This document shows positions 1 through 64,000 of a stretch of DNA of 64,000 nt, piece after piece. The stretch is from a virus. A program made the translations under genes and the position numbers. Positions within the stretch are counted from its first letter, which is position 1, and every line of letters begins with the position of its first letter. The notes below the pieces were generated by a model that was not told the DNA's origin, made no database searches, and saw only the letters and a program-made list of their open reading frames with translations. The stretch lies in IMG/VR virus record IMGVR_UViG_3300039183_000005, positions 96,001 to 160,000 of that record. The stretch is one strand, 5' to 3'.

Positions 1-905
1 GATAAAGTAATAGTGTCAGATAATACTTTACCATTTACTTTTCTATAACAATACATATTTTGTGTACTGTTTTCTATCTGTGGAATATATCCATTTAAAG
101 ATAATTTAGCTCGCTGTACTCTTTGTGCTATAAATTTTTTATCAGTAGAAAATTTAATAACACGATTATTACAAAACCAAATATGTTCTTGTGTTTTTGG
201 TAAGATATTTGGATCATCTTCTTTGCTAAATATTTTATTAGCACAATTCAACGCTTCAACAGTACCGGTGTCATACCACGTAAATTTTATTCCATGTACG
301 GGTTGATTTTTTATCATTAACGCTAATGCAAATGATTCTCCCTGATTGATTGTTCCTTCTTCTAGTGCTTGGTCCATAGCAATCCAAAATGTTCTATAAT
401 CATTGATACCACAAACGCCAACATATGCTTTTGCTTCTGTGTGGTCCCCCTTTTCCCCTATGTTTTTAATTATGGTATTATCCCAAGAATCAACAACGAC
501 TGAACGATAATCATTGCCAGCTCGAATATCTGCATAGCCTATCCAATCACAATCGGGCGGTGGAACATCTTCTGTCACAATAGCATCGTTGGTAAAAAAG
601 ATAAATGGACATTGCAATATATCTTTATAATTACATAAATCCGCCGTAAGACCCTTTCTCTTAGCCCAAACAAAAGTAAAATTGCGATCAGGATAAGCTA
701 ATGTGAGAAATTCTTTTACCAATTCCCCTTTGTGTCCTAAGTCGATAATGATTTCTATATCCTTAGGAAACTTTTCTATAATATATGAAATAATGGGGCG
801 ATTGGCAACTGGAACCAATGTTTTGTTCACATGGTCACAATGATTACCAAGCCTAGAGCCTACACCGGCAGTTGGTATTAATACTTTATATTTATTTGCG
901 TCCAT
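1..905 (-). CDS. Sugar-phosphate nucleotidyltransferase (NTP_transferase) with probable C-terminal kinase-like extension; runs off the window start
   Basis: Not in ORF track. Manual translation from ATG 905: MDANKYKVLIPTAGVGSRLGNHCDHVNKTLVPVANRPIISYII...WYDTGT; LIPxAGxGSRL, KxLVPV and WxDxGT motifs. Confidence 0.85.
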   Translation of the reverse strand, partial: MDANKYKVLIPTAGVGSRLGNHCDHVNKTLVPVANRPIISYIIEKFPKDIEIIIDLGHKGELVKEFLTLAYPDRNFTFVWAKRKGLTADLCNYKDILQCPFIFFTNDAIVTEDVPPPDCDWIGYADIRAGNDYRSVVVDSWDNTIIKNIGEKGDHTEAKAYVGVCGINDYRTFWIAMDQALEEGTINQGESFALALMIKNQPVHGIKFTWYDTGTVEALNCANKIFSKEDDPNILPKTQEHIWFCNNRVIKFSTDKKFIAQRVQRAKLSLNGYIPQIENSTQNMYCYRKVNGKVLSDTITL

Positions 906-1239
906 AATCATCTTTAACACGAACTACATCGTCCAATTCTGGAGTCGATGTCTCTAGATATATTACGTCAGTTATTCCTTCCATACGATGTGTTCTACCA
1001 GGAACAATAGTATGGCAATCTCCAGGATTTAAAACTATATCTTCCCAAGTTGAATCCGAACCTTCAAAATTTGTGGTGAATAATAATGTACCACTTATTA
1101 CCAAAATTGTTTCCCTTTTTTGTTCGTGATATTGTAAACTACAGCGATTTCCAGCTTTCATAAATAGTCGTTTTACAACGTACTTATCGTTAACTTCTAA
1201 AATTTCTTCATAACCCCATGGCTTTTCTATTCTTTTCAT
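892..1239 (-). CDS. Cupin protein (mannose-6-phosphate isomerase type II C-terminal-like)
   Basis: KPWGYEE, SLQYHEQKRET, HRM, ETSTPELDDVVRVKDDYGR motifs. Confidence 0.85.
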   Translation of the reverse strand: MKRIEKPWGYEEILEVNDKYVVKRLFMKAGNRCSLQYHEQKRETILVISGTLLFTTNFEGSDSTWEDIVLNPGDCHTIVPGRTHRMEGITDVIYLETSTPELDDVVRVKDDYGRK

Positions 1240-1243
1240 ATTA

Positions 1244-2284
1244 TTATCCTAACGCAAATAAATAATGTTCAATTACCTTGCTTATCTCATTAACTATATT
1301 TTCCTTGATATTAATTTTTTTAGCCAATTTTTCAACTAACTCCTGATATGTTGACCCATTAAAATGGTAATGACCAGCAATAAGTGTAAATAACATCCAC
1401 TGCGGATTAGTCGAAAACCAGTCTACATTAAATCCGCGAACAACAGCAATGCGTGATTGATCAACCCATTTGCGCCATCGATCACCATTCATGACTTCTG
1501 AAACAAATTTCCGTGTGTCAATACCATAAATCAGAGCTTGCGACAATACATAGTTTGTTTGTACAACACCGAGCTGTGGCGCTATATTAACTGCATCAAC
1601 AACTCCCTTTCTCCAATTTATATCTTCTGTACTTAGGTAATCTGCATTATGTTCCTTTAATTTCACATTAAGGGTTTTTAATTCATAATGTATTATGCCA
1701 GTATGATACACTTTGAAGTTGCTAGTATTATGAATTTCTCGCACTAGGCTTCCAGTTTGCACGACATAAAAGAGAGGGTTAGCCACTTGCTGACACGTTT
1801 TAACGTCTGAAACAATTTTGTCCACATCTGTTTCTGTCACGCCGATATTTTCATCTGTACCAATTTCAAACATTACATCTGATTTAATTCCAATAGCAAA
1901 TTTCATCAATTCTTGGGTATGCCGTAATTTTTCTTCGTGCGATACTTTCATGTGGCATAAGTCAATATGAATCAAATCGAATCCATTTTCTAGGTCGTTT
2001 CGTATAGTTTCTCTTGTCGCATCTAAATTGTATTCTGGTTCCAATCCAAAACCTGGACCACAATGATCGCGACAGATCATAATTTTTGCTTTTCGATATT
2101 TTCTGCGCATTTTGGCTACATATTCAACATATTCTTTTGTGGTAAAAACATATCCATTTTTTGCATTGACTTGATTGCGAGAACAAATTAGCATTAATGG
2201 TTGCTTAAATTTATGAGAATACCTAAAAACAGCTTCAACAACTTCTTTACTCATCGGTCCACAGGCTAACTTAGATATTGACAT
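1244..2284 (-). CDS. GatZ/KbaZ-like (tagatose-bisphosphate aldolase accessory / sugar-phosphate epimerase-like) TIM-barrel protein
   Basis: SRNQV..GY, RDHCGP, IHID, EIGTDE, KEHNADY, NIAPQ motifs resemble GatZ/KbaZ. Confidence 0.7.
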   Translation of the reverse strand: MSISKLACGPMSKEVVEAVFRYSHKFKQPLMLICSRNQVNAKNGYVFTTKEYVEYVAKMRRKYRKAKIMICRDHCGPGFGLEPEYNLDATRETIRNDLENGFDLIHIDLCHMKVSHEEKLRHTQELMKFAIGIKSDVMFEIGTDENIGVTETDVDKIVSDVKTCQQVANPLFYVVQTGSLVREIHNTSNFKVYHTGIIHYELKTLNVKLKEHNADYLSTEDINWRKGVVDAVNIAPQLGVVQTNYVLSQALIYGIDTRKFVSEVMNGDRWRKWVDQSRIAVVRGFNVDWFSTNPQWMLFTLIAGHYHFNGSTYQELVEKLAKKINIKENIVNEISKVIEHYLFALG

Positions 2285-2642
2285 CGGTCATACCCTCATT
2301 TCGTTTCAAGTTAACACATGCCGCTGTTTTCCCTTTACGATCAAGTTTTACGTCATTAATTACCACACGTTGTCCCCGTGGCAGATTCATTATTAAATTA
2401 TGATAATGCAAATCTACCTCATTCAATTGTTGCTCTGTAATCAATCTAAGACTTTCTGGCCGACCAGTTGTTAAGATAATAGTATATCCCTTTCTAATCC
2501 ACTCACAGAATTTGTCCTTTACTCCTGGTAGTACCACTGGTTTTTGGGTCGCTATGGCTAGTTTACCAGGATGGAAAAAAATACAACCATCGATATCGCA
2601 AAAAATTGTTTTGACATGAATTGCATGGTCAATTCGTGACAT
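2271..2642 (-). CDS. Small HAD-family phosphatase
   Basis: CDIDG motif I, TTGR motif II, IND near C-terminus. Confidence 0.75.
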   Translation of the reverse strand: MSRIDHAIHVKTIFCDIDGCIFFHPGKLAIATQKPVVLPGVKDKFCEWIRKGYTIILTTGRPESLRLITEQQLNEVDLHYHNLIMNLPRGQRVVINDVKLDRKGKTAACVNLKRNEGMTDVNI

Positions 2643-4974
2643 TTACAGGCTCCTCGTCAAAAATTTCATTTCCATTATCTTCGTTTATTAAATCCTGAGC
2701 TTTCCAAAGTTTATCCAATGCTGTAACTCCAAGAAGATCAAATTTAACAGCACCCATAGCTTCAGCGCTTGACATTTCTAAACCAACTACACGATCCTTA
2801 TTTTTAACATCATATACTAGTGGAACCAATTCTGCTATTGGTCTATCTGCAATTACAACTCCAGCGGCATGTTTTGATTGAGATTTTTTAGTTCCTTCAA
2901 TTCTCATCGCTTGGTCAAATAATGGTTTATACCATTCGTAGGCGTCCTGAACTTGTTCTACATGATGTATAGCCCACTGTAAAATACCGTAATTATCACC
3001 CTGTTCTTCTCTGGCTTGTCTCAATTCATCTGCTATCGTTGCTTCGTCTGGAATATGCTGTGTAATATCGTTGCATAAATCATGAGGTGTCATATTTACA
3101 TCATCTGGACTTTTCCCTTCTTTCACAGCTTTAACTTTCATAAGACGCTTTACTTCATCAGGATTAGCTCTGAATACCTCTTTGAGTGCTGCCTTTCCCT
3201 GTAGTCGTCCAAATGTAATCATTTGCGCCACATATTCTTCGCCCCATCGCTTTTTGAGATAGGAAATAACTTCACTGCGGAATATAACGCCTATATCTGT
3301 GTCTATGTCTGGGAGGCTAATGTGGCCATCATGGGTTTTAACCTTTTTATTTATATCAAGCTCATTACGTCCAGCTAATGTCAACCCAAGTCCACATGCT
3401 AAGTGAGAATTTGAAAGATTATCGGCAGGTTTTTCTTTGATCATATCGAATAGATACATCCACATACGTGGGTTCTTTTTATCAATCCATTCGACTTCTT
3501 CTCTCATGGTATCTGTAAATTCTACTTTTCCCCATTTTATTCGTCTAGCAAGATGCATGGCCACAGCTTTGCGCTCAGCATCAACATCTCTAGTATGCAA
3601 CATTTCGAAGTTATCAGACATCCACGACATAAAATCAATTGATCCTACATCGAAATGCGGCGGAATATTACGACTTACGTTATAGAATCGTTCAAAGTAA
3701 AGACCATATTCGATTGGATCAATTCCAGTAATCCCTGTCAAATAATTAACTAACGATCCAGCACCAGAGCCACGCCCCTTACCTCTTGGGCCGTTACGGC
3801 TATCAATAAACTTACAAACATCCCAAACAATAAGGAAGTAATCTGCCAGTCCAGCTTCTTGTATAACGATTAATTCTTTTTGTAATCGATCCCAATAGAT
3901 TTTTTTCTGTCTAGAATCTAGATTGGCAAGTTTTGACTTAGCCCCCTCTATACATAAGTACTTAAGGTAGGCGTTGGAATCAAGTCCTAGTTTAGTAGCT
4001 TCTTGATTTGTAAATACTGGTAGATACGGATTGTGTCCAAGCGACGAATATTCTATTCGATCAGCAATATTTAGCGTTGCTTGAAGTTCCGCTTCGGTAA
4101 ATTTTTTGCGCATTTCTTCATATGATGGAATGTAGTAGTTATCTGAAATGAAAAAATCCATTACGTCACCAGTCTGTTGTCTCCTTCTTTCTTGATCTTC
4201 CTTAGTTGTGTGGAGCTGTGCGCACAACAATAGTCGTTGATCTTCTGCATCTTCTCTTTTACAATAATGAGCATCAATTGTAGCTACTGTTGGAACTCCT
4301 GTTTCTTTGCTTAATTCCCTTAAGCACTCTACTACTACTGTTTGAATTCCCATCCCCTCATCTTGTAGTTCTAAATAATAGTTGTCTGCCCCGAAAATTG
4401 ATATATGTTTTTGGATAATCGCTTTGCCAACATCTTTCCAGTTTGGTTTAAGATATTTTCTTGCCTCGGAAACGTTGTTGTTATGACCAGCTATAATAGC
4501 GGCTTTAAAATCTACAAACAGAGATGTAGGCAACTCTCCTGCAATACACGCCGTCAGGAAAATAAAATTTCCACGCTTAGCAAACGGAGCAATGCCTTCT
4601 AAGTGTATACGTGGTTTGCGGTAAAAATAGTCCGGCCTGTTCATTTCCGAAACCAAAGCCATCAAATCTTTAATTCCATTATCATTTTTTGCTAGAATAA
4701 TAAGATGATATCTTTTGTTGTTTTCTGTTGTTTTGATATCGGCTTCCAGTGGACAAATATATGCTTCTATTCCAATAATTGGTTTAATTTTTTTCTTTTT
4801 TGCTGCGTCGTAAAATGCTTTCATACCGGCAATCGATCCATGATCTGTCAGCGCACATTCCGGCAGACCTAATTCTACGCATCGATTTACGATATCTTTT
4901 GGGGATGGTACTCCATCAAGAAGGCTATAGTACGAATGAAGGTGGAGTGGAATATATACAGTTTGACTCATCAT
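2629..4974 (-). CDS. dnaE: DNA polymerase III alpha subunit, N-terminal part (PHP + palm)
   Basis: HLHSYYSLLDG, ALTDHG, DAHY, GRGSGAGSLV, FERF, PDIDTD, HAAGVVI, KFDLLG; ends shortly after KFD. Confidence 0.93.
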   Translation of the reverse strand: MMSQTVYIPLHLHSYYSLLDGVPSPKDIVNRCVELGLPECALTDHGSIAGMKAFYDAAKKKKIKPIIGIEAYICPLEADIKTTENNKRYHLIILAKNDNGIKDLMALVSEMNRPDYFYRKPRIHLEGIAPFAKRGNFIFLTACIAGELPTSLFVDFKAAIIAGHNNNVSEARKYLKPNWKDVGKAIIQKHISIFGADNYYLELQDEGMGIQTVVVECLRELSKETGVPTVATIDAHYCKREDAEDQRLLLCAQLHTTKEDQERRRQQTGDVMDFFISDNYYIPSYEEMRKKFTEAELQATLNIADRIEYSSLGHNPYLPVFTNQEATKLGLDSNAYLKYLCIEGAKSKLANLDSRQKKIYWDRLQKELIVIQEAGLADYFLIVWDVCKFIDSRNGPRGKGRGSGAGSLVNYLTGITGIDPIEYGLYFERFYNVSRNIPPHFDVGSIDFMSWMSDNFEMLHTRDVDAERKAVAMHLARRIKWGKVEFTDTMREEVEWIDKKNPRMWMYLFDMIKEKPADNLSNSHLACGLGLTLAGRNELDINKKVKTHDGHISLPDIDTDIGVIFRSEVISYLKKRWGEEYVAQMITFGRLQGKAALKEVFRANPDEVKRLMKVKAVKEGKSPDDVNMTPHDLCNDITQHIPDEATIADELRQAREEQGDNYGILQWAIHHVEQVQDAYEWYKPLFDQAMRIEGTKKSQSKHAAGVVIADRPIAELVPLVYDVKNKDRVVGLEMSSAEAMGAVKFDLLGVTALDKLWKAQDLINEDNGNEIFDEEPVNVTN

Positions 4975-5680
4975 CTCTCCTTATGTGTTTGATGTTTTTT
5001 TATACGATCTATGGTGACAATATGTACGTTGAACAGTTTAGCAATTTCTTTTGAAGAAACTTGTTTTTTAATCAATAATCTAATTTCCGTCAAATCATCT
5101 GTTGTTAATTTAGAACTACCAATATTAATACGATTTTTAATTGATAATCCATGAGTTAAATGTTTCCACAATCTCCCATTTTCAATATTTGATATTGTTG
5201 ATTGACTTACATTGAATTGTTTTGCTATTTGATGTTGAGGCATACCATTCGCTACAAGTTTCAGAATCTCTATTACATGTTTTTCATGAAGTTTAGAATT
5301 ACCATTTTTTGGCCACGACTTATATCTGGATTATTAGAAAACCAATGGTTACCATCCTTTATCATATCTTGCATATTATTTTGATGAGTATCCCATCTTA
5401 AATTCTCTATTGAATTATTTTCAGAATTACCATCATTGTGACAAACTTCCATATTATTTACACGAGGCCCAACAAAAGCTAATAATATCAACTGATGAAC
5501 ATAAAATTTTGTTTTAATTTTATTTTTCCACAATGAAACCATTAATCTATATTTATTTCCATTTTTGTTTTTCCATGGTTTTAATATTTTATTGCGTAAT
5601 ATGCTTTTTATTCTACCAGAATTAGAAGCTTGATACAATCCTTCATACCCAGGAATATCTTTCCATTGTTCTTTATCCAT
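4971..5680 (-). pseudogene. NUMOD4-HNH homing endonuclease with C-terminal HTH, split by a 1-nt frameshift at T6 5305-5310
   Basis: ORF 5273..5680 (WKDIPGYEGLYQASNSGRIKS, HNDGNSENN..ENLRW) joins ORF 4971..5243 as RGQKNGNSKL if one A is added, matching intact paralog 16774..17277 (RGQRNGKSKL). Confidence 0.75.
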
Positions 5681-6632
5681 TAGCTATCTCCACGGATTTA
5701 CCAGTGATCACTTGGTCTCCACAGTCAAAACCAGCGTACCGATCCTCAACATACTCACTTCCCAATGTGTGTAAATCACTCCATATTCTATCGCATATAC
5801 CATTATTATTAAAGCCACACATCCGACAAGTCCATTTTCGATTACGTCTTACCAAAGTGTCTTTTTTTATTGTTGTAAAAAAACGATGGAGAGCAGCTAT
5901 AGTCATAGCTATATCTTCCTGGGACAAAGCAATTGTTATTGGGCCACCATCGTTAGTATAGTAGAAGGTAATAAGAATGTTTTTATATTTAGGGTATAGG
6001 AAATATGCTGCTAAATGATATAATCTTGATTGAACTTCTCTCATTAACAATACTTCGTCCATTGGTTTTTGAGTATAAAAATCCTTTCGGTTTCCTGTCT
6101 TCCAATCAACAATTTCAATAGTTTCTTCGTCAAGCTCATGAACAAGGTCGATAAAACCACGAACAGCAAATTGATGTGGCTTACCATCTTTATCTTGGCA
6201 TAGCCATTCTTCTCCTGGCAGTTCTATTGCGAACCAACGCTCTATATCAATAATACCGTTGAGGTTATATGGATTATAAAATGGATCATCTAATACAGTT
6301 TCTAACGCAATCCTACACTTTTTGAAATCAGCAGCTTCTTTATATTCACCAGTATTTTTATCAATTCGAGTAGTCACGCGACGAATAATAACTTCTGGCG
6401 ATTTGGCCGTCAGTTCATCCCATGCACGATTCAATAACCACATTGGATCAACATTTGTTTTACCACGTTTGCGAAGCCTAGCCATCCACTCTAGTGTTTG
6501 GTGAACAATTTTACCCTGCAAGGCCGCTTTTCCGGTACCTGATTCTATTCCCAATATATATTGAAGAAAATAGGAAAACGGACAATGGTTATATAATTTA
6601 ATTGCACTTGCACTACATTTAACCACTCTCAT
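5673..6632 (-). CDS. PD-(D/E)XK exonuclease (RecB/AddB/Cas4-like, 4-Cys)
   Basis: SASAI..CPF, GKIVH, RGFIDLV, IVDWKTG, QxxxY, CxxC...C. Confidence 0.85.
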   Translation of the reverse strand: MRVVKCSASAIKLYNHCPFSYFLQYILGIESGTGKAALQGKIVHQTLEWMARLRKRGKTNVDPMWLLNRAWDELTAKSPEVIIRRVTTRIDKNTGEYKEAADFKKCRIALETVLDDPFYNPYNLNGIIDIERWFAIELPGEEWLCQDKDGKPHQFAVRGFIDLVHELDEETIEIVDWKTGNRKDFYTQKPMDEVLLMREVQSRLYHLAAYFLYPKYKNILITFYYTNDGGPITIALSQEDIAMTIAALHRFFTTIKKDTLVRRNRKWTCRMCGFNNNGICDRIWSDLHTLGSEYVEDRYAGFDCGDQVITGKSVEIANG

Positions 6633-6636
6633 TATG

Positions 6637-7326
6637 TCAATCCCCGGAAGTTTGTTCTTGTCTCATTCTTTTCAGCTCATAATTTATATCTATATTAGAT
6701 AGTTTATTATGTGATGCTTGTTTCCATTCCTCAATTCTTGGAGTCACATCATCTAAATCTGTTCTTCCAATGATAGTAAAATGTAGAATACATGCCGCAT
6801 TAAAAAAGATTGCACTAAGATGGTCTTCGTCTGTCATATCGTTCATAACAGCAAATATATGTCTCATCAAACTAGCATGAAAAACGCTTAATGGCATTCC
6901 CTTGGACCAATTCCATGGGTCATATTTTTTGGCACCACCACCATAATGATTGGCAAGACGTAAATATGTCTTTGGTGAAATTAAATGTAAACCACCGTAT
7001 GAATTATCTGGTATTTTCAAAAAACGATCTGTTTCCTGGTTTCTGATAGCTTCTAGGACAATCCATATCAGTTCTAATAAAAGATCGTTATTGACTGTTT
7101 CTCCCCATGATAATCCTAAATTCCACATGATTAATTTCAAATCATTACTAATAGATTCTGGTAAATCTCTAATCATCTTTTTGCGCGGATAAAAATCAAT
7201 TACTTTACGAATCACTGTCATTGGTATCAGATCAAATCGTGGTTTATCGTGATCAACATCCCTTTTGGCTCCGGTATCAAAATCACGTCTTTCACCAGAG
7301 TCCTTAATATCAAATCGATTCGACAT
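6637..7326 (-). CDS. dATP/dGTP diphosphohydrolase (DUF5664-like) with internal insertion
   Basis: TGAKRD...KPRFDLIP, GAKKY..WNWSKG, SLMRH, EDHL..FN; start moved to ATG 7326. Confidence 0.75.
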   Translation of the reverse strand: MSNRFDIKDSGERRDFDTGAKRDVDHDKPRFDLIPMTVIRKVIDFYPRKKMIRDLPESISNDLKLIMWNLGLSWGETVNNDLLLELIWIVLEAIRNQETDRFLKIPDNSYGGLHLISPKTYLRLANHYGGGAKKYDPWNWSKGMPLSVFHASLMRHIFAVMNDMTDEDHLSAIFFNAACILHFTIIGRTDLDDVTPRIEEWKQASHNKLSNIDINYELKRMRQEQTSGD

Positions 7327-8482
7327 TTTCCATCTCCATCCTATAACTATCCGACAATATTTTTGACTTAGATGTTTGCTGCAAAATAGGACCAATTTTT
7401 TCTGCTATATCGTCTGGCAACATTTCCCCAATATCTTTTACATCATCTGGTGTAATACAAAATACTCTAAAATAATGCGTCAAATCTTGTTCTAATTTCA
7501 CCATAGCCCTTTTGCCAGCTTCATCATTATCAACCGTACAGATAATGGTTAAAGCTCCAGTATTTTGCAACATTAACCGTTGTTGTCGCGACATATTCAG
7601 ACCCAATAAAGCTACACTATTTCGTATACCAGCCATTTCGTAAGCCCACACATCTCCTGGACCTTCACACAAAATTGCTGTACCAGTTTTGCTAATGAAC
7701 GGCTTGGCATACCAAATATTATAAAGGCATGATTCGCCGTGAAAATCTTTGGAGTGTTTCCATTTCGTATATAATCCACTATATTGTGAGTCTGGACACG
7801 ACAATCGTTCTGGGTGATGATGCATTCCGCACTTGGGACATTTATCGTAAATACTTCTACCAGACCAACCCACTACATACCTTCCAGTAATATCTAATAT
7901 CGGGAAAAACGCTCGTTTATACATTGATTTATTTTTGGTGTTGCAAAATGATATATGATACTTAGCAATTATTTCAGGTGATACTCCACGGTTTGGATAA
8001 TATACTTGATCTGGTTTTAATTGAGAAACAACTGTTGCTAGCGGTATCCCTTTTTTTCGTGTTGCTATTTGTCGTTTTTTATGTTGCTTAATAATTTTGG
8101 CTATTTCCACATCTTGGGCAGTTGTAGCATTTTGGTTAAACTCACTTAATCCAAGCGTTTGAGCTACGAAATTAACGGCTTGCTGAAAACTCCATTGCTT
8201 TTCTGTCTTGCGACTCATGGCACCACGAACTAAACCGAATACACTATTTGACGGACCAGTAACAGGGTCGCGATGACATCCCCTAGTTTTACATTGCCAA
8301 TGATTGGATTTAATAGCCCAAAAAACAGCACGGCAATTATCGCCACCATGAACTGGACATGCCATTTGTAAATAGTCGTGTCGTTCCGTGTACTCTATTC
8401 CCATCGAGTCTAAAACTTCGGCTATTCGCTCACAAGCACGATCCTGAATAAAAGATACATCCGAAGACCTAAACCTTTTCAT
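7310..8482 (-). CDS. dnaG: DNA primase (CHC2 zinc finger + TOPRIM)
   Basis: CPVH...C...C, GWSGR, EGPGD, DND.AG, KDIGE. Confidence 0.85.
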   Translation of the reverse strand: MKRFRSSDVSFIQDRACERIAEVLDSMGIEYTERHDYLQMACPVHGGDNCRAVFWAIKSNHWQCKTRGCHRDPVTGPSNSVFGLVRGAMSRKTEKQWSFQQAVNFVAQTLGLSEFNQNATTAQDVEIAKIIKQHKKRQIATRKKGIPLATVVSQLKPDQVYYPNRGVSPEIIAKYHISFCNTKNKSMYKRAFFPILDITGRYVVGWSGRSIYDKCPKCGMHHHPERLSCPDSQYSGLYTKWKHSKDFHGESCLYNIWYAKPFISKTGTAILCEGPGDVWAYEMAGIRNSVALLGLNMSRQQRLMLQNTGALTIICTVDNDEAGKRAMVKLEQDLTHYFRVFCITPDDVKDIGEMLPDDIAEKIGPILQQTSKSKILSDSYRMEMENVESI

Positions 8483-9911
8483 TAACCTTATTCTCCAAGA
8501 TGGATTGTGCAATTACAGAAAATGATTTGCCTTCAGATAATTTTCCAATTTCAAGTTTGTCTATAATGTTGATATATTCTCCACTTTCCATACCAGCGCC
8601 AAATCGTGTATCTGTCACTACAAGTTTTTTGGTTCCATTCGATGGTGGGTCTTCATTTAATTCTGTTTGGCTTTTTTTCTTTAAAATTGTAAAATTAGAA
8701 CATAGCCATCCAATTCTATCTGATCCAGAAACTACCTCAGCACCTTCTTTTGCTACGCCATCACGATTCAATTGAACCGTAGCAAGAACTGGAAGTTTAA
8801 ATTTTGTAGCAAAATTATGTAAAGCTGTTATTAAAAAACCCAGCAATTGATATTCTTGTAAATTATTTTTAAACCCACTAGCATCCATTAGTTTCAAATA
8901 ATCATAGATAATCAAACATGGTTTTGCTGCGCCACTATTAGTAAATCCAACGGTTTTAGACAACCATCTTCTGGCTATGGACATGATAGAATGTGGAGCC
9001 AAACCCGCTACTGAGAAATGATCTATGGATAAACTTTCTATATGTTTTTGGCATCCCCATATGGCTTCTGATTCATGTTCGTTGTGTTTAAATTGACCAG
9101 TTTCTACATGATGTAAATCCACACCAGAAACCAAGGAAGACAATCTATGCAATTGTGTGTCACTGGTAAGCTCTGTATCCAAATATAATACGGGTATTCC
9201 ATTTTCTGCCATATTACGGGCCACATTAATGCAAAAAAACGACTTCCCAGCCTTTTGCCTCGCGCCAACCACATTAACTGTAGCTGGCCTAAAACCCCCA
9301 CCTATTGCAATATCCCATGCAGGAAATCCAGTTGGTAAACCAATAATATCTTTTGGTGTTTCAGATAGAGCCGTCATCACATTACCGAATTTTTTGCCAA
9401 GAGATATAATAGCTGCATCTTGATTCATTATTTGACCAGTGAATTCAAATACCGGTTCTTCTATTTGAGCGATAATATCATCTATATTTTCTACACCAGT
9501 TATTTTTTTTAAATTAGATTGAATTGTTGCCGCAGCTAAATATCCACGTCTGGCTAGAGAAAGTTTGTATACTGCTACAACTAATGATCGGATATTATCT
9601 TTATATGATCCGACTTCTTCAACTATAGCATCTAAGTATTCCGAATATTTACCATCATTGGCAAAATTATCATATCCCAAAATTTTTGCCGCAGCCCGAA
9701 TACTTGGAACATCAAAAGTTTTAGTATCTTCTTCATGAACCAAATAAGAAATAATGCTAAATAATTCCTGATTATATTTCCAATAAAAATCTTTAACACC
9801 TATTATGTCTTCGACTTCGAAGAAGCAGTCAGCACCATACGTAGTAATACCAGCGAGTATCGCTCGTTCCATGCCTGAATCTTGCAATATGGCGTTGGAT
9901 TTATTTCCCAT
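8469..9911 (-). CDS. dnaB: Replicative DNA helicase
   Basis: GLPTGF..D..GGF, GARQKAGKS Walker A, YDYL, QLNR, GSD. Confidence 0.92.
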   Translation of the reverse strand: MGNKSNAILQDSGMERAILAGITTYGADCFFEVEDIIGVKDFYWKYNQELFSIISYLVHEEDTKTFDVPSIRAAAKILGYDNFANDGKYSEYLDAIVEEVGSYKDNIRSLVVAVYKLSLARRGYLAAATIQSNLKKITGVENIDDIIAQIEEPVFEFTGQIMNQDAAIISLGKKFGNVMTALSETPKDIIGLPTGFPAWDIAIGGGFRPATVNVVGARQKAGKSFFCINVARNMAENGIPVLYLDTELTSDTQLHRLSSLVSGVDLHHVETGQFKHNEHESEAIWGCQKHIESLSIDHFSVAGLAPHSIMSIARRWLSKTVGFTNSGAAKPCLIIYDYLKLMDASGFKNNLQEYQLLGFLITALHNFATKFKLPVLATVQLNRDGVAKEGAEVVSGSDRIGWLCSNFTILKKKSQTELNEDPPSNGTKKLVVTDTRFGAGMESGEYINIIDKLEIGKLSEGKSFSVIAQSILENKVNEKV

Positions 9912-10513
9912 TAACCTAATTTACTTCTTTTACCACGAAGACATTTTGAACACTTTTGACCCATTTCACCATCTGGTCTGTCGGATTCAAATATTTCTTC
10001 ACACTCATTACATTTAACCTTATAGGTTTCCATCGACCTTCGTTTGAGTTTCAATTTATTTTTCTTGGCTTTTTCTGCTTTAATTTTATTGTGTTCTACC
10101 TCTTCTGAACTTGGATTGTTTGTAATAAACCTAACACCATCGGTTTTCTTTTGTATTACTGTCTTTTTATTATCATCAAGTTGAAGAGTTGAATCGTTTG
10201 CGTCTAAAATAATTTCCTTCTTTATTTTTTTCTTCCCACTCGTTTTGGGCCGACCGCGTTTTTTTCTTTTTGGTTGTTTAGGTTCTACAATTATTGAGTG
10301 TACAATGGTTTCTTCTGTCGGTAAAGCTTCAGAAGCTATATTAACAATTTGCTGTAAAACATTATGTAACTGCTGTGTTTGATTAGATTGCTCAGAGTAT
10401 AACTGTTCTGCCGGTAACGACAAAGCTATCCCGGTTAATCGTTCATAACCTTTACAAACAGTTTCCCAATTACCTTGACGTATACCTTCTGCAATATATT
10501 CAATTGGACTCAT
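9911..10513 (-). CDS. Hypothetical protein with AT-hook-like KRGRPK and C-terminal Zn ribbon
   Basis: Coupled ORF; KKRGRPK; CxxC...CxxC. Confidence 0.65.
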   Translation of the reverse strand: MSPIEYIAEGIRQGNWETVCKGYERLTGIALSLPAEQLYSEQSNQTQQLHNVLQQIVNIASEALPTEETIVHSIIVEPKQPKRKKRGRPKTSGKKKIKKEIILDANDSTLQLDDNKKTVIQKKTDGVRFITNNPSSEEVEHNKIKAEKAKKNKLKLKRRSMETYKVKCNECEEIFESDRPDGEMGQKCSKCLRGKRSKLG

Positions 10514-10929
10514 CGATTGTTTCCTTCATTATATCTGGCCCTTATTAGACTGCCAATACTTTGTCCTATCAGTTCTATCCTACGAGCTAAATATGCTATA
10601 CGTTCTATCCTTAATTCCGCCAATCGCACCCATTGATTTAATTTTGGACGATCATCTCCGAACAGGCGATTTATCACTTGATTCGACCATTTTATAAATG
10701 TCTGACATTCATTGGCTTTTTGTTGTATAAACAACGCATATTGTGCTAAAATAACTGTATCTTCTGATAATTGTATAGACGATCGTTCTCTAAGTTTTTC
10801 TCTCGTAAATTCTAAAATAGTTTCTACTTCTGTGCTGGATGGCCGATATTGTGGCAATCCCAGAGATTTAATCCATTCATCAATTTGATCTCGATATTTT
10901 TTTTTCTCATCGATTAAACTACTCATCAT
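10510..10929 (-). CDS. Hypothetical helical protein
   Basis: Coupled ORF in operon. Confidence 0.6.
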   Translation of the reverse strand: MMSSLIDEKKKYRDQIDEWIKSLGLPQYRPSSTEVETILEFTREKLRERSSIQLSEDTVILAQYALFIQQKANECQTFIKWSNQVINRLFGDDRPKLNQWVRLAELRIERIAYLARRIELIGQSIGSLIRARYNEGNNR

Positions 10930-11278
10930 AAATCTCTATAAGTTTAAATCCATTAAGATTACACCAGTCACGTTTTTTTTGATCAATATCTTGTTGGCGA
11001 TGAAAATCTTGTTTGGTTGCATGAAAATGTTTAATATGTTTAGTGTGTTGTCTACCATGACATTCTATTATCAAATTAATGGATGGTATAAAAAAATCAA
11101 GAATAAAATTATCTCCAGGAATTATTACCTCTTCGTAAATCATATCATGAGGATATTGAGACATTAATTGTTGGCCAATATTATGTTGAAATTTTGATTT
11201 TGATTTTTCTCTTGTGCGAATAAGCTTATTTTTCAAACGTAATCTGACTGTTCCCCCGTTTAATAATTTTACTTCCAT
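10919..11278 (-). CDS. DUF559/Vsr-like endonuclease
   Basis: LDFFIP..IIECHGRQH...D..K..WC..NG..LIEI. Confidence 0.7.
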   Translation of the reverse strand: MEVKLLNGGTVRLRLKNKLIRTREKSKSKFQHNIGQQLMSQYPHDMIYEEVIIPGDNFILDFFIPSINLIIECHGRQHTKHIKHFHATKQDFHRQQDIDQKKRDWCNLNGFKLIEIYDE

Positions 11279-11280
11279 AG

Positions 11281-11835
11281 TTACACTGCGATATCTTTAT
11301 CATTAAATTTAGTCATCAAACCTATCATACCATTATACAAAACACATTCTATCCCGGCTTCATACATCATTTTCCATGCATATCTTATTGATTCTACCCA
11401 AGTATTATGCGATGATGCTATAGCCATAAGTTGAGCATGGCCCACCACTCGTCTAATTCCAGCTTCTATAATAGCTTTAGCGCATTCCGAACACGCATAA
11501 AATGGGCAATACAAAATGGCATTATTGGTCGATTTGCCATGGCGAGCCGCGTTGAATATAGCGCCATTTTCTGCATGTATTATCGTTTGTAATTTTATTG
11601 ATCTATTATCGAGACGAGATATTGTTTCTTTTACGCCGATAGGAAATTTGTTTGTTGAATATGTAATAATTTTATTATTTGATCCTACTAATATTGCTCC
11701 ATTTTTTGTTCTTGGATCAGGACTCATAGCATTACCGTGTGTATATGCAAGACGCAAAAAGTGTCCATCATCGCTCCTAGTGCTAACAGCGAATGGTGTC
11801 TGTAACCAGTTGAGTTGTTCCATGAGATTGTCCAT
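11281..11835 (-). CDS. dCMP deaminase
   Basis: HAENGAI, ACSECAKAII zinc-deaminase motifs. Confidence 0.85.
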   Translation of the reverse strand: MDNLMEQLNWLQTPFAVSTRSDDGHFLRLAYTHGNAMSPDPRTKNGAILVGSNNKIITYSTNKFPIGVKETISRLDNRSIKLQTIIHAENGAIFNAARHGKSTNNAILYCPFYACSECAKAIIEAGIRRVVGHAQLMAIASSHNTWVESIRYAWKMMYEAGIECVLYNGMIGLMTKFNDKDIAV

Positions 11836-11848
11836 TTTATTTTCCTTA

Positions 11849-12892
11849 TTATTGTGAAAATATTGTATTTCTTATTTCTGTCTCTATTATTTTTAGTTCA
11901 TTGTGTTTACTTTCTTTTAGAAAATTAGAAAGTTTAGCTAATCCGTGAAACTTAGGACAACTTTTCCCATTGTCAGACGCAAGCATAGGAATAGAATACC
12001 ATGCACCGGCTTTTTCAATTAATCCAAGATTTTCTGCTACCGTTATAACATCTCTTATAACATCGATACCGCTACCATATCTGAGGGGTAATATACATGG
12101 TAAGAATGGTCGTCCTAACGCGGATGATTGAATTGTAATATGCATATCATGACCGTCTGGAGCATTAGTTTCTTCATTCCGCTCCCATTGTTGTGCCCAT
12201 GTCACTTTTAGCCAAACAGAACATGCATATTGAATAGCAACTCCACCCTTTTCTATATATTTTGGACCACGAGGTTCTCTATTTGTCATCATCTGTGATA
12301 TAAAAATAAGTATTATATTATTTGCATCTACGATCTGTTGTGCTCGACGAAAAAATGCTGATAGTAATTTCGCTGGTCCAGCCATATCTTTATTTGATCC
12401 GATTTGTTCTTCTTGTTCTGTCATCGTTGAAAGTGCAGCAAGACTATCAACAACTATAACAGCTTTTTTTTGAGTTTTCACAATGCGCTCTATAATATTA
12501 AGATAATCTTCTGCTGTAAGTGGTTTATCTATCTGATGTGGAACTACCTGCAATTTATGCTGATTAAGTCCCTGAATAGTTGACAACAGTGATGGTGTAC
12601 ATCTCTTTTCAGCATTAATATAAAATGTTGGACGATTGAGAATTTGTGCATTTCTAAGCAACTCTAAACAAAGAGTAGTTTTGCCGATTTTTTGTTTACC
12701 GGTGATAAGACATATAGTTCCATCGGGAATACCGCCGTTTAATGCAATATCCAAAGAAAGCGGAGTATTTAAAACCTCTTTAGTTCTTGGTGGCATGGCC
12801 TTATCTGCCGTTGCAATAATACCTTCTCCATACATTCTCTTTAGAAAATCATCAAGAGATTCCTCGATAACTTTAGATTTACCTTTAGCCAT
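11849..12892 (-). CDS. recA: RecA-family recombinase
   Basis: SLDIALNGGIP, GKQKIGKTT, INAE, VVDSLAAL, ISQ, GG.A..Y, GAWY. Confidence 0.9.
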   Translation of the reverse strand: MAKGKSKVIEESLDDFLKRMYGEGIIATADKAMPPRTKEVLNTPLSLDIALNGGIPDGTICLITGKQKIGKTTLCLELLRNAQILNRPTFYINAEKRCTPSLLSTIQGLNQHKLQVVPHQIDKPLTAEDYLNIIERIVKTQKKAVIVVDSLAALSTMTEQEEQIGSNKDMAGPAKLLSAFFRRAQQIVDANNIILIFISQMMTNREPRGPKYIEKGGVAIQYACSVWLKVTWAQQWERNEETNAPDGHDMHITIQSSALGRPFLPCILPLRYGSGIDVIRDVITVAENLGLIEKAGAWYSIPMLASDNGKSCPKFHGLAKLSNFLKESKHNELKIIETEIRNTIFSQ

Positions 12893-13355
12893 TTTCCGCT
12901 TCTCTCAATTTTGTTAACACATTTTTTTCACCAGTATCTACGAAAGTGGCATTTTTCTTTTGATCAATTTCTTTATGTGGTGATTTTTGAGCCAATGTCG
13001 TTCGTTGTTCGTTTAATTGTCCTATCCTAATATTTGTAAGTCTAATAACTTTGTTTATTGTTTTTTTGGAAACAAGTGCTTTTATGTTATATTCTTTTAT
13101 AATTTGAATTAATGCTGTTCTAGTAATAATATCAGTAAAATCTAATGATTTATTAAGATTCGATATTCCACGTATTTCTCGCTTATATTTAGGTGCCCAA
13201 TATTTTTTGTCTGACCAAAATCTAGCGCTAATTCTTGGGTTTGTATTGAGACATACCAATTCTATGATATAATTGCGAAATGTAACGTATAACCCAGGTG
13301 TAGTTGGGGAAGCATATTGATGTTTATCGTCTTTAGATTGATTTCGTACTGCCAC
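12885..13355 (-). CDS. Hypothetical protein
   Basis: Coupled ORF in operon. Confidence 0.6.
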   Translation of the reverse strand: MAVRNQSKDDKHQYASPTTPGLYVTFRNYIIELVCLNTNPRISARFWSDKKYWAPKYKREIRGISNLNKSLDFTDIITRTALIQIIKEYNIKALVSKKTINKVIRLTNIRIGQLNEQRTTLAQKSPHKEIDQKKNATFVDTGEKNVLTKLREAENG

Positions 13356-13780
13356 TAAAGATTCCGTATTAAAAAGAAGCCTGAATTAGAAACTGTACGA
13401 TCTTCGGTAAACGAATGATCAAAGCTAGGCTGTCGATACCAAGCGACATTAACCTTTTGCCCATCATAATAACCTATGCCTAAATATTCGTGCTGTGCGC
13501 CATTCCAGATAGCATATCTTTTTCGACCAAAAAAATACCCCTTTTGATTAGGTGGCATTGTAATGTTTACACCGTTAGGTGCCTGAAGTCTCAGTTCTGT
13601 AATAGCAATACTCGGATTATCTTTTATCCATTCGGCGAGTCTCGCCCAAGCGTGCCTTTGGTTTGGACGATTATCCTGAATTACTGTCCGACCATTTGAC
13701 AAAGAGGCTAAAAATCGTATCTTAGGTGTATAAGGTACGACAGCAAATGATAACTTATTGTCATTTATAGTATTATCCAT
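13355..13780 (-). CDS. Hypothetical protein
   Basis: Coupled ORF; start moved to ATG 13780. Confidence 0.6.
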   Translation of the reverse strand: MDNTINDNKLSFAVVPYTPKIRFLASLSNGRTVIQDNRPNQRHAWARLAEWIKDNPSIAITELRLQAPNGVNITMPPNQKGYFFGRKRYAIWNGAQHEYLGIGYYDGQKVNVAWYRQPSFDHSFTEDRTVSNSGFFLIRNL

Positions 13781-14105
13781 CTTTGTTTTGTCCATATGGT
13801 GAACGACCCAATTGTTCATCTGCCCTTGCTGATTCTGGAGATGTCATGGCGTGAACACCTTTGCCAATATTTAACCCCTTACGACCGTCTGGTGGCTTAA
13901 TACACATGACACTATCACTCATAGGATTAGATTTCGACGGACCTTTTGAATCCTTTTCTGTGGTTGCACTGGAGACAAAAGTCTCAAATTTGGCCACTGC
14001 TTTGTCAATAAAAGCCTGTCTTGTCTTTGCCGTCTTGCGGCCAAGATTTACGGTCGAATTTTCCAAAAATTTTAAAAAATCTTCTTTAAATTCATCGAAT
14101 GTCAT
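13773..14105 (-). CDS. Hypothetical protein
   Basis: Coupled ORF. Confidence 0.6.
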   Translation of the reverse strand: MTFDEFKEDFLKFLENSTVNLGRKTAKTRQAFIDKAVAKFETFVSSATTEKDSKGPSKSNPMSDSVMCIKPPDGRKGLNIGKGVHAMTSPESARADEQLGRSPYGQNKDG

Positions 14106-14403
14106 TTCTAAATCTCCTTTGTGCTAAGATATATGGGGTTCTATTCCGACTTCTCAAAAATGCCGTATACTGTTGATAACACTCATGGCTACATGTCCTA
14201 AGCTTCCAAAACATTCCACCACGTTCCCTATCTCGTTTATGTAAATTACTATTTGTTTCTAGCGGATCAAATAGGTCTCCATCATTAGAAGCTAAAACTA
14301 AAAATCTAGTCCCAGATCGCTTAGCCAAAATATCAAAATTTTGTTTCGCATTTTTTGCAATCTCATGTGGTGTACCATTGATGTCAACAACAATTATTTT
14401 CAC
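14092..14403 (-). CDS. Hypothetical protein
   Basis: Coupled ORF. Confidence 0.6.
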   Translation of the reverse strand: MKIIVVDINGTPHEIAKNAKQNFDILAKRSGTRFLVLASNDGDLFDPLETNSNLHKRDRERGGMFWKLRTCSHECYQQYTAFLRSRNRTPYILAQRRFRNDIR

Positions 14404-14726
14404 TTATTCCACGCCTTAAATAAAACATCTGCTTCTGGAGCATCAATATCATTATCTAGGATATCAAATCCCATTTGATCACTAGGCGCACCTGGATGAA
14501 ATTGTCCAGGAATTTGTTTTACATATGAAAAGCCATTACATTCACAGCACTTTACTGCCACACGTGTTAAGACTTCCGTTTTATTACTCCCGTCAACGGT
14601 GGTTAACTGAAGTACTAAAAGTCTTTTCCCACAGTCGGCACAATCAAAATCAATTAAACCTCTACTTTGTAATCCTTTAAGTTGCTTATCATCTCCGTTA
14701 ACTTGATTTGTTCGAATCTCTGCCAT
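14400..14726 (-). CDS. Hypothetical zinc-ribbon protein
   Basis: CADC...CCEC; coupled ORF. Confidence 0.6.
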   Translation of the reverse strand: MAEIRTNQVNGDDKQLKGLQSRGLIDFDCADCGKRLLVLQLTTVDGSNKTEVLTRVAVKCCECNGFSYVKQIPGQFHPGAPSDQMGFDILDNDIDAPEADVLFKAWNK

Positions 14727-15040
14727 TAATCTATTTCTCCATATTCTATATATTTTTTCGGATTTTTCAGCACACTCTTATTTATTGGTCCATCTCGCCA
14801 AAATGGTTTTTCATTCTTGTTTTTCCCCTCGCTTAGTCTATCGAGTTTCTTTTTATTACTTCTACCTCCGTGACACGGTGTCTCGGTCCCTTTAATAATT
14901 ACAGCACCACCAATACCTATTAATTTTATTAATTCATGTCTATGACAATCTGGACATTCAATCAATGGTTCGGCGGACATAGCGTGAAATGTCTCAAACG
15001 TGTAACCGCAAGCTTTACATTCGTACTCATAGGTTGGCAT
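14726..15040 (-). CDS. FmdB-family zinc ribbon protein
   Basis: MPTYEYECKACG..FE...CPDC signature. Confidence 0.85.
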   Translation of the reverse strand: MPTYEYECKACGYTFETFHAMSAEPLIECPDCHRHELIKLIGIGGAVIIKGTETPCHGGRSNKKKLDRLSEGKNKNEKPFWRDGPINKSVLKNPKKYIEYGEID

Positions 15041-15045
15041 GTATT

Positions 15046-15072
15046 ATTATACCTCCAAATAACTATTTTGTT
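15046..15072 (-). promoter_or_regulatory. Putative phage promoter AACAAA-N14-GTATAAT (copy 1)
   Basis: Same motif and spacing at four gene-upstream sites; ATG 5 nt after the -10 box. Confidence 0.65.
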
Positions 15073-15124
15073 TCATAAAAATCTTTTTTTTATAAAAATA
15101 GCATGACACACAAGGTATGGATTG

Positions 15125-15547
15125 TCATCGTCGTTTTTTTGAACATTTTCCACTTTTTCTATTAAATACTTCGTTTACTAAAGCATCTGCGCATTTGTTT
15201 TCTCGTCGTGGAACCCATTTGATTGTGTGGTCTTCGAATTGTTCTAACAGTTCTAGCACACAATCTCTGTGTTTTATAAGTTCTGGTTTATTGGTTTTAA
15301 AAGCCATGGTAACTTGTTTTATTACCAATTGACTATCGCCAATAATATGAACGATATCTACTCCAGCTTTTAAACATCCTCGTAGGCCAGCAATAAGGGC
15401 TCTGTATTCGCTAACATTTGATGATCCAGTCCCACATGTTTTATTCCCCGATGCTATAACTTCTCGATCATCTATTGACGTTAAAATCCAGCCATATACC
15501 ATTTGCCCTCGCCTAACACCTCCGTCAAAATGTAAAATACATTCCAA
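15125..15547 (-). CDS. rnhA: Ribonuclease HI
   Basis: FDGG, SNVSEY.ALI.GL, GDSQLV, WVPRRENKCADAL. Confidence 0.9.
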   Translation of the reverse strand: MECILHFDGGVRRGQMVYGWILTSIDDREVIASGNKTCGTGSSNVSEYRALIAGLRGCLKAGVDIVHIIGDSQLVIKQVTMAFKTNKPELIKHRDCVLELLEQFEDHTIKWVPRRENKCADALVNEVFNRKSGKCSKKRR

Positions 15548-15560
15548 TACAATTTACCTT

Positions 15561-15701
15561 TCATTTGAGTAATTTACTTGATGCTATTGTTTCATTTCCG
15601 CAATCACATTTACAAAGCCATAGAATTCTTTTATCTTTGTTCTTTCCATGTGCCTTGATAGCAGTCAACCTGCCAAACTTTTTTTCTGTTAAATCTATCA
15701 A
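15561..15701 (-). pseudogene. Truncated remnant of an HNH-endonuclease N-terminal domain
   Basis: Manual translation LIDLTEKKFGRLTAIK...WLCKCDCGNE..* matches the N-terminus of 29059..29706 (LIDLTGKRFGRL...WLCRCDCGKE). Confidence 0.7.
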
Positions 15702-16651
15702 AACGGAGTCTCCCCATCTTCAACTTCAGTTTTCGCGCCACTACACATATCTTTGAAGAAACATCTTTCACATGCATGTTCGTTATCTGTTTTGGAAAAA
15801 TAATCCGGATTATCTTTGTTTTCAAATGCTTCTTTAAGGAGTGGATATTCACTACGTATGATACCAGCTTGTCTTTTTATGTGTTGCATGGTTACATTAA
15901 GGTGTGGTGCCGCCCGTTCCCCAAGCTCTGCATATGCGGCTAGATATACTGGAATGATTATAATATCTTCTGGCTTTTTCGCCCATCCTTGTTTGAGTGC
16001 ATACATACTATATGTCGTTAATTGATCTATTGCACTATCGCTGACACGACCGGTTTTCCAATCTAAAAGATATACTTTTCCACGATACCGAAATCCACAG
16101 TCAATTTTTACACTTACTTCTTCACCTGTGTTTAATTGGAATTTTTGGAAGTCCTCAAGAGTCAGCCAATCATCCTTATCTAGACTCTGTAAAATTTCGA
16201 ACAACGGTATATTATAGAACGCTTTTATGGACGCCAGAACTTTATGTTTGTAGCTATCTAGGCGGTCTTTGGAAATTTCTTCTTGATAGAAATGTTCTGC
16301 TAGGTTAACATTTTGCTTTGGACTACTATGCCATCTCTTATCTTTTGACTGCTTCCAACCTTTACGAAGTGCTTGGATACCATCGTGTTGTGCTTGCTCA
16401 AGCGTTCTCCATTTTCCCGTTTGACGACCAGTTGTAATGATGCCTTCAATAATATTGTGAACTACGGAGCCGACGAACATTGGAAGATTGGTCATGTTTT
16501 TTAGCATATATGCTCGACGTTTTTCTTGCGGTGCGTTAGTTAACCACCCATTCCACGCAACGTGATACGTTAGATGATATCTCCATAAACATTCGCGGAG
16601 ACATCTCACTCTTGATTCACTCCATGCATATGTTTGTTCTATTTTACTCAT
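15698..16651 (-). CDS. PD-(D/E)XK nuclease family protein
   Basis: WSESR...C, GSVVH, VKID, LDWKTG, QLxxY, CxxC...C. Confidence 0.85.
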   Translation of the reverse strand: MSKIEQTYAWSESRVRCLRECLWRYHLTYHVAWNGWLTNAPQEKRRAYMLKNMTNLPMFVGSVVHNIIEGIITTGRQTGKWRTLEQAQHDGIQALRKGWKQSKDKRWHSSPKQNVNLAEHFYQEEISKDRLDSYKHKVLASIKAFYNIPLFEILQSLDKDDWLTLEDFQKFQLNTGEEVSVKIDCGFRYRGKVYLLDWKTGRVSDSAIDQLTTYSMYALKQGWAKKPEDIIIIPVYLAAYAELGERAAPHLNVTMQHIKRQAGIIRSEYPLLKEAFENKDNPDYFSKTDNEHACERCFFKDMCSGAKTEVEDGETPF

Positions 16652-16773
16652 TATCTTAACTTTCTATCGACAATATTTGCATTTAACAGTTCTATTCTCT
16701 CCACAAGTGGCCTGAGCACAACTAGCTTCATCGTCTACTATTCGCATAGATCACATTTACAAATTTTCATTTT

Positions 16774-17277
16774 TTATCCTTTGCAATATCGCCACGATCT
16801 TCCACATTTAATATCGGAGATAGTCATTCGAGCAACACCAAAAATATCAGCAATTTGTCTCTGTAATAAATTGCCTTTTAGCAATAATTCTTTTATTTGC
16901 ATAACTTGTTTTGTTGTTAATTTTGATTTTCCATTTCTTTGACCCCTATTTGTTCTCTTGTGTCGTATTTTATCTCGCTCATTATCACGGCGTGTTCCCC
17001 AAGTTAAATTATCGACATAATTATTTTGCTTATCTCCGTCCAAATGTCGTACTTCATAATTGGCTGTTGGTGGGAAGCCGATAAAAGCAAAAGCTACTAA
17101 ACGGTGTATTCTACAATATTTTCTGTTGTTATTAGCTCTTAGGTCTACTAAACAATATCCGTTTGATATACGCGGTTTTAATATTTTTCCAGTTTGTATC
17201 CTTTTCACATGACCGATATTAGATACTTCATAATAATTTTCGTATCCAATGATTGGTTTCCAAATTTCTCTATTCAT
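16774..17277 (-). CDS. NUMOD4-HNH homing endonuclease with C-terminal HTH
   Basis: WKPIIGYENYYEVSNIG, HRLVA, HLDGDKQNN..NL.W. Confidence 0.88.
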   Translation of the reverse strand: MNREIWKPIIGYENYYEVSNIGHVKRIQTGKILKPRISNGYCLVDLRANNNRKYCRIHRLVAFAFIGFPPTANYEVRHLDGDKQNNYVDNLTWGTRRDNERDKIRHKRTNRGQRNGKSKLTTKQVMQIKELLLKGNLLQRQIADIFGVARMTISDIKCGRSWRYCKG

Positions 17278-17307
17278 TCAATATCTACCAATATGTAATT
17301 TTATTAA

Positions 17308-18495
17308 CTAGTCAACCCAAATTGGTGCTTCTACAGTTTTCCCGTGTTTAGGATGTACCAAGAAAAATGTTTGTTGCGGTTTTTCAAACGGCGCTTTTAT
17401 ATTGATACTATATGGTCCATATCCGATAATAGACCCATTCCCAACGAAATTCTTGGCAGACAATCTTTGATGCCAATGGCCAAAAACGTCGATATCTGCT
17501 TTCCTACCCTTGTTCCATTCCGCAATGGCCTTATTGAGTGGAATGGTAATTCCTCCAACACCACCAGCATAACGAATATAATTACCATGATGAAACCTTA
17601 AATTATATCCATACACATTGAGGTAATTAAAATATCCTCTAGATAACTTAAATTCTACAGTATCAGATTGTTCATAATGAGACATGAGGAAGTTATATAT
17701 CAACCATTCAAAACTGTTTTCTACGCTGGTTGAAATTCTGATTTTTTTCGTTGTCCTACCATGATTTCCAATACTTGTAACTATAATTATCTTTTTAAAG
17801 CCACCATGTTCCACTAGAAAATTTATAGCAGAAATACACATTTTATAAACACCGATACTGGCTTCAACGGGAGATAGTGCGTTGCCCTCTATCAAATCTT
17901 CGTGGATATAACCACTAATTAAATCTCCACCAAGCCATAAAACTAAAGTATTAATATCTGACTTGCTTCTGCACATTTCAATTAGTTTTAGTCCATTCGT
18001 AAAAATATTATTGAATCTTTTTCCAGCTATTTCAATATTATATTCATTCAAGCCGTCTACCGTTTTCGGATCGACAGTTTCTTCGTAGTGTAAGTCTGAA
18101 CAACATAATACTGCGGTTGATTCTGATGATTTGCCATTTCTTACCACTTTGATTTCTTTGTGATTAATAAATTCCATATTTCTGCTGAACAAATCCATAG
18201 CACTAAGTCGTTGTTTCTGAGTGTCGAATATTCTTAAAAGTTCATCATATTTTCTTTGAAGTTCTCTTTTTTCTTTTGCTATAGATTTTAATTTAGAATC
18301 TAATCCAATTTGTTGGTCTGAAGACAACAATGGTGCTCCTGACACATATCCTTTGTCGATAGCTTTGTGATATCTGCCGCTTAGCGTTTTCCTTGCAATC
18401 CCAGTTTGCTTAGCCGCTTCTGTAATTGACCCGTATTTAGCAACCGCATCTACGGCTTCTTGCAAAATAATACGTTCACTATTCATCTGCATCAA
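17308..18495 (-). CDS. Calcineurin-like metallophosphoesterase with N-terminal HTH and coiled coil
   Basis: SDLH, LGGD, GNHG, HHG, GHWH. Confidence 0.8.
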   Translation of the reverse strand: MMQMNSERIILQEAVDAVAKYGSITEAAKQTGIARKTLSGRYHKAIDKGYVSGAPLLSSDQQIGLDSKLKSIAKEKRELQRKYDELLRIFDTQKQRLSAMDLFSRNMEFINHKEIKVVRNGKSSESTAVLCCSDLHYEETVDPKTVDGLNEYNIEIAGKRFNNIFTNGLKLIEMCRSKSDINTLVLWLGGDLISGYIHEDLIEGNALSPVEASIGVYKMCISAINFLVEHGGFKKIIIVTSIGNHGRTTKKIRISTSVENSFEWLIYNFLMSHYEQSDTVEFKLSRGYFNYLNVYGYNLRFHHGNYIRYAGGVGGITIPLNKAIAEWNKGRKADIDVFGHWHQRLSAKNFVGNGSIIGYGPYSINIKAPFEKPQQTFFLVHPKHGKTVEAPIWVD

Positions 18496-18505
18496 CGCCT
18501 TTCTT

Positions 18506-20281
18506 TTATCCTTCTATGTCGCATATTCCACTCGGGCAATCGTTTATTGCCGCTTCTTCTTTCATCTGCTTTAGGTATTGTTTTGCTTTTTCTAGTGGTA
18601 TTGGTACTAGCGGAGATTTCCCTCGACTGCCATCTCTGTACACAGTAATTCCTTTGAGTTTACCAATATATTGTCTTATTTCTTTCGATAATTTTTCGAC
18701 CGAATAATTAGCCGATAAATTAATTGTCTTTGATATAGAATTATCCACATGTCTTTGACAAATAGCCTGCATTGCTAGGTGATCTTCTGGTACAATATCA
18801 TGGGCACATTGAAAATGTTTTGTATCTCTATTAGTTTCCAAAAACTTTTTTAATAATGGATGCACTACCACTTCGACAGCCCCATCTCTTTTGCCGTTAT
18901 TATGCATATCTTTATGTTTATTAAAACGCCGTTCATAAACTGGTTGAAACAATGGTTCTATGCCAGACGAACAACCAGCCATAATAGATGTTGTACCGGT
19001 AGGAGCAATGCAAAGTAAAGCGCAATTACGAAGACCATGTTCTTTGATAAGACGATGATGTCTTCGCGGAAGACATTTTTTAACAAACCCTGTTTTTATA
19101 TGTTTGTTCGCATCAAATGCGTGAAATGATCCCTTTTCGATTGCCAAAGTAATACTTGCGTGATAAGCCTGTTTTTTTATAAAGTCCATCATTTTATCTA
19201 CGATATCTCTTGCTGCTTGACTAGAATATTTCATACCTAACTCTAATAGCATATCATGAAGACCCATCACCCCAAGACCAATACGACGATGGTTTTCTGA
19301 CGTTTCCTGAATAACTGGAAGTGGATAATTATTTTGATCTAATACGTTATCTAAAAATCGCACACCCATGGCCACTGTTTCTTCTAATAAATCCCAATCA
19401 ATTTTACCATTAATAATATGTGTATGAAGATTAATTGCCCCAAGGCAACAACATCCATATTCTTCCAAAGTTACTTCGCCACATGGATTAGTTGAAGAAA
19501 ATTCTCCACCTGATACATAAGCAATTGTGTTTTGTTCATTGATCAAACTAACATTCAAAAATCCAGGATCACCATTTCTCCATGCATTTTGAATAATTTT
19601 ATTCCAAATATCTTTAACTTCAATTTTCCCTCTTTCTTCTCCATGCCACCTGAAAACTATTTCACCATCCTCATCCAACAGTTTAAGAAATTCATTGTCA
19701 ATAAGTACAGAAATGTTGGCATTATTCAATTCTTTATTGTCAAGTTTTGCTTCTAAAAATTCCAACAAATCAGGGTGTCTCCAATCCAAACAATAAAGTA
19801 GAGCTGATCTCCTACCTCCTCCCTCCCTCAACTCATTGCAAATACCATTAATTGCCCTCATTAAACTAACTGAACCAGTAGCCTCACCGCCCGTACCTCT
19901 GATTTTAGTACCTCTTGGTCTTATTTTCGAAAAATTAAGTCCAACGCCGCCACCGGTGCCAGAAATAATAGTGACATTTCGTAGAGCATCCCCCCATCCT
20001 TCTCGACTATCATTAACAGGAATCACAAAGCAACCAAGCATTTGTCCTCTTGGTCGTCCAGCGCCTCTCCAAATTCTACCGCCAGGAGAGAAACGATTTG
20101 TTTGTAATATGTCTAAAAATCTCGTAAAATATTCATCTCGCTTAGTTCCCATCTCTGCATCTGCAATCGTACGAGCGACACGTTCACATGCTTGGGAAAA
20201 TGTTTCTTCTTCGTGAATAGCGTATCTATCTTGAAAAATCTTTAAGGCAAATCCTTGCGGTGAATATTTTGCGATACTCAA
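18506..20281 (-). CDS. nrdJ: Class II (adenosylcobalamin-dependent) ribonucleotide reductase
   Basis: PGGR, GGGVG..FS..RP, GG.RRSA, TNPCGE, RRIGLGVMG, APTGT, SKTIN, KGITVYRDGSR; no beta subunit nearby. Confidence 0.88.
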   Translation of the reverse strand: MSIAKYSPQGFALKIFQDRYAIHEEETFSQACERVARTIADAEMGTKRDEYFTRFLDILQTNRFSPGGRIWRGAGRPRGQMLGCFVIPVNDSREGWGDALRNVTIISGTGGGVGLNFSKIRPRGTKIRGTGGEATGSVSLMRAINGICNELREGGGRRSALLYCLDWRHPDLLEFLEAKLDNKELNNANISVLIDNEFLKLLDEDGEIVFRWHGEERGKIEVKDIWNKIIQNAWRNGDPGFLNVSLINEQNTIAYVSGGEFSSTNPCGEVTLEEYGCCCLGAINLHTHIINGKIDWDLLEETVAMGVRFLDNVLDQNNYPLPVIQETSENHRRIGLGVMGLHDMLLELGMKYSSQAARDIVDKMMDFIKKQAYHASITLAIEKGSFHAFDANKHIKTGFVKKCLPRRHHRLIKEHGLRNCALLCIAPTGTTSIMAGCSSGIEPLFQPVYERRFNKHKDMHNNGKRDGAVEVVVHPLLKKFLETNRDTKHFQCAHDIVPEDHLAMQAICQRHVDNSISKTINLSANYSVEKLSKEIRQYIGKLKGITVYRDGSRGKSPLVPIPLEKAKQYLKQMKEEAAINDCPSGICDIEG

Positions 20282-20916
20282 CTATTAATCCCTCCTTCTA
20301 TGTGTATGCTTCCTGTGCTATCTTGACAATCGTATTCTGGTTGGTCTGAATTAGGTTGCTGCTTTAAATATGATGTGACTGCTTTCCGAAATGGTTTTAT
20401 AAAATGATTATAATGTCGCTGATATCTGGTGTATGATTGAGAGTCTGCAATTCGTAAAGCAAACCAATCTTTGATATTTACTGGTCCTACCTCTGCGACA
20501 AATTTTCGTATTGTTTTTTCTTTCATATCTATACTCACGTCGTACATATGTGTTCGAACCAAACGCATTATTTTATCTGTTAAATTTGCTGATGTTTTCC
20601 ATTCTGCAAGTTTAACCTTCGCTATGTTGGTTGATTCTTCGGCATGACCAGGAAATCTCGACTTAGAATTATCATCAATCATAAATACTTTACACTTACC
20701 TAGATCATGAAATAAGCCAGACAACAAAGTGACTGGGGTTTTAGGTTCGATTAAATCTATAACCAACATTGTATGTTCCCAAACCGATTGGCCATTTTGT
20801 TGAATAATCGAACGACTATTTTCCAGCTCTGGGAATTCTATATTAGATGTAATCCAGTAATCACTAGGTAAATCCGAAGTTGTCATTCCATTAATAATTT
20901 CGTCTATTTTGTTCAT
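20278..20916 (-). CDS. HD-domain phosphohydrolase
   Basis: VWEHT, LFHDLGK, FPGHAE, HM, AD. Confidence 0.8.
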   Translation of the reverse strand: MNKIDEIINGMTTSDLPSDYWITSNIEFPELENSRSIIQQNGQSVWEHTMLVIDLIEPKTPVTLLSGLFHDLGKCKVFMIDDNSKSRFPGHAEESTNIAKVKLAEWKTSANLTDKIMRLVRTHMYDVSIDMKEKTIRKFVAEVGPVNIKDWFALRIADSQSYTRYQRHYNHFIKPFRKAVTSYLKQQPNSDQPEYDCQDSTGSIHIEGGINS

Positions 20917-21764
20917 TGACGAGATACCATATTTTGATTTATAAAATCTTTTGCCACTCCGACAGAAATAGCACGTGCTAAGTGCGGAATAATTTGGCCA
21001 TTACCAGCAACAACAACTCTAAATGGAATACCAATCATATAATAATGTTCATCATATTTTTTAAATAATCCACCACCACTTGATCCTGGAGTAATTTGGG
21101 CTGTGTTACCATAAATAGTCCATTCTTTTTCATTATTTTTCCCCGTAATTATTTGTGAGATAATTCCAGTTGTTGGTATAGGGCCACGTCCAAGCTGGCA
21201 CCCTATTGCAAATACCTCATCGAAAACACGTACTTTATTAAGCATATCTTCGTCTGCGATTTTGGCTACTGCAAATTTATATTGAGCACGAAATGATAAT
21301 AGTGCAAAATCATATTGCTTGTCCTCAGCAATCACTACTGCGTCATAGTGAAACAAATTTAAATTTGTGTGATCGAAAGCTGTTATATTGCAACCAGTAT
21401 CTATTTTTTTTGTTTCTATGACACCTGTTAGTGAATTAACTTTTAGTAGAATTATCATAAATCTACTATTGGTAATATGGGCGTTGGTTAGCACAATGTA
21501 TTCAAATGTTTCATCGATATCTGTTGTAAAACAATTAATAATAATTCCAGAACCACTACCAATACGAGTGCGCACTGAGACTGTTGTATCTCGCATTTCC
21601 AGTTGTTTAAGTGCTATTTTGTCAATTTTTATGGAAGTTTTTGTTGTATTATTTTTGTTAACACCAGCTTTGGTTATAGTGATAGAACCAATATACAAAA
21701 ATATGCCTAGAATTAATATGAAACTTATATACCACTTTGATCTATTCATAATGTTTATCCCCAC
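20913..21764 (-). CDS. Trypsin-like serine protease with N-terminal signal/TM segment
   Basis: GSG, LTNAH, DFALL, GSSGGGL catalytic triad. Confidence 0.88.
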   Translation of the reverse strand: MGINIMNRSKWYISFILILGIFLYIGSITITKAGVNKNNTTKTSIKIDKIALKQLEMRDTTVSVRTRIGSGSGIIINCFTTDIDETFEYIVLTNAHITNSRFMIILLKVNSLTGVIETKKIDTGCNITAFDHTNLNLFHYDAVVIAEDKQYDFALLSFRAQYKFAVAKIADEDMLNKVRVFDEVFAIGCQLGRGPIPTTGIISQIITGKNNEKEWTIYGNTAQITPGSSGGGLFKKYDEHYYMIGIPFRVVVAGNGQIIPHLARAISVGVAKDFINQNMVSRQ

Positions 21765-21819
21765 AGCAATAAAAATTAAAATATCAAATATTAATAATAA
21801 TTATACAAAGTGTGTCAAA

Positions 21820-22266
21820 TTATTCAGAAAATTCATCTACCGCAGTAAGTGCCCCGTCGATAGCAGAGTAAATTAGAGATATAACTAATTCTTGATTTTC
21901 AGTAACATCTATGTTGGCAGATCGTAAATATCTTTCAATAACATCGATAATTGTTAATCCATAAATTTGACATTCATGTGGAAGCATTTCGTAAACCAAT
22001 TTTCTTGCACCAGCAAAATTTGGATTACCGGGCACCGCAAGCAAATCCCGCAAAGCAATTAAATATTTTTTAATTAGTTCTATATCATCTGGTGTTATTT
22101 CTGACTCAGTTAATGCTATACGAGTTGCTATTTTTGAAAACATGTTGATATCAATCTTAAGCTGTGCGACATTGTTTTGCCATCCATTATTATTGGATAT
22201 AGCGCAACCAATTATTGGAACAGATATAAATATTGATAAAACAAAAATAATCAGCCACTTCTTCAT
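21820..22266 (-). CDS. Putative lipoprotein
   Basis: MKK + hydrophobic stretch + IIGC lipobox-like. Confidence 0.6.
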   Translation of the reverse strand: MKKWLIIFVLSIFISVPIIGCAISNNNGWQNNVAQLKIDINMFSKIATRIALTESEITPDDIELIKKYLIALRDLLAVPGNPNFAGARKLVYEMLPHECQIYGLTIIDVIERYLRSANIDVTENQELVISLIYSAIDGALTAVDEFSE

Positions 22267-22328
22267 TTTTTACACCTTCCTATTAATTAAGCAATAGATT
22301 AACTCACTAAAAATTTATACACAATATA

Positions 22329-22658
22329 TCAATCATTTGGTTGATTTCTTTGCCACCTTTCACGACGTCTGTTCTTGGCTCGTTGATTTTCATTTTCTTC
22401 TTTTTGACGACCATATCTCCACGTACGTTTTTGTCGCTTTGTTCCACCAGGATTTATGGTTAGAGGATCAATCTGATAACAAGCTATACATTCAACCTCG
22501 CCACTTTTTGGATTTCTGTGGGCTTCCCTACATATTCCTTTGCACTTTGACTTATAGCCATCCCCGCAAGCACATAAGTCTACACCCACCAACCGCCTAA
22601 GTCGTTCAAATTTCTTCTTTTCTCTCTTTATTTTATTGCGCCCTCTTTCATTAGCCAT
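22329..22658 (-). CDS. Basic Cys-containing hypothetical protein
   Basis: ORF in operon. Confidence 0.5.
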   Translation of the reverse strand: MANERGRNKIKREKKKFERLRRLVGVDLCACGDGYKSKCKGICREAHRNPKSGEVECIACYQIDPLTINPGGTKRQKRTWRYGRQKEENENQRAKNRRRERWQRNQPND

Positions 22659-22667
22659 AATTCATTT

Positions 22668-23174
22668 TCACCTCACAACACATACACGTCTCATTTTTCC
22701 AATCGCCCTTTCTCGAATGCGACATACTGTGGACGGAACGATATTTTGTTCAAGTGATACTTCCCTAATAGTTTTATCACCAAAAAATAGCCCATAAATT
22801 ATAGCTCGCTCATTGTCGCTAAGAAATGATATTAATTCCTCCACCATTATGCGCATATTTACATCAACGACAGGACTGGCTATGTCAAAAGCAGAATCAA
22901 TTGATACAATTTGGATACGTTTGGCCCTTTTTTCTGCGTCTAACATATGCATAAATAAACCATGTATTCTGCCATAAACAAAAGTTAAAAAAGAACCGCC
23001 TTGGCAATAACAAATCATACATTTTAATAATTCATCATTAGCTTTTGCTCTAAATTCTTCTGCCTGCAATCGATTAGATGCAATTCGAAATGCCAATTTG
23101 TTAATAAGTGGAGCATATTGCGAACAAGCAAAAGCGAAATATTGCTTTGTTATACGACGTTGTTGTTTTATCAT
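22668..23174 (-). CDS. Sigma-70/ECF-like RNA polymerase sigma factor
   Basis: Region 2-like (F.TF.Y.RI) and region 4 HTH (LSDNERAII...KTIREVS...STV.RIRERAI.KMR). Confidence 0.8.
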   Translation of the reverse strand: MIKQQRRITKQYFAFACSQYAPLINKLAFRIASNRLQAEEFRAKANDELLKCMICYCQGGSFLTFVYGRIHGLFMHMLDAEKRAKRIQIVSIDSAFDIASPVVDVNMRIMVEELISFLSDNERAIIYGLFFGDKTIREVSLEQNIVPSTVCRIRERAIGKMRRVCVVR

Positions 23175-23860
23175 ATTTTAAATCTCTTATTAATGTTTTG
23201 TTCCATTCGTGGAGTCCATATTCCGTCAATAAGCCCTATTTTAATTGCCTGTCTAGGAGACATCCATTCGGTTTCATTCATTAGTTTAGTCAATTGTTTA
23301 ACTGTTAATTCAGTTCTTCTAGCTAATGATGCAACTTTTCGACTATAATCTTCTTCTACATGACCTGTCATCTTCGAATGTCTTTCGATTGATTCTGTCT
23401 GATTTTGTATAATCACTGAATGCAACATCATCGATGAATTTGTTGTAGCATAACGACAACCTTTTGTTCCGAATGCTGCTATCATGGCTGCCATTGAATG
23501 AGCTTGACCACGAACAATTGTATATATAGGACAACTACACGCTAACATTTGATCAATAATAGCATAGCCAGATGCCATACAGCCACCAGGGCTGTGAATA
23601 TATATATATATTGGTTCTTTTAGTAGCGAAAAGAGTTGTAAATAATTACAAATATGCGTAGATGTTATTTCATTAATTTCGCCAACAATAGAAAGCCTGC
23701 GTGTCCTTACAAGAAATTCTTCAATTATTTCATCGACACTAATTGGGATTGATGAATTTGTGTCACTTTCATACTTGTCACAATACTCATGATCATCTTG
23801 ATTTTTACCTTTATTAAACTTCACTTTTGTCTCCAAATGGGTGATATTTTTTATGGACAC
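23171..23860 (-). CDS. clpP: ClpP-like protease proteolytic subunit
   Basis: IYIYIHSPGG, AIID.M, G.AHSMAA, MMLH, WMSP.QA..GLID. Confidence 0.88.
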   Translation of the reverse strand: MSIKNITHLETKVKFNKGKNQDDHEYCDKYESDTNSSIPISVDEIIEEFLVRTRRLSIVGEINEITSTHICNYLQLFSLLKEPIYIYIHSPGGCMASGYAIIDQMLACSCPIYTIVRGQAHSMAAMIAAFGTKGCRYATTNSSMMLHSVIIQNQTESIERHSKMTGHVEEDYSRKVASLARRTELTVKQLTKLMNETEWMSPRQAIKIGLIDGIWTPRMEQNINKRFKI

Positions 23861-24698
23861 CTATAAGTTTATTACTATCTATTGCAAGATAAGTTTGTGT
23901 TGTCGATAAGTATTGATGGCCCAACAGGGCTTGTATTAGTTCTAAATCTATATTGCGATTCATTAATTCTGTTGCACAACTTCTGCGCAACATATGTGCT
24001 GTAGTATGTCTTATGCCAGCCCGACGAGAAATAGATACTAACATATCGCTGATAGCGCGACGTGTCATTCGTTGTCCGTTTGATTTTACGAATACCGCAG
24101 TGGTTTTTGATTGACGGCCAGAATTTAAATACAATTTAATTGCTTCGGCACATCGCCAAGTTGTCGGAACCACCCTATCTCGACCACCCTTACCACGAAC
24201 ACGTATTTCACGTTTATTCAGATTAACGTCTTTGATATCTAAATTACACAATTCAGATACACGAAGACCACTGTGGTACATAGTTAATATAATAGCGATA
24301 TCACGGCGAATGTTAGTTGTTCTGCATGTGGATAAACGCTTTTCCACAGTGGCCACAAGAATATCCACATCTTTAGAATCCAATGCATTTGGTATTCTCC
24401 TGTTTATACGTATTGAGTCTATAGCATCGATGGTTCGAGAACTTAATAAGCCAAGACTTATGAGATGATGATATAAACATCTTATCGACATGCATTTTCT
24501 GCGAATTGTTGTTGGCTTATATCCAAGACTGCGAAGATGGCCCATAAAAGTTTCCACTAGTTGGGCAGTCAATTTTTGTGTTCCGCTAAAGTCGAGAAAT
24601 TCTTTGGCATCTTTTGTGTACGCAGATAGCGTTTCCTGTGTCAAACAAAGTTCAGTACGAATGTATGTTTCAAATCCATCCATAATTGCTGTGGACAT
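23814..24698 (-). CDS. XerC/XerD-like tyrosine recombinase
   Basis: T..AY..D, SGLRVSEL, GKGG.DR, HMLR, LLGH..STTQ.Y. Confidence 0.9.
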   Translation of the reverse strand: MSTAIMDGFETYIRTELCLTQETLSAYTKDAKEFLDFSGTQKLTAQLVETFMGHLRSLGYKPTTIRRKCMSIRCLYHHLISLGLLSSRTIDAIDSIRINRRIPNALDSKDVDILVATVEKRLSTCRTTNIRRDIAIILTMYHSGLRVSELCNLDIKDVNLNKREIRVRGKGGRDRVVPTTWRCAEAIKLYLNSGRQSKTTAVFVKSNGQRMTRRAISDMLVSISRRAGIRHTTAHMLRRSCATELMNRNIDLELIQALLGHQYLSTTQTYLAIDSNKLIGVHKKYHPFGDKSEV

Positions 24699-24714
24699 TA
24701 CAATTTCTCATTCT

Positions 24715-24741
24715 ATTATACGAACAACCGGGGTGTTTGTT
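24715..24741 (-). promoter_or_regulatory. Putative phage promoter AACAAA-N14-GTATAAT (copy 2)
   Basis: Between thyX and the xer-like gene; same motif and spacing. Confidence 0.65.
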
Positions 24742-24762
24742 CCGTATATTTTCTTTTTTTCT

Positions 24763-25590
24763 CTATGCTCTACGGTAAATCGATTCAATTCCTTTTGTTC
24801 CATCGTCTAACACAACTTCTTTCATTCCATGAACAAAAAGCGGAGCTTTATCTTGTAAAATACGAAACACTTTAACCGCTAATTTTCTAATTTCAACATC
24901 TGCTGCTGGATTTGCTCGAAGTTCTATAAGATGACGAACCGCCCTAGCATTCATTGTAACACCGATTTTAGTTTCTGTCGCATTCGGAAGTACCGATCTT
25001 GCAGCTTGACGAGCTTTCTTTCTACGCTCAAGCTTACTCGAAATATCGGCATACATATCAGATAATTTACTGGTTAATTCTTCGTAAAGTTGCTTTGATC
25101 GTTCGCAATGCTCTGTCCACTCGCGATATGCATCTGGGTCTGCTTCCGCCAACTCTTGAATCGCTGGCGGAATTATGAAGGATACGTTGGATGAATCTAC
25201 ATAACGCTGACTTAATTGTGAGTATCCAACTCCTATTCGATGCCTTACTAGTTCGTGTGTTAAACTTCTACTTACATTCCATATCGCGAAATTAAATGTC
25301 GCATGTTCAAGGCAGGCACCATGAAAAGACTCTATAAGATTTTTAACATGATCATCATGACATCTCCCCTTTGCTGTCTCGCCCTTTTTCGGCCAAGACT
25401 GGTAACACATTCTACCGTTAAATTCTACTAACCATTCTCCATCATTGTCCCCAAGACTCATCATAGATTTTATATTGTCTTCAAATTCTTTCCATTCATA
25501 TCCATGTTCATCAAGGAATTTCATAATTCCATCAATTTCGATAATAGGCTTCCCTATCATTTCTACTCTTGGTTCTGTTACAAAAGACAT
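24763..25590 (-). CDS. thyX: FAD-dependent thymidylate synthase
   Basis: GRMCYQS, LEH, SRSLTHELVRHR..YSQLSQRY, ARSVLPN, N.R, EIR. Confidence 0.95.
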   Translation of the reverse strand: MSFVTEPRVEMIGKPIIEIDGIMKFLDEHGYEWKEFEDNIKSMMSLGDNDGEWLVEFNGRMCYQSWPKKGETAKGRCHDDHVKNLIESFHGACLEHATFNFAIWNVSRSLTHELVRHRIGVGYSQLSQRYVDSSNVSFIIPPAIQELAEADPDAYREWTEHCERSKQLYEELTSKLSDMYADISSKLERRKKARQAARSVLPNATETKIGVTMNARAVRHLIELRANPAADVEIRKLAVKVFRILQDKAPLFVHGMKEVVLDDGTKGIESIYRRA

Positions 25591-25606
25591 ATTGTTCTCC
25601 TTTCGG

Positions 25607-25975
25607 TTATATTTGTTTTTTTTTCTTGGTTTTATATGCTTTTTGATTTTTAATAGCTTTTTCCAACAAACGAATCATTGGTACTACTTTTCTGTGATCA
25701 AGTGCTAAGCCATATTCTTTCGAGCAACTACCCAATGGACATTTTTTGCATTCTTTGTGTAGATAATGCTGACACAATGCACAGGATTCGTCGTCTATCG
25801 TTAAACCATCATCATCATCATATATTTCAAGTCCGCTAAACTTAACATTATGTTTCTTTCTATTTCGATATAATAGCCCCCTCCATTTTCTAAGAGAATG
25901 TTTCAATGCAAATCTTTTTGATACTTCGTACGCTGGTGTTTTATAAAATTCTTTTTTCCATGAATCTAAACTCAT
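25607..25975 (-). CDS. Hypothetical Cys-rich protein
   Basis: CALC...CKKCPL..C. Confidence 0.6.
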   Translation of the reverse strand: MSLDSWKKEFYKTPAYEVSKRFALKHSLRKWRGLLYRNRKKHNVKFSGLEIYDDDDGLTIDDESCALCQHYLHKECKKCPLGSCSKEYGLALDHRKVVPMIRLLEKAIKNQKAYKTKKKKQI

Positions 25976-26233
25976 TTACTTATCCTTTCTCAATTCTTTT
26001 AACATTTGACGCTTTTCTTCTTCGACTTTGTCCAAATCTATATTGAAAAACTCTGCCAAAAGTTTTTCTGTATTCAAATACGTTGGACTATATTCCATTT
26101 CATCCTCACCATCTATCAACTGACATATGGTCATTTCTTTAATATTTTGTAACCATTCCAAAAACTCACCAATTGCTTGAGACTTATCTTTGATAGCCAC
26201 CATTTTTTCACATTCTGGATATTTGTTTTTCAT
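25976..26233 (-). CDS. Hypothetical phage protein
   Basis: SQAIGEFLEWL...LLAEFFNID; dense gene packing. Confidence 0.65.
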   Translation of the reverse strand: MKNKYPECEKMVAIKDKSQAIGEFLEWLQNIKEMTICQLIDGEDEMEYSPTYLNTEKLLAEFFNIDLDKVEEEKRQMLKELRKDK

Positions 26234-26243
26234 TTTTTTCTCA

Positions 26244-26606
26244 TTAATCCGCTATATATCCACCACAAGTTGCCAAGAACAACTGCCAATTCCTTACCCA
26301 TTTTATAAATTCTTCTGGTGTGCCACCCCATAGATGGTTAGCCTTATCCAAAACCTTCATTATTATTTCATCTGTGGTTCCAGCTATTTTGTCGGCTGTT
26401 GTCGCCGACATATGTTTATCCATTTGATATGGTACCCGGTGCCAGCCCTCCAACTTTCCTGTTTCTGGACAGGTAGGTAACCCTAGATGTTCATGAAGTA
26501 TTCCCAAGAGATCGCATCCGCATACATTTGCATCCCAACTACCATCGTCAAATTGAGACGAACAATGTGGTTTATTTTTTAAAATAGAACGATACGTTAA
26601 ACTCAT
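26244..26606 (-). CDS. Hypothetical protein
   Basis: Packed ORF. Confidence 0.55.
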   Translation of the reverse strand: MSLTYRSILKNKPHCSSQFDDGSWDANVCGCDLLGILHEHLGLPTCPETGKLEGWHRVPYQMDKHMSATTADKIAGTTDEIIMKVLDKANHLWGGTPEEFIKWVRNWQLFLATCGGYIAD

Positions 26607-26944
26607 TTGATTTCCTTTCTAATATTTCGTATTGTTGTTCCAATTAAATCTCGTCGTGCTGGTTGATTATCCAAATAATCATCATAACGATCAATTTTTC
26701 TTATGAATTCTTTAAGCTTTATTTGTTGAGAACATAACACTATAAATCCAAACATATAGTTGTGCGGAACATCATTAGGCAATTTTTTAATTTTCATTAT
26801 TTCATTTTGCCAACCTTTTATATAATATCCATCTGGATACTTGATGTCAACAAAAAAATATCTATCTATATATGGTATTTGGCGATATCTAATTCTAAAA
26901 TAATATCCATTGATACTTTTTAATATCATAGTTGGTGGTTTCAT
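26603..26944 (-). CDS. Hypothetical protein (paralog of 26997..27254)
   Basis: FRIRYR..IDR.FFVDI...EFIRKIDRYD vs FRLRYR..LDR.LIIDI...DFFDKIEKYD. Confidence 0.55.
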   Translation of the reverse strand: MKPPTMILKSINGYYFRIRYRQIPYIDRYFFVDIKYPDGYYIKGWQNEIMKIKKLPNDVPHNYMFGFIVLCSQQIKLKEFIRKIDRYDDYLDNQPARRDLIGTTIRNIRKEIK

Positions 26945-26996
26945 TTTTGTTTCCTAAATTCATTCAACAACTGTACTTTTCTTTCAAATTTATTAT

Positions 26997-27254
26997 TTAA
27001 AATCCATCGAAATTACGATCGTATTTTTCTATTTTATCGAAAAAATCGTATAACTCTTTATACCATTCTACATGAATAAATGATAACAGTTGACATAAGA
27101 TTGATAAATTGCATTTACTCATATCAATTATAGATAATTCGTTAATATATCTATTTCCATCATTAATATCTATAATTAAAAGTCTATCCAATTTATTGCG
27201 AATTCTATACCTCAATCTAAATCTTCCTCTAACCATCGTTGGTGCTCTCATCAA
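26997..27254 (-). CDS. Hypothetical protein (paralog of 26603..26944)
   Basis: Shared motifs with neighbour. Confidence 0.55.
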   Translation of the reverse strand: MMRAPTMVRGRFRLRYRIRNKLDRLLIIDINDGNRYINELSIIDMSKCNLSILCQLLSFIHVEWYKELYDFFDKIEKYDRNFDGF

Positions 27255-27269
27255 AGTTTAACTCCTTAA

Positions 27270-27614
27270 TTATTTTTCTATTTTCATTTGTTTTAAGTCG
27301 ATTTGTTCAATATTTGACAACATTGTTTTCATCTTATTTATTTCTTTTTTAAGTAAACCGATACAATATCGCCTTGCTAATTCTGGATTTTTATATACAA
27401 ATTTTTTAGTTTCTGGCGCAGCAAAATCTTGATCGTCAGTACCAATCATAATTGTAGTAGTATTTGAATAATATCTTTTTGTAATGCCAACTACCCCACT
27501 TAACCTTTCAAACGATCGACAGCGTATTTTATATATTTTGCAACTACCTAACCAATAGCTTACCCAATAATAAACGTTTCCTTTTTTTATTTGATATCCA
27601 TCTTTGGTTTTCAT
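27270..27614 (-). CDS. Hypothetical protein
   Basis: Packed ORF. Confidence 0.55.
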   Translation of the reverse strand: MKTKDGYQIKKGNVYYWVSYWLGSCKIYKIRCRSFERLSGVVGITKRYYSNTTTIMIGTDDQDFAAPETKKFVYKNPELARRYCIGLLKKEINKMKTMLSNIEQIDLKQMKIEK

Positions 27615-29062
27615 TTAATTTGATACTCCAGTTTAATACCACGAAACTCTCCGGGAGAAATTATCGCCAATTGATCTAATACTCTTTGTCTTAGACTAAC
27701 GGCAATATCCAAAACAGTTTTCAACTCATTTGGTTTAATTGTATCAACTCTCCTGTGCGGAAATATTAACTTTAACAATCCCGATCCTATTCGAATAAGT
27801 GATCTCTGATCTCTTTGACCCATTTGGCCAAAATTAACGTTTTGTAATATTACGTTGGCATAATTACGTTTTCTCATTCTATGCATTACTTCCGATATAT
27901 AATCAGCCATAAATCCAAAATCTTTTGCAAAATTAACTTCCCTAATTGGCCCAATGCGCCATCCAGGAACAAATCCGTGTATCCGATCAAGAAACGCCCT
28001 ATCTTGACTGACTATTTGAGGAAACGGAGAAAATAGATTTCGATATCTTGCGGTAACTTCTCTTTTTTCTCTATTGCAATCAATATTACCAACAAAAGTA
28101 ATGCTGCAATCAGATGCAAATTCGGCAGTTCCTCTACCAAACCTACCGCTATTCATAAAATCTTTCAATAAATCTATTAAATCTCCTTGTCCAGACCATT
28201 TATTGCCACCACGACTATTGGCAAATTCGTCGAAAGCAACAACATCTCGGTATCCTATTAATCCCAACCTATTACGAAGTTTATCGTAAAACAAAGAAGC
28301 AATGGTAGTTTGAGACCCAGAAATAACAAATCCGTAAGAGCTTAATGATTGATAGGCAAATGTCTTTCCAGTCATCGTAGGGCCTAGTTCAACCATATTC
28401 ACATTAGATTCAATAAAAGGAATCATCCTTACCATATACAACCATTTTTCTTCTTCAGAAAGATTGGTTGGATCAAACCCGATACTCGTTATCATTAAGT
28501 TGAGCCATTCTTCGTCTGAAAATTGTTCTCGACGCTTAATCCATATATCCACATTGATATCGGTTATTTGTATTGGTTTAAATTCGGTCAACAAAAACGG
28601 ATACAGTTTTTTCCTCATAACATAAGATTCGTCGTATACTATTTTAAAGATACCCCATGCTCCACTTGTTAATAACGTATCTCCGTATTCTACGATGAGG
28701 TGTGGATTGATGCGAACATACTGATTCCCTAGCGCCGTGACATCTACCCAATATTCATCCTTGCCTTCATCAAATCGACAACGGATACGACCAATCAGGG
28801 TGTACTCCCCCTGCTCCCTGATTCTGCTCTTAACCAATTCCTTTTTGTCAGACTCCATGAAATGCGCATCGAGAAGTTGGCTGATTTTTTCCATGCCAGG
28901 AGTGGGGTTTTCAGGGTTGACAGCTTCCGAAATCAAATAGTCGACCACGAAACTTGGGAGCTTACGAAATTGTTCGTTAAGACAGCCCAAACTTTTGTCT
29001 ATTATGATCCCGTGTTCAGGGAAAACCTCAGAAGCCTTTTGTTTCGCTGTAGTGACTGTCAT
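27611..29062 (-). CDS. BrxL-like AAA+/MCM-type ATPase lacking the Lon protease domain
   Basis: LPSFVVDYL, RE.FS.EEW...LI.SIG, ELGP..TGKT, T.A.LFY, DVVAFDE, G.F.RG, AFLDRIHGF.PGW, G..ADY, RD. Confidence 0.8.
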   Translation of the reverse strand: MTVTTAKQKASEVFPEHGIIIDKSLGCLNEQFRKLPSFVVDYLISEAVNPENPTPGMEKISQLLDAHFMESDKKELVKSRIREQGEYTLIGRIRCRFDEGKDEYWVDVTALGNQYVRINPHLIVEYGDTLLTSGAWGIFKIVYDESYVMRKKLYPFLLTEFKPIQITDINVDIWIKRREQFSDEEWLNLMITSIGFDPTNLSEEEKWLYMVRMIPFIESNVNMVELGPTMTGKTFAYQSLSSYGFVISGSQTTIASLFYDKLRNRLGLIGYRDVVAFDEFANSRGGNKWSGQGDLIDLLKDFMNSGRFGRGTAEFASDCSITFVGNIDCNREKREVTARYRNLFSPFPQIVSQDRAFLDRIHGFVPGWRIGPIREVNFAKDFGFMADYISEVMHRMRKRNYANVILQNVNFGQMGQRDQRSLIRIGSGLLKLIFPHRRVDTIKPNELKTVLDIAVSLRQRVLDQLAIISPGEFRGIKLEYQIK

Positions 29063-29706
29063 CTATTCACCTCATTATTTTTTCTTATGGGCACTGTCAG
29101 AGCCCTTTCAGTTGTCCAACCACGTTTCAGTCTCATAGAAAGTGTACCGCATTTAATGTTGATTTCTTCTGCCCACATTGCTATACACTGAGTTTTACCA
29201 TTATGTGTAACCAAATGATTGTCCCGTCTATTTCTACTGTTTATCTTGGGAGTAGTCCATCTGCAATTTTCTTTACAATAATTATTATCGTTATCTATTC
29301 GATCAATCTGGCACTTATCAGTTGGTGGAAGACCCATGTCTTTCAAAAAATTCTCAAACTTTAACCATCTTTCACAAACAGTAATACCGCGAGCACCATA
29401 GTGTTTATATTCCTTATTGTTTGGATTAGTACATCTTTGTATTATGCCTGCCCACCTATAATAGATATTACTGTTGCTCAATCCGTGTGTAGTTCTGTCT
29501 ATGTTGCGGCTTATCGTTTTTTCTAGACATAAACATCCGCAACTTTGAATCCTGTGACTTCTGAGGTGATCGCTACGAACAACTTTTTCTTTTCCGCAAT
29601 CACATCTACATAACCAACAACAATTTCCATGTCTTTTTTCTTGAGACTGCTCAACAACGACAAGCCTTCCGAATCTTTTTCCAGTAAGATCAATCAATTT
29701 CGACAT
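29059..29706 (-). CDS. HNH homing endonuclease (IDRIDN type)
   Basis: DLTGKRFGRL, WLCRCDCG, SCGC, YGARGI.VC..W..FE.F..DMG, IDRIDN..Y...NCRW. Confidence 0.88.
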   Translation of the reverse strand: MSKLIDLTGKRFGRLVVVEQSQEKRHGNCCWLCRCDCGKEKVVRSDHLRSHRIQSCGCLCLEKTISRNIDRTTHGLSNSNIYYRWAGIIQRCTNPNNKEYKHYGARGITVCERWLKFENFLKDMGLPPTDKCQIDRIDNDNNYCKENCRWTTPKINSRNRRDNHLVTHNGKTQCIAMWAEEINIKCGTLSMRLKRGWTTERALTVPIRKNNEVNR

Positions 29707-30042
29707 CTACAGATCAATCCCAACTTCATCTAACACTTTTTCTAGCATACCGGACATTTTTAATCCAGTTATAATTTCCGATCCGAAGCCTAAAAGGCAT
29801 TTTCTTGCTAAATTTTCTGCATCATTTTTTGCTTTTTCTAATGATTTTCTTATTTTAATTCCATTAATTGATTTGCCTTTACACCAAATTCTATGCGACC
29901 ATCCAATAAGTCGCCGTCGATCATAATAACCGTATGGATATACTATTTTTGGTGTGCAAAATGCTTCTACAAAACCTATTTTGGATTGATAGCATGGAAA
30001 ACCAGCATTATTACCGTAATTTTTCCACACTATATTTTTCAT
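29707..30042 (-). CDS. Hypothetical protein
   Basis: Packed ORF; weak similarity to 34120..34446. Confidence 0.55.
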   Translation of the reverse strand: MKNIVWKNYGNNAGFPCYQSKIGFVEAFCTPKIVYPYGYYDRRRLIGWSHRIWCKGKSINGIKIRKSLEKAKNDAENLARKCLLGFGSEIITGLKMSGMLEKVLDEVGIDL

Positions 30043-30305
30043 ATTTCAACCTCCCACAAAAGTGACAAAGCATCCGACCTAGCCACAACTGACTCTTCCA
30101 CCACAGGTTCACAAACAGCCGTATTTGGCTGTTTCGCTGCCTCTATTAAACTTTCTAGGCAGAATAGATGGATAGCCCCCATCAAACCATCTGAGGCCCC
30201 AGACGAGCTACAATCGATTTCTCCGTTCCCACAACACTCCATTTGACTACCCCAAAATATCTGTTCTCCAGACTTTATTTTTTGATGACAGACTATACAA
30301 TACAT
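30039..30305 (-). CDS. Hypothetical zinc-finger protein
   Basis: MYCIVC...HxxC; start moved to ATG 30305. Confidence 0.55.
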   Translation of the reverse strand: MYCIVCHQKIKSGEQIFWGSQMECCGNGEIDCSSSGASDGLMGAIHLFCLESLIEAAKQPNTAVCEPVVEESVVARSDALSLLWEVEI

Positions 30306-30661
30306 GATGTTCCAGCTCCGCGCGCACTGCCGTTTTTTTTGTATTTCTATTATTAAACTCTTATCTATTGGAATTTTCAATTCGAAACATCATATCAAGT
30401 TACTTCGAATCTAATTATCAAGTTCTTGTTAACTAGAAAGTAAATCATAATATATGTCATGCAAGACAAGGAAATGTATAGGGTGTTACAATATTCCAGT
30501 ACATCTTCACAGAGATTAACCAATCTTTCAATTAAGCATTTTATTGCGTGGACAATTATGTCCTTGAAAAGTTATTAAACTTCATAAGTATAGAGAGTTC
30601 ATTTTTGGCAAAAGCGCTTGAAGAATTTTGAAAAATTTTTAAAAAAGTTAATTGTTACAAT

Positions 30662-31168
30662 CTAGTCTTTATTTTGTCGAGTTACAACGTTTTTCAAAAG
30701 AGTGCGCAATACATTTTTATTAGCATTCCCGTCATCTAAATTCATGTTATCTATGATAAGCTTGCCGTTTAAATGATCGATTTCATGCTGCCAAATTCTA
30801 GTTGTAATTGCGTCTCCTATAAATTTTAGTGGCCTACCATTAATGCCGGTTCCGTCAAGTATTGACGATGTTGCTCTTTGTATTGTCACATTAACTCCTG
30901 GTATTGATAGACACCCTTCTCTGGACTCAATTTTGCCACTAATACAACTAAGTACTGGATTCCATATTGCTTGATCTTGTTCGTTTTGCTTCCAAACGAA
31001 CATGCGGATATTCAATCCGACTTGTGTCGCAGCAAGTCCTGCCCCATGGTTTTTTCTCATGATTTTCCACATTTTTGATACAAGTCTAGCTCTATCTTTT
31101 GGGGATTCCGTTGGTGCTTCAATACATTTGACCAACAATTTTGGGTTTGGATAATATATTAATCGCAT
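30662..31168 (-). CDS. def: Peptide deformylase
   Basis: GAGLAATQVG, EGCLS, QHEIDHLNG. Confidence 0.95.
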   Translation of the reverse strand: MRLIYYPNPKLLVKCIEAPTESPKDRARLVSKMWKIMRKNHGAGLAATQVGLNIRMFVWKQNEQDQAIWNPVLSCISGKIESREGCLSIPGVNVTIQRATSSILDGTGINGRPLKFIGDAITTRIWQHEIDHLNGKLIIDNMNLDDGNANKNVLRTLLKNVVTRQNKD

Positions 31169-31413
31169 TGCGATTCCTCCAACAAGTGATGATCGAATAC
31201 TGTGGTTGGGTCTGCCGACGAAGAAAAGTCATACCAATTAATTGCGTCTCGATATCGTGATAACCAATTGTTGAATTCTTCATCACTCACTTTTGTGTCT
31301 GGCAATTCTAATTTTTTGATTGGACCGAAATTTTGCAGTCTAAATGAATCTGGAATTTCTCCACGGCAAACTTCGACAGTGATTCCGTTTACATTATATC
31401 TTAGTATTGTCAT
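31159..31413 (-). CDS. Hypothetical protein
   Basis: Start moved to ATG 31413. Confidence 0.5.
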   Translation of the reverse strand: MTILRYNVNGITVEVCRGEIPDSFRLQNFGPIKKLELPDTKVSDEEFNNWLSRYRDAINWYDFSSSADPTTVFDHHLLEESQCD

Positions 31414-31564
31414 TTCTTTTCTTCTTTGCAAGTAAAGTTCCTGCAATTCTTTTGGCAGCACTACCAATTAACGCTGGATAAATTGGTCCATGAACGCGAA
31501 TTGTTTCTTTTAATGCTCCGACTATAATTTTATGTATTTTTTGTTTTTCTTTTTGTTGTTTCAC
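31394..31564 (-). CDS. Small basic hypothetical protein (56 aa; missed by ORF track)
   Basis: GTG start after GGAG; ...IVGALKETIRVHGPIYPALIGSAAKRIAG...; fills the gap between ORFs. Confidence 0.55.
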   Translation of the reverse strand: MKQQKEKQKIHKIIVGALKETIRVHGPIYPALIGSAAKRIAGTLLAKKKRNDNTKI

Positions 31565-31582
31565 GCGAATATACTCCAGCGA

Positions 31583-31888
31583 TTAACCCCAGGTTTTATG
31601 TTTTTCTGCAACCCATTCTATTCCGTCGTATTCTTCTATAGTGTATTCTATATCATCTGGGATTTCTATAATTTGTAGGTTGGCATGTGGACCGTTTGCT
31701 TCTGCGCCGAGTTGTTTAACACATTCTATTAATTTTGGATCATTACGAGATAACTCGTCACCGTGACCATATCCATCCCATTCGAGACCCATGAATTTCA
31801 TACCTTTTTCACTAACACCAAATCCACCATAACATTTATTAATTACAATTTCCACTTTATATACCTCCAAGAAAAAAAACACACACAA
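31583..31888 (-). CDS. Conserved phage hypothetical protein
   Basis: IVINKCYGGFGVS...RNDP.LI..V..LG..ANG..A.L.I.EIP...EYDG.EWVAE. Confidence 0.75.
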   Translation of the reverse strand: MCVFFFLEVYKVEIVINKCYGGFGVSEKGMKFMGLEWDGYGHGDELSRNDPKLIECVKQLGAEANGPHANLQIIEIPDDIEYTIEEYDGIEWVAEKHKTWG

Positions 31889-31932
31889 TAAACTGGTATA
31901 AGTCTGTAAACGTAAAATCCACAGCGCAAAGT

Positions 31933-32154
31933 CTAATGAAACAACCCGAGAGCATTACGAACATTGGTCTTGACTTCTTGTTTACCAATTTCTCTACCAT
32001 ATCTATAAGCAACCAGAACTAATCTTCGTTCTCTGGAATCTAGCTTGAATGTTTTTTCACATTTGTTACACCATAATGTTCGTAAATCATTTATGGTCGG
32101 ATCAAAGAAAACACGATGTCCACATGGACCTGTTACATAGGTTCTATTAGACAT
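31933..32154 (-). CDS. Small zinc-ribbon protein
   Basis: PCGH...CNKC. Confidence 0.5.
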   Translation of the reverse strand: MSNRTYVTGPCGHRVFFDPTINDLRTLWCNKCEKTFKLDSRERRLVLVAYRYGREIGKQEVKTNVRNALGLFH

Positions 32155-32163
32155 AAATTTTTC

Positions 32164-32514
32164 CTAGAATGCGTGTATTTGTTTATCCCATCCCGAGTAT
32201 AAAACATTTACATTGTATTGTTTGAGTAATTTTTGACATTCAGCGCATGGCTTTGCCATTGATAGTCCATGTTTAGTTATCCTTATGATAAGTATGGTTA
32301 TATTCTTGAATCTATTGAATGCCTTTAGCTTGTGTAATTTATACAAAAGAACTTCTTCTGCATGTTGTGTAAATTTTCCTTCATGTTTATTGAATCGCCT
32401 ATTATGTGCTGTGGCTATAATTTCGCCAGAACCAGAAAAAGCTATTGCCGCTACTTTAGCTCGTTTTACATTACTATATTTAGCCGTCTTGATTGCTATT
32501 TCTGATATAGACAT
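32164..32514 (-). CDS. Zinc-dependent cytidine/CMP deaminase-like protein
   Basis: HAEE and KPCAEC motifs. Confidence 0.78.
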   Translation of the reverse strand: MSISEIAIKTAKYSNVKRAKVAAIAFSGSGEIIATAHNRRFNKHEGKFTQHAEEVLLYKLHKLKAFNRFKNITILIIRITKHGLSMAKPCAECQKLLKQYNVNVLYSGWDKQIHAF

Positions 32515-32536
32515 TATTTATATATCCTGGTTGTGG

Positions 32537-32815
32537 TTATATATTCTGTTTTGAAGCCATTGCGAATCCAATAATAAATCCATTAACTTCTTCTAGATTT
32601 TCGAATATTTTTATAGGACATTTTTTTTGTGTACAATCTTGATGGTGTTCGCGTAGTTTGTCTGTTATTGCTTTTATTGTACCATATTTTCTTGGCCCAA
32701 CAGCAAAGTATTTATAGTTATCAATTGGTGATTCGATAGTGGTTAATGTTAATTTTAATTTTGTTGCTGTTCGTCGTAGTGATTCGTATTTGTAAACAAT
32801 ATTTGCGTTGGTCAT
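32537..32815 (-). CDS. Hypothetical protein
   Basis: Packed ORF. Confidence 0.5.
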   Translation of the reverse strand: MTNANIVYKYESLRRTATKLKLTLTTIESPIDNYKYFAVGPRKYGTIKAITDKLREHHQDCTQKKCPIKIFENLEEVNGFIIGFAMASKQNI

Positions 32816-32826
32816 ATCAAATTCCC

Positions 32827-33015
32827 TTATAATTTGAATGTTTTCCCTATAGATGGATGCCTTTTGACTTCAAATATTATTGTTGCACGTAAGTCTGCCT
32901 CTAATTTATCTAATGCTTCTTTTGACACTCTTGTGATTGGCATTCCTGGCCTCAAACTACGAAATTTTGCAAGAATGAATTTTTTTGTTGCTGATTGGTT
33001 TAGTATACTAGTCAT
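32827..33015 (-). CDS. Small histone-fold-like protein (62 aa)
   Basis: MTSILNQSATKKFI...RVSKEALDKLEADLRATIIFEVKR...GKT: histone alpha1 / RVS loop / long alpha2 / KT pattern; TAATG-coupled start at 33015. Confidence 0.6.
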   Translation of the reverse strand: MTSILNQSATKKFILAKFRSLRPGMPITRVSKEALDKLEADLRATIIFEVKRHPSIGKTFKL

Positions 33016-33353
33016 TATTGTTTCCTTAATTGTTCTTCTATAAATTGTTCTATTTTTGATTGTTGATCTGGCCACTCTGGATAATCTAATAAAAATCTAT
33101 TACATTTTACGCACCTACATTCAAACGGTGATAGCCAGTTATCAAATTGCTGCCAAACTTCATGCCAATTTATAATTACACCACGCTCATACAATAATGC
33201 TTCTATTTTCTTTTGTTGTAATTCCCATGGAGGATCATATAGGAGTTTTTCCTGTCCACATGATTTGCAAGTAGGTGGACTTTTAGTTATATTATAAGAC
33301 CAATCTTCAAATTCTTCCCAGAGTCTTTTCCAGTTTATTTTTTGTTTATCCAT
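33015..33353 (-). CDS. Hypothetical protein made of two tandem W/CxxC repeats
   Basis: INW..W..F..W...CxxC...W..QQ.KIE twice. Confidence 0.65.
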   Translation of the reverse strand: MDKQKINWKRLWEEFEDWSYNITKSPPTCKSCGQEKLLYDPPWELQQKKIEALLYERGVIINWHEVWQQFDNWLSPFECRCVKCNRFLLDYPEWPDQQSKIEQFIEEQLRKQ

Positions 33354-33559
33354 TATCTTCCTCCAAGTTGACGATTTCTTGTTTCAATGGTCCTTCTTTG
33401 TCGATATTCCGGTTTATCTCTTTGTAACGTTTGTTCACCAAGAGCATGTTCTACTTCGGATATAAAATGGGCACATTCTGTCCCCTGAAATCCTTCTCCA
33501 TCTATAGAACAATTTCCATTAGCGTCTATGTCTATTACGATTTGTTTTTGCCCTCGCAT
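33353..33559 (-). CDS. DUF2997-family protein
   Basis: I.I.ID..G...I...GF.G..C......E.ALG......KPEY. Confidence 0.75.
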   Translation of the reverse strand: MRGQKQIVIDIDANGNCSIDGEGFQGTECAHFISEVEHALGEQTLQRDKPEYRQRRTIETRNRQLGGR

Positions 33560-33882
33560 TATTTCTTCTCCGCTTCATACATCAGTTCTTCGAAGTATGC
33601 ATTACTTTCTGATTCAGTTAGGCGACTTCTTAGTTTTTTCTTTCGTTTTTCGGCTAGCGCTAAAGCATCGCTTGCATCACACAAACAATCAATTGCCGAT
33701 TTAAAACGACCTAAGTCTGTTTGTATTTGTTCTATAGTCATTATACGCCTAGGGCTCTTTCTAGTTATAATTTCTGTTTCTGTGTAAATTGAAATACTGA
33801 CATCTGATTCTCCCATAATTTCTTCTAGCTCGCACAATCCATTAGTACGTATATAAGAATCATCTTTTAGTCTAATTTTCAT
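33559..33882 (-). CDS. Hypothetical protein
   Basis: Coupled ORF. Confidence 0.5.
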   Translation of the reverse strand: MKIRLKDDSYIRTNGLCELEEIMGESDVSISIYTETEIITRKSPRRIMTIEQIQTDLGRFKSAIDCLCDASDALALAEKRKKKLRSRLTESESNAYFEELMYEAEKK

Positions 33883-34123
33883 AATATTGGTTTCCTGGAG
33901 AAAATTTTTCTATTTCCCATTCTATCGCATTCTCTCTGTTTTTGTTCGTATACAATACTTTCCCGTCAAGTGATGTAACTTGCCATTTTTGCAATTTCTC
34001 GCAGAACTCCACGTTGGATGCCTTGCGCACATTTTGAACGCGCCCGATGGCAAACAGGTCGATTTTGTCAGTGTATAATCCATGAACATTTCCTTTATCA
34101 CAAATTTCTAGAACTATTTTCAT
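33872..34123 (-). CDS. Conserved small protein (LY...IDL..IG...RKASNVE...W family)
   Basis: Motif recalled from partners of DUF1257/DUF2997/AAA clusters; not verified by search. Confidence 0.6.
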   Translation of the reverse strand: MKIVLEICDKGNVHGLYTDKIDLFAIGRVQNVRKASNVEFCEKLQKWQVTSLDGKVLYTNKNRENAIEWEIEKFSPGNQYYEN

Positions 34124-34446
34124 AAATCATCCTTTTTTATATCATATTGTTTCATCAATTTTTCAGTACCACGGATGATATCAAATAAAAGTTCAATTGC
34201 CAATTTTTCTGCATTAATCATAGCGCACTTTCGAGTTGGTTTGTAGTCGCCCCTTCTTTCGAATAATGTTGTGCCATTTTGTTGCTGAAATCTAACAGTA
34301 CCAAAGTAGCGTATTCCACTATAGTCTGGTGGCCATCCAAAGTTACAAATTAAGCGGATGTTATGCCATTTCGCTTCATGTAGGAATGAACTTTCAGTCT
34401 TATGCCATTTTTCAGTTAACTGTATTTTCATTTTTTGTTTCAACAA
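34120..34446 (-). CDS. Hypothetical protein
   Basis: Coupled ORF. Confidence 0.5.
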   Translation of the reverse strand: MLKQKMKIQLTEKWHKTESSFLHEAKWHNIRLICNFGWPPDYSGIRYFGTVRFQQQNGTTLFERRGDYKPTRKCAMINAEKLAIELLFDIIRGTEKLMKQYDIKKDDL

Positions 34447-34497
34447 AATTAGGATATTGATGTAAGATTACTTTTTTGTTCATATTACACCCAATAT

Positions 34498-34761
34498 TTA
34501 CGCAACGTTCATGTTCCTAGAATTTAATAATGCTTGCAAATATAATTCTGTAGGATTTTTCCCAAATTGTGATTCTAGTTCGTCTGCTATTTCCGTCAAT
34601 GAAAAACAAATTGTTTTATCGTTGCAACACTTACACTTATTACCAAGTGTTTGTGCTTCTCTGCAAATGTGTGGACGACCTTCATTTCGCTTACATTTCG
34701 TACATTTATACATATTATTTTCTCCTTGGTAATGTTTCGTCCATAGATAATGGACTAACAA
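34498..34761 (-). CDS. Small Cys-rich hypothetical protein (true start probably MYKCTKC)
   Basis: CxxC...HxC...CxCC. Confidence 0.5.
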   Translation of the reverse strand: MLVHYLWTKHYQGENNMYKCTKCKRNEGRPHICREAQTLGNKCKCCNDKTICFSLTEIADELESQFGKNPTELYLQALLNSRNMNVA

Positions 34762-35746
34762 TTATACATGATACTTTTTCTCTTAACTGAGCAATATTTT
34801 CAGAACCCCCCATTGCTAACCCAGACTTTATTCCATTAGCACATTCAGATATCATATATTCTGTTGATCCTTTATCGTCAACTTCCATGGAGATTCCTTC
34901 TGGTGCTATATCTGGTCGTTCTGATGCCATTCTAGAACTCATTCCTCGATAGATTCTGTTACCATTTATTTTTGGTGTATCACTTGTACCTGCCAACATG
35001 TAACCAATCATGCAGGCATCAGCACCACCCCACAAACTTTTGACCATATCTCCAGAACTTCTAATTCCGCCATCTGCTATAATTGCTACATCTGGATATT
35101 CTTCTTTAACGCAAGAGGCACAGTCAAGTATGGCTGACATTTGGGGGCAGCCGAAGCCAGTTATTATCCTTGTGGTGCAGGCAGCTCCAGGGCCGATGCC
35201 GACCTTGATAGCATCAACGCCGCAAGACGCAAAAGTGAAGGCAGCTTTTGGTGTACACACATTCCCAGCCATTAAAACAAACTTATATTGATCCTTAAGG
35301 CTTACAACTCTACTTATTGCATCATACATCTTCGCATGATCACCATGCGCAACATCAATGCAAATTACATTACACCCATTATCTAATAAAGTTTTTGCCT
35401 TTTTAAGTGTATTTCCGCGAATACCGATGGCACATCCTATATTTTTTGCTCCCATAGCAATGGCCAGCTTGATTTCATCGACCTGTTTTACCAACTCTTT
35501 GTCGTCCGGCATATTGATATAACGAGTTAAAATACCTAGACCGCTACATCTGTCCATGGTTGCTAACATTTCGTGTCCAGTTATTGTATCCATTGGAGCA
35601 GAAATTATAGGTACTTTAAGTTTTAAAAACCCAATTTGAGTAGATATGTCTGGGATTGTTCTTGATGATAGTGTTGAATATTGTGGTACAAGTAGAATAT
35701 CGTTAAAGCATATTTTTTGATTTTGTTTGTATTCGTATGTCCACAT
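34715..35746 (-). CDS. IMP dehydrogenase / GMP reductase (CBS-less)
   Basis: FNDILLVPQ, SAPMDT, IDVAHG, AGNV, KVGIGPGAACTTR, IADGGI, YRGMSS, PEG. Confidence 0.9.
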   Translation of the reverse strand: MWTYEYKQNQKICFNDILLVPQYSTLSSRTIPDISTQIGFLKLKVPIISAPMDTITGHEMLATMDRCSGLGILTRYINMPDDKELVKQVDEIKLAIAMGAKNIGCAIGIRGNTLKKAKTLLDNGCNVICIDVAHGDHAKMYDAISRVVSLKDQYKFVLMAGNVCTPKAAFTFASCGVDAIKVGIGPGAACTTRIITGFGCPQMSAILDCASCVKEEYPDVAIIADGGIRSSGDMVKSLWGGADACMIGYMLAGTSDTPKINGNRIYRGMSSRMASERPDIAPEGISMEVDDKGSTEYMISECANGIKSGLAMGGSENIAQLREKVSCIIVSPLSMDETLPRRK

Positions 35747-35755
35747 AATATTTTC

Positions 35756-36187
35756 CTATTTACTAAGCATTTCTATACATTCTGTACAAGTTGGTTGACG
35801 GAACTCAAGGCCCAACGGTAACGTTATCCAATGGTTACATTTAGTTTTTACATGATCTCTATATCTAATTGATTTGCCAGCACACGCACACCAACCATCG
35901 TTGTGTTGTACACAGGCGATACATTCTGATATTTTTTGTTTATTAAGAAAGATGTTATGTAAAGATTTGGCAGATTCTAACGCTGCTGACAAATCGTTAA
36001 ATATTTTTTTATCCAATGAATTAATGACATCTTCTCTTCCACAGATTTCCCAACCAAAGTCAGTCTTACGGATAAAAGTACCAAGTCCGTCATGTATATG
36101 AATAGACCTATTTTGTTCTAGTAATTCAATAAGCCAATTTGGATCATGTTGTATTACTGATTTTTTATTTAATTTTGATTTATTCAT
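35756..36187 (-). CDS. Hypothetical protein
   Basis: Packed ORF with C-terminal Cys cluster. Confidence 0.5.
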   Translation of the reverse strand: MNKSKLNKKSVIQHDPNWLIELLEQNRSIHIHDGLGTFIRKTDFGWEICGREDVINSLDKKIFNDLSAALESAKSLHNIFLNKQKISECIACVQHNDGWCACAGKSIRYRDHVKTKCNHWITLPLGLEFRQPTCTECIEMLSK

Positions 36188-36704
36188 TGTGCTGAATTTC
36201 CTTTGTCAATAGTACTCTGACTTTATTTAATTCATCTTCAGTGTGAATAGTGCCGCCGGAATTGATATCCAAATACCATTGAAGTACTTCTCTACGAGTT
36301 TTTAGATTGTTTACATGAAAACACAAATGGACATCAAACGGTTTGTCTACAAAATCAGAAATATATAGTCCACGAAAAACTGGAACTTTACCAGCCATAA
36401 AATCCAAACAAGCAGTGAGACGTTGTTTTCCAACTACAAGTTCAAATGGTCCGTCGTATGAACCTTGCCATCCTGGGCAATTAAAGTAAAAATCTTTAGA
36501 TGAATTTCCACCACTTAGAATAAATTCAATATAACGAGATTGTTGCTTTGGAGTCCATACATGGATTCTTTGAAAATCTGGCTCTAAATTCAGTGGACAT
36601 AAGTGTTCTTCTTGATACTTTTTTATGGTTGATGGTAACGTATGAAGAAAGTGATGAACCGAATATACCGGTTGACTTATTTGTGGAATATCAGCAAATT
36701 TCAT
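36180..36704 (-). CDS. DUF262 (ParB/GmrSD N-terminal-like) protein
   Basis: PDFQR..VWT..QQ..YIE, VVGKQRLTA (DGxQR variant), IN.GGT. Confidence 0.75.
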   Translation of the reverse strand: MKFADIPQISQPVYSVHHFLHTLPSTIKKYQEEHLCPLNLEPDFQRIHVWTPKQQSRYIEFILSGGNSSKDFYFNCPGWQGSYDGPFELVVGKQRLTACLDFMAGKVPVFRGLYISDFVDKPFDVHLCFHVNNLKTRREVLQWYLDINSGGTIHTEDELNKVRVLLTKEIQHNE

Positions 36705-36713
36705 TGATATCTC

Positions 36714-37091
36714 CTATAATTCTATTCGTCTTACCAACGAATGCCTTCTTTTTTCTGTTGGTTTTGTTACTGGCTTTGGCTTCTTGATCCTGACCTGACT
36801 GATTTGTCCGTCACCATTGGATGCAGTCACAGCACCACACATAATAAAAAACTGAGATGGACTAATTAAATCGATACCCATAGAGCGTGCTTTTTCGGCT
36901 TTGATAGATTTACTGTTTGCATCAGCAATTACTAGAATGGTAGTTCTGCTTGTGACAGAATTGGTTACATCTGCGCCAGCGTTTAGTGCGATTGCTTGCA
37001 TTTCCGAACGCGGTTTTGGAGATTTACCGGTGAAACAGAAAACCGCTTCTTTCAAGCAACCTGTGTCTTCGTTGATAAATTTTAAAGCCAT
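36714..37091 (-). CDS. Stand-alone BRCT domain protein
   Basis: FCFTG...R.E.....GA.V..SV...T..LV....K..KA...GI..I...F. Confidence 0.8.
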   Translation of the reverse strand: MALKFINEDTGCLKEAVFCFTGKSPKPRSEMQAIALNAGADVTNSVTSRTTILVIADANSKSIKAEKARSMGIDLISPSQFFIMCGAVTASNGDGQISQVRIKKPKPVTKPTEKRRHSLVRRIEL

Positions 37092-37504
37092 TACCTATAT
37101 CCGGTTACAATCACTCTTTGGTGACCATTTGGGCAACGTTCCCTGGTAACACTCCGACCACGAGATTCTTGCTCTCTTCGAATTCTATGGTAGGCATAGT
37201 TTCCAGTTAGACTACCTATCCATTTTTTCCCATATCGCCCTGAATCGTATTCAGAAATTATTGCTTCGTATTTACCATCTTCTCGTTTTACAAAACCAAT
37301 ATCATTAGATGCGGAACCAACGTGTTTGCGCCTAATTATAATATGGGCCTTTTGTTCTCGTTGATCACCATGGTATCCGAATAGATGTTGAGGAACTTCG
37401 TGGATTTCTATTTGACCAGTAGTCCATTTCCCCGTTTCAACGAGTGCGTCAATAAGTGAGTCTTGATCTTTGAATTCGGTTTGTACTTCACAATATCTGC
37501 TCAT
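37091..37504 (-). CDS. DUF1257 (Ycf35-like) protein
   Basis: MS.Y....T...D...L..AL, L.GY.GD.R...A.I.I, DIGF....DG.Y.AII..YD, Y. Confidence 0.78.
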   Translation of the reverse strand: MSRYCEVQTEFKDQDSLIDALVETGKWTTGQIEIHEVPQHLFGYHGDQREQKAHIIIRRKHVGSASNDIGFVKREDGKYEAIISEYDSGRYGKKWIGSLTGNYAYHRIRREQESRGRSVTRERCPNGHQRVIVTGYR

Positions 37505-37508
37505 ACTT

Positions 37509-37697
37509 TTAATCCTTATCAAAATCTATTAGAAAGTCAAAAAATTCACCATTTTCAGAGATCATTTCTGCTCTACCACAGGGATGTAAACGATTGAATA
37601 ACTGGTCTGACAATGTTGCTATGACAAAGATTGCTTCTTTTTCTGTGAAAAAAAATCTAGTGGTTTCCGATATTCCTTTTCTATTCTCTACTTTCAT
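37509..37697 (-). CDS. Hypothetical protein
   Basis: Coupled ORF. Confidence 0.45.
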   Translation of the reverse strand: MKVENRKGISETTRFFFTEKEAIFVIATLSDQLFNRLHPCGRAEMISENGEFFDFLIDFDKD

Positions 37698-38524
37698 TAC
37701 AGTTTCCCCAGAGATTTTAGTAATCGTGCCCTCGCGAATGCATTCAGAGGTGGAGTTACCATCTCACTTTGGTGGACACAATTTATTTCACCACATTTGT
37801 TGCAGCAATACGGTTGGTCACCATCAAGGCTACGACACCATGCTTCTGGATCATCACCGCAAGGAATAAACTCCTCATCATTACAGCAACAGAGTTCAGA
37901 TAATTCTTCACATTTTGGACACATTTCTTCTAGACATTCATCGCAGAATTTTGATTCGGAAGCCCTGTCGTTTGTGCCACACATATCGCACCCAGCATTA
38001 TTATTGTTTTCGTTTTCATAATCGTTTTCTATAATTTTAACTGGCTTAAGTGCTACGGCGAATCTTGGAATATCTTTAGTTGGATCGAATGATTTATGTA
38101 AGCGAGCTAGTTCGCGAGCAACACCACCTAAAAGGCCAGTATCGAAATTAGTGAATAGTTTACCGCCAAGTTCAATTTCATTTCCGTATCCAGTATATTA
38201 GCCTGTCGTATAAGCCACGCCATCATGATAACAACCACCCAAAATTACTTGTTTATCAACATTATGTGGTTCTGAAATGGGTATCACCGAGTCGATAGTC
38301 AAATCTTTTATAGCTCCACTCCAATTACAGTCTTTGGGTCTTACGCGAGTCAAACGACTCGCTGGAAGTTCACTGTGATTTATGTCGATGGTATTACCGG
38401 TTTTTTCCCAATACATCAATTTGTAATGTCTTCTGGTTTGTTCGTAATCTATTCCTGTTATTAGACAGACAACTTCATTATCATCGAATTTAGCTATAGC
38501 CAAGTCACCAATTCTAACTTTCAT
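37697..38524 (-). pseudogene. Probable single 275-codon gene interrupted by an in-frame TAA at 38198-38200
   Basis: ORFs 38198..38524 and 37697..37984 share a frame; the 71 codons between them are open and lack a start codon. Confidence 0.6.
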
Positions 38525-38539
38525 ACTCTGTCTCCAGTT

Positions 38540-39550
38540 TTACAAAATAACTCGCCTTTTAAGTTCACCAATGAATCCACGACAATCCTGTCCTTCAGCA
38601 GCAGCTTTATTGCGAATTGCTTCAAGAGATTTACTGATACTATCTTTTACGGTAGCGGATTCAAAGTCTTTTGGTGTGACACCAGAATCCAAAAATGTAT
38701 TTCGGAAGTCTACCAGCATTTTTTCAATTTCGCCGTCGCCGAAGATGTTCATAGACCTAAAGCGGTCTACATATTTCCGGAAGCACGAGATTGATTTCGG
38801 AGTTAGTTTCTTTGCATCGCTTTCATCTCCATATGGTTTACCGCTTATGCGTGCCGTCATAAGTTTACAAAATCGAATAGTTTCGTTACGCATAGAAGTC
38901 ACGTACTCGCTTACGAAGTTGCCCACTTCGGTTTGCATTTGACGACGCAGCTCATTCTCTTTCTCGTCTTGCACTTTTTGTCGAGCAATTACTTCTTCAA
39001 CACTGGTTTCTTCTATCGATCCTATACCAGCAATTTTAAACGTAAACCAATCGAATTGAAATTTTGCCCGCAGGGCTTGTGGATTTGCCGGATAATGACC
39101 CCTTAGACACTTGTTCCAAAAATCTGGATGTGTTTCTCTTACTGTACGAACAAGATCATCGAAACGAGAAATGAAACTATCTACTCGTTCAAAAAATTCT
39201 TCTTTTAAATCTTTAATTTGTTGTTCCACTGTTGGGAGCATTTTTGCTGGAACAAAATGGGAGCTACTGATACCGAATGGCACAGACCACCTTTCCAGTG
39301 CTTTTCGAGCACGCTGTTCGATTTGGGTTAAATGTTGTAATTCAGATTTTGGCACCATTAATTTGCGACCAAGATTGCATATTTCTTCTGGAAGTTTGTC
39401 TGGGTCGTATCCTATCTTTACTAAATCTGCGCGAGTAATCATTTTTCGCGCGCTCCACATACGAACTCTAAGGTTCACCAGTAATCCAACATCAAATAAG
39501 TTTATGGCATCTTGCTTTGTGTCTTTGTTTTCGGTTACAATTGTACTCAT
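38540..39550 (-). CDS. DUF3150-like protein
   Basis: W..RK...LG.K....R..L...SVPF...FVP...Y P...KF.F pattern; adjacent to the AAA ATPase. Confidence 0.6.
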   Translation of the reverse strand: MSTIVTENKDTKQDAINLFDVGLLVNLRVRMWSARKMITRADLVKIGYDPDKLPEEICNLGRKLMVPKSELQHLTQIEQRARKALERWSVPFGISSSHFVPAKMLPTVEQQIKDLKEEFFERVDSFISRFDDLVRTVRETHPDFWNKCLRGHYPANPQALRAKFQFDWFTFKIAGIGSIEETSVEEVIARQKVQDEKENELRRQMQTEVGNFVSEYVTSMRNETIRFCKLMTARISGKPYGDESDAKKLTPKSISCFRKYVDRFRSMNIFGDGEIEKMLVDFRNTFLDSGVTPKDFESATVKDSISKSLEAIRNKAAAEGQDCRGFIGELKRRVIL

Positions 39551-39567
39551 GTTCTCATCTTCCTTTC

Positions 39568-41127
39568 TTAATTTAAACTGATTTTTCTTTCACCAATTTT
39601 TGGCGGTGCAGTTTTTGGTGGTGGATTGGCAGGCTTAGCGTGATTAGCGCACCATTGTCTAATGTTTGCTACGCGACTAGCTTCTGTTTTTGATAAAGGT
39701 ATAATTTCCGGAACAGCTTGTTTTAAGTGATAGGTTTTAAGTTGTTCCTTTTTCGAAAACGCCATTTTTAGACCAAGCTTAACAACTTGCTCAATATCGG
39801 CGCCAGTAAAGCCATCGGTTGATTTTGCCAACATATTAATGTCGAAATCATTTGGATCACGATTTCTTTTAATTAAATGTATAGTGAATATTTCTATACG
39901 CTCTTTTTCTGCTGGAAGATCAAGGCCATATATTTCGTCGAATCGGCCTTTTCTGGAAAGTTCTGGAGGAAGTGATTGAATTTGGTTTGCAGTAGCGATT
40001 ATGTATACCGAGGACTGTCTATCGTTTAACCATTTTATAAATGATCCGAATAATCTGCGAGATGCCCCGCCATCAAAGTCGCCAGAGCCACCGAAACCTT
40101 TTTCTATTTCGTCTAAAACCAATTCGCATGGAGATACGCTTTCTATCATTTTAATAGCCTCTCGCATATTTCGTTCCGATTCTCCAACGAACTTGTTCAT
40201 AAGATTGCCGACATCCATTGCAATAATTGGCAACCCTAGTTCAGATGCAATAGCGGAAGATAATAGAGTTTTTCCGCATCCCTGCAATCCGACAAGCATA
40301 AGACCCCGTGGGAATTCAATGCCGAAATCCCTAGCTTCTTTTGAAAAACATGGACGATCTAACAAAACATGCTGTTTAATTGCGTCATAACCACCAACCA
40401 AAGATAGTCCGCCACTGGGCGGTTCAATATAGGTTAATAACCCAGATGCCCGAATTACTCCAGCCTTTTCACGAATAATAGTTTTGATTGCATCACCATT
40501 TAAGTCTTTATGTTTTCTTAATGCCAATGCTACTCTATCGACAATTTGTTGAGAGGTCATACCCCTACATGCGTCTACAATTTTTGGGATAATGGTTTTG
40601 CTTGGTTCAAATTTAGTTCCATCAGATTTTGTTACTTCGCTACATACAAAATCGATTCGTTCATTAATTTGTTCATTATTTGGTAATGCGAAATCCATTT
40701 GAGTTATGTCGTGAGATAGTGATTTCGGGATATCAAAATTAGGTCCGACCATAACTATTGTTTGTTGCACAGAAGCTACAATTTTTCGAAGTTCGTCTAG
40801 CCAGCCAATTACTACGTCGTATCGTGGATATGTTACGTGTTGAAAATATTCACCACAATCACGTAGGATGCAGATTGTTTTTTCTGGAAAATCTACTATG
40901 GCTTGTATATGATCTTCTACCGGGGCGGCTGGTACTACTTCGCAAACTTTGTTGCCATTTTCGTCGATCCATCCCTGCGCAATAGACCAAATATATACTT
41001 TACGATCTATCTTTTTCGCTACTTTCGCAATTTCGCTGATGGCACGATCTTTTTCGAAAGTGTCGACATGTAACAAGGCATGACCAGAACAACAGTAATC
41101 GGCAAAATCCTCACCAAAATTATTCAT
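39568..41127 (-). CDS. Ycf46-like AAA+ ATPase (degenerate N-terminal AAA + active C-terminal AAA)
   Basis: T.E..R, W....G, LP...I, G.QGCGKT, GESE.NMR, LDEIEK, ATAN...LPPE..RKGRFDE, GFTGADIEQ, PLS...R.W. Confidence 0.88.
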   Translation of the reverse strand: MNNFGEDFADYCCSGHALLHVDTFEKDRAISEIAKVAKKIDRKVYIWSIAQGWIDENGNKVCEVVPAAPVEDHIQAIVDFPEKTICILRDCGEYFQHVTYPRYDVVIGWLDELRKIVASVQQTIVMVGPNFDIPKSLSHDITQMDFALPNNEQINERIDFVCSEVTKSDGTKFEPSKTIIPKIVDACRGMTSQQIVDRVALALRKHKDLNGDAIKTIIREKAGVIRASGLLTYIEPPSGGLSLVGGYDAIKQHVLLDRPCFSKEARDFGIEFPRGLMLVGLQGCGKTLLSSAIASELGLPIIAMDVGNLMNKFVGESERNMREAIKMIESVSPCELVLDEIEKGFGGSGDFDGGASRRLFGSFIKWLNDRQSSVYIIATANQIQSLPPELSRKGRFDEIYGLDLPAEKERIEIFTIHLIKRNRDPNDFDINMLAKSTDGFTGADIEQVVKLGLKMAFSKKEQLKTYHLKQAVPEIIPLSKTEASRVANIRQWCANHAKPANPPPKTAPPKIGERKISLN

Positions 41128-41181
41128 ATTCTTGTCCCTTTAAATCAAGCTATTTATAAAAAAAAGACACTTGGTTATGTG

Positions 41182-41394
41182 TTATTCTTCTAGCAAATTG
41201 CGCGCAGTAAACAATTCGCTTCTAGTCGCATCAGCATCAAAACGCAGATATGTTACTAGTATTGCTACATGATCCAGCAATACTTCGATTTCGTCTTTGT
41301 GCAGATGGGATTGTTTTCTAGTCATTAGGTCTGAATCAATATCGGCCCTATCTAGAATAACTCTTAGCCTGGCTGCGATCTTCTTTTTGTCCAT
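41182..41394 (-). CDS. Small coiled-coil protein, Y..FD..ATR.E family (copy 1)
   Basis: TYLRFDADATRSE; paralog of 42078..42254. Confidence 0.65.
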   Translation of the reverse strand: MDKKKIAARLRVILDRADIDSDLMTRKQSHLHKDEIEVLLDHVAILVTYLRFDADATRSELFTARNLLEE

Positions 41395-41399
41395 ACCTT

Positions 41400-41426
41400 A
41401 TTATACGTGAAACCAAGTATTTTGTT
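41400..41426 (-). promoter_or_regulatory. Putative phage promoter AACAAA-N14-GTATAAT (copy 3)
   Basis: Same motif and spacing; ATG 5 nt after the -10 box. Confidence 0.65.
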
Positions 41427-41436
41427 TCACCGAAAT

Positions 41437-41631
41437 CTAATTTTTTTCAGTATCGGTTATCGGAACTACAGCACCACTTTCGTTCCTTACTAAGTTAATT
41501 TTCTTCAACAGTCTCTTTTCTGTCTTGCAATCCGCTTCACAAAGTTGTTCCCAATGAGCGTTGCAAATGTTACGACCGATATACCTAAGCTCTGCGTAAC
41601 ATCTACATTTCGGAAACTCACATTGTTCCAT
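41437..41631 (-). CDS. Small zinc-binding hypothetical protein
   Basis: C....C...C..H. Confidence 0.5.
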   Translation of the reverse strand: MEQCEFPKCRCYAELRYIGRNICNAHWEQLCEADCKTEKRLLKKINLVRNESGAVVPITDTEKN

Positions 41632-41636
41632 ATGAA

Positions 41637-41906
41637 TTATTCTTCAACTTTATCCGTTACGACATCTGGGTCCAAGTCTGTTTTGCTAATCTCGCCGCCG
41701 TACTGAACATCTCCACAATCCGATAAGACATGCCCCATTTTTCTAAGAATACTTGCACCCCTTCTTCTATCGTTTGTATTTTTCAATTGGTTTGCAAGTG
41801 ATCCCATAATCCCTTTCTGAATAACGATAGTCGTTTCTCCTGTTTTTGTGTTGACTTCAATAATTTCGAATGCCGGATTGTTTCTATTTTTTTCATTACT
41901 AGACAT
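41637..41906 (-). CDS. Hypothetical protein
   Basis: AGGAG Shine-Dalgarno before ATG 41906. Confidence 0.55.
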   Translation of the reverse strand: MSSNEKNRNNPAFEIIEVNTKTGETTIVIQKGIMGSLANQLKNTNDRRRGASILRKMGHVLSDCGDVQYGGEISKTDLDPDVVTDKVEE

Positions 41907-41972
41907 TTTTCTTACTCCTGTTTTCCGACTGACTTTTATGGCCGATTGTACGTAATCGGCTCTACACACCAA

Positions 41973-41999
41973 ATTATACGCGAAATCACTTAGTTTGTT
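41973..41999 (-). promoter_or_regulatory. Putative phage promoter AACAAA-N14-GTATAAT (copy 4)
   Basis: Same motif and spacing; leader contains hairpin GCCGATT-ACGTAC-AATCGGC. Confidence 0.65.
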
Positions 42000-42077
42000 G
42001 CCAAATTTATTATTATGTATTTTTTAAATGTTACTTTAAAACTATTGTTATTAAAATTAAAATACTTTTATTCTGCA

Positions 42078-42254
42078 TTATTCTTGATCTTCCAATATCA
42101 TGCGAAGATGATCTCGTTCACGACGGGTAGCTTCTAAATCAAACATTACATACTTTAGTGTAAAACGTATGGATTGTAGTGTTTCAGTGTCCAGGCGACC
42201 ATCTTCTAATTTTGTTATTAATTGTTCAATTAGTGTTTCGAGTTTATTTTTCAT
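42078..42254 (-). CDS. Small coiled-coil protein, KY..FDLEATRRE family (copy 2; missed by ORF track)
   Basis: Manual translation MKNKLETLIEQLITKLEDGRLDTETLQSIRFTLKYVMFDLEATRRERDHLRMILEDQE; AAGGA SD. Confidence 0.7.
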   Translation of the reverse strand: MKNKLETLIEQLITKLEDGRLDTETLQSIRFTLKYVMFDLEATRRERDHLRMILEDQE

Positions 42255-42268
42255 TGTATTATTCCTTT

Positions 42269-42475
42269 TTAATCATATATTGATGGATATGACAAAAACA
42301 TATATGATGATAATTGTAAATGTTCTATGGCTTCTTTTATTTTATCGTAGTCGATAAATTTTTCTGTTATTGGTGATTTATTTACACAATCACATTCGCA
42401 AGACCAAGTAAATAGGGTTATTCGTCCACTTCCACCGCAATTTTTACATTTTGGGTCTGGTTTCCCGTTTGGCAT
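42269..42475 (-). CDS. Small zinc-finger protein
   Basis: CKNCGGSG...CECDC. Confidence 0.5.
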   Translation of the reverse strand: MPNGKPDPKCKNCGGSGRITLFTWSCECDCVNKSPITEKFIDYDKIKEAIEHLQLSSYMFLSYPSIYD

Positions 42476-42479
42476 TATT

Positions 42480-43241
42480 TTATTTTCCTTGTTTTTTATC
42501 TCGTTCCATACATGAAAAACAGTCCATTCCTAAATCCAGTTGTTCTGCCCTCCATTTCCAGACGTGTTTTCTTGCGTCGTAGTAGTCAATTTCGCCGAAG
42601 TGTTTCCACGGGAAATATCCCATAGGGCACAATGTTATCATACCTGTTTCTATTACCATCAATTGCCCTGTTTCTTTGCAACACCCACAGCAAACTTCGA
42701 ATTCACGACTTGATAGGTGATTATCCCATGCTCTTCCAAGCGGCAATAGCTTATTATCTGGAATATTTACTCCATAAATCAATTTAGCTTTTGGACTGTG
42801 TTCGCGATATAGTCGTTGTGCTCGTTTGCTGAATTTCTGGTGCCATTTATCATCGGATATTGCCACAAGAACTTCGTCGCAGATTTCACAAACAGAATCT
42901 ATTGATAATAGGAACTTATTCGTAGCCATTTTGTCGTAGGCCCATTGACCGTTTGTAACTATAGATGCTTTATGTCTACCAGATGTCAGAGCTATGAGAA
43001 TTTCTGGATAGTCTGGAAGTATCGTGAACTCTCCACCCATTATGTTTATTCTTATGTTTTTCGGCAACCATGTGTTTAATAATTCGCAGTCTCGGATAGA
43101 TAACTGACCTATACATTCAGGGCCAGACCTGAAACAACAATGAGAACACCGTTCGTTACACTGGTTTGTCACCCTAGCCACAAATTCATTGGTCCATGAA
43201 TTATTGCTCCACTTACTAAACCAGTGATTATACTTTGGCAT
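42480..43241 (-). CDS. Radical SAM protein with SPASM/twitch-like C-terminus
   Basis: CNERCSHC, MGGE, TNG, S.D.WH, GRA, C...G...CP. Confidence 0.88.
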   Translation of the reverse strand: MPKYNHWFSKWSNNSWTNEFVARVTNQCNERCSHCCFRSGPECIGQLSIRDCELLNTWLPKNIRINIMGGEFTILPDYPEILIALTSGRHKASIVTNGQWAYDKMATNKFLLSIDSVCEICDEVLVAISDDKWHQKFSKRAQRLYREHSPKAKLIYGVNIPDNKLLPLGRAWDNHLSSREFEVCCGCCKETGQLMVIETGMITLCPMGYFPWKHFGEIDYYDARKHVWKWRAEQLDLGMDCFSCMERDKKQGK

Positions 43242-44010
43242 GAATTTTTTCTCTCGACAACCTGATAGATTGATCATGCTCCATGCATGAGCAGCAAGTC
43301 ATCCCTCTTGTAAGTTGTTCTGATCGCCAATTTAATACATATTCCTTAGCTTCATACCATGAAGTCTCTGTGAAATGTTTCCACGGAAAATAACCAAACG
43401 GACACTTACACACCATTCCGTCTTCTGATATGAACATATTACCCATTGTGTTACATCTTGCCCATTTTTGTGGATCGGGGACAATATTATTATCCCACGC
43501 TCTTCCAACCGGAACAATCTCCGATACAGGAAGATTACCAGGATCAACTAATGTGACTTTTGGACAATTATTCTGCATAATTTCAAATGCTTTTGGCCAC
43601 GTATGTTTGTGCCATTTGTCCGTTGATATAGCGACATCAACTTCTTTACATATTTCTGTAAGAGAGTTAATGGTTTTTATGAAATTTTTTCTGATTGTGA
43701 ATATGCGAAACCATTGTCCATTTGTAACAATGCGGATATGATTTCTGTTTTTTGCCAGTACGTAAAGAATTTCTGGATAATTATGCAATATAGTTATTTC
43801 ACCACCCATTATATTCGGACTAACATCATGCGGTATCTATCTATTAATATCGATACAATCATTAGTAGATATGTGGCCAACACATTTTGGGCCAGACCGG
43901 AAAGCACAGTGAATACACTTTTGATTGCATCTGTTTGTAACTCTTACTACACAGGCATTTATTGTTGTATTTGTTGTCCATATTTTTGGATATTTTTTAT
44001 TGCTACTCAT
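43228..44010 (-). pseudogene. Radical SAM paralog with an in-frame TAG (43837-43839) at a position that is Trp in its neighbour
   Basis: Manual translation from ATG 44010: ...VRVTNRCNQKCIHCAFRSGPKCVG...INR*IPHDVSPNIMGGE; paralog reads LNTWLP. Confidence 0.8.
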
Positions 44011-44197
44011 TATTTTGTATTTTCTCCCACTGCTCTAATTCAGTAGCACTGATTGATATTTAACCACAATCATTACATTCAGCTATTTTAGCATTCCTAA
44101 TTAGAATTCGCTTGCCATTTAGGGTTATGCGATGATTGTCTACCATTTTGACAATCATATTTCCAATACCGCATGATGGACACTTAAACCTTACCAT
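44003..44197 (-). pseudogene. YgiT/MqsA-type zinc finger with an in-frame TAA (44060-44062)
   Basis: MVRFKCPSCG...ECNDCG*ISISATELEQWE; family consensus CxxCGE. Confidence 0.6.
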
Positions 44198-44411
44198 TGG
44201 TTATCTCTTTAACAATAGTATTGAGAACATCTGCTCTGTTTTGTGCGTCTGTCTTCCTTTTGTACCAACCGCCAGTACAATTTGGTCCGGTGAACCAAGT
44301 TGTTAAATTATTCATATCTCTAACTGTGTATCCATATTTTTTAGTTTGACTTTTCCATGCCATATAATGTGGTTTTGTTGGTTTCCAATTGTCACTATGC
44401 ATGTTTGTCAT
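44184..44411 (-). CDS. Hypothetical protein
   Basis: Packed ORF. Confidence 0.5.
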   Translation of the reverse strand: MTNMHSDNWKPTKPHYMAWKSQTKKYGYTVRDMNNLTTWFTGPNCTGGWYKRKTDAQNRADVLNTIVKEITNGKV

Positions 44412-44570
44412 CCTTTGGTATCTTATACATCATAGCTTTACAGACTAGCTTAAATTCCCAGTCAGATCGATAATGTCCCAGACTAATGAGAATAAATATG
44501 CCATCTATGATTTTTGCGAATGCAAAAATACATGCATCCCAGTTAGTAGTTTGGTCTTTTTTACTAAAAA

Positions 44571-45224
44571 TCATTTGGTCCCCATTTCATTGGTCAGCAA
44601 ATTTACATCGATTTCTTTATCTATTTCGCATCCACGAAGCCACTTGGCGAATTGTGCTACTCTTATGCCAGCCGATACGTTTGCGCAATAAATTGTTGTT
44701 TTTGCAGTACATGACCCAGAATAAGTTTCTCTCTGTGGGAATAGCGTTGTGTTATAGTGCTCTTTAGATTCTTCGTCGTGTGCGACGAAGATTCTCATAT
44801 ATTCTGCACTCATTCTTCCATCGATAAATAAGTCAGCTCGATTTTTGACTGCGTTAAAAATAGATTTTCGTGTTTCAATACTGTCTACACAACAAAATAA
44901 CACACCTCCGGTAAACTGGATTGACATGAATTTTTTATTTGCAGTGTTTATTTCTATCGCCGGATTAATCATGCGACAAACATCTGCCGTTGCGTCAACT
45001 TTAGCACGACCCAAATCTGCTTCGAAATATCCTTGTGCTGCCAGATTTTCTACTTTTACTATATCAAAATCAATTAATTGAATTTTGGGCACACCAATTG
45101 CCGCTAGTTGCAGTGCAACCTGACGGCCACCAGCGCCAACTCCCACCACAGTCACTTTTGTGTCTTGCAATTTTTCTGGTGGAATTAGTTCTCTCTGACG
45201 GATGTCTCTATTTTCAATATTCAC
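44571..45224 (-). CDS. ThiF/E1-like ubiquitin-like-protein activating enzyme
   Basis: R..RQ, VGVGAGG, LIDFD.V..ENL..Q, G..KV, CVDS...R, DGRM, candidate catalytic Cys in GSCTAK. Confidence 0.92.
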   Translation of the reverse strand: MNIENRDIRQRELIPPEKLQDTKVTVVGVGAGGRQVALQLAAIGVPKIQLIDFDIVKVENLAAQGYFEADLGRAKVDATADVCRMINPAIEINTANKKFMSIQFTGGVLFCCVDSIETRKSIFNAVKNRADLFIDGRMSAEYMRIFVAHDEESKEHYNTTLFPQRETYSGSCTAKTTIYCANVSAGIRVAQFAKWLRGCEIDKEIDVNLLTNEMGTK

Positions 45225-45256
45225 GCTTATTCCTCCATCATTGCCAAATCGCGTTC

Positions 45257-46144
45257 TTATAGATTTTCTTCAGCCCAAGCAACCACCATATTCGACCATT
45301 TTTGGATTGGTTTGTTTATCGCAACAATATCATTTCGATTTTCACCAAAAGCATCTTCAGAAAACCATCTTTTTTCTATTGGATCATAAAAATACCACAA
45401 GGCATCATTATATTCAAAAAATGCAGCATAGCCGTTATCATCCCAATGGCAATCAAAGTCTAATTCTTCCACCCGATTAAGTTCATCCTGTTGCCGAGCC
45501 AACTGTTCGTACTTTTTATTCCACCATAGCGGGTCATCATCAGGTTTGTCGTCTTGTACCAGACAGGAACGAGTAATTCCACCTTCTTTTCCTGTCATGC
45601 AGAATTTCTCAATCTGTACTTTATCTTTATATTCATTATTCCAGGCTTCAATGTTTGAACCATTAAATGGAACATTCCAATCTACTGCAATTTTTAGTTC
45701 TTTTACCACTCCCGGTCCAACGTTAATCTTCAATCTACAGTAGATTTCTCCACCTCTTGCAATGATGAACATTATGGCCCAATATGGATGGGAAAACGCT
45801 TTTCGGAAATTTTCTTCATCGGTTCCGCTAGGTTGAGGACAATTTCCTGGATGGGAATGTAGTAAAATATTTTGACATGTCCAGGGCGGCATTCCAATAT
45901 CCATCATTCGTTCTGCGTAATCCGCCATATCTTCTGAGTCAAAATCGAATGAAGCTCCAGTACATTTTTGTTTTATCAAAATGAAATCTGTAACTAAAAG
46001 TGGGTCTTCAGTTCCGGTTACTCCATAACCAGCTACTTCAGTTGGCCCTTTATCTCTCATATAAATTAATTTTGCAAAACTGTATGGAGTAAATCGCAAT
46101 GTATCTCCAAAAGTCATTTTTGGCGTCGTGAATTTTTTACTCAT
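45257..46144 (-). CDS. JAB/MPN (Mov34) metallopeptidase
   Basis: TEVAG (Glu) and HSHPGNCPQPSGTD = JAMM HxH-x7-S-x2-D; ATGA-coupled to the E2-like gene with AGGAG SD. Confidence 0.9.
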   Translation of the reverse strand: MSKKFTTPKMTFGDTLRFTPYSFAKLIYMRDKGPTEVAGYGVTGTEDPLLVTDFILIKQKCTGASFDFDSEDMADYAERMMDIGMPPWTCQNILLHSHPGNCPQPSGTDEENFRKAFSHPYWAIMFIIARGGEIYCRLKINVGPGVVKELKIAVDWNVPFNGSNIEAWNNEYKDKVQIEKFCMTGKEGGITRSCLVQDDKPDDDPLWWNKKYEQLARQQDELNRVEELDFDCHWDDNGYAAFFEYNDALWYFYDPIEKRWFSEDAFGENRNDIVAINKPIQKWSNMVVAWAEENL

Positions 46145-47391
46145 ACTCCTATTCCTTCTAATAGACAACCATGTTCTTCAAGACAGGATGAACACATTGG
46201 AACTCCACAGTGTTCACATGTTGTTTGACAATCTTCGCAAATACTCTTTTGACAACTATGACATTCATCAAGACACTCTTTGCAGCAATTCTCTTCACAA
46301 AGACCGCATGTAATCATACATTTTTCACATATAGGTTTATTGCAACAAGAACACGCCGATATACATGGATTGCAGAAATATTCCTGACAAATAGTGCATT
46401 GGCTTAGACACGACGAACAGTAATTTTTTTCGCATTCGGTACACATACTTGCACAGTTGTTGCAAAGTGCCTCTCCGCATTCATTACATTGTGTACCACA
46501 TTCACTACACATCCATTGGTCACACACACAACACGCATCACCATTTTCTGCACAATTTTCACAGTAGTTACAGTCACACATTGCACAATAGTACCCACAT
46601 TCATCTGGACACCATTCCCTACAATTTTCACAACAGAACTCCCCTTCGTGGTCTGGTTCATACCATTTTTCTAATTTGTCATACGGTGAATCATCATTAT
46701 ATGTTCGTAGAATAGATTCTACAACTCTAAAACAATCTTCGAGTCTACCCTGGCATATGGCATTTGTTATAGCTTCTTCTCCTTTCCCTTGACATAAAGA
46801 TTCATCTCCAATGTGTGGATGATAATATCCTCCTAATGATTGTATTTCATTTACTGACTCTATAGTTATGTTATACGGATTCGTTAGATCAATGTGTACC
46901 CAAAAGTGCCCAAGGTCTACTTCTTCATTTTCATCTTCGAGCACAACATCCTCGATAAGTACCGATAGTTTGTTGTCGCGAAATTTAACATTTTTCCAGG
47001 CGTTGCTAATTATTCTAATTTCTTCTGTTATTTCTTTTAGCGACAATGGTGTTACTAGACCTTTTTCTGTCATGATTTTAATTATTGCCATTGCTTGGCG
47101 TGTCATTTCTATAACACTATCTCCAATGTTTGGAATCATGGTTGTCGCAATATTTTCGTATACACTTGGATTTACAATTCCCAGATGTCGGACTGATGGT
47201 TCCCATTCATTAACTTGGACACGCGGACTTGTTCCAGCAATAAATCTATCGTACCATCGTTTTATTTCTTCCAATTTGATAGCAGCATTTGTTATTGCAT
47301 TACTTGCGCTCATATTGAGATTAACAGATTGTTGTTCCACCATCCATTTGTGATATTTGATAGCAGCTCTGCGTATTAGTTTTTCATTCAC
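46141..47391 (-). CDS. E2/UBC-like protein with C-terminal tandem CxxC array
   Basis: YHPHIGDESLCQG (cf. UBC HPN...IC) and SILRTYNDDSPY (cf. SLL.xPN..SP); about 20 CxxC pairs at the C-terminus. Confidence 0.72.
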   Translation of the reverse strand: MNEKLIRRAAIKYHKWMVEQQSVNLNMSASNAITNAAIKLEEIKRWYDRFIAGTSPRVQVNEWEPSVRHLGIVNPSVYENIATTMIPNIGDSVIEMTRQAMAIIKIMTEKGLVTPLSLKEITEEIRIISNAWKNVKFRDNKLSVLIEDVVLEDENEEVDLGHFWVHIDLTNPYNITIESVNEIQSLGGYYHPHIGDESLCQGKGEEAITNAICQGRLEDCFRVVESILRTYNDDSPYDKLEKWYEPDHEGEFCCENCREWCPDECGYYCAMCDCNYCENCAENGDACCVCDQWMCSECGTQCNECGEALCNNCASMCTECEKNYCSSCLSQCTICQEYFCNPCISACSCCNKPICEKCMITCGLCEENCCKECLDECHSCQKSICEDCQTTCEHCGVPMCSSCLEEHGCLLEGIGV

Positions 47392-47572
47392 AGTAAATTT
47401 TTCCTATATTTAAAACCGATTATTTTGCCAAATTAACAAATTTAGTATTCCGACTAAAATTCGACGAAAAATTTACCATTTGATTCTCGCCATATAATAC
47501 ACTTATTGTTTACGTCATATTCCTACGGTAAGGCTAACTAGCCTTACTTTTGGTCAAGTCAGGTGGATTGTT

Positions 47573-47767
47573 TTATTCATCTGATCTTGCTAGACATTCA
47601 GCCAGTCCTCCGACATAATCTTCTAGGTGAAGTAACACTTCACTATATCCAAATGCGTGACCTTTTTCCCAAGCCATATACGATAGCCAGCCACGAAATT
47701 TTTTGGGAATTCGATTTAGAAGTTCGGTTTGCTTGGCCTCGAACTCTTCTTCAGTTATTCTGCTCAT
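47573..47767 (-). CDS. Hypothetical protein
   Basis: AWEKGHAFGYSEV small phage protein. Confidence 0.55.
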   Translation of the reverse strand: MSRITEEEFEAKQTELLNRIPKKFRGWLSYMAWEKGHAFGYSEVLLHLEDYVGGLAECLARSDE

Positions 47768-47803
47768 TGTGTTTGCCTATAATTTGATACGTGATTATTA
47801 ACC

Positions 47804-47837
47804 AAAAGGGGGTGGGGGAACGTATCTCCCCCACCCC
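47804..47837 (-). terminator. Rho-independent terminator downstream of the Ubl gene
   Basis: Minus strand GGGGTGGGGGAGA-TACG-TTCCCCCACCCC-CTTTT. Confidence 0.8.
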
Positions 47838-47872
47838 GTGTGGTATTAATACCGATGACCTTACACCATCTA

Positions 47873-48349
47873 TTACGAACGCTTCGTCAGCTTACTCCGA
47901 ACCAACTCGGCATCTTCTTTACTAAGACCGCTAAGCAACTTGGAAACAGTCTTCGGAAGCTTATCCCTAGACATTTGTACTCTCTTTAATTTATATGCGA
48001 GAGTAAGTACATTTGGATCGGTATCGGCGGCAAGTCGCTCAGCGATAGTTACATTATCAGTGCTCATTTTGGTCCTCAGAGAAGCTATCTGCTCCTCATT
48101 TGTTCCTGGACCTTTACCCGCGTCGCCCTCGATCTTTTTCGGCGCCAGACTTACCCTGTCACCGTCTTGAAGGACATAATCCAGATGAGCTTCGACAGTC
48201 ATGCCATTTGCACGAACTCGGATTGTGAAATCATCCAAATCGCGACCGAAAGAAACCTCAAGAAATTTTTCCAACGTCGTTCCATTGACAACGGGAATCT
48301 TGCGCGGAATACCAGAACCGTCATTTGTTACCAACATTACCTCGATCAT
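47873..48349 (-). CDS. Ubiquitin-like (beta-grasp, MoaD/ThiS-like) protein, 75-aa domain ending KIEG plus an 83-aa C-terminal extension
   Basis: I.V.LV.N.G.G....IPV..GTTL..F...IRV...YVLQDGDRVSLAPKKIEG. Confidence 0.8.
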   Translation of the reverse strand: MIEVMLVTNDGSGIPRKIPVVNGTTLEKFLEVSFGRDLDDFTIRVRANGMTVEAHLDYVLQDGDRVSLAPKKIEGDAGKGPGTNEEQIASLRTKMSTDNVTIAERLAADTDPNVLTLAYKLKRVQMSRDKLPKTVSKLLSGLSKEDAELVRSKLTKRS

Positions 48350-48520
48350 AATTTTTCTCCAGAAAGAGGGGCAATACCCCTAGACTCTACACAACCAAAA
48401 TAAAGAACAAAACATTACTCTTAAGCATATAATTGCGAACTGTTTCACATATTAGTCGTCCTCCGTTATATCATAGTAATTCATTAATTGTTTAGTACCG
48501 TCTCGAATATCTTTCAACAA

Positions 48521-48730
48521 TTAAGAAAGCTCCAACGTATAAATTTCATCAATTTCATCAATAGCAATAAACTCATCCTTTTCGGGTTCAAAATCTATGC
48601 CGAGCGTTTCTATCACCTGCTCTTCAGTTGGAAAAATTTCTGACCAGAGCAACCATTGTGTTGATCCGTATTCGTGCTGATGATATATTGCAAAAAGCCT
48701 GTGTTTCGGACTAGGCTGCGATAATATCAT
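48521..48730 (-). CDS. Hypothetical protein
   Basis: Coupled ORF. Confidence 0.55.
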   Translation of the reverse strand: MILSQPSPKHRLFAIYHQHEYGSTQWLLWSEIFPTEEQVIETLGIDFEPEKDEFIAIDEIDEIYTLELS

Positions 48731-48951
48731 TTTTGTTCTCCTAATTTATTTTTGTATGCCATAGCTACAGCTTTCCATCCAGCTAACTGGACAACAGAGT
48801 GAGCGGCTCCAACTTCGTAGTGGTTACCAACTTCTTTAGCCCAATCTGGTACATCCCAGACTCCTGTTTCCAGTTGGATTAAGTCATTGGAAACAGTATT
48901 TGCTTCTTGTGTTGTTAACAATTTTTGTTTGATTATTTTCTGTCCAATCAT
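48727..48951 (-). CDS. Hypothetical protein
   Basis: Packed ORF. Confidence 0.5.
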   Translation of the reverse strand: MIGQKIIKQKLLTTQEANTVSNDLIQLETGVWDVPDWAKEVGNHYEVGAAHSVVQLAGWKAVAMAYKNKLGEQK

Positions 48952-48957
48952 TGGTTG

Positions 48958-49296
48958 TTACTCCTCTTCGATTACTGAATGCTTCGAGGCACTTATGATG
49001 GCCTTTATTTCTCTATCTGTTATTTCGATTCTTTCGGATGGATCGAATTCTCCATTTTTGTGAGACATGATGCGAATTAAACCGCCAGGAACTCGCCAGA
49101 ATCCTATTCTACCAAAATGGGATGGGCTATCTCTAAGTAAAACTTCAGCGTGCGGTGGTCCTGCTACTGTAGCCCATTCTAGAATTCGTTTACGACGATC
49201 TTCTCGCTGTCGATTGCCCATTGTTTTTATAATATTAAGATATTCGTCGTTGAATTTTGATTTACTTTTCACTGTTTTGTCTCCATTTACATACAC
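48958..49296 (-). CDS. Hypothetical protein
   Basis: Packed ORF. Confidence 0.5.
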   Translation of the reverse strand: MYVNGDKTVKSKSKFNDEYLNIIKTMGNRQREDRRKRILEWATVAGPPHAEVLLRDSPSHFGRIGFWRVPGGLIRIMSHKNGEFDPSERIEITDREIKAIISASKHSVIEEE

Positions 49297-49314
49297 ATAC
49301 CAAACTGGCTTATG

Positions 49315-49854
49315 TTACACGTTTGATTTGCAGTGGCATATATCCGCAACCAGAACCTCTCTCTCACGCTGTTGACCATGTTCATCCACTTCTGATGAAG
49401 AACAATAATCCGGATAAACAGCATCGGTAACCACATCAACTTCAACTAGATCACTTGTTTCAAATAATCCAGCTACGGTATCGGAAACACATTCATTTCC
49501 GTAGAGGACACATACCAAAAGATCAAGCGACCAGGTTTGGTGTTTTTCAATACATTTAATTATTTCTGGGCCACCATCTCCAATAGATTTGGATACAGTT
49601 TCCTTATGCGTATACCCACTCAGAGCTTCAACAATTGAAGCATTTGTCTCGCCGCAAGCAGTGAATTCAACAACTATAACAGGCCATTCATTTTGTTTGG
49701 CATGTTGTATCAATTTACAAATTGCAGGAACTATACATTTTTCATTTCCCTGCATAAAGATGGGTTGCATGTCAATAATAACAAGTGTTCTGTCTGGCGA
49801 GTATTCGTTAAGTCGTTGGTAGGCAGAATGTCTGGCTCTTTCAATAATGTTCAC
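49315..49854 (-). CDS. Isochorismatase/cysteine hydrolase family protein
   Basis: LVIIDMQ..F, K, ECV..T, V.DAV. Confidence 0.75.
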   Translation of the reverse strand: MNIIERARHSAYQRLNEYSPDRTLVIIDMQPIFMQGNEKCIVPAICKLIQHAKQNEWPVIVVEFTACGETNASIVEALSGYTHKETVSKSIGDGGPEIIKCIEKHQTWSLDLLVCVLYGNECVSDTVAGLFETSDLVEVDVVTDAVYPDYCSSSEVDEHGQQREREVLVADICHCKSNV

Positions 49855-49893
49855 TGTGAATCTCCCTGCTTACAACAAATTTTTCTAAATATT

Positions 49894-50301
49894 TTATACC
49901 GGCCAACAATATGGTAAGTAATCCGGTTCTGTCCAGCCAAATTGTCCGTACCAATTTGGATTTTTACGAAGAAGATTCGACCTATGAGAGGCGTGGAACG
50001 CCTCATCGCCAAGCCACTTGGGATAAGTCATTTCATACACATCTAATGGATGAATAAACATGGTATTCTTATATCCACGTTTTATCCATTCTTTAATACA
50101 CGTATTCATGTAATAGGCTATTGGTCCTGGATATCCCATCCACATTTTGACTGCTGGATGATGCCTCCATTTGCTGTCTGGCTTTATTCCAGCTACTATT
50201 CGGAAAATTTGTAAGGCTTCTACTCTCTGCTTTCCAAGGCGGCGCCAGTCTAAGCATTGTATGCTTTTTTCAATGTTGGAATATGGTAGAAATGTTTGCA
50301 T
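49894..50301 (-). CDS. Pyrimidine-dimer DNA glycosylase-like protein (MSMEG_6728 family)
   Basis: MQTFLPY, LD..RLGKQRVEALQI, HPAVKMW, EW..RGY, HASHRSNLLRK, Y.WP. Confidence 0.85.
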   Translation of the reverse strand: MQTFLPYSNIEKSIQCLDWRRLGKQRVEALQIFRIVAGIKPDSKWRHHPAVKMWMGYPGPIAYYMNTCIKEWIKRGYKNTMFIHPLDVYEMTYPKWLGDEAFHASHRSNLLRKNPNWYGQFGWTEPDYLPYCWPV

Positions 50302-50304
50302 GTT

Positions 50305-50544
50305 TTATTCCATTAAGTTTTCATACAAAATATTTTCTACAGACAGTATTTTACAAAGTGTTATACTTATAAAATCTTGTTCTCTTAAATACGATTTCAT
50401 TTTATCTATTGCTTTTTCTGCTTCTTCTCGTGTGTTAAAAATTCCAATGTTAGCGATGGTGCTTACGAACTCGTTTTCTTCAGCTATTTTGCTGCGACTT
50501 TGTATTCCCTCGCAAAGCACAAGAAATTTCTTTTGATGAATCAT
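50305..50544 (-). CDS. Hypothetical protein
   Basis: Packed ORF. Confidence 0.5.
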   Translation of the reverse strand: MIHQKKFLVLCEGIQSRSKIAEENEFVSTIANIGIFNTREEAEKAIDKMKSYLREQDFISITLCKILSVENILYENLME

Positions 50545-50828
50545 GACTTTTTTCTACCAATAGAAATAAAGTTATATTCTTAATGGGGCCGCATAAATTA
50601 TTTTAACATTATTTTTGTTCCCAATTTATTTCTTCTAACAAAGAATTTAAAAATTCTAATGCATTTAGTGTGATTTCATCATCGACTAACCATGTATCAA
50701 GACTATTATTATTACAGTCTGTAGCCGTTTGTGAATTCAAAAATTTTTGGATATCGTTTAATAACTGACATAATGATGGTGTTAATTCTATGTGTTGTTT
50801 ATTGCCCATTTGTGTTACCTTGAATTAT

Positions 50829-51086
50829 TTATTTGAATCGCTTTATTAATTCTTCATCAGTATCAGCCACTCTCATTCCACATTTACTACATACATATCC
50901 ATCAAATTTACCGTATTTGTGTTCTAAGCCGCCTAGAACTATGTTGTTGCCTACGTGTGCCACTGAATGTAGAACTGTAACATTAATCATTTTTGAGCAT
51001 AGGGTACCAGTTCGTCCGCATTTTGCACATTGCCATGTTTTTGGATCAAACATTTTATTCCTCCAATTCTTCGTGGTATTCAGCAA
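50829..51086 (-). CDS. Small zinc-ribbon protein
   Basis: CAKCG...CSKCG. Confidence 0.5.
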   Translation of the reverse strand: MLNTTKNWRNKMFDPKTWQCAKCGRTGTLCSKMINVTVLHSVAHVGNNIVLGGLEHKYGKFDGYVCSKCGMRVADTDEELIKRFK

Positions 51087-51276
51087 GGCCGAAACGAGCC
51101 ATTAGTTTCGGTGAACCGAAAACAAATTTCTTAATAGTTTTTGGCCACTTATCCATATTTGCCACAAATTCAACGTCGCCACCATAGCGATTGACCAACG
51201 CATTAAGTTTTTCCAAAAGTTTTGATTGGTTGGTTTTAATTGGTTTGTGGTGTTTATAGAATGATGCCATTTTCAT
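51055..51276 (-). CDS. Hypothetical protein
   Basis: Packed ORF. Confidence 0.45.
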   Translation of the reverse strand: MKMASFYKHHKPIKTNQSKLLEKLNALVNRYGGDVEFVANMDKWPKTIKKFVFGSPKLMARFGLAEYHEELEE

Positions 51277-51313
51277 TCTCTTATATATGCTATAAATACA
51301 TTTGTTCTACACA

Positions 51314-51976
51314 TTATGCATTGCATAAAAATTTTTGTATATTAACCATACGCCATTTTCTCGGATCATAGACTGGAGCTGTTTCGGTTTTAACTGGTAT
51401 TTCTGATAGTTTAAAGTGATTTGCTATAATTTCTATTAAATCTTCAACATAGTCGAACATATTATTACTAAGATAATCTGGTGAAATACAAAAGATAGCA
51501 GCTACAATTTGTGATTTCAATTCAATAATATGGTGGTCGGTGGTTGCTGATGATTTAATCTCACGATTACTTAACCAACTTTGTACACTTGTCCAAGACA
51601 CAAATGCACCACAAGAAGAACTTGTATTGTAAATCCACGTATAACTATCATACCAATTAATAGGAATATTATATCCCCAATTCGCACAGGTAATTTTAGT
51701 TGTGCCATAGTCACCAGATGGTTGACTATGGTAGTAATCATGATGTTCATCATAGTTCACGATTTTAAATGGAGTTGGAATTTTATTGTCTTTTACCAAC
51801 CCATGGAGGAACGGCAAAAATTCGTGATGTTCTATCGTTAAGATTGCTGGAACAGTTTTTGGAATATGTTGCAGTATATTTTTTAGTTCATCTATCGGAT
51901 TTTGTGAACCATTAAACCAATCGAGATCAACGCTAATTAGCGTTTTTTCCATGTTTATATCCATTGTGTATTTCAT
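51314..51976 (-). CDS. UPF0489/arginase-fold-like metal hydrolase
   Basis: SVDLDWF, EHHE, NYDEHHD, CANW, SPDY. Confidence 0.6.
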   Translation of the reverse strand: MKYTMDINMEKTLISVDLDWFNGSQNPIDELKNILQHIPKTVPAILTIEHHEFLPFLHGLVKDNKIPTPFKIVNYDEHHDYYHSQPSGDYGTTKITCANWGYNIPINWYDSYTWIYNTSSSCGAFVSWTSVQSWLSNREIKSSATTDHHIIELKSQIVAAIFCISPDYLSNNMFDYVEDLIEIIANHFKLSEIPVKTETAPVYDPRKWRMVNIQKFLCNA

Positions 51977-52439
51977 TAAGTTCTATTATGTCTTTACCAA
52001 GGAATGTTACCGGTGTATTATAGAAGTCATCAAATGACATATATTCATGTGTAGGATAACTTTGGTATAATATTATTCCAACACACCGGCAGTGGACGTT
52101 CCAGGAGGTCATTGCTTCCATAATCCTCCCAATAGTGTTCCCAGTATCGATTAAGTCATCAATTATTACATACCGATGGATATTAGTATTATTTATTGAT
52201 TCGACACAACGAGTAGAATGGCTTCCCCCGTCATGGTGTGATTCTTCTGCATCTATTGGTTTACGGATTGCAGCGTATGGTATACCAGATTGCATAGATA
52301 CGGGGAGAAGTACTAATATTCCACTTATTCCAGTACCAACAATTAAGTCTACGCTACCGAATTTTGGATCATGTATCGCATGGCAAATTGTATCGACTGT
52401 TTCTGTTGGGTAGTTTTGCACATTGCTGAAATAACACAT
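51933..52439 (-). CDS. Type I phosphoribosyltransferase
   Basis: G.SG, IRK, IIDDLIDTGNT PRPP-binding loop. Confidence 0.82.
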   Translation of the reverse strand: MCYFSNVQNYPTETVDTICHAIHDPKFGSVDLIVGTGISGILVLLPVSMQSGIPYAAIRKPIDAEESHHDGGSHSTRCVESINNTNIHRYVIIDDLIDTGNTIGRIMEAMTSWNVHCRCVGIILYQSYPTHEYMSFDDFYNTPVTFLGKDIIELNEIHNGYKHGKNAN

Positions 52440-52475
52440 ATATACACTCCAGCTTAAACAGTGAATATATTATTA

Positions 52476-53072
52476 TTAGAAATCTAAGCACTCTAATTCG
52501 TTGAGGCACGTGAATTGTGTTCCATCAACTATTTTGCTCCATGATTTGTGGTAGTGTCCAAATATCCACAGACTGGGTTTGTGAATGGCTAATAGTCTTT
52601 CTAGAAGTTGATTTGTTCGAGATGTAATAATTTTTGGTGATGCAGTGACATGTGGCACTATGCTGAGTGGGCATTCGTGCGAGACAACAAAGTTAGGTTT
52701 GATCTTTTCGTATTCTACCATAGTTTTGTAGCAATCGGCCATGCCCAATTCTTCACCGGCCCACCAGCTTACACCTTCGGTTCTGAGGAAACGATCAATA
52801 CTTAATCCACCACGGACAAAGAATATATTCCCAAATCCGGCAACATTATGAACACCATAATTCCCCAGAAAATGTGGCCATTTTTCTACTTCATCGTAGT
52901 TGTCGTGGTTTCCAGCTAATATCCTGTGTTGTCTTGCGTCAACTATTGATAAAGTAGTGTAGTCGAATCCAAAGTCGCCGAGCTGGATAGTCGATCGTGC
53001 TTTTCGTATTAATCGGTGGTATATATCGTAATGTCCGTGGACATCTCCGATTATTCGAAAGTTTGCTTGCAT
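52476..53072 (-). CDS. Calcineurin-like metallophosphoesterase
   Basis: GDVHG, LGDFG, GNHD, GG.SID, SHECP, FGHYH. Confidence 0.88.
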   Translation of the reverse strand: MQANFRIIGDVHGHYDIYHRLIRKARSTIQLGDFGFDYTTLSIVDARQHRILAGNHDNYDEVEKWPHFLGNYGVHNVAGFGNIFFVRGGLSIDRFLRTEGVSWWAGEELGMADCYKTMVEYEKIKPNFVVSHECPLSIVPHVTASPKIITSRTNQLLERLLAIHKPSLWIFGHYHKSWSKIVDGTQFTCLNELECLDF

Positions 53073-53092
53073 TACAATTACTTTACGGGTAC

Positions 53093-53470
53093 CTAGTTCT
53101 GAATTTGCGATACTACCTCACGAAATACTTGCTTTGTCGGTGCAATCCAATCGCTTAGGTTGACCATAGTGACAGTAAATCCAACGGCGGCGCATAAAAT
53201 TGTACCAACTACTAGAATGGCGATTAAAGTGTTCCTAGCTTCGTTGTTTGTCACTAGACGCATAATCAAGATTATTGTCGCAAGACAAATTGCCGCCAGA
53301 CAACAAAGGCCAAGACCCACTATTGTGTAGGCAAATCCACTATTAGCCGTTTCTTGTACAACCGTTTGCGAAATATCACTAGCGATTTCAAATACTGGAC
53401 CGATAGCTTCTGCCATATCACCACATCTGTCAGCGAGATTGTTTACTACTGCGTTTACAGTATCACTCAT
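53093..53470 (-). CDS. Membrane protein (2 TM)
   Basis: Two hydrophobic segments. Confidence 0.6.
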   Translation of the reverse strand: MSDTVNAVVNNLADRCGDMAEAIGPVFEIASDISQTVVQETANSGFAYTIVGLGLCCLAAICLATIILIMRLVTNNEARNTLIAILVVGTILCAAVGFTVTMVNLSDWIAPTKQVFREVVSQIQN

Positions 53471-53485
53471 AATTTTTTCCTTACT

Positions 53486-53821
53486 TTAAAAAGACTCAGG
53501 AAAATTAATAGAATCATCATCCTCTTCATCGTAATCATCTTCGTTGTCGTCGCATTCACTACAATTACATGCGCTGCCATAATTCTGGCCTATTTCCTGA
53601 TCATCAATGGATGATCTTTCCCACGTAAGACTGCCAGTAGCGGTTTCTATCATCACCTTGTGAATTATTTTGTTTCTCATTAATTCCATCATCAAATGTA
53701 ATGTTTGTCCCTTTGATTCTGTCTCAATACGTTCCGTGCCATTTTTTTGTACGAATTCATTTGCGCCAAAATTCGTACTATTTTTGTTCCAGATGGTTAG
53801 TGTGTACATTATTTTTCCCAC
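53486..53821 (-). CDS. Hypothetical protein with acidic tail
   Basis: Packed ORF. Confidence 0.5.
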   Translation of the reverse strand: MGKIMYTLTIWNKNSTNFGANEFVQKNGTERIETESKGQTLHLMMELMRNKIIHKVMIETATGSLTWERSSIDDQEIGQNYGSACNCSECDDNEDDYDEEDDDSINFPESF

Positions 53822-54039
53822 CTCCGTCTATGTAGTTCTACTCGCAATGTTCCATCATATTCGTGTGTAATAGCTACGATACTGAGTGTTCTTCCAGATT
53901 TGGAAGATATTTGGTCACCAACTATTGGCCGACAACATACCATAGTGGGCCACGCTTCTCTTTGATAATCATCTAGGTTTGTAAAACAAATTACTTTCAT
54001 ATTAACAATCTCCGAACATTTTTCCAATGAAATGGGCAC
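53809..54039 (-). CDS. Hypothetical protein (true start probably MKVICF)
   Basis: C.TNLD...WP...P.VGD. Confidence 0.5.
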   Translation of the reverse strand: MPISLEKCSEIVNMKVICFTNLDDYQREAWPTMVCCRPIVGDQISSKSGRTLSIVAITHEYDGTLRVELHRRRWEK

Positions 54040-54170
54040 CCGCTATCGGTGAACCCCTCATCCGTTCATATGCGTGCCACAAATCTGCTAAATTGAATGA
54101 TTTTTGTTGCCATTTTTCCAAGGCAAAATTCCAGAATACTTGTCTATTTGTCATCTCAACCCCCACCAGG

Positions 54171-54539
54171 CTAATCGGGAAACGGGAACGGAAGATTAAT
54201 AAATTGTATGCCGTATTCCAGAATAGGACAATTTTGTGCTTGACGATCCGCTTCCACCAAAGCTTCTGTTCTCTTATACATGACATCGCAGTCACCAAAA
54301 TATTTAATCAATTCTTCGCTGTTGAAGCCTTCGCAATCTGGTCTATAAGTTATATTGTCTATTGCCATTGCGTGAGTAACGCGAAATTCAAATTCTCCGG
54401 GAATATCTTTGTGAACGGGAGATTTCAGAATGTAAATACCGTTGTCAGCACTCATGTTTCTTCTCCAAATACATACAGGCCAAACTGCAATTACGTCAAA
54501 CATTGTTTTGCAGTGTTTTGGGAAAACTTGATTGTTCAA
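54171..54539 (-). CDS. Conserved phage hypothetical protein (true start probably MSADNGIYIL)
   Basis: MSADNGIYIL...FRV.HA.AIDN...LEYGI. Confidence 0.6.
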   Translation of the reverse strand: MNNQVFPKHCKTMFDVIAVWPVCIWRRNMSADNGIYILKSPVHKDIPGEFEFRVTHAMAIDNITYRPDCEGFNSEELIKYFGDCDVMYKRTEALVEADRQAQNCPILEYGIQFINLPFPFPD

Positions 54540-55285
54540 AAATCAATTAACTCAAAAATTTTTAATATAATAGCGGTAGACAAAAATGCAGATAACCAAA
54601 ATGTTTGTGTAAAATTCCATGGGTTATCTTTGTCCATATTTTTATTATGCTGTCTACTTCTGGTTTTTCCATTGCGTACTGTTCCCTATTTGCCTCTGTG
54701 TTATTGGCGTATTTATTAGGTGGCTGTTGTGTTCGCATTTTGTTCCTGCGATTATTGCTGCGATTAAAAATAATATACCTATAACAAAATATTTCATATT
54801 AGCGAAGCCTTGCCTTTTTTCATCAAGGATTGCTAAACATATTGAACACCCGATGGCAAACATCCATGCTAGACAAATCCAAATCCAGTTGTTGGAATTC
54901 ATTTTTTGCATTCCTCGTCGAAAACCCACCCTAATCGACAAATTGTGACTTAACGCCACTCCCGTTGTATACGTTTACAACACTCATCATCGACTACCAA
55001 GAACCAAACAATTACTAGAGTCGTTAGTTCAAAGGTTTTAGGTTAGCATCAATTGATGGTTTCTATTCCGTTATGATGGTAATAACACCTTTTTCTTTAT
55101 TACAAGGATCGATATCACACTCTATATCTTCAAAAAAACATATACCACAACTCGGACAATCCACTTCAATTTCTAAATTGTCGGAATGGTCCTTGGTAAT
55201 TCTTCTGAATTCGCCCAATGTCATTTTGTTTCTCCTAAAAGATAGTTTGACAAGTGATGATATTTATCATTCTATCCATTCACAG

Positions 55286-55359
55286 TGGGCCTGGCAGGAC
55301 TCGAACCTGCGACCTTGTGTTTATAAGACACATGCTCGTACCAACTGAGCTACAGGCCC
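55286..55359 (-). tRNA. tRNA-Ile (anticodon UAU), CCA not encoded
   Basis: GGGCCTG/CAGGCCC acceptor stem, TAGCTCAGTTGGTACGAGC D-arm, TGTGT-CTTATAA-ACACA anticodon arm, GCAGGTTCGAGTCCTGC T-arm. Confidence 0.92.
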
Positions 55360-55406
55360 AACAAAAATTCCCGATGAAAACGCACCAGGAATTTTTATTA
55401 TATTAC

Positions 55407-55595
55407 TTATTTTGTGGTTTTATGTGGAACATGTACAGAATTTTCTCTACCACAAACAGTGCATGTCCACTTATCGGTATTATTTGGCCCCTTTCCCTTA
55501 TTATGAACCCTATTGTTTTTTCCGTATCGCTCATCTTGATATTCGTGAGAACACGTACATTTAAGAATCATTTTACCCCTTTCCAATTCTATCAA
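55407..55595 (-). CDS. Small zinc-binding phage protein
   Basis: CTCSHEYQD..YG...RVHN...CTVCG. Confidence 0.6.
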   Translation of the reverse strand: MIELERGKMILKCTCSHEYQDERYGKNNRVHNKGKGPNNTDKWTCTVCGRENSVHVPHKTTK

Positions 55596-55642
55596 ACTCG
55601 AAAAATTGTAGTGGTATGGAAATAGAATCCACGCTCAGACTA

Positions 55643-55849
55643 TTAAATCCTTTTTGAAATGCTGACGATTTCTTTTCTTGAAATTGTGTCAATTTTATGG
55701 TTCGGTCTAATTTCGCCGGTTGATTTGTCTTTTTTGTAACCAGCCAAATATGTGACAACTACATTGTTTTCATTTGTCATAACGATTTGACATGGACAAT
55801 AAATTGATTCCTTTGTTCGTAAAACCGCCATATCTCCACTTTTAATCAT
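55643..55849 (-). CDS. Hypothetical SH3-like small protein
   Basis: Packed ORF. Confidence 0.5.
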   Translation of the reverse strand: MIKSGDMAVLRTKESIYCPCQIVMTNENNVVVTYLAGYKKDKSTGEIRPNHKIDTISRKEIVSISKRI

Positions 55850-55920
55850 TATTTTATTTCCTTATTTCATTTCCGGTAGTTAGTTCAACCACCCACTACA
55901 CAAGCAAAAACCGATGACTG

Positions 55921-56178
55921 CTAACGAGAATGTTTTGGAACATTACCCTTATGATATGCTCCATTGATGTGATTTAGACCGCGTACGCGATTACCGCAAA
56001 GTCGGCATCGACTTCCTATTTCGGTCATAATTTTTTCAGTTTCGCCGTTTTCATTTTTGATTTCGCCAACAACTACCATTTTACCAGCATGAATGTTGCT
56101 ATTTTGCTGGCGTTCGTGTGCTGCCTCAAGATGCATTCCGCGCTCAGAAATGGATTTTTTTTCTGTTTTTGTTGCCAT
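55921..56178 (-). CDS. Hypothetical zinc-finger protein
   Basis: CRLCG..RG.NH..G..H. Confidence 0.55.
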   Translation of the reverse strand: MATKTEKKSISERGMHLEAAHERQQNSNIHAGKMVVVGEIKNENGETEKIMTEIGSRCRLCGNRVRGLNHINGAYHKGNVPKHSR

Positions 56179-56202
56179 TGTTTTATATCTCCCAGTTTAA
56201 TA

Positions 56203-56451
56203 CTATACAACCTGAGCAATCATTACTTTAAGACATTCATTCATTGTTGATCGACACCCTGTCATTTCTTTGTTGGTTCCTAATATTCCTTGAAATATTT
56301 TGAATTGCCATTTATTATTATTTCGTGAGACCAAACCCAGACACGTCCATCCAGGTAAAGCATTATCGTGGTAGTAAACGTGTTGGTAACATTTTCCACT
56401 ATACCAACGCGATCTTTCTACACGACACTTTATTCCGCTAATTACTCTCAT
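56203..56451 (-). CDS. Hypothetical protein
   Basis: Packed ORF. Confidence 0.45.
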   Translation of the reverse strand: MRVISGIKCRVERSRWYSGKCYQHVYYHDNALPGWTCLGLVSRNNNKWQFKIFQGILGTNKEMTGCRSTMNECLKVMIAQVV

Positions 56452-56455
56452 GTTA

Positions 56456-56644
56456 CTATCCTATAATCAAGCCATCGTCGTCAACTTCGATCTCAAATGG
56501 AACGACATTATCACACAGTGCTTGTCCGTATTCGTTCATCTCCTGGTCTGCCGAAGTCTGTGCCTCCTGATGGGTGCGAAAGAACTTCACATTTGCACTT
56601 CCATCACCGCCATCTTCTATATGAAGCCAACCTTTAATTTTCAC
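56456..56644 (-). CDS. Hypothetical protein
   Basis: GGDGSA; coupled ORF. Confidence 0.5.
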   Translation of the reverse strand: MKIKGWLHIEDGGDGSANVKFFRTHQEAQTSADQEMNEYGQALCDNVVPFEIEVDDDGLIIG

Positions 56645-56948
56645 GTTTCATCCTCCCCTGACAGAAACCACATGCATTACATTTTTGACCTTCGACACCC
56701 CAACCAATTTTTCCACACGTATCACAGTTACACTGGTCGTAATCGTGATCGTTTTGTCCGGTGTAATAACAACCACCACAAACCGTTAGCCACACTCCGT
56801 TTCGCAAGCGTTCGACAGTCACTCCACCACCAACACGACACAACCAAACTCGCATATCACCAGTGTCTATTTTACAATCACGACACTGACCCTGATGTAG
56901 AGTTGGTTTGTTTCTTAATTCGTCTGGCGTATATATCATCATAATCAC
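56634..56948 (-). CDS. Hypothetical Cys-rich protein
   Basis: Coupled ORF. Confidence 0.5.
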   Translation of the reverse strand: MIMMIYTPDELRNKPTLHQGQCRDCKIDTGDMRVWLCRVGGGVTVERLRNGVWLTVCGGCYYTGQNDHDYDQCNCDTCGKIGWGVEGQKCNACGFCQGRMKREN

Positions 56949-56972
56949 TCCAGAGATAGTTATTCGGTTGCT

Positions 56973-57344
56973 CTACCACATACTTCGGAAAATTTCGTCT
57001 CGCTTCTTTCTAAGGTTGTCCTCTATTTGAGACGACGTGAGTTCTGTTGGAACAGTTGTGATGTTAGTATTAAGTAAATCTATTAGTGCTTGTGTTGGTG
57101 TGCCATGTTCATCGCAATATCTAATTGCTTCGTCTGGTGATATCGATAACCACATTTTGCTTGTGATTTTGTGTGTTATTTCTTCTACTGACCAATCCCT
57201 AGATTTGTCTACAATTGATCCGTTTTTCATCAAGAAAATTGTTCTAGATTTACTCAGTGTGATTACCAATCTAGTCAAACCAGAAAATTCTTCTGGATGC
57301 CTACAAATAATAGGATATGTTAAATCTTCGTTTGACAAAGACAT
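56973..57344 (-). CDS. Hypothetical protein with C-terminal E..L.KKRDE motif
   Basis: C-terminus shared with 61296..61628 and 62074..62346. Confidence 0.55.
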   Translation of the reverse strand: MSLSNEDLTYPIICRHPEEFSGLTRLVITLSKSRTIFLMKNGSIVDKSRDWSVEEITHKITSKMWLSISPDEAIRYCDEHGTPTQALIDLLNTNITTVPTELTSSQIEDNLRKKRDEIFRSMW

Positions 57345-57381
57345 TTTGTGTTGCTCCGTTTTTAATGTACGAATTTATCTA

Positions 57382-57726
57382 TTATTGATTATGAATATCA
57401 GGTTGACACCACAAGGAATGATAGGCATGACGGAAAAATTCCATAGCAATGTGGATGTCTTGTTCTTGGTCGCATCCATGGAATTCTAATGTGATCCAGT
57501 GTTTATTATTCATTGATGGATATAAATGCGCCTCGAATTCTATTCCATCTTTTAAGTGTTGTTCGAATTTTTCGTAGAAGAAAGCAGTTATGAAGTAAAG
57601 CGTTTGTCCAGCGTTATTTTTTATTCTTATTTGCCAAAGAGAAGTTGCATTTTCATGTGGTGGAATTGGTCTACTGTCTGAATATTCACGAAATCCATGT
57701 TGTTCTAGCGATTTTTCCAGGTTCAT
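57382..57726 (-). CDS. Hypothetical protein
   Basis: Coupled ORF. Confidence 0.55.
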   Translation of the reverse strand: MNLEKSLEQHGFREYSDSRPIPPHENATSLWQIRIKNNAGQTLYFITAFFYEKFEQHLKDGIEFEAHLYPSMNNKHWITLEFHGCDQEQDIHIAMEFFRHAYHSLWCQPDIHNQ

Positions 57727-58115
57727 TTTGTCCTCGCTTCTACTGTCGGATAAACATCACCCACTGTTTCGTCCAATTCATCTTGACAAGCAATGACAAT
57801 ATCACAAAATTCTATTAGTTCTGGGAATCTGCGACGGATTTTGGTAATGGCTGGGTTTTCTCCAGACGATTTTGGCTGCGATACTGCTTCTGTCAACCAA
57901 AAGCTTAAATCGTATTCGTGCTTATCGTCACCATCAAAGTAAAAAGCCCATATACCATTACCACTCAGAAACCTTATTTTTCTGCGCAATCGTGACTGAG
58001 CTTTGTTCAACAAATCTACCAGATGCGGATAAACCATCTGGTCCATCCACATACTTTTGACTTTACTAAGTTGTTCGGCAAAATTTTCTATGTTCTGAAC
58101 GTAGTTGGATTTCAT
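57723..58115 (-). CDS. Hypothetical protein
   Basis: Coupled ORF. Confidence 0.55.
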   Translation of the reverse strand: MKSNYVQNIENFAEQLSKVKSMWMDQMVYPHLVDLLNKAQSRLRRKIRFLSGNGIWAFYFDGDDKHEYDLSFWLTEAVSQPKSSGENPAITKIRRRFPELIEFCDIVIACQDELDETVGDVYPTVEARTK

Positions 58116-58636
58116 GTCATTGCTCTCATAACCCGTTTATGGCCTCGCCGCGCATTATTATTACGATTTCGAGCACGCTTTAATTTCCGATACTCCCCTT
58201 TTCTCTGAGCGATTGCATCTGGATCGCGAGCTGCCATTCTTATTGCCGATGAAGAAATTAGACTGAATTTGCTTCCATCGATTCTTTTGGGCCTACGACT
58301 TGATGTTGCTCTCGATGATTTTCTGCGAACTAATGTACCGCGTTTTTTGATCAGTTGTCCGTCTAATCCAAATACCATTTGGACTTCAGTTCTGTTTCTA
58401 CGCCGCACACTGAAGCCAAGTCGACCATCTCCACACTTCTGCTTTAGCCATGTTGGGCCACCGAATTTTTTACCGCCCTTAACAGGAACACAAAACTCGG
58501 ATTGAGCTATTCCATGTTCGGCAGCCCATTCCTTGTCTTTGTTTTGTAGACGATTATATCCATACCCATTTACGCCTATCTTGTTGTTTGGTTTTTTATC
58601 TCCACGACAACATCGACATGGTTGTTGTTTATCCAC
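58112..58636 (-). CDS. Arg/Lys-rich basic hypothetical protein
   Basis: Coupled ORF; very basic. Confidence 0.5.
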   Translation of the reverse strand: MDKQQPCRCCRGDKKPNNKIGVNGYGYNRLQNKDKEWAAEHGIAQSEFCVPVKGGKKFGGPTWLKQKCGDGRLGFSVRRRNRTEVQMVFGLDGQLIKKRGTLVRRKSSRATSSRRPKRIDGSKFSLISSSAIRMAARDPDAIAQRKGEYRKLKRARNRNNNARRGHKRVMRAMT

Positions 58637-58640
58637 TTGA

Positions 58641-58826
58641 TTACTCCAATCTGATACCTATAATTTTCGGAAATTCACTATCCATCTCTTCTTTGATTCT
58701 TGTTCGTAGTGCTCGAATTGCATCTTCGAGGTAGGTGTAGGATTCATAGTCGAAAGAATCAACTCCGATTTTTTCACCTGCGGAGTTAAAAACATCCCAT
58801 ACGCCCATTACCACATATTCATACAT
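58641..58826 (-). CDS. Hypothetical protein
   Basis: Packed ORF. Confidence 0.45.
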   Translation of the reverse strand: MYEYVVMGVWDVFNSAGEKIGVDSFDYESYTYLEDAIRALRTRIKEEMDSEFPKIIGIRLE

Positions 58827-58838
58827 GACGTACGCCTT

Positions 58839-59240
58839 TCATTGCGATGGTTTGGTTTTGTAATTAACATCTTCCGGTATTTTATAGAACAGATCAACCC
58901 ACTTGTGGTAAGTATTCAAATATACACCGAAAGTGTCACCGATAGCCATAACTCTTTGTCCTCTTAGCCAAACCAGGAAGGTTTTGAAATCATCCTTGTG
59001 ATATTTTTCAATTAATGCTATCGGTATTATTTTCACGCCGTTAATGGTGACACAGGCGCCATCTGGAACGAAAGATATTGGACTCACGACAAAACTCCTG
59101 TAAGTTAACAAGACACAAAAGGGATAGGGGGGCACGCCCATTTCGTTATACCATTTATTCACAAACTTCATAATCGTCAAGATATGCAACATTTGTAATG
59201 GTTTGATTTGTACGGTTGGCATAATCCGCCAACCATCCAT
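58839..59240 (-). CDS. Hypothetical protein (start uncertain)
   Basis: F..WL.GQ...GVY...WV. Confidence 0.45.
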   Translation of the reverse strand: MDGWRIMPTVQIKPLQMLHILTIMKFVNKWYNEMGVPPYPFCVLLTYRSFVVSPISFVPDGACVTINGVKIIPIALIEKYHKDDFKTFLVWLRGQRVMAIGDTFGVYLNTYHKWVDLFYKIPEDVNYKTKPSQ

Positions 59241-59349
59241 CGTCTGTTTCTGAATGAATTATGAATGATGGCCAGGATTGTTCATCTTTTCCAATCCTTC
59301 TAACTCTTACCGGCAGTCCAAACTGTTTCACAATTTCCGCGATGGTCAT
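59155..59349 (-). CDS. Hypothetical protein
   Basis: ORF after an intergenic gap. Confidence 0.45.
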   Translation of the reverse strand: MTIAEIVKQFGLPVRVRRIGKDEQSWPSFIIHSETDDGWLADYANRTNQTITNVAYLDDYEVCE

Positions 59350-59589
59350 TTTATTTTTCTTTTGTTGTAGAAGTCATCCGAAAGTCTTTGACCAAGCGAT
59401 ATTTCTGAGGAAGTGACCCCATCCTAAATGAGCTTTATAGCCCCCACCATTGGCCACTGATGGGGGTTGATAAAACACATTTTTAGTATAGTTTTTAATT
59501 TTTATATTATATCTAGTTCAAGTCACGCCGTTAATTCTGTTTACCGATCAACTTTTACTGCCGTTTAACCCTCTACGACAAAGGTGGGA

Positions 59590-60177
59590 TCAAACAGAAC
59601 TTACAGCGGATGGTATCCATTCCATCGTCTCCACTTGAACAGCATCCACTGCCATTTGTTCAAGTGACTCTCCAAGCTTTTTGGCTTCCCACAGACATCT
59701 CGCAATCCATCTTTTACACAAATGGATGTTGAAAAGTCTTATTTCTATGTGTAAACGATCACCATCCTTGTTGACCGGTCGAATAAATCGGTAACGACCA
59801 TTAGAAAAGGATAAGTCTCTAGTACAATGAAGTCTTTCACGTCGTTTTGCCGACTTAAATCCCCCCTGTAGATGAGTGTACCATTCTTCCAAATATTCCA
59901 CCAAAGAACTGCTCCACTCAGGAAAGTTTCCAGACATATGGACATGAAATCCACAAGACTGATTGCATCGTGCTCCAAATCTTTGGAGTATTGTTACGGA
60001 ATCAAATACTTGTCCTCTATTATCCCAATCGAAAATTGGGCTGACAAATTCTCGCCCGCGTGGTTTAATGCTGTAATCTGGTATGTTTCTCCATCGTGGA
60101 ATACATACTTCTTTCAAATTTTCGTATGTACATTTTCCACGAGTTACTTCTATCTCAACTCCAAAAAGCAGAGACAT
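59590..60177 (-). CDS. Putative amidoligase (COOH-NH2 ligase family)
   Basis: FGVEIE, D.SI, EFVSP, CGFHVH, IEIRL; GAGGA SD before ATG 60177. Confidence 0.75.
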   Translation of the reverse strand: MSLLFGVEIEVTRGKCTYENLKEVCIPRWRNIPDYSIKPRGREFVSPIFDWDNRGQVFDSVTILQRFGARCNQSCGFHVHMSGNFPEWSSSLVEYLEEWYTHLQGGFKSAKRRERLHCTRDLSFSNGRYRFIRPVNKDGDRLHIEIRLFNIHLCKRWIARCLWEAKKLGESLEQMAVDAVQVETMEWIPSAVSSV

Positions 60178-60294
60178 TTTAATATCCTCTAAGATCACCA
60201 AAAACAGCCTTCTTGCCCACCCAAACAATCCGCCCACTATATTCTTCGTCCTGTCTTGTAAAGACGATTCCGCATTTTCGCAAGGCTCCGTAGG

Positions 60295-60591
60295 TTAGGT
60301 TACCATTGCGTCTTTTGGCCACTCAAATGTGGTATCTTTCCACCTAAGGGCGAGCCATATCATTGGTCCAGAATCCCATATTTCTTCCTGAATGAATTCG
60401 TCGATTGTGGTACCATCTCGTAGGGTATACCGATACAACTCTAATTCATCGAACATACCATATGTGCCGATGATTTTTCGTTCGTAATCACCATACCTCC
60501 CGCATTGTGGGCATTCATTAACTTTAACGGCATTGGTCGTCAAAAATTCTTCGGCACACTTTGGTAGACCTTGCGGTTGTGAACATCTCAT
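60295..60591 (-). CDS. Hypothetical protein
   Basis: CPQCG; WDSGPM.WL.L. Confidence 0.55.
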   Translation of the reverse strand: MRCSQPQGLPKCAEEFLTTNAVKVNECPQCGRYGDYERKIIGTYGMFDELELYRYTLRDGTTIDEFIQEEIWDSGPMIWLALRWKDTTFEWPKDAMVT

Positions 60592-60971
60592 CCCCCTTTT
60601 CTCCTGTACTCACGACGATTATCGGCACGTGCTCTAGCAGCAACCTGTTTACGCTTTGCTACGTCCCATGGGGAAGGTGGGCCTCCATCGGAATATCTAT
60701 CCGATACCAGTAAGAAGTCGTGTATAGGAAATTCTGACACTTTTGGGATGAATTCGAGAAATGGATCAATCCATTCTAATCCACCTGATATATGTTTCAT
60801 CGCCACCAATTCGGCTATCGTACCAAAGTAGTCAACTTTACGAGGTGAGGTTACTATGCCGACCTTTGCAGAATGACCGAAACATCGCTTTAGGAATACC
60901 AGTTGTCTAGCTATGTGGCTAGTCTCGACTGCTTTTACTATTTCTGAAAATAGCATATGATTTGTTCTCAT
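60588..60971 (-). CDS. Hypothetical protein
   Basis: Coupled ORF. Confidence 0.45.
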   Translation of the reverse strand: MRTNHMLFSEIVKAVETSHIARQLVFLKRCFGHSAKVGIVTSPRKVDYFGTIAELVAMKHISGGLEWIDPFLEFIPKVSEFPIHDFLLVSDRYSDGGPPSPWDVAKRKQVAARARADNRREYRRKGG

Positions 60972-61295
60972 TTAGATACTGCCTTAAGGACTACTCTTCC
61001 GGTTCGGCGCCATCAAAATACTCTTCGACCAGCTTCGCGTCTACCTTGTTCATCGTCTACCTCGCTTTCTTGCCTCGGGGGCGGGTTAGGAAATAGATCG
61101 CCAGACCAGAAAGATTTCAAATACTGAAAGTTCGGCTTTGTCTCTCAGGAGTTGGCGGATTCCCTCAAGAGTGATGTTTGTCAGATCGGCCCTGCTCAGA
61201 GCTTGCCTAACAACGGTCAGTTTTTCCGAAGTATTCATCGGTTATTTTCCCAATTAAAGAAATCGCTGACACTTCTACACACCATGTGGCACGCA

Positions 61296-61628
61296 TCAAA
61301 ATCCGAGTGCCTTTTTCAGCATTTCATCCCTTTTCTTTTTAAAATTAGCTTCAAATTGATCTGGGGTCAGTTGTTGCACCACCCCTTTGTTGTCTGGCTT
61401 AGTTCGTTGGTCCGAGACGAGTTGAAGACTTTTATGATAGAAGCTAATCTCTTCATCTTCCAGACAAATTCCCGGCGTGAAATTCATTAGAACTTTAATC
61501 CACGGGTCTTCAGGATCGCCGAATATACCAACAACTATTCCAGTTGATCCACTTAAGATCGGACCTTTGCCCGTTTTGACATCCATAATGGTTATGACAC
61601 CGTCGCCTTTCTTGAAGACAGTAGACAT
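61296..61628 (-). CDS. SH3/KOW-like protein with C-terminal KKRDE motif
   Basis: FKKGD.V...G.TG.V; GGAGG SD before ATG 61628. Confidence 0.55.
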   Translation of the reverse strand: MSTVFKKGDGVITIMDVKTGKGPILSGSTGIVVGIFGDPEDPWIKVLMNFTPGICLEDEEISFYHKSLQLVSDQRTKPDNKGVVQQLTPDQFEANFKKKRDEMLKKALGF

Positions 61629-62073
61629 TCTGTATTCCTCCAACGACAAGACGTTAGCTATCGCCACTACACGACGATAGTCTACGGGATTAAAGAAACC
61701 AGATACAAATTTTGTACCTAGCGCCATTTTCACCCACTTTGAACCACCCATCGCCACTAGGGTTTATGATTGCGTAGATTCGTATATACAAAGTGACATT
61801 TGCCAAACTGTATTAGAGCTGACCATGGCTTTGCAGTGCTTCGCAACGCGGTTTTTGACCCCGTAAGACCTGTTTTTGAGATATTCACTCCTTATACAAA
61901 ACATACCCCCATAGTACCCTTGCTGCGCGCCATCGTATGCGGTCAGGATTTTGTAGGGAATTTTGTACCTGGGACACAGACACACCGAGACTACTACAAA
62001 AATCCCCCGAATACTTTTAAAAATCCCCGGATAGTTTTCAGAGAGCATGGTGTAGTTTTGTTGGGGTGATAAC

Positions 62074-62346
62074 TTATGAAAAAATCCGCTTCAATAGGTC
62101 GTCCCTGGCTTCTGATACACGCTTTTCGATATTAACTATCGTGGTTACTGGCTGCGTGTTTGCCTGAATAGGCTCAAGCCTGTCATAGGCGAGCCAGAGA
62201 CATCTTTTGTGGGTCTCTGTTTCTAGTGATACTTCGCACAAATCGTGGTCTATTTGGACTATTGGACCTTCCATGCCAAGAATGTCTGGGGTTATTCCGT
62301 ATACATCCCTAACAACAACTCTGTCACCAACTTGGAATTTTGACAT
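62074..62346 (-). CDS. SH3/KOW-like protein with C-terminal RDD motif
   Basis: FQVGDRVVV...G..G.I; AGGAG SD before ATG 62346. Confidence 0.6.
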   Translation of the reverse strand: MSKFQVGDRVVVRDVYGITPDILGMEGPIVQIDHDLCEVSLETETHKRCLWLAYDRLEPIQANTQPVTTIVNIEKRVSEARDDLLKRIFS

Positions 62347-62514
62347 TGGATTACTCCTACAAGAAATCAAATGGACGATACGGCATCTAATCCGTAAGCA
62401 ATCGATATTGTCTTATGACAATCCCCAGGGAACCAATTGCTCTAGCCTCAATTAATAGACTAATCATCCTAATGCGACGCGCCACAACATGAAGCAGCGC
62501 GCCACGAAAAAGAA

Positions 62515-62913
62515 TTACTTAATGATTGCTTTACGATGTATAGACCTATGGCATGATTGACATAACCACCGAACGTCAAACCAGTGTTTTTCTTCGTAAC
62601 CCAAATAATGGTGTGATTCTGTTTTGGCTGATAGTCCACATTTACTACATACGCTCGGGCGAACAAGATGGCCGCTTTTAATTGCCTGATTCACCCTGTT
62701 TCTAGCTATGTTTTTGTAGTAATTTTTCTGCTTGCTGGATATTTTGTATCGTTTCTGAGATGTTTTTCCAGCTTCGGACTGACGCCATTTCTTGCGACGT
62801 TCCCTGTTTTTTCGGTCATATTTGAGGTATGCTTCTCTGCGACATTCTGGGCATCTCATTATCCCTGATTGTTTGGTATACTTCAAATTATGTTTGTCGC
62901 AAATCTTAGGCAT
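62515..62913 (-). CDS. HNH-like zinc-binding protein
   Basis: C..H...CPEC, AR..V..AIK.G.L.RP..CSKCG...HH..Y...V.WLCQSCH. Confidence 0.7.
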   Translation of the reverse strand: MPKICDKHNLKYTKQSGIMRCPECRREAYLKYDRKNRERRKKWRQSEAGKTSQKRYKISSKQKNYYKNIARNRVNQAIKSGHLVRPSVCSKCGLSAKTESHHYLGYEEKHWFDVRWLCQSCHRSIHRKAIIK

Positions 62914-62919
62914 CGCAAA

Positions 62920-64000
62920 TCTCCCACAAAAAAGAGTGGAAAGGATTCCCCGCCAAATCCCATCCTACTGATATACCCATATGGCTATACACCAGTACCC
63001 ACACATTTATGGCAAGCAAACCCACCAGACTTGCCACATTGAAATCAGGGATGCCGTACTAAATGGTCTCACACCCCGATAACAACATTCCCGACCCGTA
63101 GGTCCAACCAATCTACTTTTATGGACAACGCCCTACCTTTGCTGTCTTGCCAGCTATGCTACAAAAAATCGTTTACACGAAAATTTGATCTCGGCATGGA
63201 ATAGGACGGTTTCATTGTGTCCTTCATTAACGACAGTGTATTTCGCAGCGCGCAACCAGACCGGGCAATCGGTTTACTCTGGTTTTGCTAACTGGCTGTC
63301 GTGTCGTGCCGTTCAGCGTACCATCAGACACGTGGGCGCAACTCCAAACGTCCGACGAATCCAAACAAGTATGAAACTCTTACGCTATCCGATCGACCGA
63401 CCCCGCGCGCCATCGGCATAGTTCACAAGACCATTTTCGATAGAAATTACAGCGCAGAAAGTTTATCAGACTTGCTACGAGGATTGCCTATCACACGACA
63501 AAATCAAAGCCCATACTCCACGCTAGACGATATTCCCATAACATACGTGAATAGTTAATGCACAATTCACAAAATACGTTTTCGCTGTTTATTGCCGAAA
63601 TAAACCCTTGCTTGACGTATGGAGAAATCGCGCATACGATATGTTACTTATTCCGTCCGCGCCTAGACGGTATAGACTGAGCCCGCATTTCGGACTCTGC
63701 GTTTTGCCGCCGCTAGAACTGGCTTTCGACCCGATAATCGTTGTTCCGGTTTAGACCCGACTACGCACGTCTTGCGCTATCGACAGACCCTACTACGGCA
63801 ATTATCGGACTACTAACCAACTCCGTCCGGGAATACCCGACACTTATCGGACTCCCCGCCGTATTGGTTATGGGAACCGCTGACACATTTAGTGTGCCTA
63901 TATCAGACAGACTTTACTCTGTCAGCGCGGATGTTATCCGCCAAGCGATTCAATCCAGACTTTATATCTGAATGCCCATCGGTCCACACTCTGGACGCGC
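62920..64000. other. ORF-poor, GC-richer, hairpin-dense region; candidate large structured ncRNA or regulatory region
   Basis: No convincing minus-strand ORF for >1 kb; several nested inverted repeats. Confidence 0.4.

Follow-up and report, generated by a model that had tools for sequence, protein, structure and literature searches.

A five-gene module around a p97-like AAA+ ATPase and its association with a Bil-like Ubl cassette in a phage family and in Planctomycetota islands

The window analysed here, a 64,000-nucleotide stretch of a viral genome, carries a previously undescribed five-gene set consisting of an AAA+ ATPase, a DUF3150 protein, a DUF1257 protein, a DUF2997 protein and a small conserved protein. 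The AAA module is autonomous and widespread, and the cassette of Ubl, E2-like, JAB and ThiF genes that lies near it in the window is an optional add-on. A functional coupling of module and cassette is plausible. We give about an even chance to the reading that this autonomous module remodels proteins and has been joined, in one lineage, to a Bil-like Ubl-E2-JAB-E1 cassette, with which it would work by a tag-unfold mechanism.

Results

The module genes and their insertions

All five genes singled out in the original prediction were recovered, all on the minus strand, and the products of the AAA, DUF3150, DUF1257 and DUF2997 genes exceed the Pfam gathering cut-offs. The AAA+ ATPase (39568..41127, 519 aa) matches PF00004 (2e-27) together with AAA_lid_3, and also phrog_8638 (1e-116). 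The DUF3150 protein (38540..39550, 336 aa) scored 79.5 bits against a cut-off of 24.9 (3e-22), the Ycf35-like DUF1257 protein (37091..37522, with an ATG at 37504 as its likely start) 43.9 bits against 22.2 (3e-11), and the DUF2997 protein (33353..33559, 68 aa) 30.5 bits against 24.1 (3e-7). The small conserved partner (33872..34123, 83 aa), recognizable by the motif GLYTD.IDL...RKASNVE, matches phrog_38408 and no Pfam family, and has 72 close homologues.

From the synteny with eight related IMG/VR phages, it is clear that the ORFs interleaved among these genes, described at the outset as unrelated, are variable insertions and that the five module genes are kept; the same five are conserved across 12 relatives, in which the interleaved ORFs vary. 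The module of the window phage is one that has been split up by accessory-gene insertions. The inserted, non-module genes, all on the minus strand and of varying presence among relatives, comprise an IMPDH/GMP-reductase family gene (34715-35746), a gene to which no function was assigned (35756-36187), a GmrSD_N/ParB-like gene (36180-36704) and a BRCT-domain gene (36714-37091), the three named ones being Pfam assignments; 8 of the 12 relatives share with the window phage the insertion of a BRCT-domain gene in the module. In a relative collinear with the window phage (G009), which is without a Ubl cassette, the module is compact and spans 4.4 kb. The module genes are contiguous there and also in Rhizobium phage L338C and Aeromonas phage HJ05, where they abut helicase and polymerase genes.

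In every close relative, a conserved gene of 82 aa (32827..33075, minus strand) stands immediately after DUF2997; its membership of the module is uncertain. Three further small genes on the minus strand within 41182..41972 (41637-41972, 41437-41631 and 41182-41394) are conserved between ThiF and AAA in the window phage family only, and have no Pfam or PHROG match. The ThiF-AAA gap in the window measures 3.4 kb and holds at least six ORFs; a promoter and terminator scan, whose yield did not exceed that of shuffled controls, found no operon boundary between the two genes.

A two-tier AAA+ protein with one active tier

Alignments divide the AAA+ protein into a degenerate D1-like domain (approximately residues 1-230, without a Walker A) and a following active, classical AAA domain. 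The latter has a Walker A (GCGKT), a Walker B (DEIE), a pore loop (FVG) and an Arg-finger region (RKGRFDE), all conserved across 31 sequences, which places the protein in the classical AAA clade (PF00004). A basic tail, ERKISLN, closes the protein. Its AF2 model (pLDDT 88) superposes over its full length on the D1-D2 tiers of p97/Cdc48 (Foldseek, TMq ~0.62), with 513-560 columns aligned to individual D1-D2 chains, so that the proposed Cdc48/p97-like character of the protein is borne out at the level of the tandem fold. Residues 1-230 have no GKT motif and a degenerate consensus, and do not form the nucleotide-binding D1 of Cdc48, p97 and VAT; the model also has no N-terminal double-psi beta-barrel and starts directly at the D1-like alpha/beta domain. 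The NCBIfam CDC48 model scored 110 bits on this protein against a cut-off of 802. Cyanobacterial AAAs, 33-38% identical to that of the window, fall inside the same tree, and cyanobacterial loci, some with an adjacent DUF1257, are among its closest cellular relatives. A C-terminal tail common to AAA and DUF3150 was also considered and dropped, the likeness being only approximate (DUF3150 40/47, AAA 38/187, background 102/2096).

The partner proteins

The DUF3150 protein is mostly helical (AF2 model, pLDDT 81) and has a conserved basic-aliphatic motif, KRRVIL, at its C-terminus; its model has no Foldseek match in the PDB at E <= 0.001. PDB sequence searches with DUF3150 and with the small protein returned nothing meaningful, and neither these searches nor Foldseek with DUF3150 recognized a Ubl-binding domain in any partner protein. 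The DUF1257 family begins with a nearly invariant M-S-[H/R] in its alignment, and DUF2997 adjoins DUF1257 in 60 sampled loci. A tblastn search of cultured phages with DUF1257 gave no match despite the presence of the family in L338C and HJ05, which marks a failure of sensitivity. The motif G-L-Y-x-D-x-I-D-L...R-A-S-x-V-E is common to the small partner and to the gene that closes the module cassette of these two phages, and the small-partner family follows DUF3150 in the Planctomycetota islands. A gene of ~210 aa after the AAA gene in L338C, considered as a DUF3150 counterpart, has no similarity to it.

The Ubl-E2-JAB-ThiF cassette of the window

The Ubl cascade lies upstream of the module on the same minus strand. 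It begins with a beta-grasp-like Ubl (47873..48349), assigned from its sequence and ending in ...KKIEG, which is fused to a helical protein of ~80 aa that forms a separate ORF in the relative L007; phages and islands alike keep the KIEG/KVDG end. The next gene (46141..47391) encodes a putative E2, called E2-like here from the HPH...C part of its Y-H-P-H...C motif, with a C-terminal tail made of a Cys-rich array of CxxC repeats and homologues in G032, a distant phage, and in the islands. A match of the E2 profile in Ca. Amarolinea (L087) proved to be due to the CxxC repeats only. The JAB/JAMM peptidase (45257..46168) stays just below its Pfam cut-off (4e-5), with the E...HxH...S..D motif intact in the alignment, and the E1-like ThiF adenylyltransferase (44571..45224, 217 aa) was identified by Pfam (1e-26), NCBIfam and alignment as a single adenylation domain.

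As in Bil (BilABCD), Ubl, E2 (by motif only), JAB and E1 genes stand in this order in one operon, mobile elements carry them, and the C-terminal Gly of the Ubl precursor is followed by a short extension. Unlike in Bil, the E1 of the window is a single adenylation domain, compared with the IAD-AAD-CYS architecture of BilD, and the E2 has its long CxxC-repeat tail. The Bil models of PADLOC and NCBIfam found no match for the cassette; PADLOC gave no system-specific defence match at all, only a generic IetA AAA domain and CBASS E1-E2 and JAB.

Association of cassette and module

Our first reading was that module and Ubl genes are distributed independently. It was based on 160 AAA-anchored loci, on whole-record ThiF scans and on the disjoint host sets of the two in cultured phages. 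Most of the ~155 module loci sampled from phages and bacteria are without Ubl genes: none were found within 10 kb of the AAA module in 68 distant viral and 80 prokaryote loci, and of the 50 viral records scanned as a whole no more than 8 had any ThiF, six of them from the window phage family. A JAB-anchored search overturned this reading, since the AAA anchor had taken only the AAAs most similar to that of the window and so had missed a divergent island clade. All 13 phage-family records with JAB also have the AAA gene, 3-9 kb downstream, and 14 of 15 viral records with the cassette have the module nearby or in the same record. The independent distribution that would have spoken against the original prediction is contradicted by the 13 phage records, by 13 of 16 island copies and by a phylogenetically uncorrected odds ratio of 173. 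The expected co-occurrence holds in one direction: cassettes of the window type are nearly always near a module, whereas the module is mostly without a cassette, and there are exceptions both ways. The cassette stands without the module in a complete phage of 52.8 kb (G057) and also in G454; G032 has both sets, on opposite strands and separated by 20 kb. No AAA accompanies the related E2-like-JAB-ThiF sets in crAss-like and Flavobacterium phages.

In the Planctomycetota, the link to ThiF, JAB and Ubl genes named in the original prediction was found in 13 islands of 11 of the 401 genomes sampled, where AAA and DUF3150 immediately precede Ubl-E2-JAB-ThiF, with all these genes on one strand and in a span of ~7.5 kb. 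No unrelated genes separate module and cassette in these islands, and the 11 genomes are distinct at species level. The most explicit case is a Gimesia contig with the order DUF1257-DUF2997-AAA-DUF3150-small-Ubl-E2-JAB-ThiF on one strand in 7.4 kb, and 12 islands of 10 other genomes have the same pattern. All nine families occur in 8 of the 13 islands; the proposed set of about nine genes is complete in these, but is not general, most modules being without Ubl genes. Since the island module genes stand directly against the same four-gene cassette, module and cassette are probably coupled in the window phage as well.

Among the 16 resolvable island copies of JAB, 13 have the AAA gene 3-6 kb upstream on the same strand and three cassette copies are without the AAA module; the island L214 retains DUF3150-Ubl-E2-JAB-ThiF without AAA. 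At the genome level, 12 of the 401 genomes have both JAB and DUF3150, 2 JAB only, 13 DUF3150 only and 374 neither (odds ratio 173, p = 1.5e-14, without correction for phylogeny). Ten DUF3150 islands from JAB-negative regions were checked, and all of them contain the five module genes only; in 6 of the 10 a protein of ~455 aa occupies the place of the cassette, and after it come a PD-(D/E)XK nuclease, DNA polymerase A and an integrase. The ~455-aa protein is absent from the Ubl-bearing islands and has no Pfam or PDB sequence match. Other island cargo includes an OLD nuclease and IS66.

Between the window phage and the Gimesia island, ThiF is 47% and AAA 28% identical, and the gene order of phages differs from that of islands; the nine families stay together despite this divergence. 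Independent origins of the linkage were considered and dropped: the free AAA tree splits island and phage clades, but joining them is not rejected by the AU test (p = 0.61), so that the linkage may be one inherited event.

Discussion

The reading to which we give an even chance may be pictured as follows. The lineage with the joined cassette would comprise the window phage family and the small integrative Planctomycetota islands, and the module would be a p97-like AAA+ unfoldase, with an inactive D1-like and an active D2-like tier, and four dedicated partners. The Ubl precursor would be trimmed by JAB after the KIEG motif, adenylated by ThiF and conjugated to target proteins by the E2-like protein, after which the AAA hexamer, with the partners as adaptors, would engage the tagged proteins and thread them through its pore. 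Extraction of Ubl-tagged substrates, as suggested in the original prediction, is a role to which gene neighbourhood and fold point; the conjugation activity, the ability of the module to recognize the tag, and the targets, possibly host or competing-phage proteins, are likewise predicted. The more specific proposal, that Planctomycetota mobile elements and large phages possess a minimal self-contained tag-and-unfold pathway, in which a Bil-like cascade feeds a p97-like two-tier segregase with four new adaptors and so removes or disables host or rival-phage proteins, is put forward tentatively and with less than even confidence.

Module and cassette could also be two unrelated cargoes, placed side by side once in mobile islands or accessory regions that collect cassettes, and inherited together ever since. 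Each has been found alone many times, the AU test is compatible with one origin for the linked clade, the islands hold other cargo and the two sets of G032 are far apart on opposite strands. The tight one-strand arrangement in 13 islands, a linkage that has outlasted both rearrangement of the order and deep sequence divergence, and the rarity of the cassette away from the module make such passive travel rather unlikely in our view. Coupling of another kind is conceivable, in which the Ubl would be conjugated to a component of the module, such as DUF3150 or the small protein, and taken off again by JAB, and the unfoldase would in this way be switched on or off. An optional cassette on a module that works without it would suit such a regulator, as would the islands, in which DUF3150 and the small protein immediately adjoin the Ubl gene, and L214, in which DUF3150 has stayed with the cassette. 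However, Bil operons, the only studied bacterial Ubl cassettes with such a gene order, tag foreign (phage) proteins (PMC11601596), and we consider regulation of the module improbable.

Very improbable, finally, is a module that serves as a remodeller in the DNA replication or repair of mobile elements, with the Ubl cassette as one of several interchangeable accessories. The replacement of the cassette by the ~455-aa protein, nuclease, polymerase and integrase, the absence of this protein from Ubl-bearing islands, the neighbouring helicase and polymerase genes of L338C and HJ05, and the BRCT-domain gene would agree with it; but the ~455-aa protein resembles nothing in Pfam or the PDB by sequence, classical-clade AAAs act on proteins and not on DNA, and any phage gene of the early or middle class will often have replication genes nearby.

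Compared with Cdc48, p97 and VAT, whose ubiquitin- or SAMP-directed cofactors include Ufd1-Npl4, the window AAA shares the two-tier fold, the pore-loop aromatic and the Arg fingers, and it also has dedicated small cofactors and a genomic link to a Ubl-E1-E2-JAB system. It differs in having no D1 Walker A, no double-psi-barrel N domain and no HbYX tail, DUF3150, DUF1257, DUF2997 and the small protein are unrelated to UBX, Ufd1 and Npl4, and most members of its family are without any Ubl system. The concept that targets receive a small protein tag by ligation, which an AAA unfoldase then reads, is shared with Pup-Mpa/ARC and SAMP-PAN. The tag chemistry is unrelated to that of Pup, which is not a beta-grasp protein, and no protease is encoded here, whereas the unfoldases of both these systems dock on the 20S proteasome.

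The bacterial Ubl conjugation systems CBASS Cap2/3, Bil and Bub are newly recognized. In the literature surveyed, no downstream tag reader has been reported for any of them, and no AAA partner for Bil or Bub. The conserved nine-gene array, with the cascade set directly against a p97-like unfoldase and four partners, is thus a concrete and testable candidate for such a reader. If the tag-unfold reading is true, the pathway would be the equivalent, in bacteria and viruses, of the ubiquitin-Cdc48 axis, and it would give a first functional context to the orphan DUF3150, DUF1257 (Ycf35), DUF2997 and Ycf46-like AAA families. The asymmetric distribution, with the module often alone and the cassette rarely so, suggests how tagging systems may join pre-existing unfoldases.

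Of the module families, DUF1257 (Ycf35) and DUF2997, and probably the AAA as a relative of Ycf46, are shared with a cyanobacterial and plastid set; a DUF2997-ycf35-fed7 cluster is described in PMC4284462. The cyanobacterial genes are chromosomal and ferredoxin-linked, whereas the sets of phages and islands also contain DUF3150 and the small protein, with the Ubl cassette in some cases. The DUF3150, DUF1257, DUF2997 and Ycf46-like AAA families have a wide distribution that covers phages, bacteria, cyanobacteria and plastids.

A five-gene module beside a complete Ubl cascade

The parent virus record is a single contig of 168,332 bp, of which bases 96001–160000 form the window, with a G+C content of about 36% and nearly all genes on the minus strand. 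The original prediction of a dispersed module near genes for a ubiquitin-like protein (Ubl) was confirmed; five module genes and a complete upstream cascade are present on the same strand. Pfam matched the four named families at the predicted positions, all on the minus strand: AAA with AAA lid (39568–41127; PF00004, 2e-27), DUF3150 (38540–39550; 3e-22), DUF1257 (37091–37522; 3e-11) and DUF2997 (33353–33559; 3e-7). The small partner (33872–34123, minus) matched phrog_38408 and has 72 close metagenome homologues; a Pfam search returned no family for it. One homologue, P0019 (66% identical), comes from a 4.9-Mb contig annotated as part of a 'Candidatus Heimdallarchaeota' MAG, which may reflect a provirus or a binning error, or hint at the host. 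Among 34 diverse DUF1257 sequences (alignment A7), an M-S-[H/R] N-terminus is near-invariant (window start 37504), and this family-wide pattern hints that the processed N-terminus may matter for function.

The five genes are one cassette that insertions have broken up. Rhizobium phage L338C and Aeromonas phage HJ05 carry a contiguous run of AAA, a ~210-aa gene, DUF1257, DUF2997 and a ~121-aa protein bearing the motif of the window's small partner. The order AAA, DUF3150, DUF1257, small gene, DUF2997 is kept in eight IMG/VR relatives (AAA 66–76% identical), among which the presence of the interleaved ORFs, including IMPDH-family, GmrSD_N and BRCT genes, varies; in the collinear relative G009 the module spans 4.4 kb. 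One 112-aa ORF (33015–33353, minus), with two internal repeats that each carry W..W..F..W and a CxxC pair, is not conserved among the relatives compared. Small Cys-rich, zinc-ribbon-like ORFs are also dispersed here (34498–34761, 37697–37984, 41437–41631 and 42269–42475, all minus), of which only 41437–41631 is conserved in all relatives. Downstream of the module, a peptide deformylase-like gene (30662–31168, minus), assigned from motifs alone, is conserved in 8/8 relatives compared.

The upstream cassette, also on the minus strand, comprises Ubl (47873–48349), an E2-like protein that has a YHPH...C motif and ends in a long tail of CxxC repeats (46141–47391), a JAB peptidase whose JAMM motif is intact (45257–46168) and a 217-aa ThiF (44571–45224). 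The Ubl gene is fused to a ~80-aa helical protein, which is a separate downstream ORF in the relative L007, and the Ubl of other relatives ends 1–2 residues past KIEG/KVDG; these features suggest that JAB may release two products from the fusion. Directly 3′ of the Ubl gene, before the E2 gene, is a strong terminator-like hairpin (47809–47837, minus; 12-bp stem, 9 G-C pairs, T-rich tail), which could be an attenuator raising Ubl levels relative to the enzymes. PADLOC gave only generic matches. A tandem pair of radical-SAM genes whose Cys motifs resemble SPASM (42480–44010, minus), the second split into two ORFs (43837–44010 and 43228–43809), has a weak best NCBIfam match to the YydG-type peptide epimerase. 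A CxxC array as in the E2-like tail was also seen in a 688-aa Ca. Amarolinea protein (L087:13516–15582), 2 kb downstream of a Ycf46-like AAA.

Linkage of module and cassette

An AAA profile was used to sample 80 loci from viruses and 80 from prokaryotes. Within 10 kb of these AAA genes, local iterative profiles detected the four cassette families (ThiF, JAB, E2, Ubl) in the close phage family alone (10/12), and in 0/68 distant viral and 0/80 prokaryote loci. Over whole viral records, Pfam ThiF was positive in 8/50, six of them from this phage family; L338C, HJ05 and Corndog had no ThiF, and the cassette is absent from the whole 140-kb record of G009. AAA relatives in cultured phages come from Mycobacterium, Vibrio, Pseudomonas and Rhizobium phages, whereas those of ThiF come from crAss-like and Flavobacterium phages, in E2-like-JAB-ThiF sets without AAA. 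This E2-like (HxH...C)-JAB-ThiF trio, seen in crAss001 (gp78-gp77-gp76) and FpV4 (gp52-gp50), lies beside UDG, primase and exonuclease genes, with its ThiF annotated only as 'thiamine biosynthesis'. Independent distribution was our first reading of these AAA-anchored tests, but a JAB-anchored search changed the picture.

In Gimesia sp. SAT87 that search identified five JAB copies. One contig of this genome (C7) has all nine families packed into 7.4 kb of a single strand, arranged as DUF1257, DUF2997, AAA, DUF3150, small, Ubl, E2, JAB, ThiF (identity to the window: ThiF 47%, JAB 44%, Ubl 43%, AAA 28%). JAB is present in at least 14 of 401 sampled Planctomycetota genomes (at least 31 copies), and 13/16 copies with enough flank have AAA 3–6 kb upstream on the same strand. 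The 13 islands fetched read AAA-DUF3150-...-Ubl-E2-JAB-ThiF, with all nine families detected in eight. By genome, and as lower bounds, at least 12 carry both JAB and DUF3150, 2 JAB only, 13 DUF3150 only and 374 neither (odds ratio 173, p = 1.5e-14, uncorrected for phylogeny). In IMG/VR, 13/13 phage-family records with JAB have AAA 3–9 kb downstream. Module and cassette are 20 kb apart on opposite strands in the distant phage G032, and the complete 52.8-kb phage G057 has the cassette only.

In the AAA tree, island proteins form one clade and phage-family proteins, including that of Ubl-free G009, a separate one. Joining the two was not rejected (AU test, p = 0.61), so a single ancestral nine-gene set may have been rearranged and partly lost, a possibility that lowers the weight of the co-occurrence statistics.

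The dependence is asymmetric: all ten DUF3150 loci in JAB-negative regions have this five-gene module but lack the cassette. In six of these ten (L219–L228), the cassette is replaced by a protein of ~455 aa that carries a TDGRQLL motif and is absent from Ubl-bearing islands; next comes a PD-(D/E)XK nuclease, DNA polymerase A or an integrase. A possible clamp-like identity of the ~455-aa protein gained no support from Pfam or PDB sequence searches, which gave no match. In Ubl-free and Ubl-bearing Planctomycetota islands alike, a sixth small gene (~70–93 aa) comes after the small partner. Since the flanks include tRNA-Ser with a tyrosine integrase, a large serine recombinase, IS66 and OLD nuclease, the islands are small integrative elements, often multi-copy.

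Taken together, the module is best read as an autonomous, undescribed five-gene unfoldase set, with a Bil-like (bacterial Ubl conjugation) cassette as an optional add-on in one lineage. All nine families do lie together on one strand, as in C7, but the module also occurs without Ubl genes. Neighbourhood and fold point to a tag-and-unfold pathway as the most likely mechanism, to which we give an even chance. Neither the Aravind 2006 survey nor the Bub paper reports an AAA partner for Ubl cascades. The literature searched contained no mention of DUF3150; the sole context found for DUF1257 and DUF2997 was the cyanobacterial DUF2997-ycf35-fed7 cluster (PMC4284462), and Ycf46 and Ycf35 otherwise appeared only in papers on plastid-genome annotation and on stress in cyanobacteria.

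A predicted two-tier AAA protein

In an alignment of 31 diverse AAA homologues, conservation extends to Walker A and Walker B, to an FVG pore loop and to the Arg-finger region. The AlphaFold model (pLDDT 88) aligns with the D1-D2 part of p97/Cdc48 over 513–560 columns (TMq ~0.62). The D1-like tier, residues 1–230, has no Walker A motif and, unlike Cdc48, the protein has no Cdc48-type N domain; it is thus predicted to work like a two-tier classical unfoldase, yet lacks some defining features of the Cdc48 family. The DUF3150 model is mostly helical (pLDDT 81), and a fold search of the PDB gave no match. A C-terminal RR-x-[IVL] motif is conserved in 40/47 DUF3150 proteins, and AAA tails are also basic-aliphatic, with a looser match (38/187 versus a 4.9% background). 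One AAA homologue, in a Sumerlaeota MAG (L088:10001–11509), has three in-frame stop codons and is either a pseudogene or read with an alternative genetic code.

Follow-up and report, generated by a model that had tools for sequence, protein, structure and literature searches.

Introduction

The bacterial ISG15-like BilABCD operons of Types I and II (Millman 2022; Hor et al., 10.1101/2023.09.04.556158; Chambers et al., 10.1101/2023.09.26.559546) share the gene order ubiquitin-like protein (Ubl), E2, JAB-family deubiquitinase (DUB) and E1. Their Ubl carries a C-terminal overhang past a conserved Gly, and their E2 has a catalytic Cys. They occur in Rhizobiaceae and Proteobacteria. For a bacterial Ubl operon of this gene order, pre-processing by the DUB and E1-E2 conjugation have been published; BilD is a multidomain E1 with inactive and active adenylation domains and a mobile CYS domain bearing the catalytic Cys417 (bioRxiv 10.1101/2023.09.26.559546). 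PRTRC systems (operon type 6D; Iyer, Burroughs and Aravind 2006, PMC1779556) are borne by mobile elements and combine a small ThiF-type E1, a JAB peptidase, an E2-like protein and a small Ubl. The operon of Caldiarchaeum subterraneum encodes a Ubl, an E1, a UBC-fold E2, a JAMM peptidase and a cysteine-rich E2 partner, with a separate recognisable RING and a eukaryote-like ubiquitin that has a Gly-Gly end (PMC3082918, PMC5654768). Bub (6E) and Type II CBASS (Cap2/Cap3) are further cases of bacterial E1/E2-type conjugation with a peptidase.

The phage cassette described here resembles these systems in its parts. It has the gene order of BilABCD, a Ubl with an overhang past the conserved Gly (cleavage is inferred here), an E2 with a candidate catalytic Cys, and a JAB-family peptidase. 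The kit of tag, activating enzyme, carrier enzyme and trimming protease is apparently complete, and the cassette is read as a phage-encoded ubiquitin-like protein-conjugation cascade. This reading is held to be probable, with real room for doubt; conjugation itself is inferred, and there is no biochemical evidence for it. By architecture the cassette is not a member of Bil or Bub. Its minimal 217-aa E1, its new E2 family with a 46-Cys array and its Ubl extension set it apart from Bil, PRTRC/6D, Bub and CBASS. The fused BubCD protein that contains the E1 of Bub is absent, as is the CBASS architecture of an E1-E2 fusion without a free Ubl. No catalogued family corresponding to this cassette was found.

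Genome and cassette properties

The window analyzed is a stretch of 64,000 nucleotides (IMGVR_UViG_3300039183_000005, 96001-160000), and coordinates are counted from its first letter. The source genome is that of an uncultured sediment phage, 168 kb in length and complete (IMG/VR record, CheckV completeness 100). Its viral origin is backed by phage replication genes.

The four co-oriented genes that had been proposed, in the order Ubl, E2-like, JAB and E1, are all real and all lie on the minus strand. So does the fifth, small ORF noted between Ubl and E2 (64 aa, 47573..47767). This ORF is a variable, non-core gene: a homologue (80% identical) is found only in L002, the closest relative; in the others, this place is taken by different genes. 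A terminator-like hairpin lies directly 3' of the Ubl gene on the same strand (47809..47837). It has a 12-bp stem with 9 GC pairs, followed by a T-rich tail; it was found by consensus scan only, and its function can at most be inferred. The E2 stop codon overlaps the JAB start in ATGA, as read directly from the DNA and as originally described, and on this basis the two genes are predicted to be translationally coupled.

Properties of the encoded proteins

The Ubl ORF (47873-48349, minus strand) gives only a weak match to Pfam ThiS (E 0.017). Its residues 1-75 (48125..48349) form the Ubl domain, which ends in KKIEG with Gly75 as the predicted conjugation end. In the ESM Atlas model, residues 1-76 reach a TM-score of 0.7-0.8 to ThiS/MoaD/Ub-RnfH clusters, and the domain is, as modelled, a beta-grasp domain. 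The beta-grasp assignment of the initial annotation thus stands, but KIEG is not the end of the ORF: Gly75 is followed by an 83-residue C-terminal extension (47873..48124), fused in frame, with a DAG linker and then KGPGTNEE. Gly75 is kept in every one of 95 homologues, and a variable tail of at least one residue always comes after it; the tag must therefore be trimmed. In relatives, 1-10 extra residues follow the conserved Gly. The extension has no match in Pfam, PHROG or NCBIfam. A homologue of residues 79-156 of the ORF exists as a separate gene in three relatives (L003 7581-7835; L004 7352-7591; L007 7552-7899). In eukaryotic ubiquitin-ribosomal protein fusions such as UBA52 or RPS27A, a tag is likewise made as one polypeptide with an unrelated protein at its C-terminus, and a peptidase must release it by cutting after the terminal Gly. 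Unlike in those precursors, the fusion occurs here in one phage only, and the partner is an unknown 83-residue extension.

The JAB/JAMM metallopeptidase (45257..46144, minus strand) is recognized by PADLOC JAB models and by Pfam Prok-JAB, the latter just below the cut-off (E 4e-5, 23.9 bits versus 25 bits). The full JAMM motif claimed for it was recovered as E44..H104xH106x7S114x2D117, with residues counted from a TTG start at 46168; 103 homologues conserve it. The last approximately 100 residues, at the C-terminus, are phage-specific. The pairing of a JAB peptidase with a tag that always carries a C-terminal tail is the hallmark of conjugation systems.

The E2-like protein (46141-47391, minus strand) carries HPH191-193 (46813-46821), LC200 and SILRTYNDDSPY, the motifs by which it had first been recognized. 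Its GTG start at 47391 is supported by the N-terminal sequence MNEKLIRRAA, conserved throughout the relatives. Residues 1-111 (47059..47391) form a helical hairpin in an AlphaFold model (m4d7e7544d164; helices 3-21, 26-54 and 75-108). Residues 112-250 (46642..47058) form a UBC-like core, as judged by three independent lines, namely structure model, profile alignment and motif invariance. The core model (m8a73d424e779, residues 112-255; pLDDT 76, pTM 0.74) has the topology of a helix, a four-strand meander, a loop and two helices (alpha-beta4-loop-alpha2). The top 50 VIA-align matches among 48,161 PDB representatives were all E2, UEV or RWD proteins, with Z 7.7-5.7 over about 110 of 144 residues; Ubc8 was best (Z 7.7), and bacterial BubB was included (Z 6.8). 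The best Foldseek match was UbcH7 (probability 0.89, E only 0.05). Since Z-scores below 8 fall in a range flagged by the tool as not decisive, the UBC assignment rests on the uniform hit list and the aligned motif. The latter comes from hhalign against Pfam-positive Planctomycetota UQ_con domains (probability 85%, E 6e-6), which pairs HPH with HPN, Cys200 with the catalytic Cys, and TYNxxSPY with YNVKSPL. The protein had no match to a Pfam E2 family (UQ_con, Prok-E2_A-E, E2-CBASS) at E<=0.1, to NCBIfam at E<=0.001 or to PDB sequences at E<=10, a point against the conjugation reading. Phage and bacterial homologues all have H191, P192 and C200; this holds for distant homologues too, and one of these reads HPN. 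The available models and alignments thus support a UBC-type fold with an invariant Cys at the catalytic position (candidate Cys200, 46792-46794); absence of either would have counted against the initial annotation. If the protein had no thioester role, an invariant HP[HN]...Cys within a UBC fold would be difficult to account for.

The E2 tail (residues 251-416, 166 residues) contains 46 Cys. Within it, the Cys-rich array (46165..46632) consists of about 20 CxxC knuckles that repeat every 15 residues. Its autocorrelation has maxima at 15 and 30 residues, and the spacing from one CxxC to the next is alternately 7 and 8. Homologues share invariant Cys columns, and their arrays differ in length by whole repeat units. 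Weak matches to PDB profiles of B-box, PHD and FYVE domains (E 8e-4 to 0.5) are likely driven by Cys content. The array matches no Pfam family, and a search with 11 members gave no Pfam zinc-finger family at E<=0.5; one distant homologue matches zf-B_box (E 0.007). Zinc binding and an E3-like role of the array remain conjecture; no known zinc-finger family matches. Unlike the Bil E2, this protein has about 110 extra N-terminal helical residues as well as the array. In contrast to the C. subterraneum operon, the array is fused to the E2 without a match to RING, B-box or PHD models, and the tag resembles ThiS/MoaD and has only one terminal Gly.

The E1 (44571..45224, minus strand, 217 aa) is, judging from sequence, clearly a ThiF-family adenylyltransferase (Pfam ThiF, E 1.4e-26, 93.6 bits, cut-off 28.1). 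A single ThiF/MoeB-type adenylation domain (residues 17-202) covers it end to end. The GxGAGG motif noted at first (in GVGAGGRQ, with GxGxxG at 45126-45143) and the candidate catalytic Cys in GSCTAK (Cys172, 44709-44711) were both located. Across 29 aligned homologues, all of the same length, there is no variation at R9, G28, G30, G33, R34, D52, D54, K75, D114 and C172. PDB profile matches include UBA7, ThiF, MoeB, MccB, UBA5 and BubCD, and models of BubCD and Cap2 are matched. The multidomain E1 of Bil is thus not what is found here. Ubiquitin-fold and CYS domains, with which canonical E1s and BilD recruit and charge an E2, are missing from this E1; this counts against conjugation, and the handover from a 217-aa E1 to the E2 is therefore unexplained. 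Membership of PRTRC/6D was also considered, using NCBIfam TIGR03734-03741 and Pfam Prok-E2_D as reference models (E2 criterion Prok-E2_D/TIGR03737), and was rejected. The E1 reached 32 bits versus the TIGR03736 cut-off of 144.75, and E2, JAB and Ubl were without match to PRTRC or Prok-E2 models. Both loci hold an E1, JAB, E2-like protein and Ubl on a mobile element; unlike PRTRC, this one has no ParB partner.

Neighboring genes

In this phage and in five of seven relatives, the stretch just downstream of E1 holds two radical SAM paralogues. They are absent from the bacterial operons and are therefore not core. Their position is one reason to consider a sulfur-carrier or other adenylation pathway. 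In it the E1 would adenylate the ThiS/MoaD-like protein, the resulting thiocarboxylate would feed a thio-modification, perhaps with the radical SAM enzymes, and the 'E2' would have no catalytic part, acting as a cysteine-rich scaffold or as a donor of metal or sulfur. Two features of the tag speak against conjugation, namely its single terminal Gly and its only family signal, which is to the sulfur carriers ThiS and MoaD; the best NCBIfam matches of the E1 are ThiF and MoeB, and the E2 tail is rich in Cys. The E1, however, stays below every NCBIfam equivalog cut-off (best 77.6 bits versus 159) and has no rhodanese domain, and the HP[HN]...Cys in a UBC fold aligns with bona fide E2 catalytic sites. 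The peptidase and obligatory Ubl tails, and the lack of radical SAM genes in bacterial operons, also stand against this pathway. No thiG, moaE or rhodanese gene was found among the scanned neighbors; the corresponding statement of the initial annotation holds for these, the remaining ORFs of the window being outside that scan. A ThiF/MoeB/MoeZ sulfur-carrier equivalog was accordingly rejected: the adenylation residues are present, but the equivalog score and, among scanned neighbors, the partner genes are lacking. A sulfur-carrier role is regarded as quite improbable, and protein conjugation remains the preferred reading.

Further genes on the minus strand may belong to the conjugation system. 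A classical-clade AAA+ ATPase (39568..41127; Cdc48/PAN/FtsH-like) matches Pfam AAA (2e-27) and AAA_lid_3, and NCBIfam CDC48 (6e-32) and PAN (3e-30), both below cut-offs. Homologues with 58-76% identity occur in six related phages on the same strand, 2-8 kb downstream of E1, and an AAA+ gene lies upstream of Ubl in eight bacterial loci, L134-L136 included; it is a probable accessory. Another probable accessory is the DUF3150 protein (38540..39550; Pfam 3e-22), which adjoins the AAA+ gene and whose homologue follows it in bacterial loci L124 and L134. A DUF2997 protein (33353..33559; Pfam 3.4e-7) has homologues just upstream of AAA in the bacterial operons L124, L089 and L136 (phmmer). Unlike in Bil, the cassette is thus linked to AAA+ ATPase, DUF3150 and DUF2997, which accompany it in phages and some bacterial loci. 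A DUF1257 protein (37091..37522; Pfam 2.9e-11) was not recovered in bacterial loci and is only a possible accessory with weak linkage. An 83-aa protein (33872..34123) has weak homologues in bacterial operons (phmmer E 1e-4 to 3e-5 versus L061, L134 and L135), where their genes lie between DUF3150 and Ubl.

Proposed conjugation pathway

The tag would be made as a precursor, in this phage with the beta-grasp domain fused at Gly75 to the extension, as the reading frame indicates. By analogy with DUB pre-processing in Type II Bil, the JAMM peptidase is inferred to cut after Gly75. The E1 would then adenylate Gly75 and may carry the tag as a Cys172 thioester; the residues are invariant, the chemistry is inferred. 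Transfer to Cys200 of the putative UBC-fold E2 is supported by modelled fold, motif and invariance, with the thioester again inferred. The Cys-rich array, presumably zinc-binding, might serve as a built-in substrate-recruiting or E3-like module while the tag is joined to target lysines, and JAB may also take the tag off. The Cdc48/PAN-type AAA+ with DUF3150 and DUF2997 may act on tagged proteins; here linkage is observed and function is speculative. Target proteins could come from the host, from the phage itself or from competing elements. The proposed roles, which are to mark host proteins or rival phages or to counteract defence, are untested inference.

Distribution and conservation

The order Ubl>E2>JAB>E1 is kept in 7/7 related viral loci and in 62 Planctomycetota loci, so that the co-conservation required by the initial annotation is met. 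What is seen in partial bacterial loci agrees with truncation at the edge of the locus; there is one exception. The arrangement is far beyond chance. The window cassette does not stand alone but represents the phage branch of a large family centered on Planctomycetota, with 2428 cluster representatives and at least 120 genomic loci, and so differs in range from Bil.

Homologues come overwhelmingly from Planctomycetota genomes, and there are no RNA or protein data for the cassette; it could thus be a recent passenger from a host mobile element, neutral or decaying and functionless in the phage. Against this, the phage copies form one group with 100/100 support on a long branch of the E1 tree, and all four ORFs are intact in eight diverged phages. 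Identity to the window proteins in related phages is 61-80% for E1, 60-80% for Ubl, 43-57% for JAB and 34-48% for E2. Intact order and conserved catalytic residues across eight phages at 34-80% protein identity indicate, at the level of sequence comparison, long-term purifying selection within the phage lineage, and a functionless passenger is scarcely credible.

The same conjugation chemistry might instead serve inter-virus defence, as a Bil-like module tagging and disabling structural proteins of competing phages (superinfection exclusion), carried by the phage and by Planctomycetota mobile elements. Bil, with which the gene order is identical, is anti-phage and tags a phage tail protein (10.1101/2023.09.04.556158; 10.1101/2023.09.26.559546). 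The bacterial cassettes have typical traits of defence or mobile islands: they are sporadic (present in 5 of 200 additional Planctomycetota genomes sampled), multi-copy (six copies in one genome) and near a serine recombinase and RHS genes, and the E1 tree does not follow taxonomy. The core proteins, however, match only generic Cap2-type E1 and Cap3-type JAB PADLOC models. The phage cassette also keeps a stable, syntenic place in a lineage of 160-181-kb phages, beside replication and metabolic genes, which suits a core infection function no less than an accessory defence gene. A defence role is therefore considered rather unlikely, though it deserves to be kept in mind.

Genome properties

The source record comprises 168,332 bp, of which the window represents bases 96001-160000, and has a CheckV completeness of 100 in IMG/VR. 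The virus record originates from a sediment metagenome. Its GC fraction is about 0.36. Nearly all genes lie on the minus strand. Genes of the replication type in the record code for a DnaE-type polymerase, a primase, a DnaB helicase, a UvsX-like recombinase and a ribonucleotide reductase. A lookup of sequencing runs returned one DNA run (a sediment metagenome, probably the source); no RNA runs were listed.

The proposed conjugation cassette

The cassette consists of four minus-strand genes, coding for a ubiquitin-like protein (Ubl), an E2, a JAB peptidase and an E1. All ORFs named in the initial annotation, which proposed a phage-encoded Ubl conjugation system from the sequence alone, are present. 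The best-supported reading, which we consider probable, is a Ubl conjugation cascade in which JAB would process the Ubl precursor, E1 would activate the tag, E2 would carry it, and the E2's own Cys-rich array would act as specificity module. It rests on observed features, namely the identity and fold of the components, their invariant residues, the tails on the precursor and the co-conservation of the genes; every chemical step and all targets are inferred.

The E2 gene (46141-47391) encodes a protein of 416 aa with a helical hairpin (residues 1-111), a core (112-250) and a Cys-rich tail (251-416). It was not assigned to any Pfam, PHROG, PADLOC or NCBIfam family and had no sequence match in the PDB; profile searches of E2 and Ubl against the PDB gave nothing usable. 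The model of the whole N-domain yielded Foldseek matches only at E>0.2, and a wide VIA-align search with that domain was dominated by the helical hairpin (residues 20-111). Because whole-domain fold searches were uninformative or dominated by the hairpin, the core was folded alone. The core model (13-sequence alignment; pLDDT 76, pTM 0.74) contains a helix, a four-strand meander, a loop and two helices. Its best 50 matches among 48,161 PDB representatives were all E2, UEV or RWD structures, including Ubc8 (Z 7.7, 110 residues aligned), UBE2S, UbcH5, Ubc9, Ubc13, Tsg101, GCN2-RWD and the bacterial BubB (Z 6.8). The top Foldseek match was UbcH7, with a probability of 0.89 and an E-value of only 0.05. 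The structural Z-scores are not decisive by themselves; the weight lies in the uniformity of the match list.

As an independent check, genuine UQ_con domains of Planctomycetota genomes were aligned, and the family profile was compared with this alignment by hhalign (probability 85%, E 6e-6). The comparison pairs HPH with HPN, the candidate catalytic Cys200 with the catalytic Cys, the helix that follows, and TYNxxSPY with YNVKSPL. H191, P192 and C200 are invariant in distant E2 members, one of which reads HPN. Neighbours in the ESM Atlas were UQ_con/RWD proteins at TM 0.56-0.57 and, by features, UFC1 and E2-CBASS. From the uniform structural matches, the hhalign result and the invariant H191, P192 and C200 it is concluded that the 416-aa protein is a diverged E2. 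The lack of a UBC fold or of a conserved Cys in this protein would have refuted the initial annotation; a UBC-type core and the invariant C200 were found. The E2 family is unrecognised in current libraries. Proteins passing the eukaryote-type Pfam cut-off for UQ_con were encountered in 38 of 301 sampled Planctomycetota genomes (bacterial loci L138-L160) and in none of 14 control genomes. With their FHPNI...C and YNVKSPLN motifs, they form a separate bacterial E2 family, used as a comparison set only.

Residues 251-416 of the E2 contain 46 Cys and about 20 CxxC knuckles, whose spacing alternates between 7 and 8 residues, equal to a 15-residue period. The arrays of the homologues differ in length by whole repeat units. 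The tail profile matches B-box, PHD and FYVE chains only weakly, probably on account of its Cys content, and no Pfam zinc-finger family was detected in the 11 family members scanned. That the tail binds zinc, and that it recruits substrates or acts like an E3, is inferred.

The Ubl ORF (47873-48349) encodes 158 aa, of which residues 1-75 represent the beta-grasp part. The initial annotation had this ORF end at KIEG, which is incorrect; an extension of 83 residues follows Gly75, the predicted conjugation end. Gly75 is invariant in 95 homologues and the last residue in none. It is followed in bacterial copies by Ala and 0-30 variable residues, and in phage copies by 1-10 residues; in the phage of the window the tail is the 83-residue extension. 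A homologue of this extension is encoded by a separate downstream gene in three related viral contigs (L003, L004, L007), and the phage of the window therefore has a natural in-frame Ubl fusion, a ready substrate for a JAB peptidase assay. The phage Ubl resembles that of Type II Bil in its conserved Gly, its presumably disposable tail and the JAMM peptidase gene alongside. In Type II Bil, where a conserved Gly and a disposable tail likewise occur beside a JAMM peptidase, exposure of the Gly by the DUB was shown experimentally (10.1101/2023.09.26.559546). Overhangs of 2-9 residues are reported for some BilA homologues (10.1101/2023.09.04.556158). A strong terminator-like hairpin, a consensus match only, is located 3' of the Ubl gene and may keep the ratio of tag to enzyme high.

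The JAB gene (45257-46144) is coupled to the E2 gene by an ATGA, in which the JAB ATG overlaps the E2 stop codon. The motif E..HxHx7Sx2D of its product is conserved in 103 homologues. The E2 and JAB genes abut or overlap in the window and in the viral contigs L005/L006, L007 and L008, whereas in L002, L003 and L004 about 0.7-0.85 kb of additional DNA lies between them, which in L002 contains a 206-aa ORF.

The E1 gene (44571-45224) encodes 217 aa, and a single ThiF domain (E 1.4e-26, 93.6 bits versus a cut-off of 28.1) spans the protein end to end. Profile hits were to the adenylation domains of UBA7, ThiF, MoeB, MccB, UBA5 and BubCD; the protein scores far below all NCBIfam ThiF/MoeB equivalog cut-offs. 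The nucleotide-binding and catalytic residues and the candidate Cys172 (GSCTAK) are invariant in an alignment of 29 phage and bacterial homologues. How an E1 of 217 aa without UFD or CYS domains could charge the E2 is unexplained and remains the chief mechanistic problem; the N-terminal hairpin of the E2 is a candidate site of contact. A complex prediction with two copies of E1 and the E2 N-domain scored 0.00, which counts neither for nor against the cascade. A pure sulfur-carrier pathway without conjugation would also employ such an activating enzyme; the catalytic motif of the E2, the presence of a JAB and the Ubl tails make it improbable, as does the absence from the bacterial operons of the radical SAM genes beside the E1 gene.

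Radical SAM genes

Two radical SAM paralogues lie directly downstream of E1 (42480-44010, minus strand), as they do in five of seven relatives. They match YydG-type epimerase, viperin and SPASM maturases only weakly. Membership in the system was set aside because of their absence from the bacterial operons. The second paralogue (43228-44010, minus strand) has an in-frame TAG at codon 58 (about 43837-43839), a position occupied by Trp (TGG) in the first paralogue (42480-43277) and in the orthologues of L004 and L007. In L002 a TAG is found at the same codon (L002:12193-12195), even though identity between the two proteins is only about 45%; both frames are otherwise open. No suppressor tRNA for TAG was found in the genome, whose tRNAs are Met, Leu-caa and Ile-tat, nor was any sign of genome-wide TAG recoding. 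The TAG is unexplained; read-through may be conserved, the gene may be functionally split, or a nonsense mutation may be common to both.

Relatives and distribution

No DNA-level relatives of the 5-kb region were detected by blastn among 50,697 GenBank phage records. The E2 protein had no tblastn match in the same records, and no cultured phage in the collection has this E2; the only hits were distant (28%) ThiF genes, from Flavobacterium and crAss-like phages, and AAA genes. The ThiF/E1-type gene of crAss-like Bacteroides phages and Flavobacterium psychrophilum phages (H16-H35) is 27-32% identical and mostly labelled 'thiamine biosynthesis protein'.

Only 11 close E2 homologues were found by a word-indexed search. 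When 1.84 billion cluster representatives were searched with a profile, 2428 matched at E<=1e-3, of which 1120 reached E<=1e-10. Most of these proteins are about 350 aa long, with the same core and a Cys array and without a Pfam domain. Clusters in the ESM Atlas are virus-dominated (70 and 335 members) or bacterial (2546). Bacterial loci were located with a degenerate DNA pattern for HPHV-x4-LCEGDG and are thus biased towards members carrying that motif. The pattern matched at least 120 genomic loci, nearly all in Planctomycetota MAGs among the matches listed.

Co-conservation of the four genes in relatives, proposed as a check in the initial annotation, is borne out. The order Ubl-E2-JAB-E1 is kept in seven IMG/VR contigs (65-181 kb; two with terminal repeats) and is complete in 62 bacterial loci among the matches listed; the partial loci among these matches fit a loss of genes at the edge of the locus, with one exception. 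In the seven contigs, E1 and Ubl share 61-80% and 60-80% identity, respectively, with the window proteins, JAB 43-57% and E2 34-48%. That the cassette is a decaying passenger, a notion to which we give almost no credence, is contradicted by its conservation in eight diverged phages.

The cassette is sporadic in Planctomycetota (5 of 200 further sampled genomes), and one 5.8-Mb genome holds six copies, some only Ubl-E2 pairs. Its bacterial surroundings include a large serine recombinase, RHS toxins and surface proteins. A tree of E1 places the phage copies in a single group with 100/100 support, on a long branch; the bacterial copies do not follow taxonomy, and near-identical E1s occur in different orders. 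From the sporadic, multi-copy, taxonomy-independent distribution and the single phage group it therefore follows that the module behaves as a mobile accessory element. The phage lineage retains its own diverged version of the cassette, under selection. A Gemmatales-type genome (G004:C1; L130, about 31 kb, and L131, about 43 kb) has two Ubl-E2 pairs 12 kb apart without JAB or E1 detectable by crude gene calling; their neighbours are giant proteins (1781 and 1884 aa) of the surface and RHS-repeat kinds, and four further E2-family copies lie elsewhere in that genome.

Comparison with known systems

To our knowledge, accounts published to date of bacterial Ubl conjugation (Bil, Bub, CBASS Cap2) present it as an immunity of the host against phages. 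The cassette resembles Bil in gene order, in the overhang on the tag, in the JAB and in the Cys-bearing E2, but lacks the multidomain E1 of Bil. It fails the cut-offs of the PRTRC/6D models, and the fusions defining Bub and CBASS Cap2 are absent. A Bil-like role in defence between phages is compatible with the same cascade chemistry and remains possible, if rather doubtful.

No description of the cassette was found in the searchable literature, in which many subscription papers are missing, and an earlier description is not excluded; likewise, no report was found there of large phage genomes that stably carry a complete cascade. If the cassette is active, ubiquitin-style tagging would be used by phages, beyond their hosts; a large, apparently uncatalogued E2 family (2428 cluster representatives) with its own candidate substrate-recognition array would be defined, and a 217-residue E1 would be able to serve an E2.

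Linked downstream genes

Further genes are linked to the cassette on its downstream side, the DUF1257 gene only weakly. They encode a classical-clade AAA+ ATPase (39568-41127; best NCBIfam matches CDC48, PAN and FtsH), a DUF3150 protein (38540-39550), a DUF1257 protein (37091-37522), an 83-aa protein (33872-34123) and a DUF2997 protein (33353-33559). The bacterial loci L089, L124, L134, L135, L136 and the like show the order DUF2997, AAA, DUF3150-like, small protein(s), Ubl, E2, JAB, E1. Six related phages likewise carry the AAA gene (58-76% identity), on the E1 strand and 2-8 kb downstream of E1. The linkage of AAA gene and cassette is real; action of the ATPase on tagged proteins is speculation, for which the linked unfoldase offers a testable reader of the tag.

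A wider reading, which can be offered only tentatively, is that the phage lineage runs a self-contained, eukaryote-like 'tag and unfold' pathway. It would comprise a JAMM-released fusion tag, a minimal E1, an E2 of a new family with a fused zinc array as built-in E3, and a Cdc48/PAN-type AAA+ unfoldase with DUF3150/DUF2997 adaptors reading the tag, and would remodel or destroy proteins of the host (probably Planctomycetota) or of rival phages during infection. Were this true, viruses would be employing ubiquitin-style tagging in prokaryotes, and the pathway might be an independent prototype of the ubiquitin-segregase link.

Two more minus-strand genes sit between the DUF1257 gene and an IMPDH/GMP-reductase-like gene, coding for a stand-alone BRCT-domain protein (36714-37091; Pfam E 6e-12) and a GmrSD_N (DUF262-type) domain protein (36180-36704).

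Follow-up and report, generated by a model that had tools for sequence, protein, structure and literature searches.

A phage ubiquitin-like protein fused in frame to a basic helical passenger as a predicted pro-protein

Type I Bub operons are found in bacteria and encode a ubiquitin-like protein (Ubl) as the N-terminal part of a longer chain, whose remaining part is the system's own E2. In these operons the JAB is fused to the E1, and the JAB domain of the resulting BubCD protein cuts the BubAB Ubl-E2 pre-protein after Gly229, yielding a Ubl whose glycine is free and a second, functional protein (PMC11601596). The fusion of Ubl to E2 is universal in this type. Bil operons, which serve in bacterial anti-phage defence, contain genes for a Ubl, an E2, a JAB and an E1. 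Here the JAB protein BilC removes the single residue that follows Gly97 of BilA, and it is also able to cut a BilA-GFP fusion, while the E1, BilD, is a large protein in which an inactive and an active adenylation domain stand in tandem, accompanied by a mobile CYS domain (10.1101/2023.09.26.559546). A third precedent comes from eukaryotes. In the Ub-eL40 and Ub-eS31 fusions ubiquitin (Ub) stands N-terminal to a small basic protein that also exists independently, and cleavage past the terminal Gly of a Gly-Gly junction by a cysteine DUB yields equal amounts of both products. In yeast, the Ub part has been reported to help productive expression of its passenger (PMC6721733, PMC8122580).

A cluster of related gene content was analysed in a window of 64,000 nucleotides, which is the whole stretch of DNA considered here. 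It covers bases 96001-160000 of a virus record that measures 168,332 bp and has a completeness rating of 100%. The cluster lies on one strand (minus) and encodes a 158-aa Ubl fusion, a 64-aa ORF, an E2-like protein, a JAB and an E1 (Table 1). The cluster was also found in related viral contigs, and the order Ubl, E2-like, JAB, E1 is common to ten viral contigs and several assemblies. Both the JAB gene and the ThiF-type E1 gene are syntenic with the Ubl gene in every locus. When the cluster was compared with deposited phage genomes by blastn no match was obtained, and tblastn with the E1 returned distant ThiF genes alone (<32% identity), in crAss-like and Flavobacterium phages. PADLOC matched only generic JAB models and the E1 part of E1-E2 fusion models (2.7e-15 for the E1). 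Elsewhere in the window, at 42480-43809 (-), two adjoining paralogous radical-SAM-like ORFs of 265 aa and 193 aa overlap by ~50 bases; the upstream member of this pair is without its N-terminal half, and the arrangement may represent a duplication or a split gene.

Table 1. Features of the Ubl cluster, with coordinates in the window.
Feature	Position	Strand	Basis
Ubl::passenger fusion ORF, 158 aa	47873..48349 (incl. stop codon)	-	Nine independent fused homologues, P0001-P0008 and P0027
Beta-grasp Ubl domain, residues 1-75, ending K-I-E-G75	48125..48349	-	AF2 model, VIA matches, invariant Gly75
Gly75 codon, proposed cleavage point that would become the C-terminus of the mature Ubl	48125..48127	-	Invariant column
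Linker DAG and basic five-helix passenger (tail), residues 76-158	47876..48124	-	AF2; free-standing gene in L002, L007, L011
G-rich 12-bp hairpin and T-run, intrinsic-terminator-like, closing the Ubl unit	47800..47837	-	Equivalent in 11/11 related loci
64-aa ORF between hairpin and E2-like gene	47573..47767	-	ORF listing
E2-like protein, 416 aa, C-terminal CxxC array	46141..47391	-	Invariant HPH191-193 and C200 in alignment
JAB/JAMM metallopeptidase, 303 aa, candidate processing enzyme	45257..46168	-	Prok-JAB 4.1e-5; invariant JAMM residues; complex model
ThiF-type E1 adenylating enzyme, 217 aa	44571..45224	-	PF00899 1.4e-26

The cluster shares with Type I Bub a Ubl that forms the N-terminal part of a longer chain and a conserved Gly at the junction. 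By analogy, the JAB/JAMM enzyme of the phage cluster is proposed to free a Ubl with a free glycine and a second protein. The two systems differ in several respects. The phage passenger comes from an unrelated family of small, basic, helical proteins and has no E2 motif or domain, and the E2-like protein, JAB and E1 are separate genes, with JAB and E1 occurring as separate ORFs in all loci. Moreover, the phage fusion is facultative, being fused, split or absent among close relatives, and it is carried by a 168-kb phage rather than by a bacterial operon. A Pfam scan of ten neighbouring ORFs gave no match to DUF6527, the family of the serine protease BubE that belongs to Type I Bub. With Bil the cluster shares the gene set and the presence of residues beyond the Ubl Gly, but an 83-aa tail takes the place of the one extra residue of BilA, and Bil is a defence against phages whereas the present cluster is carried by one. 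The E1 also differs from BilD in having a single ThiF domain. Its one ThiF match covers residues 17-202 of 217 aa and therefore leaves no space for a second adenylation domain; the GxGxxGR motif, D135 and C172 are invariant among its homologues. The cluster resembles Bil pre-processing and, more closely, the BubAB pre-protein, and is a member of neither.

In the E2-like protein, the HPH...C motif is typical of E2 enzymes and is invariant in the alignment, and the CxxC array gave weak matches to PHD/RING/FYVE-like profiles (E about 3e-3). At its C-terminus (46141-46640, -) the number of CxxC repeats varies among homologues through insertion and deletion of whole units. The 64-aa ORF that precedes the E2-like gene has an 80% identical copy in one other locus only (L004) and a weak match to phrog_10980 (E 4e-4).

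The Ubl gene starts at an ATG preceded 8 nt upstream by GGAG. Modelling with AF2 and a family alignment gave a beta-grasp fold for residues 1-72, in the order beta-beta-alpha-beta-beta-beta. VIA searches with this domain returned MoaD, SAMP1, SUMO and ubiquitin as the best matches (Z 9.5-7.3, rmsd about 2 A, 64-71 residues). Among these a MoaD homologue ranked first (Z 9.5, rmsd 1.8 A over 68 residues), and SAMP1, SUMO and ubiquitin scored Z about 8. Foldseek agreed, with SUMO, MoaD and Caldiarchaeum ubiquitin among its matches. The Pfam family ThiS (PF02597) scored 16.1 bits (E 0.017), below its cut-off of 22.5. When the structures are aligned, the C-terminal ends of MoaD and ubiquitin coincide with model residues up to 72-75. 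The original prediction, made from the sequence of the window, was that the beta-grasp domain ends at Gly75, and this was confirmed. It was likewise confirmed that the frame continues past the Gly75 codon for 83 residues (DAGKGPGTNEEQ...KLTKRS).

Comparison of homologues supports the view that this junction is a processing site. The Gly75 column is invariant in 13/13 database homologues, and the Gly is also present in L004, L005, L007, L009, L011, L013, L021 and P0027. What follows it is variable. Eight of the 13 database homologues carry the same tail, four end 1-3 residues past the Gly, and one (P0009) has a different passenger. It had been predicted that the Gly would be fixed while the tail varied, and this is the pattern found in the alignment. 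Overall, the Gly is followed by a short extension (1-10 residues), by the 83-aa tail or by another passenger of 67 aa, and the unfused forms end in G-A, G-E, G-S, G-P, G-AV, G-AN, G-AVVL or G-SDTVTIQAMH. No homologue (0) ends at the Gly itself. Since every homologue has at least one residue beyond the Gly, all of them need C-terminal trimming before adenylation by the E1. It had also been suggested that the tail could act as a safety cap. This was found to be insufficient as an explanation, because one residue past the Gly, which every homologue has, already blocks adenylation and an 83-aa domain is not needed for that purpose.

Taken as a whole, the findings are best explained if the chain is a pro-protein that is cut after Gly75, a reading to which we assign a probability of about 0.75 on the basis of sequence comparison and structural models. 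The segment that contains Gly75 (residues 73-79) joins two independent domains and has pLDDT <50 in AF2, and the linker between Ubl and tail is thus predicted to be disordered. An alternative is that the fusion stays uncut and functions with both domains joined, as BAG1 and parkin do, the beta-grasp part being a docking module for the helical domain. Non-conjugatable N-terminal Ubl domains are found in many proteins, and a BAG1 chain was among the fold matches, through its Ubl part only. An uncut function would nevertheless be at odds with the predicted disorder of the linker and with the invariance, in fused forms, of a Gly at the point where unfused forms end. Moreover, a single Ubl of this family was found in the 168,332-bp genome, so that without cutting the E1 and E2-like protein would have no substrate with a free glycine, although genes for an E1, an E2-like protein and a JAB are all present. 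The intact two-domain protein is for these reasons, and for one given below, regarded as very unlikely.

The tail was claimed in the original prediction to be basic and probably helical. Its pI was calculated as 9.75, compared with 4.93 for residues 1-75, and when modelled alone with AF2 it forms five helices at pLDDT 90.5; in the model of the whole 158-aa chain these helices span residues 84 to 156. A profile search of 1.84 billion representatives revealed 61 relatives of the tail. Almost all of them are stand-alone proteins of 57-130 aa; among the 61 representatives only P0005 and P0027 are Ubl fusions. No meaningful match to the tail emerged from sequence-profile comparisons with Pfam, PHROGs and the PDB. 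Fold searches with the tail model also gave no match (best E 5.4 for Foldseek against the PDB, best Z 4.5 for VIA in its wide search, and TM at most 0.43 against the ESM Atlas), which does not prove that the fold is new.

Distant relatives of the tail have an extra basic N-terminus. Their neighbours are serine recombinases and a TIR gene in some cases, and genes for Imm70 and a transposase on a bacterial contig of 603 kb in another; a further setting is among the early genes, in the replication region, of another phage. Neither an E1 nor a JAB was found near distant relatives in the contexts examined, which indicates that the family as a whole has no general link to ubiquitination. Judged from these relatives, the tail belongs to a family of mostly free-standing mobile-element proteins. 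As to its function, our guess is that the passenger may bind nucleic acid or a host factor and be dispensable for conjugation. Two of the distant forms were noted separately. In L018 (373-2985) a free-standing relative shares a small island with genes for a serine recombinase and a TIR protein of ThsB type and with a 92-aa ORF that resembles a zinc ribbon, and P0038 adjoins a resolvase.

Further genomic comparison revealed that the tail is its own gene in three related loci. In L002 (6692-6943), L007 and L011 it is located 3' of the Ubl gene in another frame, and an AGGAG is visible upstream of the free tail gene in L007 and L011. The free tails of these three loci start with MKKGPGT, MKGPGT and MARGPGT, and the fused forms show the equivalent [KR]GPGT after a linker of 1-3 residues (DAG, EAG, ET, AM, AT, AAG or A). 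The 158-aa gene is best explained as a natural fusion, in frame, of neighbouring genes that share one transcription unit in related phages.

It could be argued that the fusion is a functionless accident, caused by recent loss of a stop codon or by an assembly or sequencing error that joined two neighbours. The split state is indeed the commoner one in the tail family, and a small deletion would suffice to produce the fusion. However, the nine fused sequences derive from separate samples (JGI, ENA, Logan). Far from being near-identical copies of one assembly, they have tail parts with 33-77% identity to that of the window, open frames and linkers of 1-3 residues, and both domains are conserved. 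The architecture also recurs with another passenger. In L021 (1587-2015) the same Ubl is fused in frame, past the invariant Gly, to a different 67-aa acidic protein (pI 4.05), and a hairpin with a T-run and then the E2-like gene follow 3' of this fusion. An accident is therefore considered extremely improbable.

A maximum-likelihood tree of the tail domain was built from 35 rows and 86 columns, in which many forks were unresolved. Fused and free forms interleave on this tree, with 6 changes between the two states on the best tree, and the well-supported branches alone force at least 4 such changes. Repeated interchange of this kind would follow naturally from cleavage of the fusion, since fused and split genes would then give identical products and be equivalent in function. 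Among close relatives it fits poorly with an obligatory two-domain function, which is the further argument against the intact protein discussed above.

The tail can also be missing. No tail gene was found in those relatives that are without a neighbouring one (G001-G004), in a search for which the window's own genome served as a positive control (7e-38), and two near-complete relatives keep the full enzyme cluster while the tail gene is absent. Absence of the tail where the cluster is kept argues that it is accessory cargo, outside the core pathway. The link between tail and Ubl may then be one of co-expression only. In L002, an additional 74-aa acidic ORF (6451-6675) was observed between the Ubl and free tail genes, upstream of the hairpin; by its position it resembles yet another type of cargo, the third for this slot.

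The JAB of the cluster keeps its catalytic JAMM motif, with E44, H104-x-H106, S114 and D117 invariant in 10/10 homologues. A complex of JAB(1-185), Ubl(1-88) and Zn was predicted with an ipSAE of 0.88, against 0.53 for the best of 3 controls; JAB and Ubl are a textbook pair with solved relatives, and this pass may reflect likeness to those structures. In calibration, this mark was reached by 58/80 solved complexes and by 2/110 mismatched pairs. Contacts agree between runs to at least 91%, and the partner pLDDT is at least 85. In the model, JAB residues 44, 104, 106 and 114-117 touch Ubl residues 67-79, a strand that spans Gly75 and four residues beyond it. The predicted complex supports binding of the Ubl by the JAB, and we infer from the model that the JAB would be the protease that cuts it.

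Alternatively, another protease of host or phage origin could cut past Gly75 and the JAB could merely strip the Ubl from its targets. Peptidase roles are known to be split or combined differently in Type I Bub and Bil (PMC11601596; 10.1101/2023.09.26.559546), which leaves some room for such a division of labour. This is nevertheless thought to be very unlikely, as the model places Ubl residues 67-79, across the scissile bond, on the JAMM catalytic residues, the JAB gene accompanies the Ubl gene throughout the loci, and both of the characterised bacterial precedents pre-process with the JAB of their own operon. The last ~80 residues of the JAB (45257-45500, -) contain a conserved pattern, DC.WD..G...W....WY.YDP...W..ED, that has no family match; this region may be a docking domain.

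A strong terminator had also been predicted behind the Ubl gene, in the form of a 12-bp GC hairpin followed by a T-run. The hairpin was confirmed at 47837-47809, with 12 pairs of which 9 are G-C and a 5-nt loop, followed by CTTTTGGTT. It lies 35 nt past the stop codon and has a dG of -25. The 81-nt stretch that contains it folds at -34.1 kcal/mol (z = -3.2 versus shuffles). The hairpin is no chance feature. On neither strand of the 64 kb does a second hairpin combine a T-run with a stem of 8 or more pairs, 6 or more of them G-C, and the next best candidate has a dG of only -12.2. A G-rich hairpin closes the Ubl unit, with or without a passenger, in 11/11 loci, L021 included, and in 10/10 loci it was measured at 13-46 nt past the stop codon. 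In split loci it was found 3' of the tail gene and not of the Ubl gene. Read across these loci, the conserved unit is Ubl plus cargo, then hairpin.

As in operons that use Rho-independent terminators for differential expression, a G+C-rich stem-loop, with a short T-run in the window, stands right after the first, presumably most needed, gene product of the cluster. The phage element remains putative in this comparison, and two relatives (L003 and L015) differ from such terminators in being without a T-run. The hairpin might instead stabilise the RNA 3' end, mark a site of RNA processing or act as a recognition element for protein or DNA, in which case it need not set the ratio of Ubl to enzymes. 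Consistent with such roles, the T-run of the window is itself short (CTTTTGG; CTTTTGGTT has 4 consecutive T and 6/9 T overall), and the G-runs of the hairpin (GGGGTGGGGG) are partly conserved in sequence as well as in pairing. These roles are nonetheless judged rather unlikely. A T-run directly follows the stem in 9/11 loci, the window included, the stem sequences differ among loci while pairing is kept, and the position is always just past a stop codon and ahead of the next gene. If the element is a terminator, the cell probably produces more Ubl and passenger than downstream enzymes, as had been proposed for the Ubl.

A second structured element was noticed on the other side of the gene. Directly ahead of the Ubl ribosome-binding site, at 48357-48380 (-), the window contains a short GC hairpin (GGGGTATTGCCCC) and a T-rich stretch. 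By eye, similarly placed upstream hairpins with different stems occur in L002, L003, L004, L005, L009, L011 and L021. The Ubl unit may thus be bracketed by structured RNA on both sides.

From these data the following mechanism is proposed. The precursor would be translated as one chain, and the JAMM peptidase of the cluster would bind the beta-grasp domain and cut the Gly75-Asp76 bond in the flexible linker. This would release an 8.3-kDa Ubl with a free C-terminal glycine, which could be adenylated by the ThiF-type E1. An equal amount of a 9.1-kDa basic protein would be freed, with the N-terminus DAGKGPGT..., which closely matches the free-standing forms M[KR]1-2GPGT.... Past the Ubl unit, the hairpin and T-run would end or attenuate transcription.

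The closest functional analogy to such a scheme would be the eukaryotic ubiquitin-ribosomal protein fusion. This comparison had been drawn in the original prediction, and it fits in that the tail is an independent gene in related phages. In both cases the modifier is N-terminal to a small basic protein that also exists independently, and cleavage past the terminal Gly with equal amounts of both products is proposed for the phage by analogy. The phage passenger, however, is no ribosomal protein and no known fold matches it. One Gly stands at the junction in place of Gly-Gly, and cleavage would fall to a JAMM enzyme, not to a cysteine DUB. The phage fusion architecture arose independently of the eukaryotic one.

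To our knowledge, ubiquitin-fusion genes have so far been treated as a eukaryotic feature, and the only characterised prokaryotic pre-protein of this kind that we know of, BubAB, joins a Ubl to its own E2. The present case is a virus of prokaryotes that joins its Ubl to an unrelated cargo protein. A broader reading, which we put forward tentatively and with more doubt than confidence, is that the stretch from the Gly to the terminator is a general cargo slot for varied small proteins, separate or fused, and that the Ubl doubles as a cleavable expression and solubility module. It would cover the basic five-helix family, the acidic 67-aa protein and the 74-aa ORF. If this is true, the locus would represent an independent viral invention of the ubiquitin-fusion gene architecture, and cleavage by the JAB would serve as a timed switch, arming the modifier at the moment when an effector is set free. 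Close relatives in which the cargo is split off, fused, swapped or missing form a natural series on how fusions arise and are tolerated. The case also offers a simple and cheap test for pre-processing by a JAB in a phage-encoded conjugation pathway, and it draws attention to an uncharacterised family of small basic mobile-element proteins. Finally, the putative dedicated terminator suggests that these phages tune the ratio of Ubl to enzymes.
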